From the NCBI RefSeq assembly GCF_037042905.1, contig NC_087251.1:43402001-43466000 (forward strand): a stretch of DNA of 64,000 nucleotides, in the 5' to 3' direction. Origin of the DNA: Lytechinus pictus. Lineage: Eukaryota. The position numbers were made by a program, and so were the translations under genes. Of this stretch, positions 1-64,000 are shown piece by piece. The notes beneath the pieces are model-generated. The model had not been told where the DNA came from, ran no database searches, and saw only the letters and a list, made by a program, of their open reading frames with translations. The number at the start of each line of letters is the position of its first letter. Position 1 is the stretch's first letter.

Positions 1-1
1 T

Positions 2-37
<36 letters not shown>

Positions 38-203
38 GTAGTAGTAGTGGCAGTAGAAGTAGAAGCAGTAGTAGTAGTAGTAGAGGTAGCAGTAGTAGTA
101 GTAGTAGAGGTAGCAGTAGTAAAAGCAGTATTATTATTAGTATCATGCGTAGAAGTAAGTAGTTTTAGTAGTAGTAGCAGCAGTAGTAGTAATAGTAGTA
201 GTT

Positions 204-258
<55 letters not shown>

Positions 259-272
259 CAGTAGTAGTACAT

Positions 273-330
<58 letters not shown>

Positions 331-364
331 CAGTAGTAGTAGTACATGTAGTAGTAGTAGTAGC

Positions 365-402
<38 letters not shown>

Positions 403-476
403 CAGCAGCAGCAGCATCAGTAAAGCAGCAGTAGTAGTGGTAGTATTTGTCATCGTCATCATCGTCGTCGTCGTTG
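1..476. repeat. (GTA)n microsatellite with GCA/GTC variants
   Basis: Long imperfect GTA run; explains ORFs 47..724 (poly-S/V) and 165..347 (poly-Y). Confidence 0.98.
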
Positions 477-857
477 TGGTAGCAGTAATTACCAGGAGCA
501 GATTAACTCTATTGATAACCATCACTATCTTAATGAAAATAATACTGGTACCAATGTCAGATCTCGATGAAAATCAGTCGTCACATTTCTTTCACCACTC
601 CACCACAGGTTCCCGCCTAAGCAGTCAAGCCCAGCCAAGCGTTCATACAGTCATTATACCGCCGTTCATAATTACACCAGATTCTTTCCACTTGACCACG
701 GCTCAGTCAATCGTCTCTCACTAGGGAGGAAAAAACTGATATAATTTCAATACCATCATTTCCTAATTACTCTGACCCGTGTGATTAATTAGTATAAATA
801 CCCCCCGATGAATGCGGGTTTAATCGTTCATTATTATGTTGCCTTGGTGTGCATAAA

Positions 858-1097
858 CACTGCAAAAACTCCGGTGTTGATTTAACACCAGCCCGGAATC
901 TATATTTGTCCACACCAGAGAAGTATTGAAACAACACCAGTTTGGAATCAAACCGATGCTGTTTTAATACTAATTGGTGTTGTATAAACACCATCTGGTG
1001 TTAGACCAAAACGAAACTGGTGTTGTTTAACACTTCTCTGATGTGGACATATATAGATTCCGGGCTGGTGTTAAATCACACCATAGTTTTTGCAGTG
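858..1097. mobile_element. Palindromic MITE with CACTG...CAGTG termini (CMC/EnSpm-like non-autonomous element), copy 1
   Basis: Begins CACTGCAAAAACT and ends AGTTTTTGCAGTG|TA. Long internal inverted arms (TTAACACCAGCCCGGAATCTATAT / ATATAGATTCCGGGCTGGTGTTAA). Homologous copy at 56638-56884. Confidence 0.85.
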
Positions 1098-2315
1098 TAG
1101 GGAGAGGAAAGTATGGTTACGACATGGGAGGTATGTCTCCTTTGTATGTTTGTTCGTCTGTATGATGTCTATTTAATTAATGTAGGGATGGATACATAAT
1201 TTTATTTCAACATACGGATCTGTTTACTACTTGTAATATCATCAACATTTGGAGCAACATTGTATATAGTTTCAGTTCTTCATCATCTTAAGTTTACAAG
1301 AATGGGATGAAATATACTTGTCGATAGCAATACGCATTGAGCTATATATATTTTAAAATACTTTTTTACTTCTTCAACATCTTATGAAGACGAGCATGTC
1401 TCAGATGTTGTGGATAGTAAAGCTTTCGGTTCTTAGCCTTCTTCAGTATATTTGTTAAATGAAACAAAATGAAGGAAGAGGTACAAATCTGAAAGCAGAT
1501 GAAACAAAAGAACATTATCGATCAATTTTTATGAATTAATATTAATATCTACCTATAAATTACAATATAATCAAAAGGTGTATGCCTTCATTCTTCAACA
1601 TCTTAGGTAGACGAGATTAACAAAATAGCTATTTATAGGATAGTAGAGGTGAAGGTATTACTTTAAGAAAAAAAACCCCGCAGAGTTCAAGAACCTACAG
1701 ATAGGCCCAGTCAAATCCCTCACCTGTATAGAATAAGAAAACTCCCTGAAGATGACTTTTAAGCAACATCTTACATTTGAGAAGAAGATTATCTCCTTAT
1801 TACCCAATTAACCGTCAACTAAAAAGCTCTCGATACATGAATTTGTATTCTATTCTTCTCTCATGGACACTTGTTAACATCCTATTAATACCATCACTCT
1901 GACCGTACACAACAAACGGCTTCGGATATATGGGCTGGCAAAGAGCGGGGGAGAAGTATTAAAAGGCCCTCGGGTTGCAATTTGGGATAGCGGCAATCGA
2001 GTTTGGAAAGGTGTATGTAACTCAATTCGCGAATCGATACGGACCTCGTAGGCAAAGGAAGCGTCCAGGTAGTATTAGACGAGCAAAAATTCTCGCCTTA
2101 AAGGTTCTTTAGATCAAACCGAATTAGAACCTCGGTGTATGAACCTGTTTGTGTTTTTATGGACACTTTCTTTTCAATACACTGTTAAAGCAAAGATACA
2201 AAGATCAAAGCAAAGATACATTAACATCCAAAAGAGAGTATAAAACGACAACATTGATAATGGCATGCTATTTAAGAAAAATATTAAAAACAAAACAGCT
2301 TCAATAACAATTATA

Positions 2316-2518
2316 CACATTTAACATGTTGGGCAACATACTGTCCACTGTGTTGGGTAATGTATGTTGGTAAGTATATATATTATTGGCAATTATTATC
2401 CGATTGAGCAAATGTATTACCCAATTTGGGCAGATTTTAACCAATAGTTGTGTGGACAGTATATTGCCCAGTTATGGTTAAAAATTTAGCCCATTTTTGC
2501 CCAACATTTTTAAGAGTG
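2316..2518. mobile_element. MITE with CAC...GTG termini and TA flanks
   Basis: TA|CACATTTAACATGTTGGGCAA ... TTGCCCAACATTTTTAAGAGTG|TA; internal inverted arms (ATACTGTCCAC / GTGGACAGTAT). Confidence 0.75.
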
Positions 2519-2582
2519 TAAGGGATGCTTAAGGATGCAAAATATTGGGAAACTAACTTATCTTTGCGTTTCAAGCACAAAC

Positions 2583-2830
2583 GGGGTCCAATGAAATTCT
2601 TTTAACCAAATCATATCATTTATATGTTCAGTGTCATTAATAGCCTGGCAGTGACAGAATCATCCTCGTTTTATATATACTAAGACAAAATTTTGAATAA
2701 TCAATTTCGAAATATGAATGATTTAAAAGATCAATTTTAATTTATCTGCAGCTATAACTTGGAGACCTTACAAATCCCATCTCACTTTGAACAAAAAATA
2801 CTATTCTTACAAAATGTTTTATTGGAACCT
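2583..2830. mobile_element. Degenerate Kolobok-like non-autonomous element remnant
   Basis: Right end TTTTATTGGAACCT|TTAA; left GGGGTCCAATGAAA is an imperfect inverted match; left TTAA absent. Confidence 0.35.
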
Positions 2831-4328
2831 TTAAGTAGAATTTAGCTCAGCTTGGTAGCTCAAACCAATAATCGCCGCCCAGTCACGTGCCTATACTACC
2901 ATGTGTTCCGCTTAGCTGAAGGCGGGAGAGAAATTAGGCTTCGAACAATGAACCCAACTCTTTTCAATAAAAGTGGGATTTTAGAATCGGTTTAATTCAC
3001 GATATTGAGCTGAAATCGGTGCAAAAAAAGTGTCTTTAAAAAATTGATCCGATTTTTTTTTTAAAGTAGTCTATGCCTTTTCATGTAAAATACTGTGCAT
3101 CTCTGGATCTTAATAATCTATTCCTTAAATGTGATTTTATGAAGACTGAACGAGACTATTCCGTTCACTCTACCTGCATGTCGTCTCGGGATTAAGGATT
3201 ATGATTCCAATGCAATTAAGAGCATACATTTTCAAGAGTATCTTCGAAGGAACAAAAACAAGCTCGAAGCTACGCACTGTAATTGGATACTAACTGTACG
3301 AGGTCTTGGTTTTTCACTTGAAGGAATTCATAGTTGAAATGAAAAGTAGAAAGACCCCTGAATTCTCGACTGAAACAGAGTAGAATATATCACCCCTTTT
3401 CTCGTCGTTTATTAGTTGGATGCACACCTCCGTAACCGCATGCAATATCAAATGCAAAGCTACTTCTTTAAATAATCTCTATAAATAATCATTATTATCG
3501 CAGTGACGTTCTGCTCTAAGATGTCTTTGAAAATTCATTTCTAAATAAAAACATGTTATCCTTGCTTATGATGATTTAATTCTTTCAATGCGCCTGTGGT
3601 AAAATACTGAATAATTTGTGACTAAACAAAAACAACAAGCTGTAGAACGATGGAATCTGCTAGTATTTTCACATTACAAATGCAGTTTGTGGTTTGCCTT
3701 TGATTTTTTTTCTAAACATCAGTCATCATAAAGTTACAATTCAAATAATTTTTTTTCCTATAAAGGTGTGGACATCTCTTTAATCAGGGGTTTATTATTC
3801 CGAGGAGAGCAAAAACAGAGAAAATAGACCTAAGAACAGTGAGAGTAAATAAGAATAGGAGGGAGTTGAGAGAGTGAAAAGGGGGAGGGGTGGGGTGGAG
3901 AAGATTGATATATTGGGCAGAAGAGGGCCAGGACAGGGGGTTGGTGTTGAAACATAGCAATGAAAAACGTGGGCAAAATAGTGGTAAAGAAAAGGGGCAA
4001 AGTTGAAAGAGAAGAAGGGGCGGTAGAGGGGGGGGGGGGGGGTAGAGAGAGGAAAGGAAGAGAGAGAGAGAGAGGTGGGGGTGGGGTAAGATTTATTGGG
4101 CAGAAGAGGACGAGGACAAGAGATGGGTATGGCTAGCTAGACATGACAAAGTGGGGGCTAAATTAATGGTAAAGTAAAGGGGGCAAAGTTGAGAGGGAAA
4201 AGGGGTACACAGAGGGAGGAATGGGTAGAGAGAGAGATAAGAGAGAGATGGAGAGAGGGGATGGACAGCGAGGAGACAGAGAGACATCAATACAAGCAAA
4301 CACAGAGGAACAGGGACATACATAGGAA

Positions 4329-4539
4329 CACTAAAAAACTTTACCCAATATTGGATAAAAAGGTAACATGCATTATGGTTGGGTAAAAAGATACCAAATA
4401 TTTTGTAAATTTTACGCAATGTTGCGTTGACATTTACCCTTAAAATATGCATTTTGCCCAATATGGGGGGGGGGGGGATTACGCAGCAAACATGCATGTT
4501 CCCTTTCTACTCAATATTGGATAATTTGTTTCCTCAGTG
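4329..4539. mobile_element. MITE with CACT...AGTG termini
   Basis: CACTAAAAAACTTTACCCAATATTGGATAAAAAGGTAACATGCAT mirrored by ATGCATGTTCCCTTTCTACTCAATATTGGATAATTTGTTTCCTCAGTG. Confidence 0.7.
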
Positions 4540-5235
4540 TGTTCAGAGTGAAGGGTGCAAATGAAACGGAGGGGGGGGGAGATCTGAAGAGAAGCAACGT
4601 GCACCAGAGTTTCAGATGAAATCTTTAAGAATAAAAATACTTAATTGTTGATTGAAAGGGGAGAACAGAAAAAATACAAGTTGTAGCATTAATGCTCTGA
4701 AGTTTAATCGATACGGTCGGTGAAGCGAAAAGAGACGGATTAAACCACGCCATCATACTGGCGACAGACTAACCACAAAATCAAATCTTCATCAACATTA
4801 GATCCCTTTTTACCATATTTTATACATTAATCAATGTTTCGATATTGCAACATGGCATTCAGTAAACGTACAGTGGCCGAAACAGTTTGATGGCATCACA
4901 TGGAAATACGAATGAAATGCGTTATTACAACATCTGGCTGAGAAAACTATGTAAGGCTTTGCCTCACGCATCTTTCGTAGATAGCTTAACATATAGCCAA
5001 AGAAGGAGATATAGCCAGTAACAATCATTTCTATCATCAGTGTGTTCTATCGTCACTGCAGTCTTTCGGATGATCCTGCCTGAACAATGATTTGAGCAAA
5101 ATGAAATGAGGGGGCCGGACACAGCATATGGGGCAAAATTACTATTAAGAAAAGCTGCAAGTGAGCGAAGCGAGTGACAGAAACTACATTATTAAAAAAC
5201 AATTAATTTTGTGATAGAATTTGACATGATGTTCG

Positions 5236-5269
<34 letters not shown>

Positions 5270-5828
5270 TTTTTTTTCGGGGGGGTCGAAGAAATTTTTG
5301 GGGGTCCATGACCCCAAGTCCACGTGTGTGCTTTATGAGAACGAAGTTATAATTATGACATGTTACTGATCACCACTGGTGATACCTCAAAATTGATACA
5401 TATCTATGAATAACAAATATTAAAAATGTCGTCAAACTTTTGATATATTTTGGGTTCATTATGTCTGATCACTCTGAAAGCCGATTTCATCTCAACATGC
5501 TAAGAAATTGACTTAAACCATGCAGGAAATAAAACAGTTGACTCCTCAAAAGTCGCACCACTCATATCAGATATTGACTGCTATATTCGCCTCGACATTG
5601 AATGAACTCTCCCAGCTTTAGGGGCATGCGATGTTTTTCCTGTGACATCGGTAACGTGATATTGGAAGTAACGAATTTTCGGGCAAATTTCCCGCGTTTA
5701 TTAAGGAAATGAACGATGACGGAGTTTGTTTCGAGGCTAATGTTGACTTTATAAGGAAAATCTTAGCTAGACCCGGGGGATTCCGTACATTAAACATGTC
5801 ATCGTGTTATACTTGGATGTTTGGGGTT

Positions 5829-5928
5829 AGTCACACCCATGGAAAAAACTCCAAACCGACCGATGGTATGTCATTGGAAATAACGCAATGGCTTTGATCG
5901 GTCTGGAATCACTTATACTAGTGTGACT
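5829..5928. mobile_element. ~100-bp hairpin MITE, copy 1
   Basis: AGTCACAC...GTGTGACT termini, inner arms TCCAAACCGACC / GATCGGTCTGGA; clear homolog at 31077-31177. Confidence 0.7.
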
Positions 5929-6270
5929 GAGTGTGTTATGAACGCGATAGATCTCGTCGTATTTCATTTACCAGTCAAATTTGACGAGATTCAAGTGAAA
6001 TTTAGAATAATTTCCAGAAAATAAATATAATCTAAAATAGCGTTTACGTTTATATTCTTCTGGTTTGGACTATATATATATATTAACCTTTCCTAGAGAT
6101 TATTGATCTATCTACTGTTTGGAAAAAAAGATGGCTCGTGGAAACATGCGTTTTATAATGAAATATTTTGATAGTTCTTGCATTCTTTGACAATTGTGTC
6201 AGATTCTACAAGTTGAAGAATAGTGTAAGTGGTTTTTCATTGCACTAGTATCCATAGTTTTAATGTTTAA

Positions 6271-6350
6271 TTTTTAAGGACTCAGTTTTAGTTTTAAGGA
6301 GTCCGTTTCAGTTTTAAGGACTCAGTTTTGGTTTTAAGGACTCAGTTTTT
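6271..6350. repeat. 20-bp tandem repeat x4 (GTTTTAAGGACTCAGTTTTA)
   Basis: Four in-register copies with few substitutions. Confidence 0.9.
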
Positions 6351-7734
6351 AACTGGGTAAAGATAGCTTCTGCGTGATTTGGAATTTCATTAATTGTGAC
6401 TTAGAAGAAGAAAAAAAACCACGTGAGATTGAAGGATACTTTTGGGATGATAATGCGTCAGGTATATCATTGTTGATGGTTTTGTGAATATTATCAGGAT
6501 GAAGTTGAATAAATTATTCCTTGTATAGTGTGAGTGGATATATTTTCGCATATTAAGAGAACTTGGTCTGTACACATGCATGTATTCGTTTCATAAGTAT
6601 AGTTTTTCATCTTGAATAATCTCCACAGGGGCAAAGCAATTAGATTCATTGCGTCCATTAGAAAAAATATTACTCGGTCAATTAAATCACCCATTTTGGG
6701 GGGTATTTCCCACTGCAGAAGATTTGATAACTCTTTTCCATTAAAAATCCATTAACGGATTAAGTTAACATAAAGACTAAAACGGTTCCTCACTATTTCT
6801 ATTTTTCCTGTCTCTCCCGCTCTTTTCTCCTTATTCTCTCTCTTTCTCCATCTTTCTTCTTTTTCTCTCTCTCTCTTAAGACATTTTAAGCAACTAACAC
6901 TATACTAAAGCAATACAACGACTGGGTTAATTAACAATTGTAATACCTCTCTAAATGGGACAGTGATCAGAGAAAGATAAAAGAAATAAGTATCATTTCC
7001 ACAATAAGTACCGGGGAAAACACACATAAAAATAAATAATATATAGCTCTCCGCCATTTTTCCCGTTTAAAATCATTATTTAATTGATAGGCGATCAAAT
7101 GTCAAACATGATTGCAAATTAGAGATTTTAAAAAGTGTCATACAAAACATGTGATGTTTTGTTCAATAATGTTCTTTTTTTTATGCACGAATTATATATT
7201 ACTTATGGTTCCCCATTCGTTCTAGACGATTATGAATCAATCGAATGAATATTGAAGAAAAATAAGAGATAAAGACAGTATTCGATAGCCGTCCGAGTAA
7301 GCACATTGATTTAAATTGAATCAAATTAAATTGATCGCTAATCAATATTTTGAATAAACGAGTATATCCAGCTCATTAAACATGTAATTTGAATTGCACA
7401 TTGACCCCCCTCTCCCCCTCCCTCTCTTCCACTCTTTCTGCCCCGTCCCCCTCTCCGCCCCCCTCTCTCTCTCTCTACATGGACCTCATTGAGGTTCTCG
7501 ACCACCTCATCATAGCCTCCCACTCACACCATCGGACATCCTGGATGTCGATGCCCTTTTCATTCATCTCTTCGTCTCACCGACCCTCTCCCAGGTCAAT
7601 GATCACGGTGCAAGTTGCTATCGTGGTTTACCCGATCATCGAATTTACTCTCTAGTCTAGAATATTCAGGCCCCCTTTGGTCGTGAAAGTCCAATATTAA
7701 TCAAAGGATAAACAATACACTGTGTATGCATAGA

Positions 7735-7946
7735 CAGTATAAAAACGCTGTTTAGTATTTTTTCTTCATACATACATTGCTGTTTACTATAAACTGCACA
7801 GTATTTGTTCAACAGTTTATTCAATTAATTAGAATATTAAAAAACTTTTTTTTTTCAAATCTACAATATATCAGGAATGTATAAAACCGTTAACAACTTA
7901 CATAGTAAAGAGCGTTGTATAATATTTTAAAGAGCGTTTTTACAGT
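7735..7946. mobile_element. Degenerate MITE of the CACTGTAAAAACGCTGTTTA family
   Basis: CAGTATAAAAACGCTGTTTA ... TTTAAAGAGCGTTTTTACAGT; same terminus type as the right end of 29053-29252. Confidence 0.55.
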
Positions 7947-8289
7947 AATACAATCATTGGTTAAGTCTGATTTTAGATTTAACTTGGTACTTATTTGCAT
8001 GTGATTTCGATTGTTGTTGCCAAGTTATACCATAGCAATATCCCACACGTCTCCGATTTAGACGTTAGATTATGTAAATTAATATAAATTATCATTAAAT
8101 TCTCCTATTAAGGGATGGCACCACGGGGGGGGGGGGGGATAGGGGCGACTGCCGCCCAATGAATTTTAAAGTAAATGAAGAAAGTGTTTAAAAAAAATTA
8201 TTTTATCTTAATTCATTTGATTTAATTTAATTTGATTTAATTTCATTTCATTTCATTTATTTATTTGTTTATTTATTTATTCGTTCATC

Positions 8290-8320
<31 letters not shown>

Positions 8321-8689
8321 CTATTTCTTTATAATTATATTTTTCAATTTTTTATTATTATTTTGGTGGGGGTTGAATCTATCGTATTGGGTCTGATGTT
8401 TGCAACTATCACTACCACGCGATGTTGTGATACATAACTTGAACTGGACTGTGAGGTACCCCTCAATGACGCCGTACATCCAATCTCAACCAAAAAACGA
8501 TTAACCCTTTGACACTCTCAATCGATTTATTTTATGATTGCTACCCTGGTCAGATCAATGAGATGAATGAGATACCCTGATTAGGTGCGAGCTAGGTTTT
8601 TTTTTTTGGTTCCCTCTTCTTTTCCTTTGCAAGAAAAACGGAATTAACCCCCTCTCTCTCTGTCTTTCTATCTCCAATTCCACCCCCTC

Positions 8690-9096
8690 TTTTTTCTTCT
8701 CCTCCTCCTCCCCCTTCCTTCTTCTTATCATTTTTTTCTTTGTCTTCATCTTAATCATCACATATTCTTCTTCATCATCATATTCTTCTTCACCATCATC
8801 ATCTACTCCTTCTTCTTTCTTTCTCTCCTTCTTCTTCATCACCATCATCATCATCTTCTCCTTCATCTTCTTTTTCTTCATCATCTTCTTCTTCTTCTCC
8901 TTCTTTCTTCTCTTCTTCTTCTTCTCTTTCTTTCTTCTCTTCTTCTTCTTTTTCTTCATCATCATCATCTTCTTCTTCTTCTCCTTCTCCTTCTTTCTTC
9001 TTCTTCTTCTTCTTCTTCTTTATCTTTTTCCTTTTCATCCTGTTATTCCGTTTCTTCTTTTATTTATTTATTCATTTATTTATTTGTTTGTTTGCT

Positions 9097-9137
<41 letters not shown>

Positions 9138-9200
9138 TTCTTTTTCTTCTCCTCCTCCTCCTTTTTCTTTCTTTATTCCTCCTTCTCCCCCTCTTCTCCT
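8690..9200. repeat. Pyrimidine-rich compound microsatellite (TTC/ATC/TTTC)
   Basis: Source of the K/E/D-rich and F/S-rich pseudo-ORFs at 8555-9542. Confidence 0.95.
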
Positions 9201-10343
9201 GTTTCTTTCACCTCCTTCTTGTTCTTGCAGAAAATGTTATCAAGAGATCGAAGCCACAAAGCTGATCAAGGGGATTCTTTTTTTATTATTTTGCCATTTT
9301 CCACTGCAGAGCATTTGGTGCCCATACGTGGATTTGATTCTGAAATGTTGCAATTAAAGTTTAACTTGTTAATTTTTGGGAAATATGTTGGTATTGGGGA
9401 TATAAAAACTGCATTGCCCCCTCTCCTCTCTATCTCCATTTCTAATTTATTTCTTACCCTCTGTATGTTTCTTCCTTACCGCATCCATCCATCTATTCAT
9501 TCATCTACCGCATCTCCCTCCATCTTTTCTTTTACAATGTGAACTCCATAAATACATATTATTCTGTGTTTACATTACGCATCAATCCCATCATTCCCAC
9601 TAATACATCTGATTAATATATATGTTGGTATAGGCCTATAGCTCTTATCATATCGGGATGAGGGTGGGATCCATTCATCCAACATCTAATGCTCCTTTGC
9701 ATTGAACATTAATGACGAAATATCATGTCTTAACTTCATTCCCTATCATTCTAAATTACATTTTAAAGTACCATTTCCCCTCTACCGTACATGTATAAAC
9801 AATAAAATCATCGTTTACATTTAATGTTAAACATTAAGAACTTTATTGCAGATAATAAGAGTGAGATAAGTATTGTTATTCTATACCAATATCTTTTGAA
9901 AAATGGGGGAAATTGTATTTTTAACCGAAATTGTGATTATACATATTTTCTAGATATAATCAACCCAGTCCCGTGACCAAAATTGTATTGTAATTGCAGG
10001 GGATATACAACCAGACATTGAAACGCCACCTACCAAATCTGTTGATCCTAACATAAAACTAGTCGGGTGTTTTATTATTATTATTCCTAAACATGTGATA
10101 CTGACAGTCCTTATTTTCATCCTCGGAGGATCTTAAATCTCAATAAATTATTACCAGCACATATTGTGCGAAATCGCGTCACGTTTTTCATATTTTACCT
10201 CCCCTACCCCTCTTAAATCCAAAGTCGTGTATTCTGGGCTCGATTTCATCTTAATCTTGATGATAGATCTGCTTCTGTAATAGATCTAGAAATAAATGTC
10301 CACGTATTTGAGGCGCCGACGCCACACCTCCCCCTCCCTCCCT

Positions 10344-10590
<247 letters not shown>

Positions 10591-12115
10591 TTCCGTCCTT
10601 TCTTTCTCTCTCTCGTTCTCTCTCTCCCTCTTCCTCCCCCTCCCCCTCTCTCCTTTTCTCTCTCTCCACCCCTTCTCTCAATACATTTTTTTCTATGTCT
10701 CCCCCTCCCCCACTTTATCTCTGTCTCTCTCTTCACATCCATCTGTCTCTGTCTCTCTCCCTTTCTTCTCCTCTTCTCTCTCTATTTCTCACCAGGTGTA
10801 TCTTTTTCCGTTCTCTTATCCCGTCTGTTCCTCTCCCTCTCCTCGTTTCTCCTTTTCTTCTCTCCTCAACTTACTCCATCACCGTTACTCCTTTTCTACA
10901 GCGCTGTAATGTGTCTCCAGCCTTACTCCTTTGCTTTCTCCCATTTATCATGTTTATCCACCTCAATTTGGGAGCCTTTCCCCTCCTCCTTTCCTTACAA
11001 ATTTCCAACTCAAAACTGATCTTTACTTTACCCACTCCTTCATCTATCCACCCCTCCCCTTCCTTCTTTCTTTCTCTTCCCATCATCATCTCCTCCATTC
11101 CCAACCCTGGATTGAACGTAATCTTTGGTCATTTCTTCAAGATTTGTTACCATGGCAATTGATCTTGACCGCGCCGACACCCAAAGATGGAGATTTACAA
11201 TGGTATTTCAAGGGAGCATCTTCTTCATCTCCCACAAGAGTGTTCAAAGCTCTTTACACCTACTCATGTAATCCGATATGATATTCATTTTTAAAAATTC
11301 ATCCCATTTGGAACCAGCAAAGGTTTTTTTAATGAAAAAATAGGGCATTTATAACACTTATGTTTCTCTCATTTTTGTTTCGTTATGAGAAAAAAGAGTA
11401 ACCGCTATTATAATCTATTTGATTACTAGACCGCTATTAAATTTACAATATTTAGCTTGATCGAACAGATTTTCCACAAGTTGTTGATGTTGAGATTTCC
11501 TTTTGTTTTTATGCCTGATTATTTGACTAGTCACATTTTAGCTAATTATCTAATTTGTTGTATCTTTATTTGTTTATTTCTATTTTCCATTTTAAATGTA
11601 TTTCATGTTATTTTTTTTCGGGAGTGGGGGGGGGGGGGGCTTTCATTAAATAAAATAGAAGTGTAATAAATAGGAAATATGCTTAGGTGGACACAGTGAG
11701 AGAGGGAGAGTGAGAGCGGAGATAGAGAATGAGAATGTGGGAGAGAGCAATTACTGATGATGTACGAGACGTGCAAATAAATATTGTAAGAGCGAATGTA
11801 TAATTCAAAATATGGGCGACAACATCCTGTGAATGAGAGGTCATTGGCCCCGTGACAAGGTAATAAAAATCTCAAAGCATGCCACTAGGTGTGTTTATCA
11901 TGCCCCCCTTCGAAACAGGGTAGGTTCATCATTAATTACTCATTTAGCAGTTAAAGGCATCGTGAACATTTTCTTAACGTCATCCGCTGACGCAATCTCA
12001 CTAAACCACACCCACAAACAAAATTATTTTTTCTTCTCATACTAAGTGAAAGTACCGTAAAAACACCAAAACATTATCATAAAGAATATAATGAGCGGTA
12101 ACTCCCCTGGAAATG

Positions 12116-12568
12116 TCCCAAATGATTTATTGAACTCGCCAGTGGTCTTGGCAAATGCAGGTAAAATGTTACTATTTTTGTCACCATCATACTAATCACA
12201 ATAGGTAAAAAAAAAGTTTGGTAAAAATAACTACTGCGTTTATAATCCCAAATGATTTATTGAACTCACCAGTGGTCTTGGCAAATGTAGGTAAAATGTT
12301 ACTATTTTCGTCACCATCATAATTATCATAATTCAAATCCTAATATTCAGCCATTAATAGGTAAAAAAGATTGGAAAAAAGTACCTAACGCGTTAGTGAA
12401 TATAATCCCATATGATTCATCGAACTCAGTAGCGGCTTGGAAAATGTAGGTAAAATGTTACTATTTTTGTCACCATCATAATTATCACAATTCAAATTCC
12501 TCTTTTCAGCCATTTATAGGTAAACGGATTGGTCAAAATAACTAACTAACTCGTTAGTAAATATAATA
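12116..12568. repeat. Tandem array of three ~130-160 bp units
   Basis: Units start TCCCAAATGATTTATTGAACTC at about 12116, 12247 and 12406 and share GTAAAATGTTACTATTTTTGTCACCATCATA. Confidence 0.9.
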
Positions 12569-14073
12569 CGACCAACAATAATGGTCAATATCAACCATTT
12601 ATTGCTTAGAATGGTTGATACAAACACAATTTTTCAGTCGGACTCATATTACTTTTTCATTTCATTTCATTCATTGAGTCTGTTATAAACGGATAATTCT
12701 ATACACTTGACATTTCTTTCTACAAAAAAAGGAGAAATTCACAGAATAATAAAACGAGAGGGTCAAAAGGGGCCTAAGCTTTCGATCCTAGCAGAATGAT
12801 AATAAAACAACAGTAAAAATTAAGTGAACACTACCTAACTTATTTATACAATATTACAAAACTCAGGTGTAAATTCACCAACAGATTTGCTATTTTTACA
12901 ATTCTTTTTATATTTCAAGATTGTATATCTCTTCAAAGTAAAAGTGATTACAGAGAAGAAGAGTTATACTCCGACGGGAAGACTAAAATATGAAAGGAAG
13001 TTGTACTAGGATGCTTGAAGGAAGAGTTAGTAACCATGGTAATTAGCAACCAGAAAAAGAGGGAAATTGGTGTCATAAATTTGTCGATAAGTCACTGTCT
13101 GGGGGAGATGTTCGCTTCAGTAAGCTCAGCTTTACATTCCCTTATGGAACAGTCACACCACGACAACCGACTCCAGGCCGACCAAAGTTGATACGTTCTT
13201 CCCAATGGCATATCGTCTGTCGGTTTGCAGTCGTTTTCACTTGATGTGACTGCGGCAATGTTAGCATTGCAGTGGACATTGTCCTATATGTGATTGTCCC
13301 TATATGCAAGACATTCTCGGGCAATGACCTGCATTCGCTAATTAATGATTTACGGTGAGCATGGATAGTTGATAGTTTTGCCTCTGAGCAGCTACATGCT
13401 CCATTAATGAAGCGTTTTACAGTGGCTTGATTAGTATCTATGACGAATTATACAACTCTGAAAAATAATTTATTCATTGTTTTGACACACATGATGAGAA
13501 AATTTAACAGAATCCTTTTTTTCCTTTTTTTGGACAATCAGATGCTGAAGGGGTGGGGGTATTTTATAGAGACAGAATGATGCATCGGAGATGGGAATAG
13601 AGCCGAGAGAAAGAACATCCTCCTTAAAGCCATACTTGACCCAGCTCCGGTCGGGGATTCCTCCCATAATTCAATCTGTATCATAGACATGATAGAAGGA
13701 ATCGATCCTATCTAAACATAAAACGATAATGTTACACTTTAATGGAAGATAAATAGGCCAAACGTCTGATAAGACACCTCATTGACTCATTTCACCTTTC
13801 TTCTTAATGACCCAAATGTCCGGTAATTTCTCACCCGTTTTTAAAGGTAATTTACTCCCTTACACGGTTTCTCAAAGGACCTAGATCATGGCTAGATATA
13901 GAGACAAAAAACAAGGAATGGAGGTAAGAAGTCATTAACTGAATGTTGTTTCGCTCCAGTTCTGTCTGTTTTTATTATTGTTTTGTTTTTTTAGACCACC
14001 GTAATTGAAGATTCGCGCACTTAACTTTTGGCGCGCTCAAAATCACACTCTCAATCAGCTCTCGATCCGTTAT

Positions 14074-14652
14074 CAGTCAGACTGCAGGTCCCAAGAAAGT
14101 GGCATCTTTCATCCAAGTGATATTCATGACTTGAGATGTTTTGCATATTTAATGAGCTTGATGCGGACCAAAACACCTCTTTTCATTCGGTCATTGCTGC
14201 TCTAATTGTGCATCGAATTTCATGAATTTGGTACCATTGTAAAGAAGAAGAATCATTCTTTCAGGTCATGTGTTTGGATTTATTAGAAAGTACAGAAGTT
14301 CAGCTTTATGGTGATATAGATATTATTGAGGCTCAAAATAAAAAGTTTTGCACAATTTGCAAAAGAAAACAGAGGAAGAAAATTCAGTTTTGAGGCACAT
14401 TTTCAGGCCAGAAATTCACTTATTTAACAAAATATTGTATACAAAATAAATGACCAATATGAAAGAGTAACTTTTACTCTATCTGATGGTGCAATAATAT
14501 TTCATTTAACTTGAGGTTAAAACAGGTAAATTCTTAGAGAAAGAAAATCTCACGAATCACGAGATTTTGCAAGGAGGAGGATTCAGCCACGAGATGATTT
14601 GGATGAATCTGGCCTTTTTGCTCATTAGCATAGGGACCTGCGGTCTGACTGG
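14074..14652. mobile_element. Non-autonomous DNA transposon, piggyBac-like termini
   Basis: TTAT|CAGTCAGACTGCAGGTCCC ... GGGACCTGCGGTCTGACTGG|TTAT: ~19-bp TIR with one mismatch and the same TTAT tetramer on both sides. Confidence 0.75.
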
Positions 14653-14805
14653 TTATCGAATGTATGTTGCTGGTTACCCCAGGCAATACAAAACCATTCA
14701 CAAGAACAGGGTAAATGAATAAGTATGTTGCTTAAACGCCACTTATATGAAACACAGGGTCGTGTATAAATGCATAATCGCTATTGCTGTCATCCTCATC
14801 TAATA

Positions 14806-14960
14806 CTTATTTACTTACATACTTGCTTGCTTTCTTACTTTCTTACTTGTTTACTTACTTTCTCTCTTACTTACTTACTTACTTACATATTTACTAACTT
14901 ACGTACGTAATTACTTACTTACGTATTTACTTACTTACGTGCGTACGTACGTACTTACTT
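14806..14960. repeat. (TTAC)n microsatellite with TACG variants
   Basis: Direct inspection. Confidence 0.9.
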
Positions 14961-15204
14961 CCTTATTTTTTGTTTACTTTGAATCCGCTCCTGCATTTTT
15001 ACGGTTGAAAATAAAAAAGGGGGCTTGGAAACAAACAAAAAATATGCGTTTGTTCATTTAAACTAAATACTTTTATGGTTTACAATGGACGAATTTTCTT
15101 TTTAATATATTTTTTTGTAGCTATCAAGAATGACATATCTATAGTAGGAGGACACGGATGGGACACATACCCAAAGCACCAGTTCCAGGGACGCCCCCCC
15201 AAAA

Positions 15205-15566
<362 letters not shown>

Positions 15567-18366
15567 GAGATAAAAAATAAGGATGGCGGCACAAAAGAAA
15601 GGTAGTAGAAAGTTTCATGGAAAAACGAAAAAAAAAGACGAAAATGGAAGGGGCACAAAATTATCACTTTTCCTCGCACCGATATAAGCCACCGGCAATC
15701 TAAAATACATTTCTGTTCTCTTAATTCAATGTAGGGTTTTACTAGTATCGAAAGTCGAAAATTAATCAACCACATCTCCTTCTTCCACATGAGAGGAGGC
15801 AACGCCTAGATATATAAAGATGACGGGTAATTTATACATCATGGTAAGACAAGAATTTCCTCATAATCACAAGCTTCCACAACATAATTTTTTTTCCTTT
15901 TTTATATACATCGGCTCAGTCATTAATAATATGGTCCTGTATTGTTGGATCCATATATAGCTTTGTTTTTTCTGCCTTGAATATTTAAATCTTACAAAAG
16001 CAACAACCTGAACAGAGAACTCGATATAAACTATATTTATAGTGTAATGTTCTATATTATGCGCCAAGGCGCTCGTTGAAGAATTATATATAGTTCATTT
16101 TTATTTGTTATTTGCCGTAAACAATACATCGGAACATTAACACTACATCAAAATAGGCTTAATAAAGACGGAAATAACATGTAAATATTTAAATCGAAAG
16201 AATATAATTAAAGCCCGGGTCCCTGGTAGGAAATTAATGAGTGAAAATAAATGCCAATGGCGGGGCAAACAAAATGTAGTGTATACAGATATAAGAAATA
16301 ATACATGACAATGTAAAAAAAAAGAAGAAGAAGAAGAAGAAGTGGAAGAAACAGAAGAACGTGGAGGAGAAAAAGAAATACAAGAATGGGAGAAAAGAAA
16401 TATATAAAGCAAGAGACGAACGAGAGGGAAATGAAATAGATGGTAAACAGACGGAAAACATATACATGTAACACTGAACAACGAATACGCAAACACCTAA
16501 AAATATGACTGGTTATAACTCTTTAACTGATGCATGAATTGTTAGTGGATAAAGAATTGCAAGACATTGCTTTCTTGAGGTCAATTTAGATATTACTGAA
16601 GCAAACTATATGTGATATATTCTTAAGATTTTTTTTTACCACGGGCCTTCGGCTGCAATGAGGAAAATGTAATTTGATGTATGTCCTACAAAAAAAATAT
16701 ATGCTGCAACATTTCTGCAAAATCTTGGCTAGAATCCAAATAATCTTATTATGTGGTGAATATAGCGCTGGTGACACTTTTATACATCTAGTTTTTTAAA
16801 AGTTTGAAATGCTGTTAAAAGTTAATCTTATTTTGAGCAAGCTCTCCAACTTTCCAATGGTTAAATATATTGCCCCAATTTACCCAAATGAAAATTCTTC
16901 ATTTTCTGTATGTAATGCCGGAGATTTCCGATAATGAATTCACGAAAAAAAAAATTGTGTGTGCATACAAAGCGAGCCCAACCATGACAACAATGGTGAT
17001 ATTCGGCGGGAAAGTGTATAATGAAGATTGAAGCAATAAATCATCACCTGACCCTGTCGTCTGCTCCGACATGGACGTAACACGTTCAAAACTAGGTCAT
17101 TATTGGGAAAGGACGGCTATTAGACTGTATGTCTCATCCTAACCGTTTGGATGAGTGGTATAAAACATATCAGTGCTATGTGGGAATCGAACCATGAACT
17201 CTCTCCCTCGGCATCGGGACAAATACCTAGTTACCTTTACGCACTAGGTAATATCTTATTAATAATTTGTTATCCCTAGCATGCGCATGCCGAGAAAATA
17301 AACGCAGTTTCATCAGTAAATAATTGTTTTTGCACGTCTTGTGTTATAAATCAAGTCAAATACCATCCAATTCCTAAAAACCGTGCCTTTTATTTGTTCC
17401 ATCGTCTCTCTTGCGAGTAGGCGAATTGCTTACCATACATTTCATTCTATTATATTAAATCAAAAGTTCTCTTCATTGACAAGCTTTAACCGAATATCAA
17501 GTCTCGAGGAAAGGCCTTTCGGCAAAATATCGTCATAATCGGTATTCTCAACATTTTGACACGCCTTCCCAGGTAAACCATTATCCCGCAAGCTGCATGC
17601 ACATTGCTATTTTCCACCGAAATAGAAACAATTTCTATAAACTTGTGATCACGTTGGTGACAGTTGCAAAATTGAAAGTGTTATCAAACATCATTGCACT
17701 CATACTTTTGGTATGTAGCGGTCATGGTGCTTGTCGTAAGCCATGTTGACGAAAAGTCATATTCTCGAGTTACGGCACCCTACTGCGTCCTCAAAAGTAT
17801 CAAGAGGATAATAAAGCGTACATGACAAAACCACGACAACTGTCGGGGGGAAAGGCTCGAACCTGCGGTCGGAACCCCTACCGATTCTAATGTGCGATTT
17901 GCCGACACCATACCGCTGGTTCCAACAGGGCAAAGGCACGGTGGTCCTATCTTTGGTTTATAATATTTCATATCTGCACGGTCGAATGATTGGTGAGTGG
18001 GGACGAAAAATACGGGCAAAGCCCAAATTGACCCCTCCGAGCTAGCAAAATATTGAGAATGAGGCTGAAAACCTTGCGATGTTTTCTTTTCATATTGTCT
18101 CAACGGTGTTCTCTTTATAGCGATAAAGGCTCAATCTCATTTTTTGGTATGAATTTTGATGAACCTGTGATCCAAAAGTCACCGAAAGTTCAAAGTGGAA
18201 TTGTCACGCCATATAGGGCTACGTGTTTGTAGGAAAGGATGCTCTCGTAATTTAAAACAAGTGTCTTGAATCTCTAAAAATATGACAATGATTACATGTA
18301 TAAACATACATTAATATTAATTGGAAAACTATAGTCCTATAGGACTCGAACAGCGTGTAAGCTTAC

Positions 18367-19114
18367 CTGTAACTTGATCAGATTGATCCATCTCAGAAGA
18401 CAGTCCTTTATCCGAAAAAATGGCACTTTAAATCAAATGCAACAAGATCAATCCCTGTTCATGTTGTCCTTCCCAACAGTATCGGTATTTCATGAAGATC
18501 CAACGATGCAATATCGAGTTCAAATTGGACAAATTGGCGATATATCCAAGTTACAGGAAGAAATGCATTTTCATGTTCTAGACTGTAAGTTCTGTCAACT
18601 TGGAATGTTTTCCATCGGGTTTAATCCAAATATGTTGTCTCATTTCCCCCAAAGATTTGATGTTGTATCACATCAATGCATCAGACCGACTCGTCGATCT
18701 TTCCCAACTAATTATCATGAAATAATTCATTTATCGATGCATGAAGGGTTTGATGCACATTCTTCTTCATTGTTCTTGGTTACAGTTGTTCCACATAACT
18801 CAGATCGATATATTTCCATCTACGTTGAAACTGACGGTATTTCACAATCTATTTGGGGCAACAGTACCAATGCAAATTTGGATGGCTCCAACGAATGGTC
18901 GGGAAATTTTTGACATTTTAGCCTCTAGTTTTTGCTCATGTCTACACTGGAATGTCGGGGAAAGTGAAAATTTAGCGGGGACGTCAGCGTGGACGTGACA
19001 GATGATGAGAGTAGCGAGGTGGATTGCCCGGAGCACGAAGGCAGGTTCGATCTCCCACGCGAATTCATCTGTACACGTCGAGAAGCATCCCAAATGCCTG
19101 TCAAATTCAGTCAC
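18367..19114 (-). other. Candidate 748-nt, mostly 5'-UTR exon ending in a short coding start (MDQSDQVT + phase 1)
   Basis: Minus strand: acceptor ttgttgtctttatgtccatgtag|GTG at 19114 and strong donor CAG|gtaagc at 18367. ATG at 18391 gives 8 codons + 1 nt. Sequence is non-repetitive and higher in complexity than its flanks. No protein homology recognised. Confidence 0.5.
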
Positions 19115-19337
19115 CTACATGGACATAAAGACAACAAGAGAATACATATATGAAATTTGGAATCACCACCGCCTATGAATGAGTGAATTAATAGAAAACT
19201 CACATACAAATTGAAGATCACATATTTTACATGTTTAATAATTGATTGCTTATTTATTATCATTATAAGGTTTTGGATAATTATGATCCTCCTGAAAAAA
19301 AAATAGTGACCAAATAGTGTTTACATCGCGTAACACA

Positions 19338-20026
19338 ATGTGAAATGTTTTTCACGCTGTTAAAATGCTCACACTTAATATTGTGAATCTAGTCTTCATA
19401 GACTTTACTATGTGAACACACTGTAATCGTCCAAATTGTGAAGGCGTCCACGGTATAAAATTATCTCTACACTGTTCAAATGCTCAGATTCAACATTGTG
19501 CATCTCATATTGAGGTCCACTACAAGTGCACACACTGTGAATATGAACACTTAAGCGTTAACAGAGTGAAATTGTCTTCACATTGTTAAGTTGGAGCATT
19601 TCAGCATTGTGAGTCACATGGTCACATTGCCCACTTTGTGAACACAGTGTGTACACTCACACTGTGGGTAAATTAATTACAAAGTGTGAACACACTGCTG
19701 AACAGTCACACTGGACGTTTCCAGAGTATGAAATTATGTTAAGAAGTTATATTTGAGCTTCTCAGACATTGTGATTCATATCTTAACACTGTGGAAACAC
19801 ACTACGAACATTTACACTGTGGATGTAAAAGTCTACAGTGTGAACAGTCGTACTGTCAAAGTTTCCAGAGTGTGAAACTATCTTCAGCTGTTATATTTGA
19901 GGTTGTGAATCACTGTGGTTCACATCTTCCCATATTCCCCTTTATGAACACACTTTAAACAGTCACACTGTGGATATGAATTTAGTCCACCGTACGAACA
20001 CACTGCGAATATTTACACTGTGGAAC
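19338..20026. repeat. Degenerate tandem array, about 5 units of 110-160 bp
   Basis: Recurrent GTGAAATTGTCTTCAC...TGTTA, CATTGTGA, TGTGAACACACT and ACACTGTGG motifs in the same order. Confidence 0.8.
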
Positions 20027-20236
20027 AACGAAAGCTCCATTATGTCTTTTGACCATTTTAAGTCCACTCGCAGATAAATCTGAGTACATAAAATGAACAC
20101 AGCATTTCGATAGCTTCTAGATAAAAATAAAATATGGACATAAATGATTTCCATTGATTGACAAAATACATCTATTGTTACTGGCATAATAAAGTTAGAC
20201 TTCAAACCTCGTCTTGATAAGAATAATAGTAAACAT

Positions 20237-20412
20237 CAATTTGTATATAGCGCAGCTTTTCTATAAATATATTCAGCTGCGTTTGTTCAGAGCTCTTTAC
20301 TTAAATCTACACAGCAAATTTTCTTAACTAAAGAGATATGTTTTTAATTTTGTTTTGAAGAGAGTCAATGATGGAGAGCTTCTTATATCAATTGGCAATC
20401 TTCTGAGAAAAG
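20237..20412 (-). mobile_element. 3' end of an L2/CR1-group LINE (ORF2 C-terminus + tail)
   Basis: Minus strand translates RLPIDIRSSPSLTLFKTKLKTYLFS*, matching the typical L2 ORF2 end (LP..IR...SL..FK..LKT.LF). It is followed by an L2-type GCGCTATATA tail. Confidence 0.8.
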
Positions 20413-21589
20413 GGATTATGCACATTTCTTTGATTACTTAATCATAATACAGGGAGCATGATGAAATAAAGGAATACTTTGTCCATCAAATGGATAAAAT
20501 ATCTGACTGTAACCATACTTGCCTAACTACTCTGTTACAACTATTGGATCAATGTCTGCAATTATTTAACTTCAATCACATTACGCCCAACAATGAACTG
20601 TAAACTGGTGGTTTTATAATCATATTTATCATACTTATTTCAGCACAAGGAATGACTAATTGGAAACTTTTTTAAAAAGTTGACCTAAACATTTTGTGGG
20701 TTCATCGACCGCAGATCATTCCCAGTCACGTCCATGCTTCACGACCAACTAAATTACAGTTTGTCACTTTCGACAATTAGACTCTGCTACCAGTCGTCAA
20801 TAGTTTGTTTTCACCTTAGTACTTAATCTCCACCTACGATCTACGATTTTAGCCCAGAATTAGACCAGAGTTTAGAATACCGTCTAGCATTGATTATAGA
20901 TATATGTAAATTATATTGTTACGTTATTCGAACTTGGACACCCTTTTCCCCATAAGCCTCGCTTTTTACATGTATTTATCTACTTTGTTACAATTTAATC
21001 AAATATTTTTTCTGGTTGTAGAGTCTAGCAAGGACTCATTGCTTTCGTCACTCTATTACACGGTATAGTTGTTGTATGTCGAGCGTATGCGCGTGTACAT
21101 GGCAAGGCCGACACGCGAAAACGCTCCTAGCCATTTTTCGAAGAATATTAAACAAGACTTTAATAAAATCAGAGAATAGTCATGCATTGTTTGCAGAATG
21201 AAACTCCAGAACTTTGAGTGTGAACTTTACAGCAATCTGTCAACAAATAAGACTTTTTGGAAGCCTCGGTTGGAATGCAAATATGAGTTACTTTTAACAA
21301 TTTTCAAGAATTTGTTCCCGTAACGAATTATTATCCATCTCATTTCATTGATATTGATGCACAGATTTAAACTTATATAATGTTGCCAACATAGAATACG
21401 CTTTAGATTAGAAAAAATGACGGAACATTACTCTAATCATTAAGATTTAAAGTGTAATCTTAGAATAAACAATGTGTGACGTGGAATAATTCCTACAGAT
21501 TTTCTTTTGTTTTATTTCATCATTTAATTTGTATGTGTATGTACGTACGGGTGTGTGTGTGTGTGGCTGTGGGTGCGTGGGTGTGTGTA

Positions 21590-21706
21590 TGGATGGATGG
21601 ATTGATTGATTGAATCATAGATTGATTGATTGATTGATTAATTTATTGAATGATTAAATGATTGATTGATTGATTGATTGATTGAATCATAGATTGGTTG
21701 ATTGAT
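21590..21706. repeat. (GATT)n microsatellite preceded by GT tract
   Basis: Direct inspection. Confidence 0.9.
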
Positions 21707-22029
21707 TTTTTTTTTTGGGGGGGGGGGCTTTGTTGGATATTTTGACAGGAAACTTTAAATCTCGTTCTGCTCTATGTAAACCTAATTATAAAAATACTAT
21801 TTCACATGCTGTTGTTATGAAATGTTTTTTCTATATAAATGTGTATATGTCAAACCTTGAATCATACATCGAAAGGCACACCTGTATGTCTAAGAATTAC
21901 TGCATCATTGACAAAAACAAGAAAGGATGAATGTAAGAAAAAAATGCTATAAGCGATGACGACTTGTACACGTTATGAGTACATCCTTTTGTCAGATTCA
22001 TTTTCCCCAGCGCTTGTACTCCTTATTAA

Positions 22030-22633
22030 AGGTCAAGTCCACCTCAGAAAAATGTTGATTTGAATCAATAAGAGAAAAACCAGACAAGCACAATGCTGAA
22101 AATTTCATCAAAATCGGATGTAAAATAAGAAAGTTATGACATTTCAAAGTTTCGCTTATTTTTAACAAAATAGTTATATGAACGAGCCAGTTACATCCAA
22201 ATGAGAGAGTCGATGATGTCACTCACTCACTATTTCTTTTGTTGTTTTTTGTTTGAATTATACAATATTTCAATTTTTAGGAATTTGACGATTAGGACCT
22301 CCTTGCCTGAACCACAAATTGTTAAAATAATGGAATTCCACGTGTTCAGGGAGGAATGAAACTTCATTTCACATGACAATGACGAGAAAATCAAAATATT
22401 TCATATTTCATATAATAAAATACAAAAGAAATAGTGAGTGAGTGATGTCATCAGTTCCCTCATTTGCATATTGACAGAGATGTGCATATAACTGTTTTGT
22501 GAAATGAAGCGAAACTTTAAAATGTCATAACTTTCTTATTTTACATCCGATTTTGATGATTTTTTCAGTGTTATGCTTGTTGAATTTTTCTTTTTTTATT
22601 CAAATAAAGTTTTTGTTGGGGTGGACTTGTCCT
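22030..22633. mobile_element. Kolobok-type non-autonomous DNA transposon, 604 bp, long TIRs
   Basis: TTAA|AGGTCAAGTCCACC ... GGTGGACTTGTCCT|TTAA. Arms of ~200 bp are mirrored (ATCAAAATCGGATGTAAAATAAGAAAGTTATGACATTT; GATGTCACTCACTCACTATTTCTTTTG). AG..CT ends with a TTAA TSD are the Kolobok signature. Confidence 0.9.
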
Positions 22634-23479
22634 TTAAGCAGTACAGTGCGATTTAGTTTCTAGCGACATCCTTAAAAAACTTGTCGCTCTTACAGTTAGT
22701 TTTCTCGCCATTTCACGTCAAGGTTAATGCTAATCGCTTGATCCTGACTCGCTGATTGAAAAGCACCGAGCCAAACAGAAAAATGGAGGGGCAAAAAAAT
22801 GAAAGTTGAGATGAAAATGTGAGATTATAAAGACTAACGGTGACTGTGATGACGGATTAGGTTTGAGGGGGAAATTTGGGACATGATGGGCCATGATAGA
22901 AAAGCGAACCACGTTTCCCCCTTTGACATGCACGCATGTATTACTGAACAGGGAGCTACCAGCGGATTACACTTAAGCTGCATCTTGTGATCTTCAGTTT
23001 TTAACATATTTTTTCTCGAAATGTCAAGATATTAACCAAGTTTTCAAGGAAAATACTATTTATATGATGAAGTTGCTCAAAGAGAAGTCAAAACCATCTT
23101 CTGATAGCAATCAATATATTTAGAAATGTAAGATTTTTTTAATTGTATTGTATTGTCAATGTCAAATGTTTCTGTATATCTGTACAATACGATCATGGTA
23201 ATTGGAGGCATACTGAGACTTCTTTGGGCGTTCCAATAAACCTACGTTCAATTACAAGTCAGCCGTAAGTCCCACAATCAAACATAAGTGTTTTGATTTG
23301 TATATTGACATGCGTTCAATTACAACTAAACTTCTTCTTTTTTTTGGGGGGGGGGGGTGCAACCCCATTATGCTTTTGATTTCGCGTCGGTCTTTAGTAT
23401 TTCCCCACGAATATGTAGCCCTTTTAATTTGATATAGACCGATTATCCATTGTTCAAATTCAAAATTTACGTACCTTAA

Positions 23480-23825
23480 AGGATCGTGCTCCGGGCTGAT
23501 GATATTAGAGTAAAATTTACAAAGCAAAATGCTGAAAATTTTGATAAAAATCGGATAACAAATAACTAAGTTATTGAATTTTAAAGATTTGCATTATTTC
23601 GGTGAAACAGTTCTAGGCATGTCTTCATGAACATTCATTACGTGAGCTGATGATATCACATCCCAACTTTCCTTTTTTCTTATGTTATTACATGAAATCA
23701 TAATTGTTTCATTTTTTTCATAAATGTGTAAATGATGTCTCTCCATTATGACGAAATAAGCATTTTGCTCTGTGAATTTTACTCTATGTATTGAGATATA
23801 AATATATTCAGCCTGAAGCATCCCT
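23480..23825. mobile_element. Related Kolobok-type element, internally deleted (346 bp)
   Basis: TTAA|AGGATCGTGCTCCGGGCTGA ... TCAGCCTGAAGCATCCCT|TTAA. Shares AATGCTGAAAATTT..AT.AAAATCGGAT with 22030-22633; right arm is short. Confidence 0.8.
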
Positions 23826-26032
23826 TTAAGCATTAAGCTAACACTTTTGGATTTTGTATTTTAGGATTTTGTTTTTTTAAACGAATGAATGCCAATTCCT
23901 TGGTCCTTTCACATATTTATTTCATCATCTTTAAAATTATCGGCAGCTTAAAATGCAACTACATAGACAAAATTTAATTTTGTGATGTCATTATGCGGCG
24001 CCAGTTGTCATGACAGCTGTGTATGAGGTTCATGACCATAGCACGCAGACGACAGGACCTTAACATTGATGATATTAGTGATCGCGATAATATCTTGTTG
24101 ACACTTCTTCTAATTTACTCTGAGCATTGTCTAAAGATGTTTGTCATGTTTTGACGAACACTGATCACATTTTGGGATAGACACAAATCCTAAATAAATT
24201 ACGGGAGTGTCTGTTGTGACGGAGTTTAACATGGAAGTCAAAGAACTTTTGAACTTTAAATCGTTCATCAGCTACTACTGAAAAGGGGAATTCAAAATAA
24301 GGAAGGCAAAGAAAAAGAAAGGCCACGCACATCAGTTGATTAGTATGGTATCGCGATAACGATCAGCAGACGATTATTCGTTATCGCAAATATTGGCGCC
24401 GAAAAAACGAACTCTATATCGTCTGCATCTCGCTGTGTGTTTTTTTTTTTAGTTGTTACTCAAATATTGAAAATAAATATTTTGAGAATGGAAGGTATGA
24501 TCATAAAACAAAGAGACATGACAACTATTGTTTTCGTAGAATAACGCATTACGCGAAGACAAAAATTAATATTTAATGGTGAATAATATGAATTGCAAAA
24601 AAAAAATAAACTAAGGAGTGTGCTGAAAAAGCAAGAGACATGATTAATAATAATTATTAATCAAGTATAATGAAGTTTAAAATTTTGCATTTTTCTAGTT
24701 TTATAGTTGAAATATGTAAGTCCCCGAAGTCAGAAATCAATCATGATCTGATAGGCCAATATACTCCACCCCCCAAAAAAATGAAGATGCATAAACCAAA
24801 AATTGTCTAAACAGATAGTTCTAGGAAGAAGTACTCGTCTGTGCTATCTAAAAGGTACATGAAAAATAATTGTTCTTCGATATACCGATATTTCCCATCA
24901 AAACTTTGCTAATTTAATTCAGACCATTAATGTGGTTACATGTATATTGTGTTTGTTGATAATATTTGGAGAGATATCTATCTTCTATAAACACCCATGC
25001 ACTCTCTCTGAAATATACCAAATCTAATTTACTGTAAGGATAATTCATACACACTCACACCAATGTACATTCAGATCGATAATTTGCACTACAATTGGAA
25101 AACATAAAGGTAAAAAAAAAACGAATGTGACATCAAATCATTAATCTTACTGTTTCATAAGCGAATCATGTAAAAAAAAAAAGGAAGACGATGAAATTAG
25201 GTAATTTGCAATCAAGAGATGGCGCTAGTTCAAAAACAAGGCAGCAAACGCTCATATGAAAAATTATAATTTCTATAAACTTATACATTTATGTTATGAT
25301 GTATATAATTCTGAATAGAGGTTAAAAAAATTAAAAATATCCAGATTATCCTAATTCATATTGATTTGAATAACTTTCATGATTCATAAAAAAATACATA
25401 TTGCGTGCAAAATATAATAATTTATTTACGTAAAACATTTCTTTTGTGAAAAAAAACACAAAAACATATGACACTGTACAATTCATGAAAAGGTTAATTT
25501 TTCTATGTACTTATACCTCTGTCATATCATGATGTAATGAATTTTTGATAAAAAAAAAAAAACAATGAAAAGGAAGGTCTTAAAGAGTGAGTGTAAAACT
25601 AAAATGTTAATTTTATTTCGATTCGAGAGAGAAGGGGATGATTTGGGCAGACATGGATCAAAGAAGGTGTTACTTTCCCCATCCGTTTGGTAAAAAATAC
25701 AATTCATGTTTCTCCTTTTAAATAGAAGTCTTTCTATGTGAAAAATAAAAATGAAAGTCTTTGGAGGAATTGAATGCATTTTTATAAAAGATATGAAAAA
25801 ATACTAACTGACCAAATAAAACTATTGTTACACCCGTTTGGCAATGAGTTTTTACGTAGACAAAATAATGATCTGCCTGAAAAATCTTAATATCTAGTTT
25901 TAATCATGCATAAGGAGTTGCTAGAAAAAAGTCTGACCCCCCGAGTTATTTAAAGAGTGTTAAGAGTCCTATTACCATGAAAGTTACGAATCATAATATA
26001 AGCTAACTTGTCTTGTTCTTGAACTTGCTTAC

Positions 26033-26120
26033 CGTGGAAGATAGAAAAAGGAAAAAGAATCGTTTTCTTTGATTCGATCAGCAGACTGCTCGCTAATTCG
26101 TTCAAAATGGCTTCCTCGAT
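26033..26120 (-). other. Candidate non-coding first exon
   Basis: Donor ACG|gtaagc at 26033; CpG-rich patch with CCAAT motifs at about 26145 (+) and 26169 (-) just upstream. 5' boundary is approximate. Confidence 0.35.
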
Positions 26121-26211
26121 TAATTTCCGTTATTTGCGCTCGACCCAATTAACGACTAGCGATGACGGATTGGAAATGATCGTAGTGATCGCTCTCTTAC
26201 CCCCCAAATCC

Positions 26212-26375
26212 CACCGTAAAAAATTTTTAAACAACGTTGTTCACGATGCGAACGTTACAGAAGCAGTTTTAAAATCTTAAACAAAAAATAAGTTGTTTAA
26301 ACTGTTAAACAACTACTGTAAAGTTCATATAGTACACAGCGTTGTATCACAATTTTAAACAATGTTTTTTACTGT
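26212..26375. mobile_element. Degenerate CAC-terminus MITE (TTTAAACAAC-rich family)
   Basis: CACCGTAAAAAATTTTTAAACAACG ... TTTTAAACAATGTTTTTTACTGT. Confidence 0.5.
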
Positions 26376-28879
26376 CAATTCTTTTCTTTTTTCTTTTGAA
26401 GTGTTTTAATTTTACACTTAATTTTCTTGCTATTTGCACGTTCAGCAGTATATCCATATCAAAGCTCACACAGCGCGAATACTCCTTGAGGTTTTTGCGT
26501 CAGGTACCGACCCAAAATATTTTCTAGTTCTATTAAAGGGAGTTTTAATGAGAGGAGAGAAATCAACAAATAAATTATCAGATGAATAAAAAAAGATAAT
26601 AATGGAAGAAAGAATGATCTAGATAGATAGAAAAAGAGAAGGATTTAAAGGAATAAAGAAAGAAGGAAGGAAGGAAGGAAAGAAAGAAAGAAATAAAGAA
26701 AGTAAGAAAGAGAAAAACAAATGTATGAGAATGAGTGGACGATTAAAAAAGATACAGAGAAAGGAAGAGAGGAAGAAGGGGGGGGGGGAGGGGTATATTG
26801 ATTTGATAGATATTCTCGAGCCTTTTCTAGTATTTGCATGGGTTGCCGCGTTTATTGTACGATCGCTTCACTTTCATTTTGAAAGACGGTTATGAAATAA
26901 TGCACCAATTATTGCATAAACCAATGATTACCTTTATCTATTAGAATGGGTGGTATCGCAATCAATATTACTGCAGTAATTGAATTAAAATGGCGCCAAA
27001 ACAATTACCAAAGGATACCACAAGATGACAGAGTTGACAAGTGAAATGCACACACACTCAATAATAACTGAACAATTATTTGACATGTCCGGGTAATTAG
27101 AAAAGGGAAATGTATACCGGTGTGAAATACACCGGTGAACAACTTTACAAATTCTGGTGACATTGACCTACAGTTTTGTAACACACCTTAGTTCATGACA
27201 TATTGAAGCATTCTGGAAAGCATATCGAATTTAACATCTCCCTGACTCCTTGAAATATATTATGAACATCTAAAGTTTAAACATTCTTCCATTTTTTGAA
27301 AGTAAAATAATTAATGTCTTTCTTTTATTTACACTGCATATTCACTGTCATTGTTTATATATCAAAGATTTGATTCAAGAGACCAGTCTTGGTTTTTCTG
27401 TTACATGTCTATCCTCCCAAATTTTGTTGGTATTACAGAAATATTCGAACTCGTGATACGTCATTTTGATTTATGTTGTATTTACATCACGTGACTTACA
27501 TGCTTGGATATAATCATGGCCGCACGCTTTCACTCGTTTTAACCCCAAGTCAATAAATCTTTCCGCTTGATGCCAATCTTGATAATTACCAAGTGCACAT
27601 GGATTACAAATATAGATTTCATCGCAATTTATGATTTTCCCTGCCAAATTATACAAATAGATATATTTGAAAGGAAATTCTGTTATTTAAGTAATTCTAA
27701 ATTTTAATCATATTTATGCAGTATTTCTAATCCAACCCAAATAAATAAACAGTTGTTTATAGAGGAAAAGGTAAACCAGACAAGTAGATAGGTGAAAGCT
27801 TGAACAAACAACTAGAAAGTTGTGTTTGTTGCAAAGCTGTGAAAATTTGTATATTCACTATACCCAAGAGGACTTCAATTTGGTTGCATGATCGGCGATG
27901 TCATCATGGTCATAGTGATGTTAGGCAAGGACTACTCTCCCATTTACTTCAATACATGAAATGGCTAAAATGTCATTTTTCCGAAAGTATATTTGGTAAC
28001 TTCCCTCTTGAATTTCCTAAGAACTGTGTCGAGAGTTGTAAATAGTTTTCATGGAGGTCAACAACTTACTGAACTAAACCCAATGGGGGTATAGGCTAAA
28101 TGATAAATTGTTAATGTGTGATGATATCACAAATTAATAAGAAAATGTTTCCCTATCATCTCGTATCGAATGTTTCAACCAACATGGATGCGGAACATGA
28201 ATGAGTCCCTGGAGAAATAAAAAAATTCTTCCAAAACATCTTTCCTGCGTGATTATCTAAATAATTTCCTCGTTCGTTTCCGCCGAGAGTTCTTCCCGCG
28301 CGATTTCCACTCTAATCTCGCAAGTGATGTTGTGTGATTGATTGCTGCGATTAGACTCAGGTTAGTTGGAGGCAGAAAATATGGCCGAGGAGTAATTAAA
28401 ACGATGACACCCAAGGGGGGGGGGATGATGAAGAAAATGATGATTTACCTCGGATTCTTGAGCTAGATTATCTCCGGATCGTAATATTTTAGGATGGAGG
28501 TGACCAAAAAGAAAAAAAGACCTACATGATCTAAGGGTAATTTAGAACTGATGAACGGGTCAAGTCCATGGGCATTTTATTTGAAATTAAATTGCACGTG
28601 TTGCTCCATCTCCCAGTGTGTAGTACGGTTTCGTAAAATTTAAAAGAAAAATCATGGCTTTTAAAATATGTAGAAGAACATTCAAAGGGGGGGGGGGTCA
28701 ACATGTTTTTACCCACATCCCCATTCGACTTAATTTTTTTAAAATAGGAATTCGCTAATCAATGTTTAAAGCATACATAAATCACCAAGGTCTTAAAAGG
28801 CAGCAAAAGGATAATGATCTGTAATCGACGAAATATATTGCCTTCATTGAAGAAATACCTGTGCGAAATATTACACCAT

Positions 28880-29171
28880 TCACCCATGATTTCACACAGT
28901 GGCATACACAGTAAAAAAAAATAGCACGTTGTTTAAGCATGTCACTCTAACAACAGGTTGTTTAAACTTTTTTTCTAATTGTTTTAATTTTTTAAACAAC
29001 TTGTTTAAAAAGATTAAACAGCTGTTCATCCATTATTTCACACAGTGGCATACACAGTAAAAAAAATAGCACGTTGTTTAAGCATGTCACTCTAACAATA
29101 TGTTGTTTAAACTTTTTTGTAATTGTTTTAACTTTTTAAACAACTTGTTTAAAAAGATTAAACAGCTGTTT
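28880..29171. repeat. 146-bp tandem duplication spanning a MITE insertion junction
   Basis: ATTTCACACAGTGGCATACACAGTAAAAAAA...AAACAGCTGTT occurs at 28889 and again at 29035. Confidence 0.92.
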
Positions 29172-29252
29172 AAAAAGTTTAAACAATAGTTGTTTAATAG
29201 AGTGACAGGCTTAAACAACGTGATTAAAAATTTAAACAGCGTTTTTACAGTG
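29053..29252. mobile_element. Complete MITE, TA|CACAG...CAGTG|TA
   Basis: TA flanks on both sides; arms CACGTTGTTTAAGCATGTCACTCTA / TAGAGTGACAGGCTTAAACAACGTG. Confidence 0.85.
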
Positions 29253-31076
29253 TATAATGGTCCAACAAATTGAGCCCCCCACCCTTCTCCAAATTTATAC
29301 GTCATTTATACGTCAAATATTGAGGAGATTTGCAATATCATTATGCCTATATTAAACTAATATTCTCATGCAGGTTGTAATCTGGTAAGTACAAACATAA
29401 ATTTATAAAAAATCATTTCCATTTCACACGTTTCTTCACTTTTAAACATAAATTCTTACCACATTAACGGGATGGGCTCGATAGGTACGTGTATTGTTTG
29501 ATTTCGGAGCTATTAGGTATCACGACTTAACTTCGACTGAAGGCTATAGCTGATTTTTTTCTTTAAAAAACGAATGTTCCATGGAAAATACATGTAACAC
29601 ATTACAAAGATTAAAAGATCATACCTCCCCACCCTCCTTCAATTTTATATCAATGCATGTAAATAACCGCGGATGATTATATTCCATAAGAACGCTTCAG
29701 ATGCCGTGTGCTTTGGAGATGAAAAATCAGACTCCTGGCGCTGACGTTATTTTAAATTTTTCTTCACAATAAGTGATATTTCTCGACAGGATATAACATT
29801 TGTGGAAGGGAAATGCTTGAAAACTCGTGATTTGTAACCTGCCGACAGACAAGTTCAGATATCATCTTAAATAAAACAGTTCAATTCAGTTTAAAGGTCA
29901 CTCTTGTCTGGGGATGATGTTATGTTTATGTCATCACATTAAAGTATGTAATTTGTTATTAATTTTTCTCGCAGGTTCTGCAAGAAATTGAAAGTCCAAC
30001 CAAGTAGAATAACTGATGGCATCTTCCTATACTGTTGGTTTGAATGGCGATTAGTCATATTTGACTATTGTCGCCATTTACTGTATCTGAAGTATCTCAC
30101 TTCTCGTCAGAACATAATAAAATTACCAAATGATGCAACGTTTTGGATAATAAAATAATTCCTGAAGAAGTTCTATGACCGAAAATTTTGAAGATTGTGT
30201 CTCCTCACAGCGTTTTCATTAAGTCTTCTTTCGTTTCTACATTCTGACGCCGACGCAGAATTCTTTGATACATATTTATAGCTTTTTATCTATTGCATCA
30301 TTTCAATGTGAATACAAATGATAATTCCCCAATGATTATTGATCCTTTTTGCTATTTGATTGGCATTAAAACGTCTCACCAAAACAAAACCCCTTAAAAT
30401 GCTAGGGCTTAAAATGCTATGGTAACTTCAATATCGATAGCACAAAAACGACACAGAGGAGCCTTAGGCAAGGCAGTTATCTACATTTGCCACTCTCCAT
30501 CCAAGTGTGGGAGACGGTAGCCGTGCTAAATAAAATGCATCGCTTATATGAACCTTCGGTATGTAAATGTTGCATCATCAACGTTAGTGTTAATAATTGC
30601 TATTAAAGCGATATGAATCGTGCACATTTTCCCCAACAACCCCCCCCCCCCTTCATCTTTGCCTTTTCCGTCTGACGGCAGGTGCGCACAACCACTTTTC
30701 ACTTGCTCAGTACGTTCAATCCATGATGTCACCAAACCCCAATATCCCTCTCTTATCCTGGTTGTGGTCAGATAGGATTCATGTTACACGTTACTTACAC
30801 CTTAATCAAAATGCGATCACGGTATTCTATTTACATGAAGACATGTCATATTTAGCTATGACCCCCCCCCCCCCCGATGCCCCGGGCACCATTCAATTTA
30901 CCAATCCACGAATTCATGACAAGAAAAGAGACGTGATACCAAAGATGAATATGATAATTGGAAAGTGCAAAGAGCATTGGGGTGGCTGATAAACTACTTC
31001 ACCCGACATGCGTGGTATCTGAGATCAAATAACGGAGAGATTCGTGAACATGAATTTGTGTTATGTGGTACTTGCA

Positions 31077-31177
31077 CAGTCACATCAAGGAAACCGATTC
31101 CAAATCGACCGATAGTACGTAACTGGAAATAACGTAGTAGATTGGTCGGTCTGGAGTAGATTTTTCCGATGTGACTG
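31077..31177. mobile_element. ~100-bp hairpin MITE, copy 2
   Basis: CAGTCACATC...GATGTGACTG termini; homologous to 5829-5928. Confidence 0.75.
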
Positions 31178-34175
31178 AACTAGTCTTCGTTTTATCATCC
31201 CTCGCCTTGATTCTTGCGAATAACGTATCATCAGATTGTTATTGACTTACTTGGATACATACCCTCCCCTTGAAAAAATAATAAAAACGAATACATGAAT
31301 AAAATGATATAAATAAACACAAATAATTTTTTTGAATGAATACAAAATAAAAAGGAATAAAATAAAATAAAAGGTACAGAATAGTAATAATATTTAATTT
31401 AATAATTGAAAAAATATAACCATCCTATATTATGAAGGACGTCCAGTCTCTTACTTACTTTAGATTTGTGTTAAATACAAGCCTATATTGTTGCTGAAAT
31501 AGTTTAAATATGCCTGAATATATACATCTATGCAATATCGCATAAATAGAGGTTAAATGAATCGTTATACATATCACGTTCGAATTCCATAAGACTATAG
31601 TCTTACATGATTACTACTCAGTTTTCATTTTTATTCCTGAAATACGTTTACTAATAATTGCATGTATGAATGGAATCGAAAGACAGAATTGAATTTAGAA
31701 TGTTTTTATGTCAGATTGTGTTGTTGTTTTTTCTTGTAAATCCTATTCGGTTCTATACGCATCCCTCTTTTTTGGCACCTGTGGCAGCTGAGACACTCAT
31801 TCACGGGACAAAACAACAAAATTCCTCCTTTCTTGATTGACAAGCAATGGCATAGGGTGACGTCAAATTCCAACAATTAGACACAATAAAAAGAGGAAAA
31901 ATCAAAACGAAAACTTGATTATTCATTGAACAGATTAGCATTGTACGCGTCAAATTACTTTCAATTGAAGAAGATAACCTCGGGAGTGTATCTGTCTTGA
32001 TTCTCGAAGGGTGATTCTAATTCGTCAAAACAACGCGATTAAAAGCATTTCAAACGCCGTTTTCCAGACAGAGTCCCAATTTATTTTCTTTTCCAAATCA
32101 CCCTCGATCCGAGGAAAGTCGCATTCCATGTCAGTAATGTTGGGAAAGGGCGCGCGTTTGGTTTTGTCTGATCGGGTATTTGTCCAAAAAATGCAATAAA
32201 TTCAATAAAATGACTAGTCCTGTCTGATTTCGAGCACAAACACGTTCAATTTGTCCCCCTTTGATAAGAAATAGTAAGAAGGTCAGCTAAACACAAGTTC
32301 ATTGTTTCATATGTTGTCAGGGAGAGAGAGAAAAAAAAAACTGCCAGCATAGCTGTTAAAACAGCTAAAATATTACGATCCGGAGACAAATATTGCGTAT
32401 ATTTGAGTTGCATTTTTATGTCCCGCCATAAATCTCGTCATCCGTTTTATGATGTGACGTTTATACACCTAGATCAGAGAGTTCTTTATTCATATCAACC
32501 ACCGTGGCGACATCGAGATGGTCGGGGGACAAAGACCTCGTCTTGAACTTCAAGAAATCGTTTAAAGACCTGAAGATGGCTGGGGAAAGTAAGGTCAAGG
32601 CTATTAAAGACGGCCCTTAAAGGAACTATGGTAACGGTCATGGTTAATAGAAAAATGCATTATCTGGCTGCGGCTGGATTGCAGAAATTTTTACATACAA
32701 ATTATTTTGCTATTCTATAAAGATATTTCATGACCTTTGTGAAGGAATTAAAGTTCTGTGTGAAATACAAATTCCCTCTTCATGCTATTTGAGAATGTGA
32801 TTGTCTCTTTTTTTCATTGTGTTTATAACAACTTAAATATTGAGCATGTTTAGTAGGCTCGTAACAAAGCTCCATTGACTGTATCTTTAAACTTCAGACT
32901 CATAACTCTCTTTTTCCTCAAACTGAATTTTACGAAAATAATGAATATTCAACTCTGACCTTTCGACCACACTGTCTAAAAGTCACGGATCTCCTATCAC
33001 AACCATGGTCCCCTTCATTTGGTACAAAGATATACGATATACTACTAGGGTCCCCTTTTCGGTAATCATTTTTTTTTTTTTATAAATGGCACTTCAAGCA
33101 TCTATCTCACAAATTTATTGAATGTACATCAACAACCTACACAAAAAATATTATACCCGGAATCTTCAAACCATTTCATACTTGATAAGTGGTTTAACAA
33201 CAAATAAACTATTAAAAAAACCACATGGATTGGACAGCATGGACACCCGATCAAAATTTGTTATTTTCATGTAAAATCCAATAAAACACATAAATACTTT
33301 ATACCGAGTTCAATGCATGGACATTCATATCACAAATTACAAATTGGAACAGAGTGACTTTCATCCTTTTTCGGGGGGGGGGGGGGGGGGGGATTTGCCA
33401 AAACTTAAAATAGGCTTTAAAAGGTAAACAGATGGAAAAAGAAATGTAATTTGATAATAATATTTGATGCGGTCATAGGCTACCCTTCGACCAAGACAAT
33501 ACCGGGCATGAATGTCAGACTTGGTACTAAACTTGATCCTCGTAAATCAGTGGTCGACTTTTATTTGCAGGACCGAATTGCATTTTTGACCACAATAAAA
33601 GTGGACAAATTTGACATTTTACTCGCGTTCCGGCATCACATGCATGATTGGGTCATGTTTGGTAGTAAAGAAAGGTTTTTATTTACAATAATTGTGACGA
33701 CATGATACAGGAATGTTTTTCATGGAGGATTTGGAGATAATTGCTACATTGTATCACTGAGATGCAGGATTGACTTGGTTCTATTTCTTTTTTTGATAAG
33801 ACTGACTCATGACCCACCTAATCAATTATGATTATGACTGATATCTTAACCTGGCATGATATCACGATAACCGCCCTTTTTTAAAAATAATACTTTTATA
33901 TATGATTGTACAATTTGATGACGTTTTCAATTGATGATTAAGAATGAATTTTTTTAATTTGAATTTTGAATGATTATGATATTAATGTGAACATCAATAG
34001 TGAAACCGAAATTATAAATTGCAAAGTAAATACTAGTCCTTCATTAAACAACAACGACAACAACAACAATAACACATATTTCTTGGATTGAAGGCCAAAA
34101 TTTGATTAATTCTTCTTTTTTATTATTCTGGAAAATTTTCCTCGGGTAGTTTTACTGTTGAATTCCCGAATAGTA

Positions 34176-34234
34176 TCGAAAGGGCGCCTTGAATCGTATC
34201 GACAGTCGAAAGGGCGCCTTGAATCGTATCGACA
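34176..34234. repeat. 30-bp period tandem duplication (TCGAAAGGGCGCCTTGAATCGTATCGACA x2)
   Basis: Two exact copies. Confidence 0.95.
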
Positions 34235-34281
34235 CGTGTTACATACAGCTGTCACACTACACGTCACATTTTTGTGCAATT

Positions 34282-34513
34282 AGGGGCGGTGCCACTATAT
34301 TTGGATAGGGGGTGGGGCTAATCGAACTAACTGTGACGTCATATTTGTTTTCTCAATTGAATTATAGGGATATTGTAGTATTACACGCCCCCAAACTCTT
34401 CTTGCTTGCTTACTTCTTCTTTCTTTCAATTTTCTCAAATTTTCTCCTCTTTTTTCCCACTACTTGAAAAAAAAATCATAGGGGGTGTTGCCCCTGCTCC
34501 TTTGGCACCCCCT
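34282..34513. mobile_element. Possible short TIR element (AGGGGCGGTGCCA...TGGCACCCCCT)
   Basis: Imperfect terminal inverted repeats with G-rich subtermini; no clear TSD. Confidence 0.35.
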
Positions 34514-35387
34514 GGCCCGTATTCTGAACTCGGGTTTAAATTGTAGTTTAACTATGAAGAGCCAATTGGGGAACAAATCTCTATTAGTACATGTTCAATT
34601 TATTAACTCTTATAATAATCAAATCATTTATAATTGTCTCGGAATGATAACTGAGATATTTTGTTCATTATGAAAGCAAAGAGATAGACAAAAAAGAAAT
34701 ATAGAAATATACAATTTAAGCAGATTTTTAAAAAGTTTTTGGCTCCCCATAATTTTAGCACAGAGTTAGAGCATGGTCCTAAGTTACTGATTTCCACATA
34801 CGGGCCCATGTGTCTAATATAAAGAATATTGCCCATTCTCTCGGCTCCTAAAACCACAACTCACGTTTGCACAAACTTCATGGCATCATAAGATGGGGAT
34901 ATTGAGGTTGGCAAAATATTCAGGTTGGCAGAAAGATCACGAAGTTCATCTCAACTTCGATTCTAAATACCCTTTTCAAATTTGTTTTTCATTTGGAAGG
35001 ACCACGTATTTTTGAGGTTATAAAGTCTATTTTCGTGCAGCGGTGTTAGCCATCTGGGAAATAAAATGGAGTTTTATTTTACGTCATCGGTTGGCTATGC
35101 TCGAGGAATCGCTATTGTTGAAATCATGAAAGGAGGGATTCCCTTGGTATTGATTCCACTATGCAGGAAGCTTGACAAGAAATGGTATTTTAATGAGAAT
35201 TTAACAATTACTGGCAATATTGAGGCGAGGTGAAGCGTTCTCCCACGAGAGAGGAAAAATCAATTTATTTCCATAATCTTTCACGTAATACGTTGTCAAT
35301 GTGTATGGTGGTCTTTTTGTGTAATTTCACCAATTCCCTATCTCAATCATTGATGATGATACACTACCACTTCTAAATCTTCTGTAT

Positions 35388-35403
35388 CTACTACTACTAC
35401 TTT

Positions 35404-35452
<49 letters not shown>

Positions 35453-35466
35453 TACTACTTCTTCTT

Positions 35467-35519
<53 letters not shown>

Positions 35520-35574
35520 GCTACTACTACTACTATAATGCTAATACTACTACTGCTGCTGCTACTTCTACTAT

Positions 35575-35609
<35 letters not shown>

Positions 35610-35626
35610 TAACTACTACTACTACT
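35388..35626. repeat. (TAC)n microsatellite
   Basis: Direct inspection. Confidence 0.98.
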
Positions 35627-36711
35627 AGGGGGTAATAATTGAATAAATTATACTCTTTCTCCAAAGGGTAATGTTTTAAAGGAGGTGGATTTACAAAATC
35701 ACAAAAATGAATGTAAATGGCATCATCAAATATTTGTTATATCCTGATGATATGAAGAATGTGTTTTTATTTATTTTTTCTCGGCATGGGGTTTGCAGCC
35801 CGAAACTTGCATGCAGCAACAGTGGTGATGATATAAGTGTGCTTGGGCGACTTCTAAAGTTTCATAAAATCCCAAAGGATCACATGATAGTCCTTCATGG
35901 GACTTATCTGATACAGTAATACTCCCATTTTATATGTTCATATGAAAATGTTCTTTAGAGGTGCATGCATTGTTTATCAGTATGATTATTCTCTCATACG
36001 ACAGGATTTAATTACAGGTACATGTGTATACACTGTACCATTCCATCCTTTTCGCGTGCCATAATCCCTACGAAGAAGGACTATCATCTATAGCCCCCCC
36101 CCCACCCCCAATCAGCCACGGCAGCATGATATGATAAATATAGTCATAGTTCATCAATGTTCTACGGAATGACTCATTTCATTCGTGATAGATGGGACTA
36201 TCAGCCTCATTTTTAATAGCCAAGTTGACGCAGTTCGTTCTGTAAACTTCCCTTCTAATGAGTTCTATACTTAGATACGAAGGTGATATTATCGGCGTTG
36301 CCGTTTACATTGGCAAGTTACTATCAACACCACTGTCTTAAAAACATGTAGACTAAAATATGATGATACGTTAGTGTTTGTCATATTAAAAAAAAACCAA
36401 AGACAAAGTACGAAAGCCAAGATCTTATGCACCTGATTTTCTGTTGTCCAGTTGTTGAAATATTTTGGAATGAAGTGAACAAGTGGTTAGTCAATTCATA
36501 CATTCTTACTTTGCCTATTTTTGTTTTGGATATTTGTTTTGGAGTCAAAAGAAAAAAAATAGTCTTATCAATACCATAATATATTTTCTTTATTTATAGA
36601 CAGAAATATAATAAGAAAATGCTGGTCTTCAAACACTTTCAAAATGACATTTTTTTTGTTGAAAAAGTAGAGCGAGCAATCGCAGTAAAACAAGGCAAAC
36701 TTTCAGTTTAC

Positions 36712-37480
36712 CTTGATAAATGGAATCCATTGAACAAGTCTCAACACGTTCTCGCTGAATTGTAACACTTTTTCTCCTCATGTATATGATTTATTATCCG
36801 CTCTACTACAAGGGTTCTTCTTCATAGAAAACCAAAGGGAAAAATCAACACAAGAAAACTGTTGCTCAATTTGTGAAAGGCCCGCCAAAAGATGGCGATA
36901 TTTCATTACAAAGGGCGTCGAGACAACAACATACAAGGATTTGAATGGGGAACCTAACTTGATATCATTATCTCGCTCTTCCATTTTCATTTATTTATTT
37001 GCTCACATTCAAGGAAAAATATCCAGCCGTATGAATCATTTCATGTGGTGGTGGATGTCTTAAGAACAAACAAACGAAGAGAAGTTTTAGGTTTTTGTTA
37101 TAAAGAAGAAGGAAATAATAGTCGAAACAGGTGGATTTGCCAAAAACACTATACCAAGCAAACAAGCGAGCCATTTCACGAAGGGCCAGCATCACGTGAT
37201 CACGTCAGTTCATATACTTCAAGAGCACCATCTCATCGTCCATAAAGAGTTTTCACAACTACTACGCGGACGCTTTCTGGAACGTAGAGAATATATTGTC
37301 AAACGCCCTTCATGACAAAGAAGTCTTTGTCGAAATCGCTGAATCAAAACAGCAGTGTCGTCCTAGACTCTGGACAAACGATTTCGTGCAATTGTCGTCA
37401 GATCCGGATCGGCTGTCCCGGTTCACCGACACTCGACAAAGACCCCCAGCTAATAAGTAACTGTTTATCGAATTCCCTTC
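36712..37480 (-). other. Candidate alternative first exon with short coding start (MDSIYQ + phase 1)
   Basis: ATG at 36730, 6 codons + 1 nt, donor AAG|gtaaac at 36712; upstream ~750 nt is CpG-rich unique sequence. 5' boundary is approximate. Confidence 0.4.
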
Positions 37481-40400
37481 GTAGTTACTTCATGGACAAT
37501 TTTGGTCAAGTGACCTTTCATTTCTTTTATTATGATAGACAGATTAATTTTCAAAGCAAGATATTACGTAAGCATGCCTTACATAGCAGGATGAAGAAAT
37601 TGAATAGACCAAGTGACTAGAATAGCACATCAAGGTATTTCTCGCATTTCTACTTTGAATGCATATTATAGCATGTTGTACAATGTACTTGGCAAACTGT
37701 TAAATACCAGTCGTTCGTGGACACATTGTTGTTTTATGTAGATGTATGTAAAACGCAATTCAAGAGAATATATGAATAATCAAGACATCGAAGTTGGTGC
37801 TTATCTCATTAAATCTTAAACCACCATGTCACTTTAGTACCAATGATCTTCCTCTGATCATGCGCAGAGTGGAACTGGCTTAATACAGTTTATCACGTAG
37901 GTGTAATCAAAATGTGAAGAAAACATTGAGACTTTTAGATATTTGTATACTTGTTAAATTATTGGCTCTCAAATTAAAAAAAAGGGATCCGCTGACATGG
38001 AGCATTATTTTCTGTAAAAAGGGTACTAACATTTTGTCTGCTTGTTTGGTTAAATAAGTGCACAATTTATTTGATGTGTAAAATATTTAATTTTGCAAAT
38101 TGAAACATCGTTAGAAAGAATTAAAAAAAAAATAATTGAAGAAATCTCCTATGAAATACCTCATTTAGATTCAAAACTCTCATCTTCTACACATCGTTAT
38201 ATTTTTTTAGTCTAAATCACACAAATTTAGAGTAAAACAAAATTTGTTCCCCTGATACAACTAAAAGATGCGAGATAGCAAGATAACAGTGTGATAAAGA
38301 AAGACAACAAAGGCAATTAGATCACAATTTCTTTCAAGATTTTCTTCATAATAATTATTCTTGATTCGATCCTCTCCCCTGATAAATGGGTAAATGATGA
38401 TATATGGAAGCATAATATATCACCCATTAGCATTTCAGACTTCGGGATAAAAACGTGACTCGAATTTTTATGCAATTTCTTGTGTTACTTTGTGTGGGAT
38501 GTTTCTATGTTCTTTTTTAAATATATAGATTTACACTGTAACGAAAGAGTAAATTTCTATCTTATAATGACCACGCTCATTGCTTTTCCACTCATAAATA
38601 AAAGTGATTTATTTCTGCCGCTTTAATGCTAACATTCTTTCATTTCTCCAACAATAATTGTCAACACAACAGAAGAGGATAAATATGTAAAAGGAAATAA
38701 GGAAAAGGAGTGTTTCTTTAAGAGAAGAAAATATAATCAAATTTGCACAATTTCTAATGATGAATCGAAGTTCTGCGGCAGGAAAATGCATTTACTTTTT
38801 TTTAATGATCAACAATAACGACTTTCCCGCAAGATTAAGTCTCTTTGATTGAGTGTGTTCATGGCGATTCAAATTTGATGGTGATGCCCACATATTGACA
38901 ATGAAAATCCTTCTGATGTTTTTCATTGAATTCGTGTTTTTAACTGCTCATTTTCTTTTGTTCTCATGGTTCTTCCTCCTCCACACTTACCGGGTTCAAC
39001 GGCCGGGATAAAGGGACCGTGGTCCACGGATTGACAGTTACGTCCTTCCCTTAAGATTAATGAGAAGACATCTTTGTGGACTCAAAGTGAAAGTAACTTG
39101 TCGGAATATACTCTTTCCTCAGCCCACTATGCAAGGCCTCGTCTAACAAAGAGTTTCAATGGATTAAAATCAATCCCAATTGCGATTGATCAATAATGTC
39201 GTATCTGTCGATTATACAAATATAGATCAATTAAAGCAAAGGAAAGAAACAAACCGACAAATTGATAAATTACTCCCCCCCCCCAAAAAAAAAAAAATTA
39301 TATGGATGAATATATCGATGAATGAAATGAGTAAATAGTGAATAAATAAATAAACAAATAAATAGATAAATAAATGAATGGATAAACAAATGAATATATA
39401 AATAAATAAATAAACACATAAATGAATAAATAACTAGATAAAAAAATAAATTAGAAGATTAATTCAAATCAGTAAAAATGAAAATATCCCAATGTGGATA
39501 GACACTATTAATTTTGTCAACCGTTACATATCATTAAAATACTTCAGAGTATGAAAATAATGTGCTATCATGCTATCTTCAAACTAAAGACATCAAATGG
39601 GGAGGGCTGACCATCACAAACAGGTGGTAATGTTTTTTTTTATTTTTTTTTTTTTTTTTTTTACTTTTTTGTAAAAAGGGACCCTGATCATGTTATAAAT
39701 AAACAAAGATGAGATAAACGTCAGACGTGTCAGATTATTTTGGGCGAGGAACAAAGCATATCAACCTCGGTGAATTGTCTGATCAGATGTTTTGTTGGCT
39801 TCATGCATGCAGGTGGTTGGTAATAAATCCATGAAACCTTATCAACGAGCTTCCCTTTATCGCATGGTTTGATAACATCAGTGACACTGTCTTAAGTCTC
39901 ATCTGATTATCGAAAGAGAGGGTTTGTACAGCGTGAATTCATATAATAAGGAAATGATGTATGCTTAAAATACTCATTCTCTTTTAGAGTTCTTTTACGA
40001 CATGTGTGTCTCTGTATGCCCTCCCATACATAGGCTAGGCAGTGTCCATCATTGAAGACGGTGAAAGATTACAAAGAAGAAGAGAAATAATTGGGTAGGT
40101 AGATCATTTTAATATGAATAAAAATGAAGTGAGAGTCGCATCTAACTTGCTCTGACATTTTCATCATACCTTTGCCGATATATAAAGATGGTGCGCCAAA
40201 AATGATAAAAATCTGGAGAGTTTTCAAGGCAACTATAACGTCGCAGTAAACTGAATCAGATTTACGAAACACTAAAAAAATACCTGAAGATTCACCTACA
40301 CTTGCGTAAATGAACTGACATACGAAATAGTTGATCTGAAAATTCTTGCGATTGATTGTACAAAATACAAAATAGAAGAAAGGAGAAAAAAAAGGAAAAA

Positions 40401-40825
40401 TAAAAACTGGACCATCGGTTACAAACAAGCAAATTAGAAAAAAAAACGACGAAAATAATATTTAAGGCTGCTTATCAGGACATGAAGCTCGATATATAAT
40501 ATTGGATATTGGTTTTTCTTGACAATTTACTGAAATTGGCAAGTGGAAATGGCGGCTTCGTAAAGAAAACGAACAAAATTGCAGCATCACATACAGACGA
40601 CCCGAGGCAGTTGTCTCAAGATGGCGCTCTTTCAAATACGAGACTTACAGATGAATGAGTCGGCATCAAGACTTTTGTTTCGATGCAGATGATCTAACTC
40701 GTATCCATTGCCACAAAATAGATTGGTCTTTGTTTCAACAGTTTATGATAATCAGATTCAGCTTTTCCATGTGTACATCCTGATGTTTTATAAATCTTCC
40801 CATCTGGTTGACCAAACACAAGACC

Positions 40826-41027
40826 CAGGGGCGGATCCAGGAATTTCCAAACTTGGGGGCACATTTTTCCGATGAAAATTTGACAAGCAAAAATAAAAGG
40901 GTCCTCACTTTCAAAGGGGAGGGGGCACACTTGGTTAAAAGCGGTGTATTTACATTACAAATTTTGTTTGTGGCTCTTAAAAGGGGACACGGGTCGGATG
41001 TTCCCCCCCCCCCTGGATCCGCCAGTG
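40826..41027. mobile_element. Short TIR element (CAGGGGCGGATCCAGG...CCTGGATCCGCCAGTG), hAT-like
   Basis: 12-bp perfect core TIR GGCGGATCCAGG; flanks CAAGACC / CTAGACC form an imperfect TSD. Confidence 0.8.
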
Positions 41028-42142
41028 CTAGACCACCCATACCATACTTCATTCACATCTTCATTAGATCTCCCGCCAAAATTATAAAACACATGTACAG
41101 TAATTCAAGTATTACACGCTATAATAAGGTAGACATAGTTTATTAACAATATCAAATAAATATTATTCCAAAAGAGTCATCAGATATTCCATCAGATTGG
41201 CCTTAAGTTTGCATTAAAAGTAGGCCTACATTATATCGACTAAACCTATGCCATGCGCTACACTGTGACTGTCCCAACTTTCAGAAAAACCTAAACCAAG
41301 AAACAAACAACCCAGTACATTAAACCATGCATTGAAGAAAAATAATAGACCTTTCAGTTTCACATTCAAAGGATGGGGAGAGAAAGCTAGTCAGAGAGAG
41401 AGAGAAGAAGAAGTAGAATAAGAAGAAGAAGAAGAAGAAGGAAAGAGAGAGAGAGGGGGGAGGGAGAAGGGGGGTCTTAAGAGCTGAAGGACCGTTGATC
41501 TAAATTCAAACGTAAGACGGGAATGAAATGAATTAAACCGCAATCCATTTGGCAAAATAACGTATATCAACGCTAAGTGCAGCCATGTAGCAGTAAGTCC
41601 AATTTGTTAAATGTATCTCGTTTCAATGAACATTAAAGCAGTAATTTATCTTGGCAAAATGTAATCTCTTCACAACCAGTAAAGCGCGATGATTTGTGAA
41701 CAATATCACGCGTAATTGTCTCCCATAAGATACACACTTAAAACAGACCGATTTCTTTAATCACGTTTATAGTTCGGTGGAAAAATTAACAAAAACCTTT
41801 AGCTCTTACACGTTACAACACGTAAACATTCCCTTGGTAATGAAAACTATCCCACTCCTCTTTCTCTTCCTCTTTCTCCCCCTTCTCTCTCTCGCTCTCT
41901 CTCTCTCCCTTTCTCACGTATCACCGGTGAAAACTCATCGTAAATTGGTCAAACGTTTACGGTGGGTTCGACAAATTCTCTAGTGAATATGGATATTTAA
42001 ACTATTAAAAATGTGAAAAAGTGATTATAAAAACAGAATCTTATCGCGGTATTTCGATGTTTTGTATTGTAATTCCAAACGTGGAACTTGAACACAATGA
42101 TATATTTATATAGATATTTTGTGACAAAATAGCAGAATTAAA

Positions 42143-42400
42143 CATCTTCTTCTTTTCTACAAGTACAGGCCACCGTCTGGCGTATTACCGTACTGTTGTG
42201 CAGGTGCAATGTCTGTACAGTGTCTCAAATGAGGGGTCTAAAATAAAATTAAGAGTGCCAGCTAAAAAGACATCCGTAGAAAATTAACGGAGCTGGATTT
42301 TCTGTACCTCCCTTTTGAAACTTGGAAGAAAGGTACATGATACGGCGACCTGTGGAAGAGCGTTCCATAGCCTGGTTGCGTCAGGAAAGTAGCTTTTTAC
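42143..42400 (-). mobile_element. 3' end of a CR1-group LINE (ORF2 C-terminus, 3' UTR, AAG tail)
   Basis: Minus strand translates KSYFPDATRLWNALPQVAVSCTFLPSFKREVQKIQLR*, matching the S(F/Y)FP....WN.LP......SL..FK motif. The element ends in AAAAGAAGAAGATG. Confidence 0.82.
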
Positions 42401-45336
42401 CTATTTTATTTCGCAGATATCTTCCTTCATTAAAAAAAATCAATAAAAGATCAGTTATCGTTTGACCCCTTTTAGGGGAGTTGGACAGTATCCTGAAGTT
42501 AAGTAAGTAAACATGTACAGCTTCGTAATACACAACTGCCATCAGACAAAGATAACTAAAATCTTGATAAAAAGCGAGTATTATTATTATTTTTTTTTTT
42601 TGGGGGGGGGGGAAGGGGCTAAGCAAATGAAGTCATTCACGCCATAATCATAATAATTTCCAACATCTTCATCACCATGGTTTTGTGGTTAAATTTGATC
42701 TCGTCTTATTTTCCAATTACTTTTTTTTATACTAGAGCTGTTCTTTTTAATTATCTCGTTTCAATGTGTTTTTAACCCTAATAATGAAAATGCATTCATC
42801 TGTCGAAAAGACGGCGGGTAGTTCGTATTTCGGGGCTACGTGTTGAGGCGCTCTCGTGATGGTGGAAAAATTCTTCCCGCCAATATGAATGTAAGTTCGT
42901 GTCGTCTGCTCCAGATACCGTCTCATTGTGTTGTGCACGAGGGAGGAAGTTGTCTTTGTCAAACATTGTACAAAGCGTACCGTGAGTTGATGCTTGTTTG
43001 ACACATCAAGTGTGATGTTTCTGTTCTACATGTTCTAATCAAGTAATTTTCGAAAAGCTTGATAGCAAACGATAACCTAGATACAGATTAGATTGATTTA
43101 AACCGATTAAAAAAAATCATGATGGACCCATAGTCAAATATGAAAACATTTTAAATGAAATATTCGTCATTCCTATGTAGCAAAGAAATTTCTACTTCTT
43201 TTTTAAACAGGCAAAATGTAAAAACAAGAAATCAAAGTGCTTCAGATTACATTCAACATTTGTTAAGATGGTAATTTTTATTCTTAATGTTAAAGAAAAA
43301 AAAAACAACATCATTTTATTGCTTATTATACTACAAGAGCAAGCTGCATCGAGTAACTGACTACAAGACATTTCTAGAATAGCTTGATATATCCACTTTT
43401 GGGTAAATAAGAATGATTTGGAGTTGCACAAGTGTTTACAAAAACAACATCTTTGACGCAACACCATACATGCATAATATCAGACGACACAGTTTCGAAG
43501 CTTTTAGCAAAAATGCGAATGGAAATGGAGAACGCCGAATTTCTCGAATGGCATACCATTGTCTCTCTGCATCCACTTCTAAAAACTCGTACATGAATCA
43601 GTCGGCTAGTAAGAAAATCACTCTAACAATATTTTTTGAACCGTTCATCAATATTTGCCCTACATCTATCGATTCATACCCCGGCTTCTTGGCTTTCGAT
43701 GTGCATGGTACGTAGGCGGATGGATATCAGGTTTTGTGATCAGTCAGAGGCGTTAAGTCACCTTGAAATGAAATGTGATATGATAACGCCAGTGACAAAA
43801 CGACGAAGCAGTCATATCAATAAAAATGGGTTGATTAACATTAAAAATATAGTCCCATGGGTGCACATTACGTACTTGGAGCTTCATGCCAGAATACAAA
43901 ACATGAGAAGAAAAAAAATTGATCTCGATTTAGTCACGTACCCATTTGTTGTTCGATATTAGTTGAAAATTGATTTAGGCGTGGAGGATTCAGAAAAATC
44001 GCATAATTTCATTCAATAAATCAATTTATTATATCCTCGAACATCATTTCCCCATTTTACAAGTTCTTTTATCACCTCTCCTACTCTATCTCTCTCTTTC
44101 CTCCCCCCCCCCTCTCTCTTCCCAACTTCTCACCTCCTCCCCCTGTCACTCCATCATTTCTCTTTATCCTTATCCCCCCTCTCTCTCATCTCTTCCCCTC
44201 TCTCCCTCCATCCCACTTCTCTCTCCCTCCGAGCAATTATCATTGCTCGTACAACAGTTTCTTTAAATACATGTCACTTCTAAGTAAAAGACACGAGCCT
44301 ACAAGAGTGATTATGTAATCACAAAGACCATACCCAAATCAGCAAAAGCTTAAGGAATACAAAATACAGATGATTTGCTCGTTTCTCTTTAACCTCAACT
44401 TATTTCGAATGATATATTACACTCGCACGTATATATACATGCGCTTATTCTGTAAGAATAGGAGTTACAGACTATAGGCCTACAGAGATTACAATAACGG
44501 CTGGGGTTTCAAGACATGGTATTTACAAAGAGGAGAGCGAAACCATGACATTTAGCACTCCGAGATGTTTTATTCATAAAAATATAATCTACACCCACCA
44601 TATTTTATAAATAAATCCGAACATAAAGCTGAAGTCGGGAGACGGTGGTGAAACAGAAATACTGTTTATGATAAAGAACGTTAATGTGGATTCTTGAGAA
44701 CTGCAGAAGTACCTCAGAAGATAATCAAACGGGTATGTAAAATCATTAGTGGGGAACGTTTTTGATGAAGACGACGATGGTGATGACGACGACGCAGGGA
44801 TCTGGCCACGGAATATTATTGTATTATTACTGGGGGTGCTGAGCATTGTCACAGTGACAAAAGATAATTATCAGGTCCAAGCGACGACGACGATGACGAC
44901 TTCCGATGATGATGATAATGATGGCAACGGTGACATAAATTATCATAATGAACCAGGGGTAACGGGAGGGCAATTTCATGAATAAAACTACATAAAATAC
45001 AACGAAATAATTATCATGATTATTACACTATCAATTAATCAATATTGAACTAATAGGAACAAGATTTTATTTATGTTCTGTCTCAGGGGAAAGGTTTGTG
45101 AGATTGTGTACTTCAAGTTCAAGAAATTAAATGGATTCATAAATAAAAAGCATTTCAAGCGAAACAAATTGAGAAAGTCTTTCAAGCAAATCGGTCGGTC
45201 AAAGGGACATCCTCTTATAAATGATACAAAGTGCTCATTAGTCGTCCAAACTAAGAATGGCCAAAGGCTTCAGTAAAATATCTTGTTATTGAAGGATTAA
45301 ACTGTCCCCTCGATTTAATATTAAATTTCGACTTAC

Positions 45337-45415
45337 CTTAAGATTCTAGACACGTGTTGAGCCCTTCAGAGAGCCATTATTCTCACTCAGATCGTGCTGC
45401 TACCACCCTCCACCC
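45337..45415 (-). other. Candidate short first exon downstream of duplicated CRE module
   Basis: Perfect donor AAG|GTAAGT at 45337; 5' boundary is a guess. Confidence 0.25.
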
Positions 45416-45429
45416 CTCTTCCTCCCCCC

Positions 45430-45745
45430 TCTCTCTCTCCCTCTCTACAACAAAGGCAGTTCATCTTCCCCTACGCGCATTGGGGATTACGATTTCTTTT
45501 CACCACGGGCTCAAAATGGATGGGCCTGTGACGTCACCGCTTAAAAAATGTTTTAATTGTTTGCATTTAGCCAGAGAATACTCTCTCTCTCTCTCTCTAT
45601 ACAACAAAGGCAGTACAACCCCCCCCCCCCCTACGCGCACCTTGGGATTTCGATTTCTTTTCACAACGGACTAAAAATAATGGATCTGTGACGTCACTGC
45701 TTGGAAAAAAAAATCTAAAAAAAATAATGTTTGTAGTTAGCCATA
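45430..45745. promoter_or_regulatory. ~155-160 bp tandem duplication, each copy carrying GTGACGTCAC (CRE) and ACAAAG
   Basis: TACAACAAAGGCAGT...CCCCTACGCGCA...GATTTCTTTTCAC...CTGTGACGTCAC repeated; TGACGTCA at 45529 and 45689. The duplication is certain; the regulatory role is inferred. Confidence 0.5.
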
Positions 45746-46750
45746 AAGATAATATTCTAATTGTATATACAATTATGGAGCTGAGACCGAGAAAGAAAAA
45801 TTTGCTTTTGCAAGGGGAAAACTTAACTTTGTTTTAGATAAATATATAGACATCCGATTTGTAAGTAAAATTATTAATATTGAATGATTCTCCTTTATGA
45901 CTGTGTAATTTACAAAGAATGTAGGCTACAAGCCTATCATGTTCAAATGAGGAAGAGCGTGGTAATAAAAGAAAATGTACAAAAAAATGCAAAGTGAAAC
46001 ACCATGCGTGCGTGCATTTCTTAAATGTGAATATAATCACACACCTCATTCGCATGTGTGACGCATACGAGGGGGATCTGCGTTTCGGATTTACACACGG
46101 TAACCTAAACCAAATATGAATTCAATATCGGGCTTTAATAAGGATACAGTATGTTGGGGGGGGAAACCTTAATGAAATAGTTGGTCACATATTGGGTTGC
46201 GGGGCAGGGGTTAAGAATGAATGGGCTTTCTCGGTCAAGGCATACACAATTTGGAGTAGGTGGGGCTCTGTGTTGTCGATAGAACGTGTCCTGGAAACGC
46301 GTTTTCACCTCGGCGTGAATATTCCAGAGATTATTATTCTTTACATTACAGCTCGCTTCATTATCGAGGGGCTTCATTCATAAATGTACTTGGCATGTGC
46401 TGGCTGATGATAACATCACCTTTTTTTTATCACGTAAAATGGGGTATGCGATTACAAAGCAAGTAGAAAGACCCCCCCCCTCACCGCACACACACACACA
46501 CACACACGCATTCTGCTGGATGTAGCTATCTACCATATTTTACATCTCTGTGGTACTTATGAAGAAGTCAAATTTACTAATTACGACTTTGTTGTTAACA
46601 GTTTATTATTCTAGCTCACTAAATACATTTACATGTTTTTTTATAGACTCTATCGAATGATAATAAAAAGTACATATAATGATTGACGCGTATCAGGGTA
46701 ATATATTAAAAACAAAATAACACCAAAACGGGCAGAAAAAGTAAACCGTA

Positions 46751-47006
46751 CACTGTAAAAAAATATTTGGTAACATTTTTACCACCACGAGGGTAATTAT
46801 GATTGTGTCCAACCTGTTTTGGGCATTTTAACCAATGCGGGAAGCATGTTGTCCAGTAAGGTCAAAAATTAAGCAGCAATTACTTTAAAATGGGCAAAAT
46901 TTTCATCACACTGGGTAAATGAAAATGCCCAAAAGAAATGCCCAACGTTGGTTGGACACATATTTATTATCCTCATGGAGCACTTTTACCCAATATTTTT
47001 AGAGTG
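46751..47006. mobile_element. MITE, TA|CACTG...GAGTG|TA
   Basis: TA flanks; arms AAAAATATTTGGTAA..TGTGTCCAACC / GGTTGGACACA..TTACCCAATATTTTT. Confidence 0.8.
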
Positions 47007-49696
47007 TACAGAGAGTTTGTAGGGTTACTTGGTACGATGCTGGAATTCCAAACTAGACTCTGTATTGTTAGGTCCTGTCTGACAGAATCTTAAAATGTCT
47101 TTTCGATGCAAAATTAATCAAACTTTAGCAAAATCAGGCCTACCACACAAGCGAAGGAATTATAATTAAACCGCCATAAGAGATAAGTGCATGGTACACT
47201 CCATGTTCAATCGAAAGCAAACACAGAAGACTTCAAGAGTAATACAATCGATTCCAAAAACAACACGATGTATCCTACTTAACCATATATCCCAAAATAA
47301 GAATTATATTTCGAATCTATTTTATTCGTAATAACATCAAGTTAAATTGAGTCGTTCGTGGTACAATGCCCATTAATTTTATAAATTATAGTAACATAGA
47401 ATTGAAACATTTATAAGTCATCATGTCCAATGTATCCCATCCAAGACCTATTGTAATTACTCTTAGATCATCGTCTTAATCATGTCTGTAATATTCTGGC
47501 GGCTAATTACTTAAATTAATTAGTGAAGCCTAAATAGCAGCACGACTCAGATGAGACACAACAGTCAATCTTGAAGAGACAGGGTTGTTGTGCGATATTG
47601 AATTCTGGGTTGTTCGGCATTTTTCAATCAATACGTTTTTGTAAGTCACAGTCAATAGGAATGACATCGACATTATTTTCCGCTGAATCGCGTCAGCAAA
47701 TTTAGAAAAAACAGATACAGTGGCTTACATCAAGCAAACATTTTGAGAAATTTACAACAAAGAATTTCATCAGGTCTTCTCGTCCCTTTGTCTGTCTGTA
47801 TGTCTGTCTTTCCCTGTCTGTGTATTTCGACTTTTCTCCATGTCTTTTTATCTATCCCTATCAATCTTTATCTCTTTCTGTCCCCTCCATCCCTTTCCCG
47901 CCCTTTATTTATCCCTCCCCTTTTCTGTCTTATTTGCTTTTAAAAAAATAATATTATCAAAATGAAATACCGCATGGATCATGATGGATATTGGCGAGGC
48001 TATTAGCAACAAACAAACGATTAGATCTCAGTTGCTGGTATCAACATATCATCTAGGATTACAAGAGATAACCAACGATAATGTTTACATGAAAACAAAT
48101 GATTAAAGGAACAGGGCAAACAAAACAAAGAGAGGTCAATTGAACACTATTTGTTAATCTATATCTCTTTCGATGACTGCAGATACCACCCTCCCCTATT
48201 CTGCCCTTTTCTTAACGCATAGACATAAATGAATTCGATATTCCTTTTTAATGATATATCCATTCGATCATAATTACCAATTTTTCAACGTGCATTGTAT
48301 TTTTTTATTTAATGAAAATCGAAAAGGTTGTTAAATCTTCTATAATGAGTGTTATTGTTATACCAATATACAGTCGATAGCTTAGATGAAAAAAAAATGT
48401 AATTGCACTGATCCTTGTAATTATAAGTTAAAAAAGGGAAGTTGTATAGAGACTTAGAATTAATCTAAAGAAATAAATCATCTAATTAAAAACCTGAAAA
48501 GTAAAGTTCCCTTATAATAATCGCTTGGATTAAGCGCTCCTTTTCATTTCAGCCATGACATTTCGACTTACAAAAAGAGTCAGATTGATGTGGGGGCGTA
48601 AGGCGGGGGGGGGGGGGTGTCACAGAGAGGGGTGGTGATGTCATGATTGTTTCTGTTATACTACTTTATATCCTAATAAGGTCGCGATTTATCGGGCAAA
48701 ACCTATATAAATGATGAGGTTGGATGCAACAGTGCAAGCGACCTTCTGGTCGATGTGAAGTTGATGTGCAGTTGATGTTGACATGAATGTAACTTATTAA
48801 CTCTGAATGTTAGGCCGGGGTAGTAATAGAGTGCAGTGAAAAAACTATGCCCTCACAATACTATATTGGAGAGATAAGGGGGCGGAGGAAGAAGGGTGAA
48901 TAAAATGGTGAGAGAGAGGGGGGGGGGATCAGTCATAAAGTCAAACAAAGAGAAACATGCCTGAGAAGAGACAACAAATGTAATTCGGCCATCTTAAGAA
49001 AACTAAAATAAAAAGACAAAATATTGCACGTATGGGACAGCGGCTGGAAAATGTGCTAAAGATGCATTTTATTCTTATATTCAGTTATTTTTACAAAATT
49101 GTCTTTTCTTTTTCACTAATGAAATTACTTTAATCGAATTTCAGTAGTCTGTGAATGAAATCCCAATGGAAAGATGCAAGATTTACCTTGAATTTAAGCG
49201 TAACATCAGTGACGTAAATGGACGTAACGCCAATTACCAACATGTCTTGGATATAATTTTTATGGCAATAAATAAGTATTATTCATAATAATATAATATA
49301 AGGAGTATCACAAGGTCCATATCCTCTTAACGTCAGCTATCGTGGATATGCCACATACCTTTGATTTTATTCTTATTCTGAATATGTTACATAAATGTAT
49401 ATTTTGGCAAAAAATATATATTTAAGATACCAATTGCATTAAACGTAAATTACGTAGCTTTATTGAAATTACATGAATTTTGTGGAAATTCTATATACGT
49501 GTAATATAGGAATATTTCCAAACAAACTTTAATATTTTTTTGTAATTCATCTGTAGTTAATACAAAAGTGAATTTGATTAGTATTTGTATATGTTTACAA
49601 GATGTGTTTGATTTGTATTTGTTTATATGATATTAATGATGGAAATGAAAATAAACCCAAACCTAAACAAAAACTGTATATGACAAATGTAACCAT

Positions 49697-49833
49697 GGGA
49701 GTGTTTCATGATGTATTTCGTCAGTGATTTTTACTAACTAATTTGCTCTTAGCCAACCAAATGCAAGGATTTTCAGTAGCTTGTAACATCTGTCGGCGAA
49801 AACCACTGACAAATATCTTGGTGAAACGCTACC
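49697..49833. mobile_element. Harbinger-like MITE (GGGAGCGTTTCAT family), degenerate
   Basis: GGGAGTGTTTCATGA...TGAAACGCTACC; interior (AGCCAA.CA.ATGCAAGGA..CAGTAGCTT.TAACAT.TGTCGG) homologous to 61371-61510. Confidence 0.7.
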
Positions 49834-50804
49834 AAAAACTCAAGTTGGGTGTCTTGAAATATTACAATTCAATGATACAGTCAATGTCATTGTTCGGGTA
49901 GTAGGGATTCCCTTCCCGCTATATAACCTTGAGTTTCAACGAGCCCGCAATAGCTCTCTCCATGCCCAGTTTCTTATCATACAAGGAATATTCAGCCAGA
50001 CCTGATAAATTGATCGGGTACCATGTTCGAGTCGACCTATCACATCGTCATGACCAAAATATGGAAATTGATATGAGTGTGTTATGATACCGCTAATTAA
50101 GGAGGACAAAGGACTGATACCGCCCGCGGCGATAGCCTGTCTGCACGATGGGTTGGTAATCTATACAATTATTGTTATTTTCCTTTTTTTTCTCTTTCGC
50201 TATTCCATCTCATCGGCCATGCAAAGCCCCCAACCCCCCCCCCCCCCTCATCCCCCTCTCTCCCCTTATGTTTTTCCTCTCGTCTACCTCTATCGATCCC
50301 TTCTACATCGTTATAATTTGTCTTCTATCACATCCTTTGCTTATCATTAAACTCTCATTTTCTTTAATTCTCTCTTAAAAAATATCGTAATCAGTCTTTA
50401 ACATACCCCTATAAGGTCATATACCGTACATGTATATATATATCGAACTATGTTCTTAATGTATTATATTCGTTTATCTCGTTACTTTGGCCTCTATTAC
50501 ATTGAATAACCACAGTATTTCTATAGGGTACAAAAGAACAAAACATATTTAGAATTCTGTCATAATTAACACATTTTGTACTTCTAATGCCTTAATCATT
50601 ATAAGCAATTTCGATTTGTATGAATTACTTAAGTAGCTTCAAATTCAAATTCAAATTCAAATTTATTTATTTCACTTCCATCAAACAAAAACAAATTGTA
50701 TACCATATATAAACAGCTTGTACATATAATATGTGTCTATTTGGTTATTGCGTAAATTATGTTGTAGGGCGCTTAATATAAACACGATCGCAGTATTAAA
50801 TTAT

Positions 50805-50866
50805 AACAATACATGAGATTTGTATAGCGCACTTTCCATCTTGATTAGATGCTCGATGCGCTTCAG
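50805..50866 (-). mobile_element. L2-type LINE/SINE 3' tail fragment
   Basis: Minus: AAGCGCATCGAGCATCTAATCAAGATGGAAAGTGCGCTATACAAAT; a similar fragment lies on + at about 58511-58555. Confidence 0.45.
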
Positions 50867-53160
50867 AGCAGAACAACAAAAACTATTTACATATATAATA
50901 CATGTCTGAACAATAAGTCAATGTCTATCAAAACACACTATTATACAGGTATTAATATGATATGTTCGCTTATTCTTATTTATCTATATTTTGACTTCTT
51001 TCGGATTTCTTGAGAGATAATTATGTTCTTATTCTTAAATCTTGAGAAGGAATATTTTTTTCTCCTGTTCTGGTGTGTCCTTCATCTTAATTCTTGACTG
51101 TGTACATGTATCTACTCGAATGAATTACGGTGGCTTTCCACCATCTCTTACAACCTGACCTGCTTCTCTCACACACTCATCCTCTCTGCACTCTCCTCTC
51201 ATCTTCCATTCACCAGCTCGAAAAGGCATTATACCCGGTACATTTGTAATAACACATATATCTTGCTGCACTTTTAACCCAATCCTCGGCGCAATTTGTT
51301 CTGATTAAATGTTTAGCAGGGAAGACAAGGGGGGCTTCACCGAAGCCTGGACGTGGATGCATCCTGCACGCGTTGGTCATCAAATTTAGGCTCTCTCCCT
51401 CTCTCTCTCACTCTCTCTCCTTCTCTCTTCCTTTTTCTATAGCATTGTGTCTCCCGGCCTGTTATCATCATGGCATTGCATTTCCACGTATTAAAAAAAA
51501 AAAGAAACACATTTCCATTTTGGTCTGATTATGGTAAGCCGGCCACGCATTTGTCTCTTTAGGAATTTGAAGACGCACAAACTCAAATCATATCTAATAC
51601 GCTTCGATGAATCATCATTTTATTAGAGCCTTTCCACAGGAAATCTGCCATATCTCTCCTAAATTTTTATTCATCAAGATGATCAAAAAAATACACGAGA
51701 ATGTTGCTATCGTCTGGTCGCATTAACTGTCGAGAGTAATAACAATCAACTTGGTCCACTTAATGCCAACGGTTTGCACACTTTATGAGTTGCTTAGTGG
51801 CTAAAAGATGATGTCACTTCTTGATGTGGACACATGTTGGCTCGCTTCTTTTCTTCCAATAACCCTTTAAACTCCCCCTTTTTCAGTGATTCACCCACCA
51901 GCTATTGGGAGGGGGGAATCACAATCACGTGACTTGAGTTCTTATTATAAATTGATTGGGGAACAAAGGAGATTTTTATGGTCGTAAATTAGAATGATCA
52001 AGTGGCACGATCACTGCATACTAAACCGAACAGTTGTTCAACAAAGAATTACATCACTGTGCAGTGTATACCTGCCCTGCACATGCCCTTATACCATTCC
52101 AATGAGGAAAGCACGCTATCAAACTTTCTTTTGAAGGGGTATGGGAAAGGTGAAATGACAATATAAGAAAGTGTGCGACAAAGACAAAAAGTGTGTGTGT
52201 GTGAGGGTGTGGGTGTGGGTGTGTGTGAGAGAGAAAGAGAGAGACAGAGTCTTCGTGTGTTCAACAAATGTTGACAAAAACGTGTGTGCGGGTGTGTGTG
52301 AGGGTGTGCGTGAGGGTGTGTGGGTGAGTGTGTGTGTGTGTGAGGAAGAGAGAGAGAGAGAGAGAATTGGAAATCCGTGTATTGGATGGGCAGGTTAGGT
52401 GAACAACAGAACTGCAACATTCTGGAGAAACAAAACAACCCACAAGAAGAATAATACCCGAGACCCGTCAGCAAGATTCCTGACGAATTGTGGGAAGGAT
52501 GACAGCCGAGTTGCAATTCCTCGATCAAAACTCTTATACTGCTATCATCTCTGATGTATCGGTGTGTTTGTTTACCTTAGTTCGACTGCTTCAGCTCCTC
52601 ACCGAGACAACATAATTCCACTATACTTGTGTCTCTCTTTAAAAATACATTTCAATCTCTGTCCCCATTGACAATTGATGCGATCTTCACCATCTCCCTA
52701 ACGTGGTGATTCTGAAGACCGAGATGGACTCTCCCATCTTTTCAGATCGGAATCAAGAGGAGGGAACGAGGAGGAGCACTTATCGGTTTAAGTTCAAACT
52801 GGAGGGGCTTGAATGTTCGGGAGCTAATCATGTTTGAACATCGATACGTCAGGCAACACACACTCACAACTATTTCGATGAACCGGTGCATGGCTGGCAG
52901 AAGACAGACAAGGATCAGTAGTCGTCCAACTTGGATGTTAAACAAAAGAGTTTTAAATCAAATCAGGCTTCAATTAATTACATGTGAACAATAGCAACCA
53001 AGAAAAAAATAAAACAACTATTTGATCATTTGACCATTTCAACAAATTTATCTTAAAAACTGTTTTTATAACTGATAAAGAGGGTATACAAAATTAAATT
53101 TATACAAATATGGGGAAAAAATACACAGCCCCTGAAGTGGCACGGCATGTAACTCTTCAG

Positions 53161-53382
53161 ACCACGTTCCCAAGACAAACCTTCTCTTTCCATCGTCTTG
53201 CTAATTACCACGACTTTGATACTTAACTCGTTTAATTGGCTTACTTACGGTGAGTTATGTAAGTCGAACGGGACGAGTTGAAGTAAAGGTAACGTGTTAG
53301 TAAGTCGTGGGAACGATTAATAGTCTTGGGCGCGAGCTATAAGTCGAGGAAACGAGCTTAAAAGTCGTCGGAACGAGTTAAC
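53161..53382. repeat. Array of ~21-bp AAGTCGTGGGAACGAGTTAA-like units with inverted copies on the left
   Basis: At least five direct units in 53260-53382; reverse-complement units (CGTTCCCAAGAC, CCACGACTT, TTAACTCGTT) at 53165-53232. Confidence 0.65.
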
Positions 53383-54368
53383 AAAATGCATGTTTTTTAA
53401 CCCAGGAGTCAGGAAATCTGCGGAGAACGACATTGAGCGGGAGAAAAAAAAACATGGTGAGAGTGAGAATATGAGGCAGAGAATAAAGGGAGGATCGGCT
53501 GATCGGCTGAAGAGTATAAGTTCGCTAATTCGTCCACCATTATCAATGAAAACAATATACAAAAAGCTTTCATAGTCTCTGTACAAACGGTTGTTGTCAA
53601 ATGTCAGAAATTGTTAAATAAATCCACAGAAAAGACTGTTATACTTCTGGAAACAACAACAAAAACAACGTCAACAACAACATTTTCGAATCAACATTCC
53701 ATCAAACTCAGCGAAATGGGATGCTGTACGTAGTCCCCGGAGTGACGATTCTATATGATTGCACACCGAACAGTGGAATTATGAACACCTCAATATTCTC
53801 TAAAGTGATACCCAATCCGCACAATTTTCACACCATTGTTCGCTTGACAGATGTTTTAACACCGAACCTTGGCACGACACAAGTGGTTAAAGACTTTAAA
53901 TAGCCCACAATAATGATTTATGCTTCGTAAACGGCAGTAACGCGTTTTGTTGGATATTATGCATTTTTGCTAGTGTTTTTTGTGTGTATAATTTGGTTTA
54001 GATTGACAATCAAGAAAGATAATGATGAATGATAGGTAATTATCATTAAAAAATATTCTTAATTACTTTATATGATACAAAATGCATAAACCGGAAGATC
54101 GATCGATTGATGCATATAGATAAACATATAGATACATAAATATAGACAGATAAATTATCGGCCTATGTATATATGCAAACAACATATTAAAGTAAGCAGA
54201 TGAGAGTAAAAGACCGTAAGAGAGAGAGAGAGAGAAAGAGAAAGAAAGAGTCATGTTGCTGGTGTCGGGTGAGAGAGGCAGAGAGGGAGAAAGAGACAGA
54301 CAGACAGAGAGGGAGAGAGAGGGGGGAGAGTTACAGGATACTTTTCATGCATAACATATGCAATTATT

Positions 54369-54470
54369 GTAGGCCGAGTGGTCTAAGGCATCTGACCAGA
54401 CAAATGAAAACCCGGGGTTCGATTCCCGGCCACGGTACCGATGCCCTTGAGCAAAGCATTCAAATTTTGC
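54369..54470 (+). mobile_element. tRNA-derived SINE head with CORE-like segment
   Basis: A box AGGCCGAGTGGTCTAAGG, B box GGTTCGATTCC, then GCCCTTGAGCAAAGCATT, resembling the CCTTGRGCAAG SINE core. Acceptor and anticodon stems are degenerate, so not a functional tRNA. Confidence 0.75.
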
Positions 54471-55549
54471 TCTTTTATTCTATTTCAAATACGTGAAAAC
54501 GTTCTTATGTGTCAGCGACAAGCAACGGTGCAAGCAATCAATTAATAATGTTGGCATTAACATAGTCTTCCTTTATTATCATAAAGGGTAACGTGCAATA
54601 ACAAGTTGAACATCAGAACTTTCAATGAATACAAGAATATTTGTCATATGAGATATGGTTAAAAATGATACTTTTGAGAAAATCTAGAAGAAAATATATT
54701 ATAACTGATTGTATCATGTACCAAGACACGATAGACAGATATAATTTGATGTTGACAAGTGAATATGATGATAATTACGTTAGGAATCATAATCAATCCA
54801 AGAAGTTGTACAAGATCATGATGGGAAATTTACGACTTTATTTCAAGTATTGTCGGGGAGAAAGCAGCCAACGAACAGAATTATGAGATATGAATTTCAA
54901 AATGAAAACTGACATTACAGATTGTACAGTAATACAGTTGTATACTCAACCGGGGGAATTTCTTTCAGTTAAACCATAGAAAATGAAGGGAAATGGAGAA
55001 AAAAGAGAAATCAGTGGCTTGCAAATCAAATTACTGTTAATATACAGGAAGACATGAAGGAAGTGGATTTGTGGTTTTACGTGAATGACATACGACAATT
55101 TTTTTTATGCGATAAATTGTCAGGTTTTTCGTTCACAGGCAAGACTGATGACGTCTCTTGATTTTACTCTCAAGATTATAGATTGCAAAGAGTTTCCTGA
55201 ATTCCTTATAGATTTTTAGAATATGCATGGGAAACAATGACAGGGGAAACAAAGAAAGGGAGAGAGAAGAAGATAATATGAGATAACTCCCCTTCCTCTT
55301 CCTCTTCCCCCTCTACCTCTTTCTCTCTCTCTCCCTCTTTATCCCTCCCCCCACACACACATCCCTAACACAAAGATTCAATTTTCACTATTCTTTTATG
55401 ATCACTAAAAAAAACTTTCTCTTTTCTTTCCCAACATTACCATTTATATTTCAAGAAAAGGAGAGAAAAATAAAATAGTGCATAAATCGTAGCATTTAGT
55501 GTGTATGGTGTATCTTCTCTAAGGAATAGATGCCAGAATATCAACTTAC

Positions 55550-56030
55550 CCTGGGATATATTCCGAAAACAAAGAGAAATATCTGGAATCTGAATCCATA
55601 TACTCCCAGTAGCAGATAAATCGTATATCCAGTATAAAAGTATAATAAGCAAAACCACCTAGAGATAACTTTAGGCCAAAAGGAAAAGAAGAGCGGGGAC
55701 CGTCCGAGGCAACCTTACGTAGCTGACTGGATATTAATAACGAGGGCCGAAACGTGAACTGAAGAGAGAATCCAGATCGAACCACTCATTTTATTATTAA
55801 ACAAAAATATCGTATTATGATTTGGCGATCCCGTGAAGAGCGGGAAAATGAAGGCGTAGAAATGGATGGACTGGAAGCGATACCCGGCGCCGTGTCGTCT
55901 GGTGCGTGTGTGCGAAGAACGATTCGCTGCTCCAAAATGTTTGAAACCCATACGTACGAAGGTATGAAAGATGAGGGTGGAAGCAGCAGATTTGTCAGTG
56001 CGGCGTTACCTTGGGCGCTGTGTATGTATA
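55550..56030 (-). other. Candidate first exon / CpG-rich promoter region
   Basis: Perfect donor AGG|GTAAGT at 55550; CpG-rich 55690-56070; TATA-like CTATATA on minus at about 56027-56033. ATG at 55599 would give MDSDSRYFSLFSEYIP + phase 2. Confidence 0.4.
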
Positions 56031-56637
56031 TAGGTCCATATGACATGTCTTCAAGAGACGTCTGAGAGCGAAAAGTAATTAAGAGAAGGGAGGGATCGGG
56101 TTGATGAGGAAAGACATAGTGAGAAACTCAAATGGATAATACAAATTGAATTATACCACAGTTAAAGGAGAAAGATTCAATCGCATTTCCATCTTTTTTT
56201 TTGTATTGTGCAAATTATTGCAATCTGGTATAACTCTTAAGGCATTATCAGAAGCCAACAGAGGAAGGATATAGATTTGAATGGTTTTATAGATATCAAT
56301 GTTATATACGAAATTGGATTTGTCAATGTTGATAGTACAATTCTGCCCGGTCTCAGTTAACCACAAAGTTAGTGCTAAAATTATTATTGAAGTTGAACCC
56401 AACGGTTCCGTTATGTTAACCGATACATTTAGTAATAGTCTTTCTTTACAGGGGAGCAGAACATCGTTTGGAATAATACTGCATTATTTTCTATTTTCAA
56501 ATTGTAAGCATAATAATCAAAGCTTAGTCTTTTTCAGGACATGAACTTCTTTTAATGATTATTATTACACGATTTTGAAATTAAGAGGGTTAATAACTTT
56601 CATGAATCAAGAGGGTTTTATACATGCTAATGATGTA

Positions 56638-56884
56638 CACTGCCAAAACAACGGTGTTAATTTAACACCAGCCCGGTATCTATATCGGTCCACACCAGAG
56701 AAGCAAAGAAATAACACCAGTTTGGGATCAAACCGATTTGGGTTAATCTCTAACTGGTGTCGCTTAAATACCAAAGTGGTGTTAGCCTAACGTCAAACTG
56801 GTAATGTTTCAACACCTCTCTGGTGTGGACCGATATGTATAGATACCAGGCTGGTGTTAGATTAACACCAGCGTGTTTGCACTG
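56638..56884. mobile_element. Palindromic CACTG-terminus MITE, copy 2
   Basis: Colinear with 858-1097 (TTTAACACCAGCCCGG.ATCTATAT..GTCCACACCAGAGAAG). Confidence 0.85.
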
Positions 56885-57205
56885 CATGAAGTATTTAGGG
56901 CTTTTGTGAATGACAGTCCTTGCTTTATGTGTTTATTGTGATTGAAAATCCTTTACAAAATAACACAATTATGACGTAAGATGGCAGTATAACATCAAGT
57001 GCGGTCTGCAATCCATAGATCATCCATGTTGAATGGTGTGGTTCGATCATGTTGGACGCTTTTCAGGCAAATTGATGAACCCATCATGATTTTTTTTTCA
57101 TATTCATTGTAATTGATTCGAGGCGAAATAAAGAATGACATTTGAATTCACTTAAATGTGTCAAGTTGATCATTGTTGATCTAGTCACATGAAAATGATA
57201 TTGGC

Positions 57206-57900
57206 TGTCTACCTAAGATATGAAACGATTAATATATCAGAGGAGATTTCAAATGTGAACACGTCTGCTAAACCAGTAATCACTAATTTCTAGTGCATGC
57301 CCCTTCATACTACAAACTTGTGAAGCGATATAGCGCGATTAATAAGGCCCCTCTAACTGAACAAACGTAATATGCATGTCTACCTAAGATATGAAACGAT
57401 TTTATATATCAGGGCCTATTTTAAGATGTGAACACGCCTCCTTAAACTAGCAATTAACGAGATCTACATTCTAACCGGTCCTGCCATCCAAACATAGCGA
57501 TTACAATTAATGGTAAAGCATACTTTTGACTGTGAACACACGTGAGATGTGTTTGTCTACGTAAGATATGAAACGATTCATATCTCAATGGCTACTTCCA
57601 GATGTGAACACGCCTCTTAAACTAGCAATTAACATGGACGATATGCACACTGGGCGTTGTGGCGTGCGCCTGTAATCCAAGCTATGTGGGGAAGTTACAA
57701 ATTGATGCAGAGGTTCGAGGATCGAGCCCTGGTCACGTCTTTCGGATGGTGACGTTAAAGGTCGGTCCCAGACGTAAATAATCATATATTTATGCACACT
57801 GTTCACACTATCTTGATATAAAGTGCTAACGACATTGTTAAATCATTCTGGATTTTCACCCATGAACGCATGTGGCTGTCTACCTTTAGATGTGAAGCTA
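57206..57900. repeat. Periodic array (~174 bp) with conserved ~75-bp head and divergent ~100-bp remainder, 3 units + start of a 4th
   Basis: TGTCTACCTAAGATATGAAACGATT-type heads at 57206, 57377, 57554 and 57877. Spacings are 171, 177 and 323 (=174 after removing the 149-bp SINE+TSD). Confidence 0.85.
57652..57790 (+). mobile_element. 7SL-RNA-headed SINE-like retroposon with target-site duplication
   Basis: Head GGGCGTTGTGGCGTGCGCCTGTAATCCAAGCTA resembles the 7SL/Alu 5' domain; B-box-like GGTTCGAGGATCGAGCCC; TSD TATGCACACT(G) at 57642 and 57791. Confidence 0.8.
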
Positions 57901-58159
57901 GTCACGTATGAACATGATCTTTGACAAACGGTTTTTAGGTGGTCAATATTCAAATATTCAAAGTAGGATTGATAAAACCTGAGTGATCTAGAGTGAATCC
58001 AAGTGAATAGTAGTTCTGAATTTAGTTTTAATCGAAAAGATCCACTTTTCAATCTCAAAGGCTTAAATTTAATTCCATCGAGTTTTTTTTTAATCTCTCT
58101 CTTTTTTTTTAATTCAAACTAAATCAGAATTCGATTGGACCCTAGCTACAATTCACCAG

Positions 58160-58321
58160 GGGAGCGTTTCATGAGGGGACTTGCCGGACGTTTTGTCCGA
58201 CAAGTCCAGTTTTATCCAACAGTTACGGTACCATAGTAATGGTGGTTCATAGACAGTCAAAATCAAGGGAATTTGTCAGATCTGACAAATTGTCGGACAA
58301 AAATGTTGATGAAACGCTCCC
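58160..58321. mobile_element. Harbinger-like MITE
   Basis: CAG|GGGAGCGTTTCAT ... ATGAAACGCTCCC|AAG: perfect 13-bp TIR and near-match 3-bp TSD. Confidence 0.8.
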
Positions 58322-60096
58322 AAGGATTTACTTAAAATCCCTGCAATTAAGAGTGAAATTTTCACGTATAAACGTATGATAAGATGTGCCTATAGCTGTC
58401 TAAGGTATTAATACAACATCAAGCCATATCTTGATAAGAGTGTGTTTAGACAGACAGCCATTAGTCCATTCATTGTTAAAGTTGAGATCTGCATGTATTT
58501 CTGTCTACAGGTCGCCTTGAGCATCTGATTAAGATGAAACGTGTACTTATATCACATATATCTTATGTGCAAAAATGCGAAAATGCAAAAAATATATCAA
58601 AGATAGCTTTGCCTCCTATAGACCATCTCGCCTTTTATCCGTTCATCTAAAGACCCGTTTTTGCTTGCCATTTTTTAGACTCGAACAAAAAAGGTGATCT
58701 GACATTTACTGTTACCGCATCTCAAGAATGAACCAACTCGTTCATTATACTACAAAATGCAAAAAAATACTAAAATACTACGAAATCTGTTAGAATTTCA
58801 GTAAAAATGGTATTAAATTTCAGCCTGATTCTGTTTTGGTTACCACATCCTGAATGCATTATTAATGATAAATTTACACATCTGAGATATGAAACGAGTA
58901 TATGATTAAGGGACACGAGGGTATGTGTTTGTGTGTGTGTGTGACCTTTGACATAGAGAGAATAAGGGGTAGGGTGCAAGAAATAGCTAAAAATAGAAAT
59001 ACAGAGAGAGAGAGAGAGAGAGAAGATAACAACTGAATTAGACTGAGAAACCAATTGACCTCGCACAAAACGAACAGGAAGACAATTGGGAAAACCTATT
59101 CACATAATAGATAATGAGTAAACATTACGGAGATCAAACGAAAAATCTTACGATGTTAAACCAAGCATTTTTTTGAAAGGGTTCGAACTCCAAAAGTTGA
59201 AATTAATGAACATGAAAATTAGAAGCAGCACTTAGGTATATAGCAAGGGTTATTTCCCTATTCAGCACGTTGTCGCGGTTTAATACACCAAACGCCCCAC
59301 TAGCCCGTTTTGAATAATGGCACTCTATAAGAAGACGAAGAAGAAATCTACACGGTGGAGGGTAAGGCGAGACAGAAAAATCGAAGTCTTCCTCACTTTC
59401 TCTAGTGAACCTACTTCGTTCTGAAAAAGAACACGCCTTGAATAATTCCGAGGGACTAATTACCCAGTCTCGACCTTATATATTACTGCATTGCTTCTGA
59501 GAAAACAAGAAGTTCATTCCAATACAGTGGTATGTGATAATTCTGTTCAATATCGCTTCCACTCCATTTTAATACATCACCAGTTTCTTCTACCTCAGCG
59601 TATGAATACAATCTATTTAGGATATAGACTTAAATAAACCTTTTTAAAATTTCATTGATGCTTCCTTCATAGGGCCTAATTTTGAGACAGTTTTTTTTCT
59701 GAATGATCTACCAAGATGTAAATTCCAATCTCCGCTTATTGTTGAAGTTTACATAAATAAATAAATAAACTAGTCGATATTAAACAATTCTTACGACTCA
59801 AAACTTAAAATGATATGTATTTTGTGTCATGCAAAAATAGAATTACTAACAAAATTATGCTATTAAAGGACATTTTTTTCAAGAAATAGACATAAGTACC
59901 GTAAAATTTGATACCAATCCATCAATTCAATTTATTCATCCTCATTTTAGATGACCTTCACGGTGTAACATTGCACTAGTACTGTTATCATCACCAGCGC
60001 TGCCATGTTATTTTATTCCACAATTTACGTCGATTTCCTATGCTTTGATAGTATCCGCTGGAAGATATTTCCTGCTAGTGGTGAGGCTGGCCAGTA

Positions 60097-60296
60097 CCGG
60101 CCTTACAGAAACGTTGTTAGCGCTAACAATGCGCTAACATAGGCCGCTGTTACAACTGTTAATATCGCAGCGATGTATGACGTCACCACAAGGTGTTATT
60201 TACATCTCGGATCAACGTTTGACATCGAATATGGAAGATATGACCGGGCCTATTGTTAGTGTTCTGTTACCGCTAATACGGTTTCTGTGCGACCGG
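60097..60296. mobile_element. 200-bp TA-flanked MITE (Tc1/mariner-pogo-like)
   Basis: TA|CCGGCCTTACAGAAACGTTGTTAGCGCTAACA ... TGTTACCGCTAATACGGTTTCTGTGCGACCGG|TA. Confidence 0.7.
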
Positions 60297-61370
60297 TACC
60301 GATCCTTTGGAAGCGTTCAAGATCGTTACTATTCAAGTCGTGTGTTATCCTTCTGGCCCACCAACATCCTGTTATGAAATGAACTATCCCCGGGGTATTC
60401 GCTGAATAAGAAACGGACGAGGTAAAATGCTTTTAAGATCGTATCCATTCGCTAAGGCACATGATCTCTCCCTCCCTCTCCCTGGTTCTCTCCCTCTATC
60501 TCTCTCTTTCACTCTCAGATAATATACATATTTCCTTCTCTTTCCCTTTCCAGTCCTTAACAAAACATGCTTCAACTCTTCTCTCTCTCTCTCTCTCTCG
60601 CACACGCACACACTCCCTCCCTCACACACACACACACACCCTACACACACACACCTTCACATACACCCTCTTGCGCGAGCCCACACATACCCTTTCATTT
60701 TTTTTTTAACAAAACGATGAACAATTTATTAGACATATTTCACAGGAAATGCAAAATCAACAATTATACACACAATACACACACCCAAATACGCACATTA
60801 TTACTGCTCTTGCATCACTGCCATGAGTGTGTGTTACCTTATCTAGTTTGTTTTCAACATCTGCAAATTATTCTATATGTTGCTATCTTTGGTTATTTTG
60901 GTTTCTATTTGCTTACATTTATACCAATTTTTTAAATCTATATATCATTATAATGGGAAATGCAAAATTCATTTCAAACATGTCTTAGGGTCCATTACTG
61001 AATCCCCAAGGGTAACCCTTATTTGATTCCTACTTCCGGAACGACCATAAGAATCTTTAAAACCCCAAACGGCCTCAGCCGTCTAACCTGTCCTGGGAAA
61101 TATTAAACGCTTTCGTAGGACCTAATTATCACAACAAAAATGTATAATATGAAAGGCGACGCTTTAAAAGCACTTAAAGATCATCTTAGAAACAGAGCTC
61201 AGAATCTCGAGTAGGTCTGGCTATTGTGATAACTTACTGACCAGAATATGAACTTGAATCAATCTATTCGTTAAAACAAGGAAACACGAGACAAACTGGA
61301 CACTACTTCTGCAATCAATTGCAATCGATTCAAATTTTAGAATTCAATGATCAACTGGGGAAAGTAAGTC

Positions 61371-61510
61371 GGGGGAAGGTTTCATGAAAGGTTTTGTCAA
61401 TGATTTTCAATGACTAACTCGCTGTCAGCCAATCAGATGCAAGGACGTACAGTAGCTTATAACATATGTCGGTGAAAATCTTTGACAAAACGTTTCATGA
61501 AACGCTCCCC
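61371..61510. mobile_element. Harbinger-like MITE
   Basis: GGGGGAAGGTTTCATGAAAGGTTTTGTCAA ... TTGACAAAACGTTTCATGAAACGCTCCCC. Confidence 0.8.
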
Positions 61511-62473
61511 TGGTGGATGCACAAGAAAAGAGCCACGAGTGTATGGTGAAGTTAAAAGGAAAACGAGGGAATTCTTCTGGATTAATTTGATTGTATTCCG
61601 AATGCACCAAACCCAATAGGGATATTGCTAGCTGTAATAAATATAGATCGTAAGTTTTATTTGATAAGGCAGGGAGGGATAGGGGGCTAGAAGAAACATT
61701 ATGCGATATAACCTCCCTATCCAATGAAGCAAATCTTGCATTTTCACTTACTGGGGTTCTGTAAAAAGGTGTGAAGTCAATATTTGATTACTTGTTTCTT
61801 TCAGTGGATATAACATTTTTTTTTCAATTTCATAGGAGGTTGGAAGGAGGGGGGGGGGGCAAGTTTCTCAAAGATGACTTATATGATTTCACTCCAAGAA
61901 AAATATAGGGGATAATTATCGTAACACGACTCAACGCGCTATTTTTATTATCTGTATACACATTTCTTCCTTTTTCATGCTTATTTTATTCTTTTGTTTT
62001 AATGTTTGTTATCAATTATTGATAAATCAAGATGATATATTTTCTCTTATACGCCGCCTGCCCGCCACCACTGTTTCTCTGATGATAAAACTCTTTCGGA
62101 GGCAAATACTAAACAAACAATAACACCTATTCCCGAGAAAAAAAGTACATGCATTCCGTTTCACGTTGTTTTTAATCAATATTAGGAAACCATCATGCAT
62201 GTTAGAACGATACTGCATTTCTGTTTCAAAGTATATTTTTCCAATTATGAGTAACGCTTAATATTCATGGTAATTTCTTCTCCAAATCCCGGCGCAATAA
62301 TTTTCCACTTGTATGACATTACTCAAGTGAATAGACAGTTTCTGAACTAACAATGAACATTCGACAGATACCTCTAGGGGCCACGCAAGGTAATTTTCTC
62401 GGTCCAACCATTTTCATACTGTATGTTCAAGATCAGTAGCTGTTGGGTGGTTTTCTTTCTCAGCTACATGACT

Positions 62474-62905
62474 TTTGCTGATGACTGCATGCTGTATCGG
62501 GAAATCATCAGCAGTTTGGACGCTCGGATGTTGCAGAAAATGTTTGACTGGTAAAATAGCTAGCTTATGTCATTCAATTCTTGTAATTGTTATGTTCTGA
62601 AGATCTGCTGTCGTCGGTTTTCAATGAACTACAATTTACACCGTTTGTCAGACCTGCAAGAGTGGAAAAATATCCTGGAGTTGCTCTGTCCAACAATGTC
62701 AAATTTGCAAGAAAGCCACCTAACAGCTATAGGTTTTTTTTCAGCCGCTACACAAGGTCCTTGCCCCAGTCATTCGGAAACGTGTCCTACAAGTTCGCTT
62801 CACTTGTAGGACCCAAAATATACTAAAGATCAAACTACAAGCGGCTCGTTGGGTCTTAGCTAATTGTAAAACCAATGTGATCACCAAGTTGAAAGGGCCC
62901 ACGAA
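62474..62905 (+). mobile_element. Degenerate reverse-transcriptase fragment of a CR1-group LINE
   Basis: Translates FADDCMLYREI...LQKMFDW*NS*LMSFNSCNCYVLKI, then (frameshifted) KYPGVALSNN, SLVGPKIY, QAARWV. These are the FADD catalytic motif and downstream non-LTR ORF2 motifs in the expected order, with stops and frameshifts. Confidence 0.85.
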
Positions 62906-63005
62906 ATGGTCTAGCTTGTTCCCAAGACGCATGTAAGCAGGTGAGTAGACTTGGTAGGGTGTATAGGATCGCGATATTCTTAACCCTAAGTACTTCAGTC
63001 ACCAG

Positions 63006-63135
63006 GGGCCCGTAACACAAAGCTTAGCAATGATCGCAGAACAGTTTTTTTACGATTGATTCCATTGACTACAATGTACAACTAATCGTAAAAATCGAGC
63101 GTACGATTAATCGATAACCTTTGTGTTTCGAGACA
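63006..63135. mobile_element. Harbinger-like MITE with CAG TSD
   Basis: CAG|GGGCCCGTAACACAAAG ... CTTTGTGTTTCGAGACA|CAG. Confidence 0.7.
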
Positions 63136-63356
63136 CAGAAAACAAAAATCACAAGGGCTTCCAGACATACCGTCCAAGAAGCAACAAAGACATATTAACC
63201 GAACAAATTGCAAAAGAAAATCGATATCACAGCTTCACCTGATTTCCAGAATCTCCCGCGAATTCATTACAAAAAAAATACCGTAACTCCTCTGTGTAAT
63301 ATGCATGCAACTTTCGTCTCCGAGGTATTTGGATGCCGAGCCCTTTGAAGATTTAG

Positions 63357-63600
63357 AAGGAGAAGAAAGAAGAAGCAGAAGAAGGAAGAGGAGAAGAAGA
63401 AATAAGGAAGAAGAAGAAGAAGAAGTAGAAAGAAGAAGAAAAAGAAGCAGAAGGAGGAGAAGAATTAAAAAGAAGAATGAAGAAGAAGAAATAGAAAGAG
63501 GAGGAGAAGAAGAAGAATAAAGGAGAAGAAGAAGAAGAAAAAAGAGTAGCAGAAAAAAGACGAACAAGAAGGAAAAAAGGAGAAAAAAATGATGAAGAAA
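63357..63600. repeat. (GAA)n-rich purine tract
   Basis: Explains the R/E/K-rich and F/L/S-rich ORFs. Confidence 0.95.
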
Positions 63601-64000
63601 ACTCAAATTTCTAGATACAGTCTACTTTGTAATTGTCGATTTTTTAAATTTTTATTCATATTTGATTTTGAAATATTGCTAGATGCTTGATTAAACCCCG
63701 AAAATTTACTCTCATATCCATAAAGAATTATATAAAATGAAGGATTTATGCAATAAAACTAAATGAAACGTGAATAGCAGTCGCCTCCAGTCGCTATCTG
63801 GAAAAGAGCTATCGTGTGTAACTAAGATTAGCAGTATATTCCCAAAGGAACGGATGGCAATACGTCTAATGGATGGTGTAAAATAAATATAACCTAATAT
63901 TACTGTTTGTTAGATGGTGCATACGTTGTTTACTCAACATTTTTATCTTTCTTCTAGAACTTGAAGAAGTAGAATCCAAATAATCATAATTTCACTCGAA

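What the first reader, a model, noticed from the sequence alone, without database searches (positions are those of the whole stretch)
57642..57801. Candidate invertebrate 7SL-derived (Alu-like) SINE with chimeric 7SL + tRNA-B-box + Deu/Nin-core architecture
Seen: a 139-bp insert (57652-57790) flanked by an exact 10-11 bp direct repeat TATGCACACT(G). Removing insert+TSD (149 bp) restores the host array period (323-149=174, versus 171 and 177), so it is a true insertion. By my manual comparison from memory, its first 33 nt match the human 7SL 5' end at 27/33 and the Alu right-arm start at 30/33. They keep Alu-domain features: GGGCG/CGCCT stem, UGU motif and complementary loop sequences TGGC/GCTA. 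The sequence then leaves 7SL and shows a tRNA T-arm-like B box (GGTTCGAGGATCGAGCCC, 57712-57729). Next comes CGTCTTTCGGATGGTGACGTTAAA (57736-57759), resembling the start of the Deu/Nin SINE core (GTCTTTCGGATGAGACGTTAAA). It ends in a short AT-rich tail without poly-A. Established: well-defined 7SL-headed SINEs are known from Euarchontoglires (Alu, B1) and hagfish; as I recall, an amphioxus DeuSINE also carries 7SL-derived sequence. Inference: an independent 7SL-SINE origin in an echinoderm-like genome, formed by swapping a 7SL head onto a tRNA/Deu-type SINE.
Basis: partly seen in the sequence, partly recalled or inferred. Interest (0 to 1): 0.85.

Follow-up and report, generated by a model that had tools for sequence, protein, structure and literature searches.

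The report
Tail-less invertebrate SINE with 7SL head
This short stretch, flanked by an exact direct repeat, begins with 47 bases that match the protein-binding front end of 7SL RNA, as human Alu does, and is likely a tail-less copy of a jumping-DNA family in a marine invertebrate (likely a sea urchin), a group for which the papers searched report no such element.

Summary
An exact 11-bp direct repeat flanks the insert. Its first 47 nt (57649-57695) hit Rfam Metazoa_SRP (E 1.6e-5). They keep 12 of 14 Alu-domain pairs, the G4-U23-G24 triad and a 5-bp loop-loop complement. No 7SL 3' part follows. A B box and a ~55-nt core come next, 91-100% identical to three marine metagenome contigs that carry other heads. 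Only the first ~38 of ~130 nt of the Deu domain are present. New here: those relatives carry a further 30-40-nt tail that this copy lacks. It stops at the loop of their predicted tail hairpin, so it is likely a dead, internally primed copy. Copy number, the host 7SL gene, an empty allele and Repbase/Dfam were not tested. This scan noted the same kind of element before, at 23 or more other places of this genome (about 1,000-1,600 copies claimed, unchecked by me). The papers searched know 7SL SINEs only from supraprimates, hagfish and shrew mole, all with both 7SL ends. This one keeps only the ~46-nt domain shown sufficient for Alu mobilisation.

The parts
57642..57652 (+). Left copy of the 11-bp direct repeat (target-site duplication); its last 4 bases overlap the predicted start of the head
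   Evidence: chance rate 322 of 63,001 positions
57649..57695 (+). 47-nt head matching the 5' Alu domain of 7SL (SRP) RNA: closing helix, two hairpins, U-turn triad G4-U23-G24, 5-bp loop-loop complement
   Evidence: Rfam RF00017 alignment; 12 of 14 pairs canonical and hairpin pair probabilities 0.53-0.96; triad positions from PMC12265939
57653..57662 (+). A-box position of 7SL; 8 of 10 bases equal to the Rfam consensus there; promoter role inferred
   Evidence: by eye on the alignment; box defined in PMC7245038; a strict A-box pattern found no match
57696..57731 (+). tRNA-like 3' half ending in a T-arm-like hairpin with the B box (57720-57728), in register with the B box of the related contigs
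   Evidence: tRNA origin inferred from motif and position only (ARAGORN 0 genes in 3 loci; no Rfam tRNA hit)
57732..57785 (+). Conserved core; 57732-57769 resembles the 5' end of the Deu/Nin domain
   Evidence: 54-67 nt at 91-100% identity to L001-L003; 23 of 28 columns to AmnSINE1_HS by eye
57769..57790 (+). 5' arm and loop of the tail hairpin predicted in relatives; the 3' arm and the terminal short repeats are missing in this copy
57791..57801 (+). Right copy of the 11-bp direct repeat
57207..57900 (.). Host: degenerate tandem array (period 171-177 bp, ~80-nt conserved block); the insert sits in its third unit

Best explanation
This 142-base stretch, flanked by an exact 11-base direct repeat, joins a 47-base match to the 5' Alu domain of 7SL RNA to a B box and a conserved core shared with other marine sequences, and is likely a tail-less, dead copy of a multi-copy 7SL-headed SINE that a LINE reverse transcriptase would have inserted. 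Origin (inferred): the 5' half of the tRNA head of an older SINE with a short Deu/Nin-type core and a stem-loop tail was replaced by the first 47 nt of 7SL RNA, by template switch or recombination. Transcription (inferred): Pol III uses a hybrid promoter, the 7SL-derived A box and the tRNA-derived B box ~67 nt downstream. Mobilisation (inferred): the head folds as the minimal Alu domain, binds SRP9/14 and docks the RNA at ribosomes; full-length copies are then recognised by the partner LINE through the 3' stem-loop tail. This copy (inferred): reverse transcription started inside the RNA, at the loop of the tail hairpin. That gave a 5'-complete, 3'-truncated insertion with a clean duplication and a 4-base overlap at the 5' junction.
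For: Shown: exact direct repeat and restored array period. SRP model hit at the insert's 5' edge with helices, triad and loop-loop complement kept. Same core directly behind a B box but behind different heads in 3 of 3 metagenome contigs found; these have no SRP hit. All three continue 30-40 nt past the point where the window copy ends, and the break lies in or just after the loop of the hairpin predicted in L002 and L003. Literature: a 46-nt 5' Alu domain binds SRP9/14 and gives 73-86% of full Alu retrotransposition, and the 3' domain is needed only for its B box (PMC11760393). Tail-less insertions with duplications end in single-stranded regions (PMC5322556; PMC5402677). Earlier scan notes describe 178-195-letter copies and about 1,000-1,600 copies in this genome; these are leads, not support.
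Against: No second copy in the 64-kb window. Copy number was not measured: no genome is held and laying reads gave no result. The SRP score is far below gathering (29.7 against 70). The head folds no better than shuffles (z 0.12), and its closing helix has pair probability 0.0 in the whole-element fold. The tail hairpin is not significant by energy (z -0.62, -1.65, 0.01). The target matches the relatives' tail at 8 of 13 bases at best, which 21% of 20,000 random 13-mers also reach, so priming-site homology is not shown. The tail is inferred from contigs of unnamed organisms, not from this host's own consensus. Four small runs of organism A hold 0-1 of 9 words. No partner LINE was found.
Confidence: 0.8

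Rival explanations
1. A one-off or rare chimeric retrocopy: a LINE reverse transcriptase copied part of a tRNA-type SINE RNA and switched to 7SL RNA. There is no self-propagating 7SL-headed family.
For: Single copy in the window; missing tail; copy number not measured here; no 7SL-headed relative among the 3 metagenome contigs.
Against: Seven other samples hold 6-7 of 9 words, five of their runs guessed to be RNA. Earlier notes describe the same design at 23 or more other places, unchecked.
Confidence: 0.07
2. Same family, but the tail was lost after insertion by an internal deletion ending at the right repeat, or the copy belongs to a short subfamily that moves without the tail.
For: Priming-site homology is not above chance; the host consensus was not seen.
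Against: A deletion would have to stop exactly at the edge of an intact 11-bp repeat; the end point lies at a predicted loop.
Confidence: 0.07
3. The head is a worn tRNA 5' half or other GC-rich sequence that resembles 7SL by chance; the element is an ordinary tRNA SINE.
For: Score below gathering; folding energy not exceptional; host 7SL gene not available.
Against: E 6.9e-4 over the whole window and all 4,227 families; 29 of 33 columns equal to the SRP consensus; triad and loop-loop complement kept; no tRNA model hit.
Confidence: 0.04
4. Human Alu contamination or mis-assembly.
For: The head is Alu-like.
Against: Alu likeness ends after 47 nt and runs straight into a core shared with marine contigs; the insert has its own duplication inside a host array; 7 other samples of organism A hold most of its words.
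Confidence: 0.02

Closest known systems
SINE1-1_EBu of the hagfish (Kojima 2020, PMC7245038; parts 1-3 of 4 of the text and supplement passages read)
   Same: 7SL-derived head joined to the body of an older tRNA SINE by chimera formation; independent of Alu.
   Different: Hagfish keeps both the 5' 96 nt and the 3' end of 7SL, its own 7SL B box and an RTE tail. Here only 47 nt of the 5' end, a tRNA-type B box, a Deu/Nin-like core and, in relatives, a stem-loop tail.
Alu, B1, Tu and the shrew-mole Urop (PMC13023118, passages; PMC7245038)
   Same: 5' Alu-domain helices, U-turn triad and loop-loop complement; A box near the 5' end and B box ~70 nt in.
   Different: All arose by a central deletion of 7SL and keep both ends (about 183 nt deleted); Alu and B1 end in poly(A) and use L1. 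This element has no 7SL 3' part and no poly(A).
Engineered minimal Alu domain SA46/AY46 (Moldovan et al., PMC11760393; abstract and sections 17, 18 read)
   Same: Same 46-47-nt 5' domain, shown there to bind SRP9/14 and to drive retrotransposition.
   Different: The construct needs an outside promoter because it lacks a B box; this element carries a B box from another source. Binding is untested here.
Deu/Nin/Inv-domain SINEs, such as AmnSINE1, SINE2-3_SP, mollusc Nin-SINEs (passages and supplement passages)
   Same: First ~28-38 nt of the core, placed behind a B box.
   Different: The rest of the ~130-nt Deu domain is absent. Inv is described as the 5' part of Nin and occurs in echinoderms, but its consensus was not available for a test.
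Tail-less retropseudogenes and internally primed Alu (PMC5322556, PMC5402677; passages)
   Same: 5'-complete, 3'-truncated copy with a target-site duplication, ending at a predicted single-stranded site.
   Different: Described there as products of relaxed L1 in therians and a lizard; here in an invertebrate with an unknown partner, and without significant priming-site homology.

Membership tests
SINE (SINEBase definition, PMC3531059) | Short (<1 kb) non-tandem insert; target-site duplication as insertion mark | tested here: met
   142 nt, 11-bp exact repeat
SINE (SINEBase definition, PMC3531059) | [quoted passage not shown] | not testable with these tools
   No genome held; no reads laid; 1 copy in the window; earlier notes claim about 1,000-1,600, unchecked
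SINE (SINEBase definition, PMC3531059) | At least 60% identity to tRNA, 5S or 7SL over at least 60 nt | tested here: not met
   7SL match is 47 nt long (34 of 44 consensus positions); criterion read, which allows exceptions where Pol III transcription is shown
SINE (SINEBase definition, PMC3531059) | Transcribed by Pol III from internal A and B boxes | tested here: inconclusive
   B box match at 57720-57728; A-box position 8 of 10 by eye, strict pattern no match; transcription not observed
SINE1 (7SL-derived head) | 5' end homologous to 7SL RNA | tested here: met
   Rfam RF00017 E 1.6e-5 and 6.9e-4
SINE1 (7SL-derived head) | Alu-domain 5' fold with G4-U23-G24 triad and loop-loop pairing | tested here: met
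   12 of 14 pairs, triad and 5-bp complement; sequence-level test only, energy not above shuffles
SINE1 (7SL-derived head) | Head comes from the host's own 7SL gene | not testable with these tools
   No genome held; claimed in earlier notes
Alu/B1/Tu, Urop and SINE1-1_EBu type | Both 5' and 3' ends of 7SL kept around a central deletion | tested here: not met
   Beyond 57695 the alignment to the SRP model has few identities and many non-standard pairs, and that region aligns with non-7SL relatives
DeuSINE / Nin-SINE | Full Deu (~130 nt) or Nin central domain | tested here: not met
   Only the first ~38 nt resemble the published rows
Inv/alpha-domain SINE | 5' part of the Nin domain | tested here: inconclusive
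   Position and length fit the description; the Inv consensus was not available
LINE-tailed SINE | 3' end shared with a partner LINE | not testable with these tools
   Tail absent in this copy; relatives carry a hairpin and short repeats; no LINE library on hand

The most novel reading that the evidence does not exclude
A sea-urchin-type invertebrate independently evolved an Alu-like SINE family that kept only the minimal 47-nt SRP9/14-binding domain of 7SL and borrowed its B box, core and tail from a tRNA SINE. It is the natural version of the minimal Alu domain defined in the laboratory. Ribosome docking through this head engages a non-L1 reverse transcriptase well enough that copies like this one insert without priming at the LINE tail.
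Probability: 0.45. Interest if true: 0.85.

Novelty: new variant of a known kind. Interest (0 to 1): 0.7.

Why it matters
7SL-derived SINEs are reported from only three vertebrate lineages in the papers found (2020, 2024 and 2026 statements), and all keep both ends of 7SL. An invertebrate family with only the 5' domain would be a fourth independent origin and the first outside vertebrates. It would also separate the two jobs of the 7SL head: SRP9/14 binding and promoter. With tRNA-headed relatives that share the same core, it offers a direct test of whether SRP9/14 docking is what gives Alu-type elements their advantage, and whether that holds for LINEs other than L1. This copy adds evidence on how tail-less insertions arise outside mammals.

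Tried and rejected
No genome is held for this window, and laying reads on the locus gave no result, so copy number, empty allele and host 7SL stay open. BLAST of the insert against the window: no second copy, best other match E 0.34. Pattern scans with no hit: viral contigs 3 of 3, genome contigs 2 of 2. Runs with under 5 words, including one labelled sea urchin metagenome, were not counted as evidence. ARAGORN found 0 tRNAs in 3 loci; Rfam on them gave 3 matches, all E 0.99 or worse. The mir-1268 match on the head (E 0.16) adds nothing. A protein-coding reading of the host array was rejected: all six frames of the modelled empty site are broken by stops. Pfam on 63 of the 157 listed ORFs gave one match below its cut-off, so the host was not identified. 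Microhomology between target and tail: not above chance; the L001 row of that script was invalid (anchor not found) and dropped. A self-cleaving ribozyme reading of the core, recalled from memory, found no Rfam support. A full-text search for the core motif listed 30 of 64 papers, none on SINEs by title. Scan look-ups near the site, among relatives and for tail loss or Repbase/Dfam returned nothing. Nishihara 2006 is not held; SINEBase supplements could not be read; file 1 of the supplements of PMC4758252 and PMC4824008 was not searched. These, Repbase and Dfam may bear on novelty.

Full report
What is there. The window is microsatellite-rich DNA of 30-41% GC per 2-kb bin. No coding gene was recognised: 63 of 157 stop-to-stop frames were scanned and gave one Pfam match below its cut-off. 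At 57642-57652 and 57791-57801 stands an exact 11-bp direct repeat. Repeats of this length, complexity and spacing occur at 322 of 63,001 positions of the window. The insert lies in the third unit of a degenerate array with anchors at 57207, 57378, 57555 and 57878. Removing the insert and one repeat turns the 323-bp spacing into 174, beside 171 and 177. Only the first ~80 nt of the units align strongly (z 11.6-15.7; remainder 1.1-3.4; fourth unit 2.7), so this is supporting, not decisive. The window holds no second copy.

The head. Rfam Metazoa_SRP matches 57649-57743 with 29.7 bits, E 1.6e-5 on 1.5 kb and 6.9e-4 on the whole window; gathering is 70. The real likeness covers 57649-57695, 47 nt, with 34 of 44 consensus positions equal by eye. 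Of the 14 pairs the model sets there, 12 are canonical. The two hairpins have pair probabilities 0.53-0.96 in the whole element, and the two loops can form 5 pairs. G4, U23 and G24, the triad that PMC12265939 names as critical for SRP9/14 binding (passages), are in place. Against: folding energy is no better than shuffles (z 0.12), and the closing helix has probability 0.0 in the whole-element fold. If the closing helix is real, the head starts at 57649 and overlaps the last 4 bases of the left repeat, a 5'-junction microhomology (inference). Past 57695 there is no convincing 7SL 3' part.

The body. One B-box match lies at 57720-57728. A scan of metagenome contigs with a core motif found 3 loci. 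They share 54-67 nt at 91-100% identity with 57719-57787. In the alignment each has a B-box-like motif at the same place before the core, behind a different head, with no SRP hit. Their tRNA origin rests on motif and position only: ARAGORN found 0 genes in 3 loci. The core's first 28 columns match the AmnSINE1_HS row of the Deu alignment in Kojima 2020 Fig. S4 at 23, by eye, and likeness fades after ~38 of ~130 nt; mollusc Nin rows show the same start. So this is the 5' sub-domain, not a Deu core. Inv is described as the 5' part of Nin and is listed for echinoderms (PMC5804259, passages); its consensus was not available.

The missing tail. All 3 relatives continue 30-40 nt beyond the point where the window copy ends; L002 and L003 end in short repeats. 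In L002 and L003 the centroid structure pairs the end of the core with this tail as a two-part hairpin; in L001 only part of it forms. None is significant by energy (z -0.62, -1.65, 0.01). The window copy keeps the 5' arm (57769-57784) and stops in or just after the loop. A 5'-complete, 3'-truncated copy with an intact duplication is the pattern ascribed to internal priming at single-stranded sites (PMC5322556 and PMC5402677, passages). Homology between the target and the tail was not above chance: 8 of 13 at best in L002, 7 of 13 in L003, against 4,256 of 20,000 random 13-mers reaching 8; the L001 row was invalid and dropped. That the tail looks like an L2-type 3' end is my recollection, from no call.

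Is it a family? Not measured here: no genome is held and laying reads gave no result. Of 24 runs listed, 14 hold half or more of the 9 sampled words, all of organism A. Leaving out the possible source sample, 10 runs from 7 samples and 4 studies hold 6-7 of 9, five guessed to be RNA; 4 small runs of the same organism hold 0-1. This shows the sequence is common to several individuals, not how many loci carry it. The scan's notes hold 23 findings with all my words and 45 of 414 fitting 'SINE 7SL Alu' in this genome. They describe copies of 178-195 letters, about 1,000-1,600 copies, a head of 45-47 bases from the host's own 7SL, and a sea-urchin host. I could not check these. They raised my odds on a family, and the 179-base length in one note fits 142 plus the missing tail.

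Mechanism. Shown: duplication, 7SL-like head with binding features, B box, shared core, absent tail. Inferred: head swap onto an older tRNA-type SINE, the route proposed for the hagfish element; Pol III transcription from a hybrid promoter, with the A box at nt 5-14 and the B box at nt 72-80, close to the 6-15 and 76-86 given for human 7SL; SRP9/14 binding and ribosome docking; copying by a LINE; internal priming for this copy. Moldovan et al. found that a 46-nt 5' Alu domain gives 73-86% of full Alu mobility and that the 3' domain matters only for its B box. This element has that domain and takes its B box from elsewhere.

Comparison and novelty. Kojima 2020 (parts 1-3 of 4 read), Kojima 2024 (passages) and Kosushkin et al. 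2026 (passages) place 7SL SINEs in supraprimates, hagfish and shrew mole only. Six full-text searches for an invertebrate or sea-urchin case (listings and abstract starts seen, the first 25 of 104 and 20 of 29) found none. Sea-urchin SINEs tabulated in PMC3747384 and BflSINE1 are tRNA-headed (passages). Repbase, Dfam, Nishihara 2006, the SINEBase supplements and one supplementary file each of PMC4758252 and PMC4824008 could not be seen; I put the chance that the family is already catalogued with its 7SL head at about 10-15%. It works like Alu in its head, but it fails the both-ends test of the Alu/Urop/hagfish type, the full-domain test of DeuSINEs and the 60-nt overlap rule of SINEBase. Other papers seen as passages: PMC4758252, PMC5786205, PMC4824008, PMC5804259 supplement.

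Verdict. A real insertion with a real 7SL-type head; likely a dead, tail-less copy of an invertebrate 7SL-headed SINE family that this scan has noted many times on other DNA of the same genome. New variant of a known kind; interest 0.7.

Noticed in passing
window 857-1097 and 56637-56884: Two copies (79.5% identical over 249 columns) of a ~245-bp palindromic element with terminal inverted repeats, MITE-like.
   Followed up: partly
window 58160-58321 and 61372-61510: Two short elements with 41-43-nt inverted arms that share a terminal motif, likely a second MITE-like family.
   Followed up: partly
window 57207-57900, further partial copy near 58885: Degenerate array with an ~80-nt conserved block and variable ~95-nt spacers; all three periods are multiples of 3 but no frame is open. 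Tandem Repeats Finder does not report it.
   Followed up: partly
L002 about 80-445: The tRNA-like head of the related SINE appears cut by an insertion with inverted ends, seen by eye.
   Followed up: no
L003 about 318-335: A 9-nt duplication enlarges the loop of the predicted tail hairpin while both arms are kept.
   Followed up: no
window 12116-12567, 19526-20020, 28879-29170: Further short tandem arrays with units of roughly 130-190 bp.
   Followed up: no
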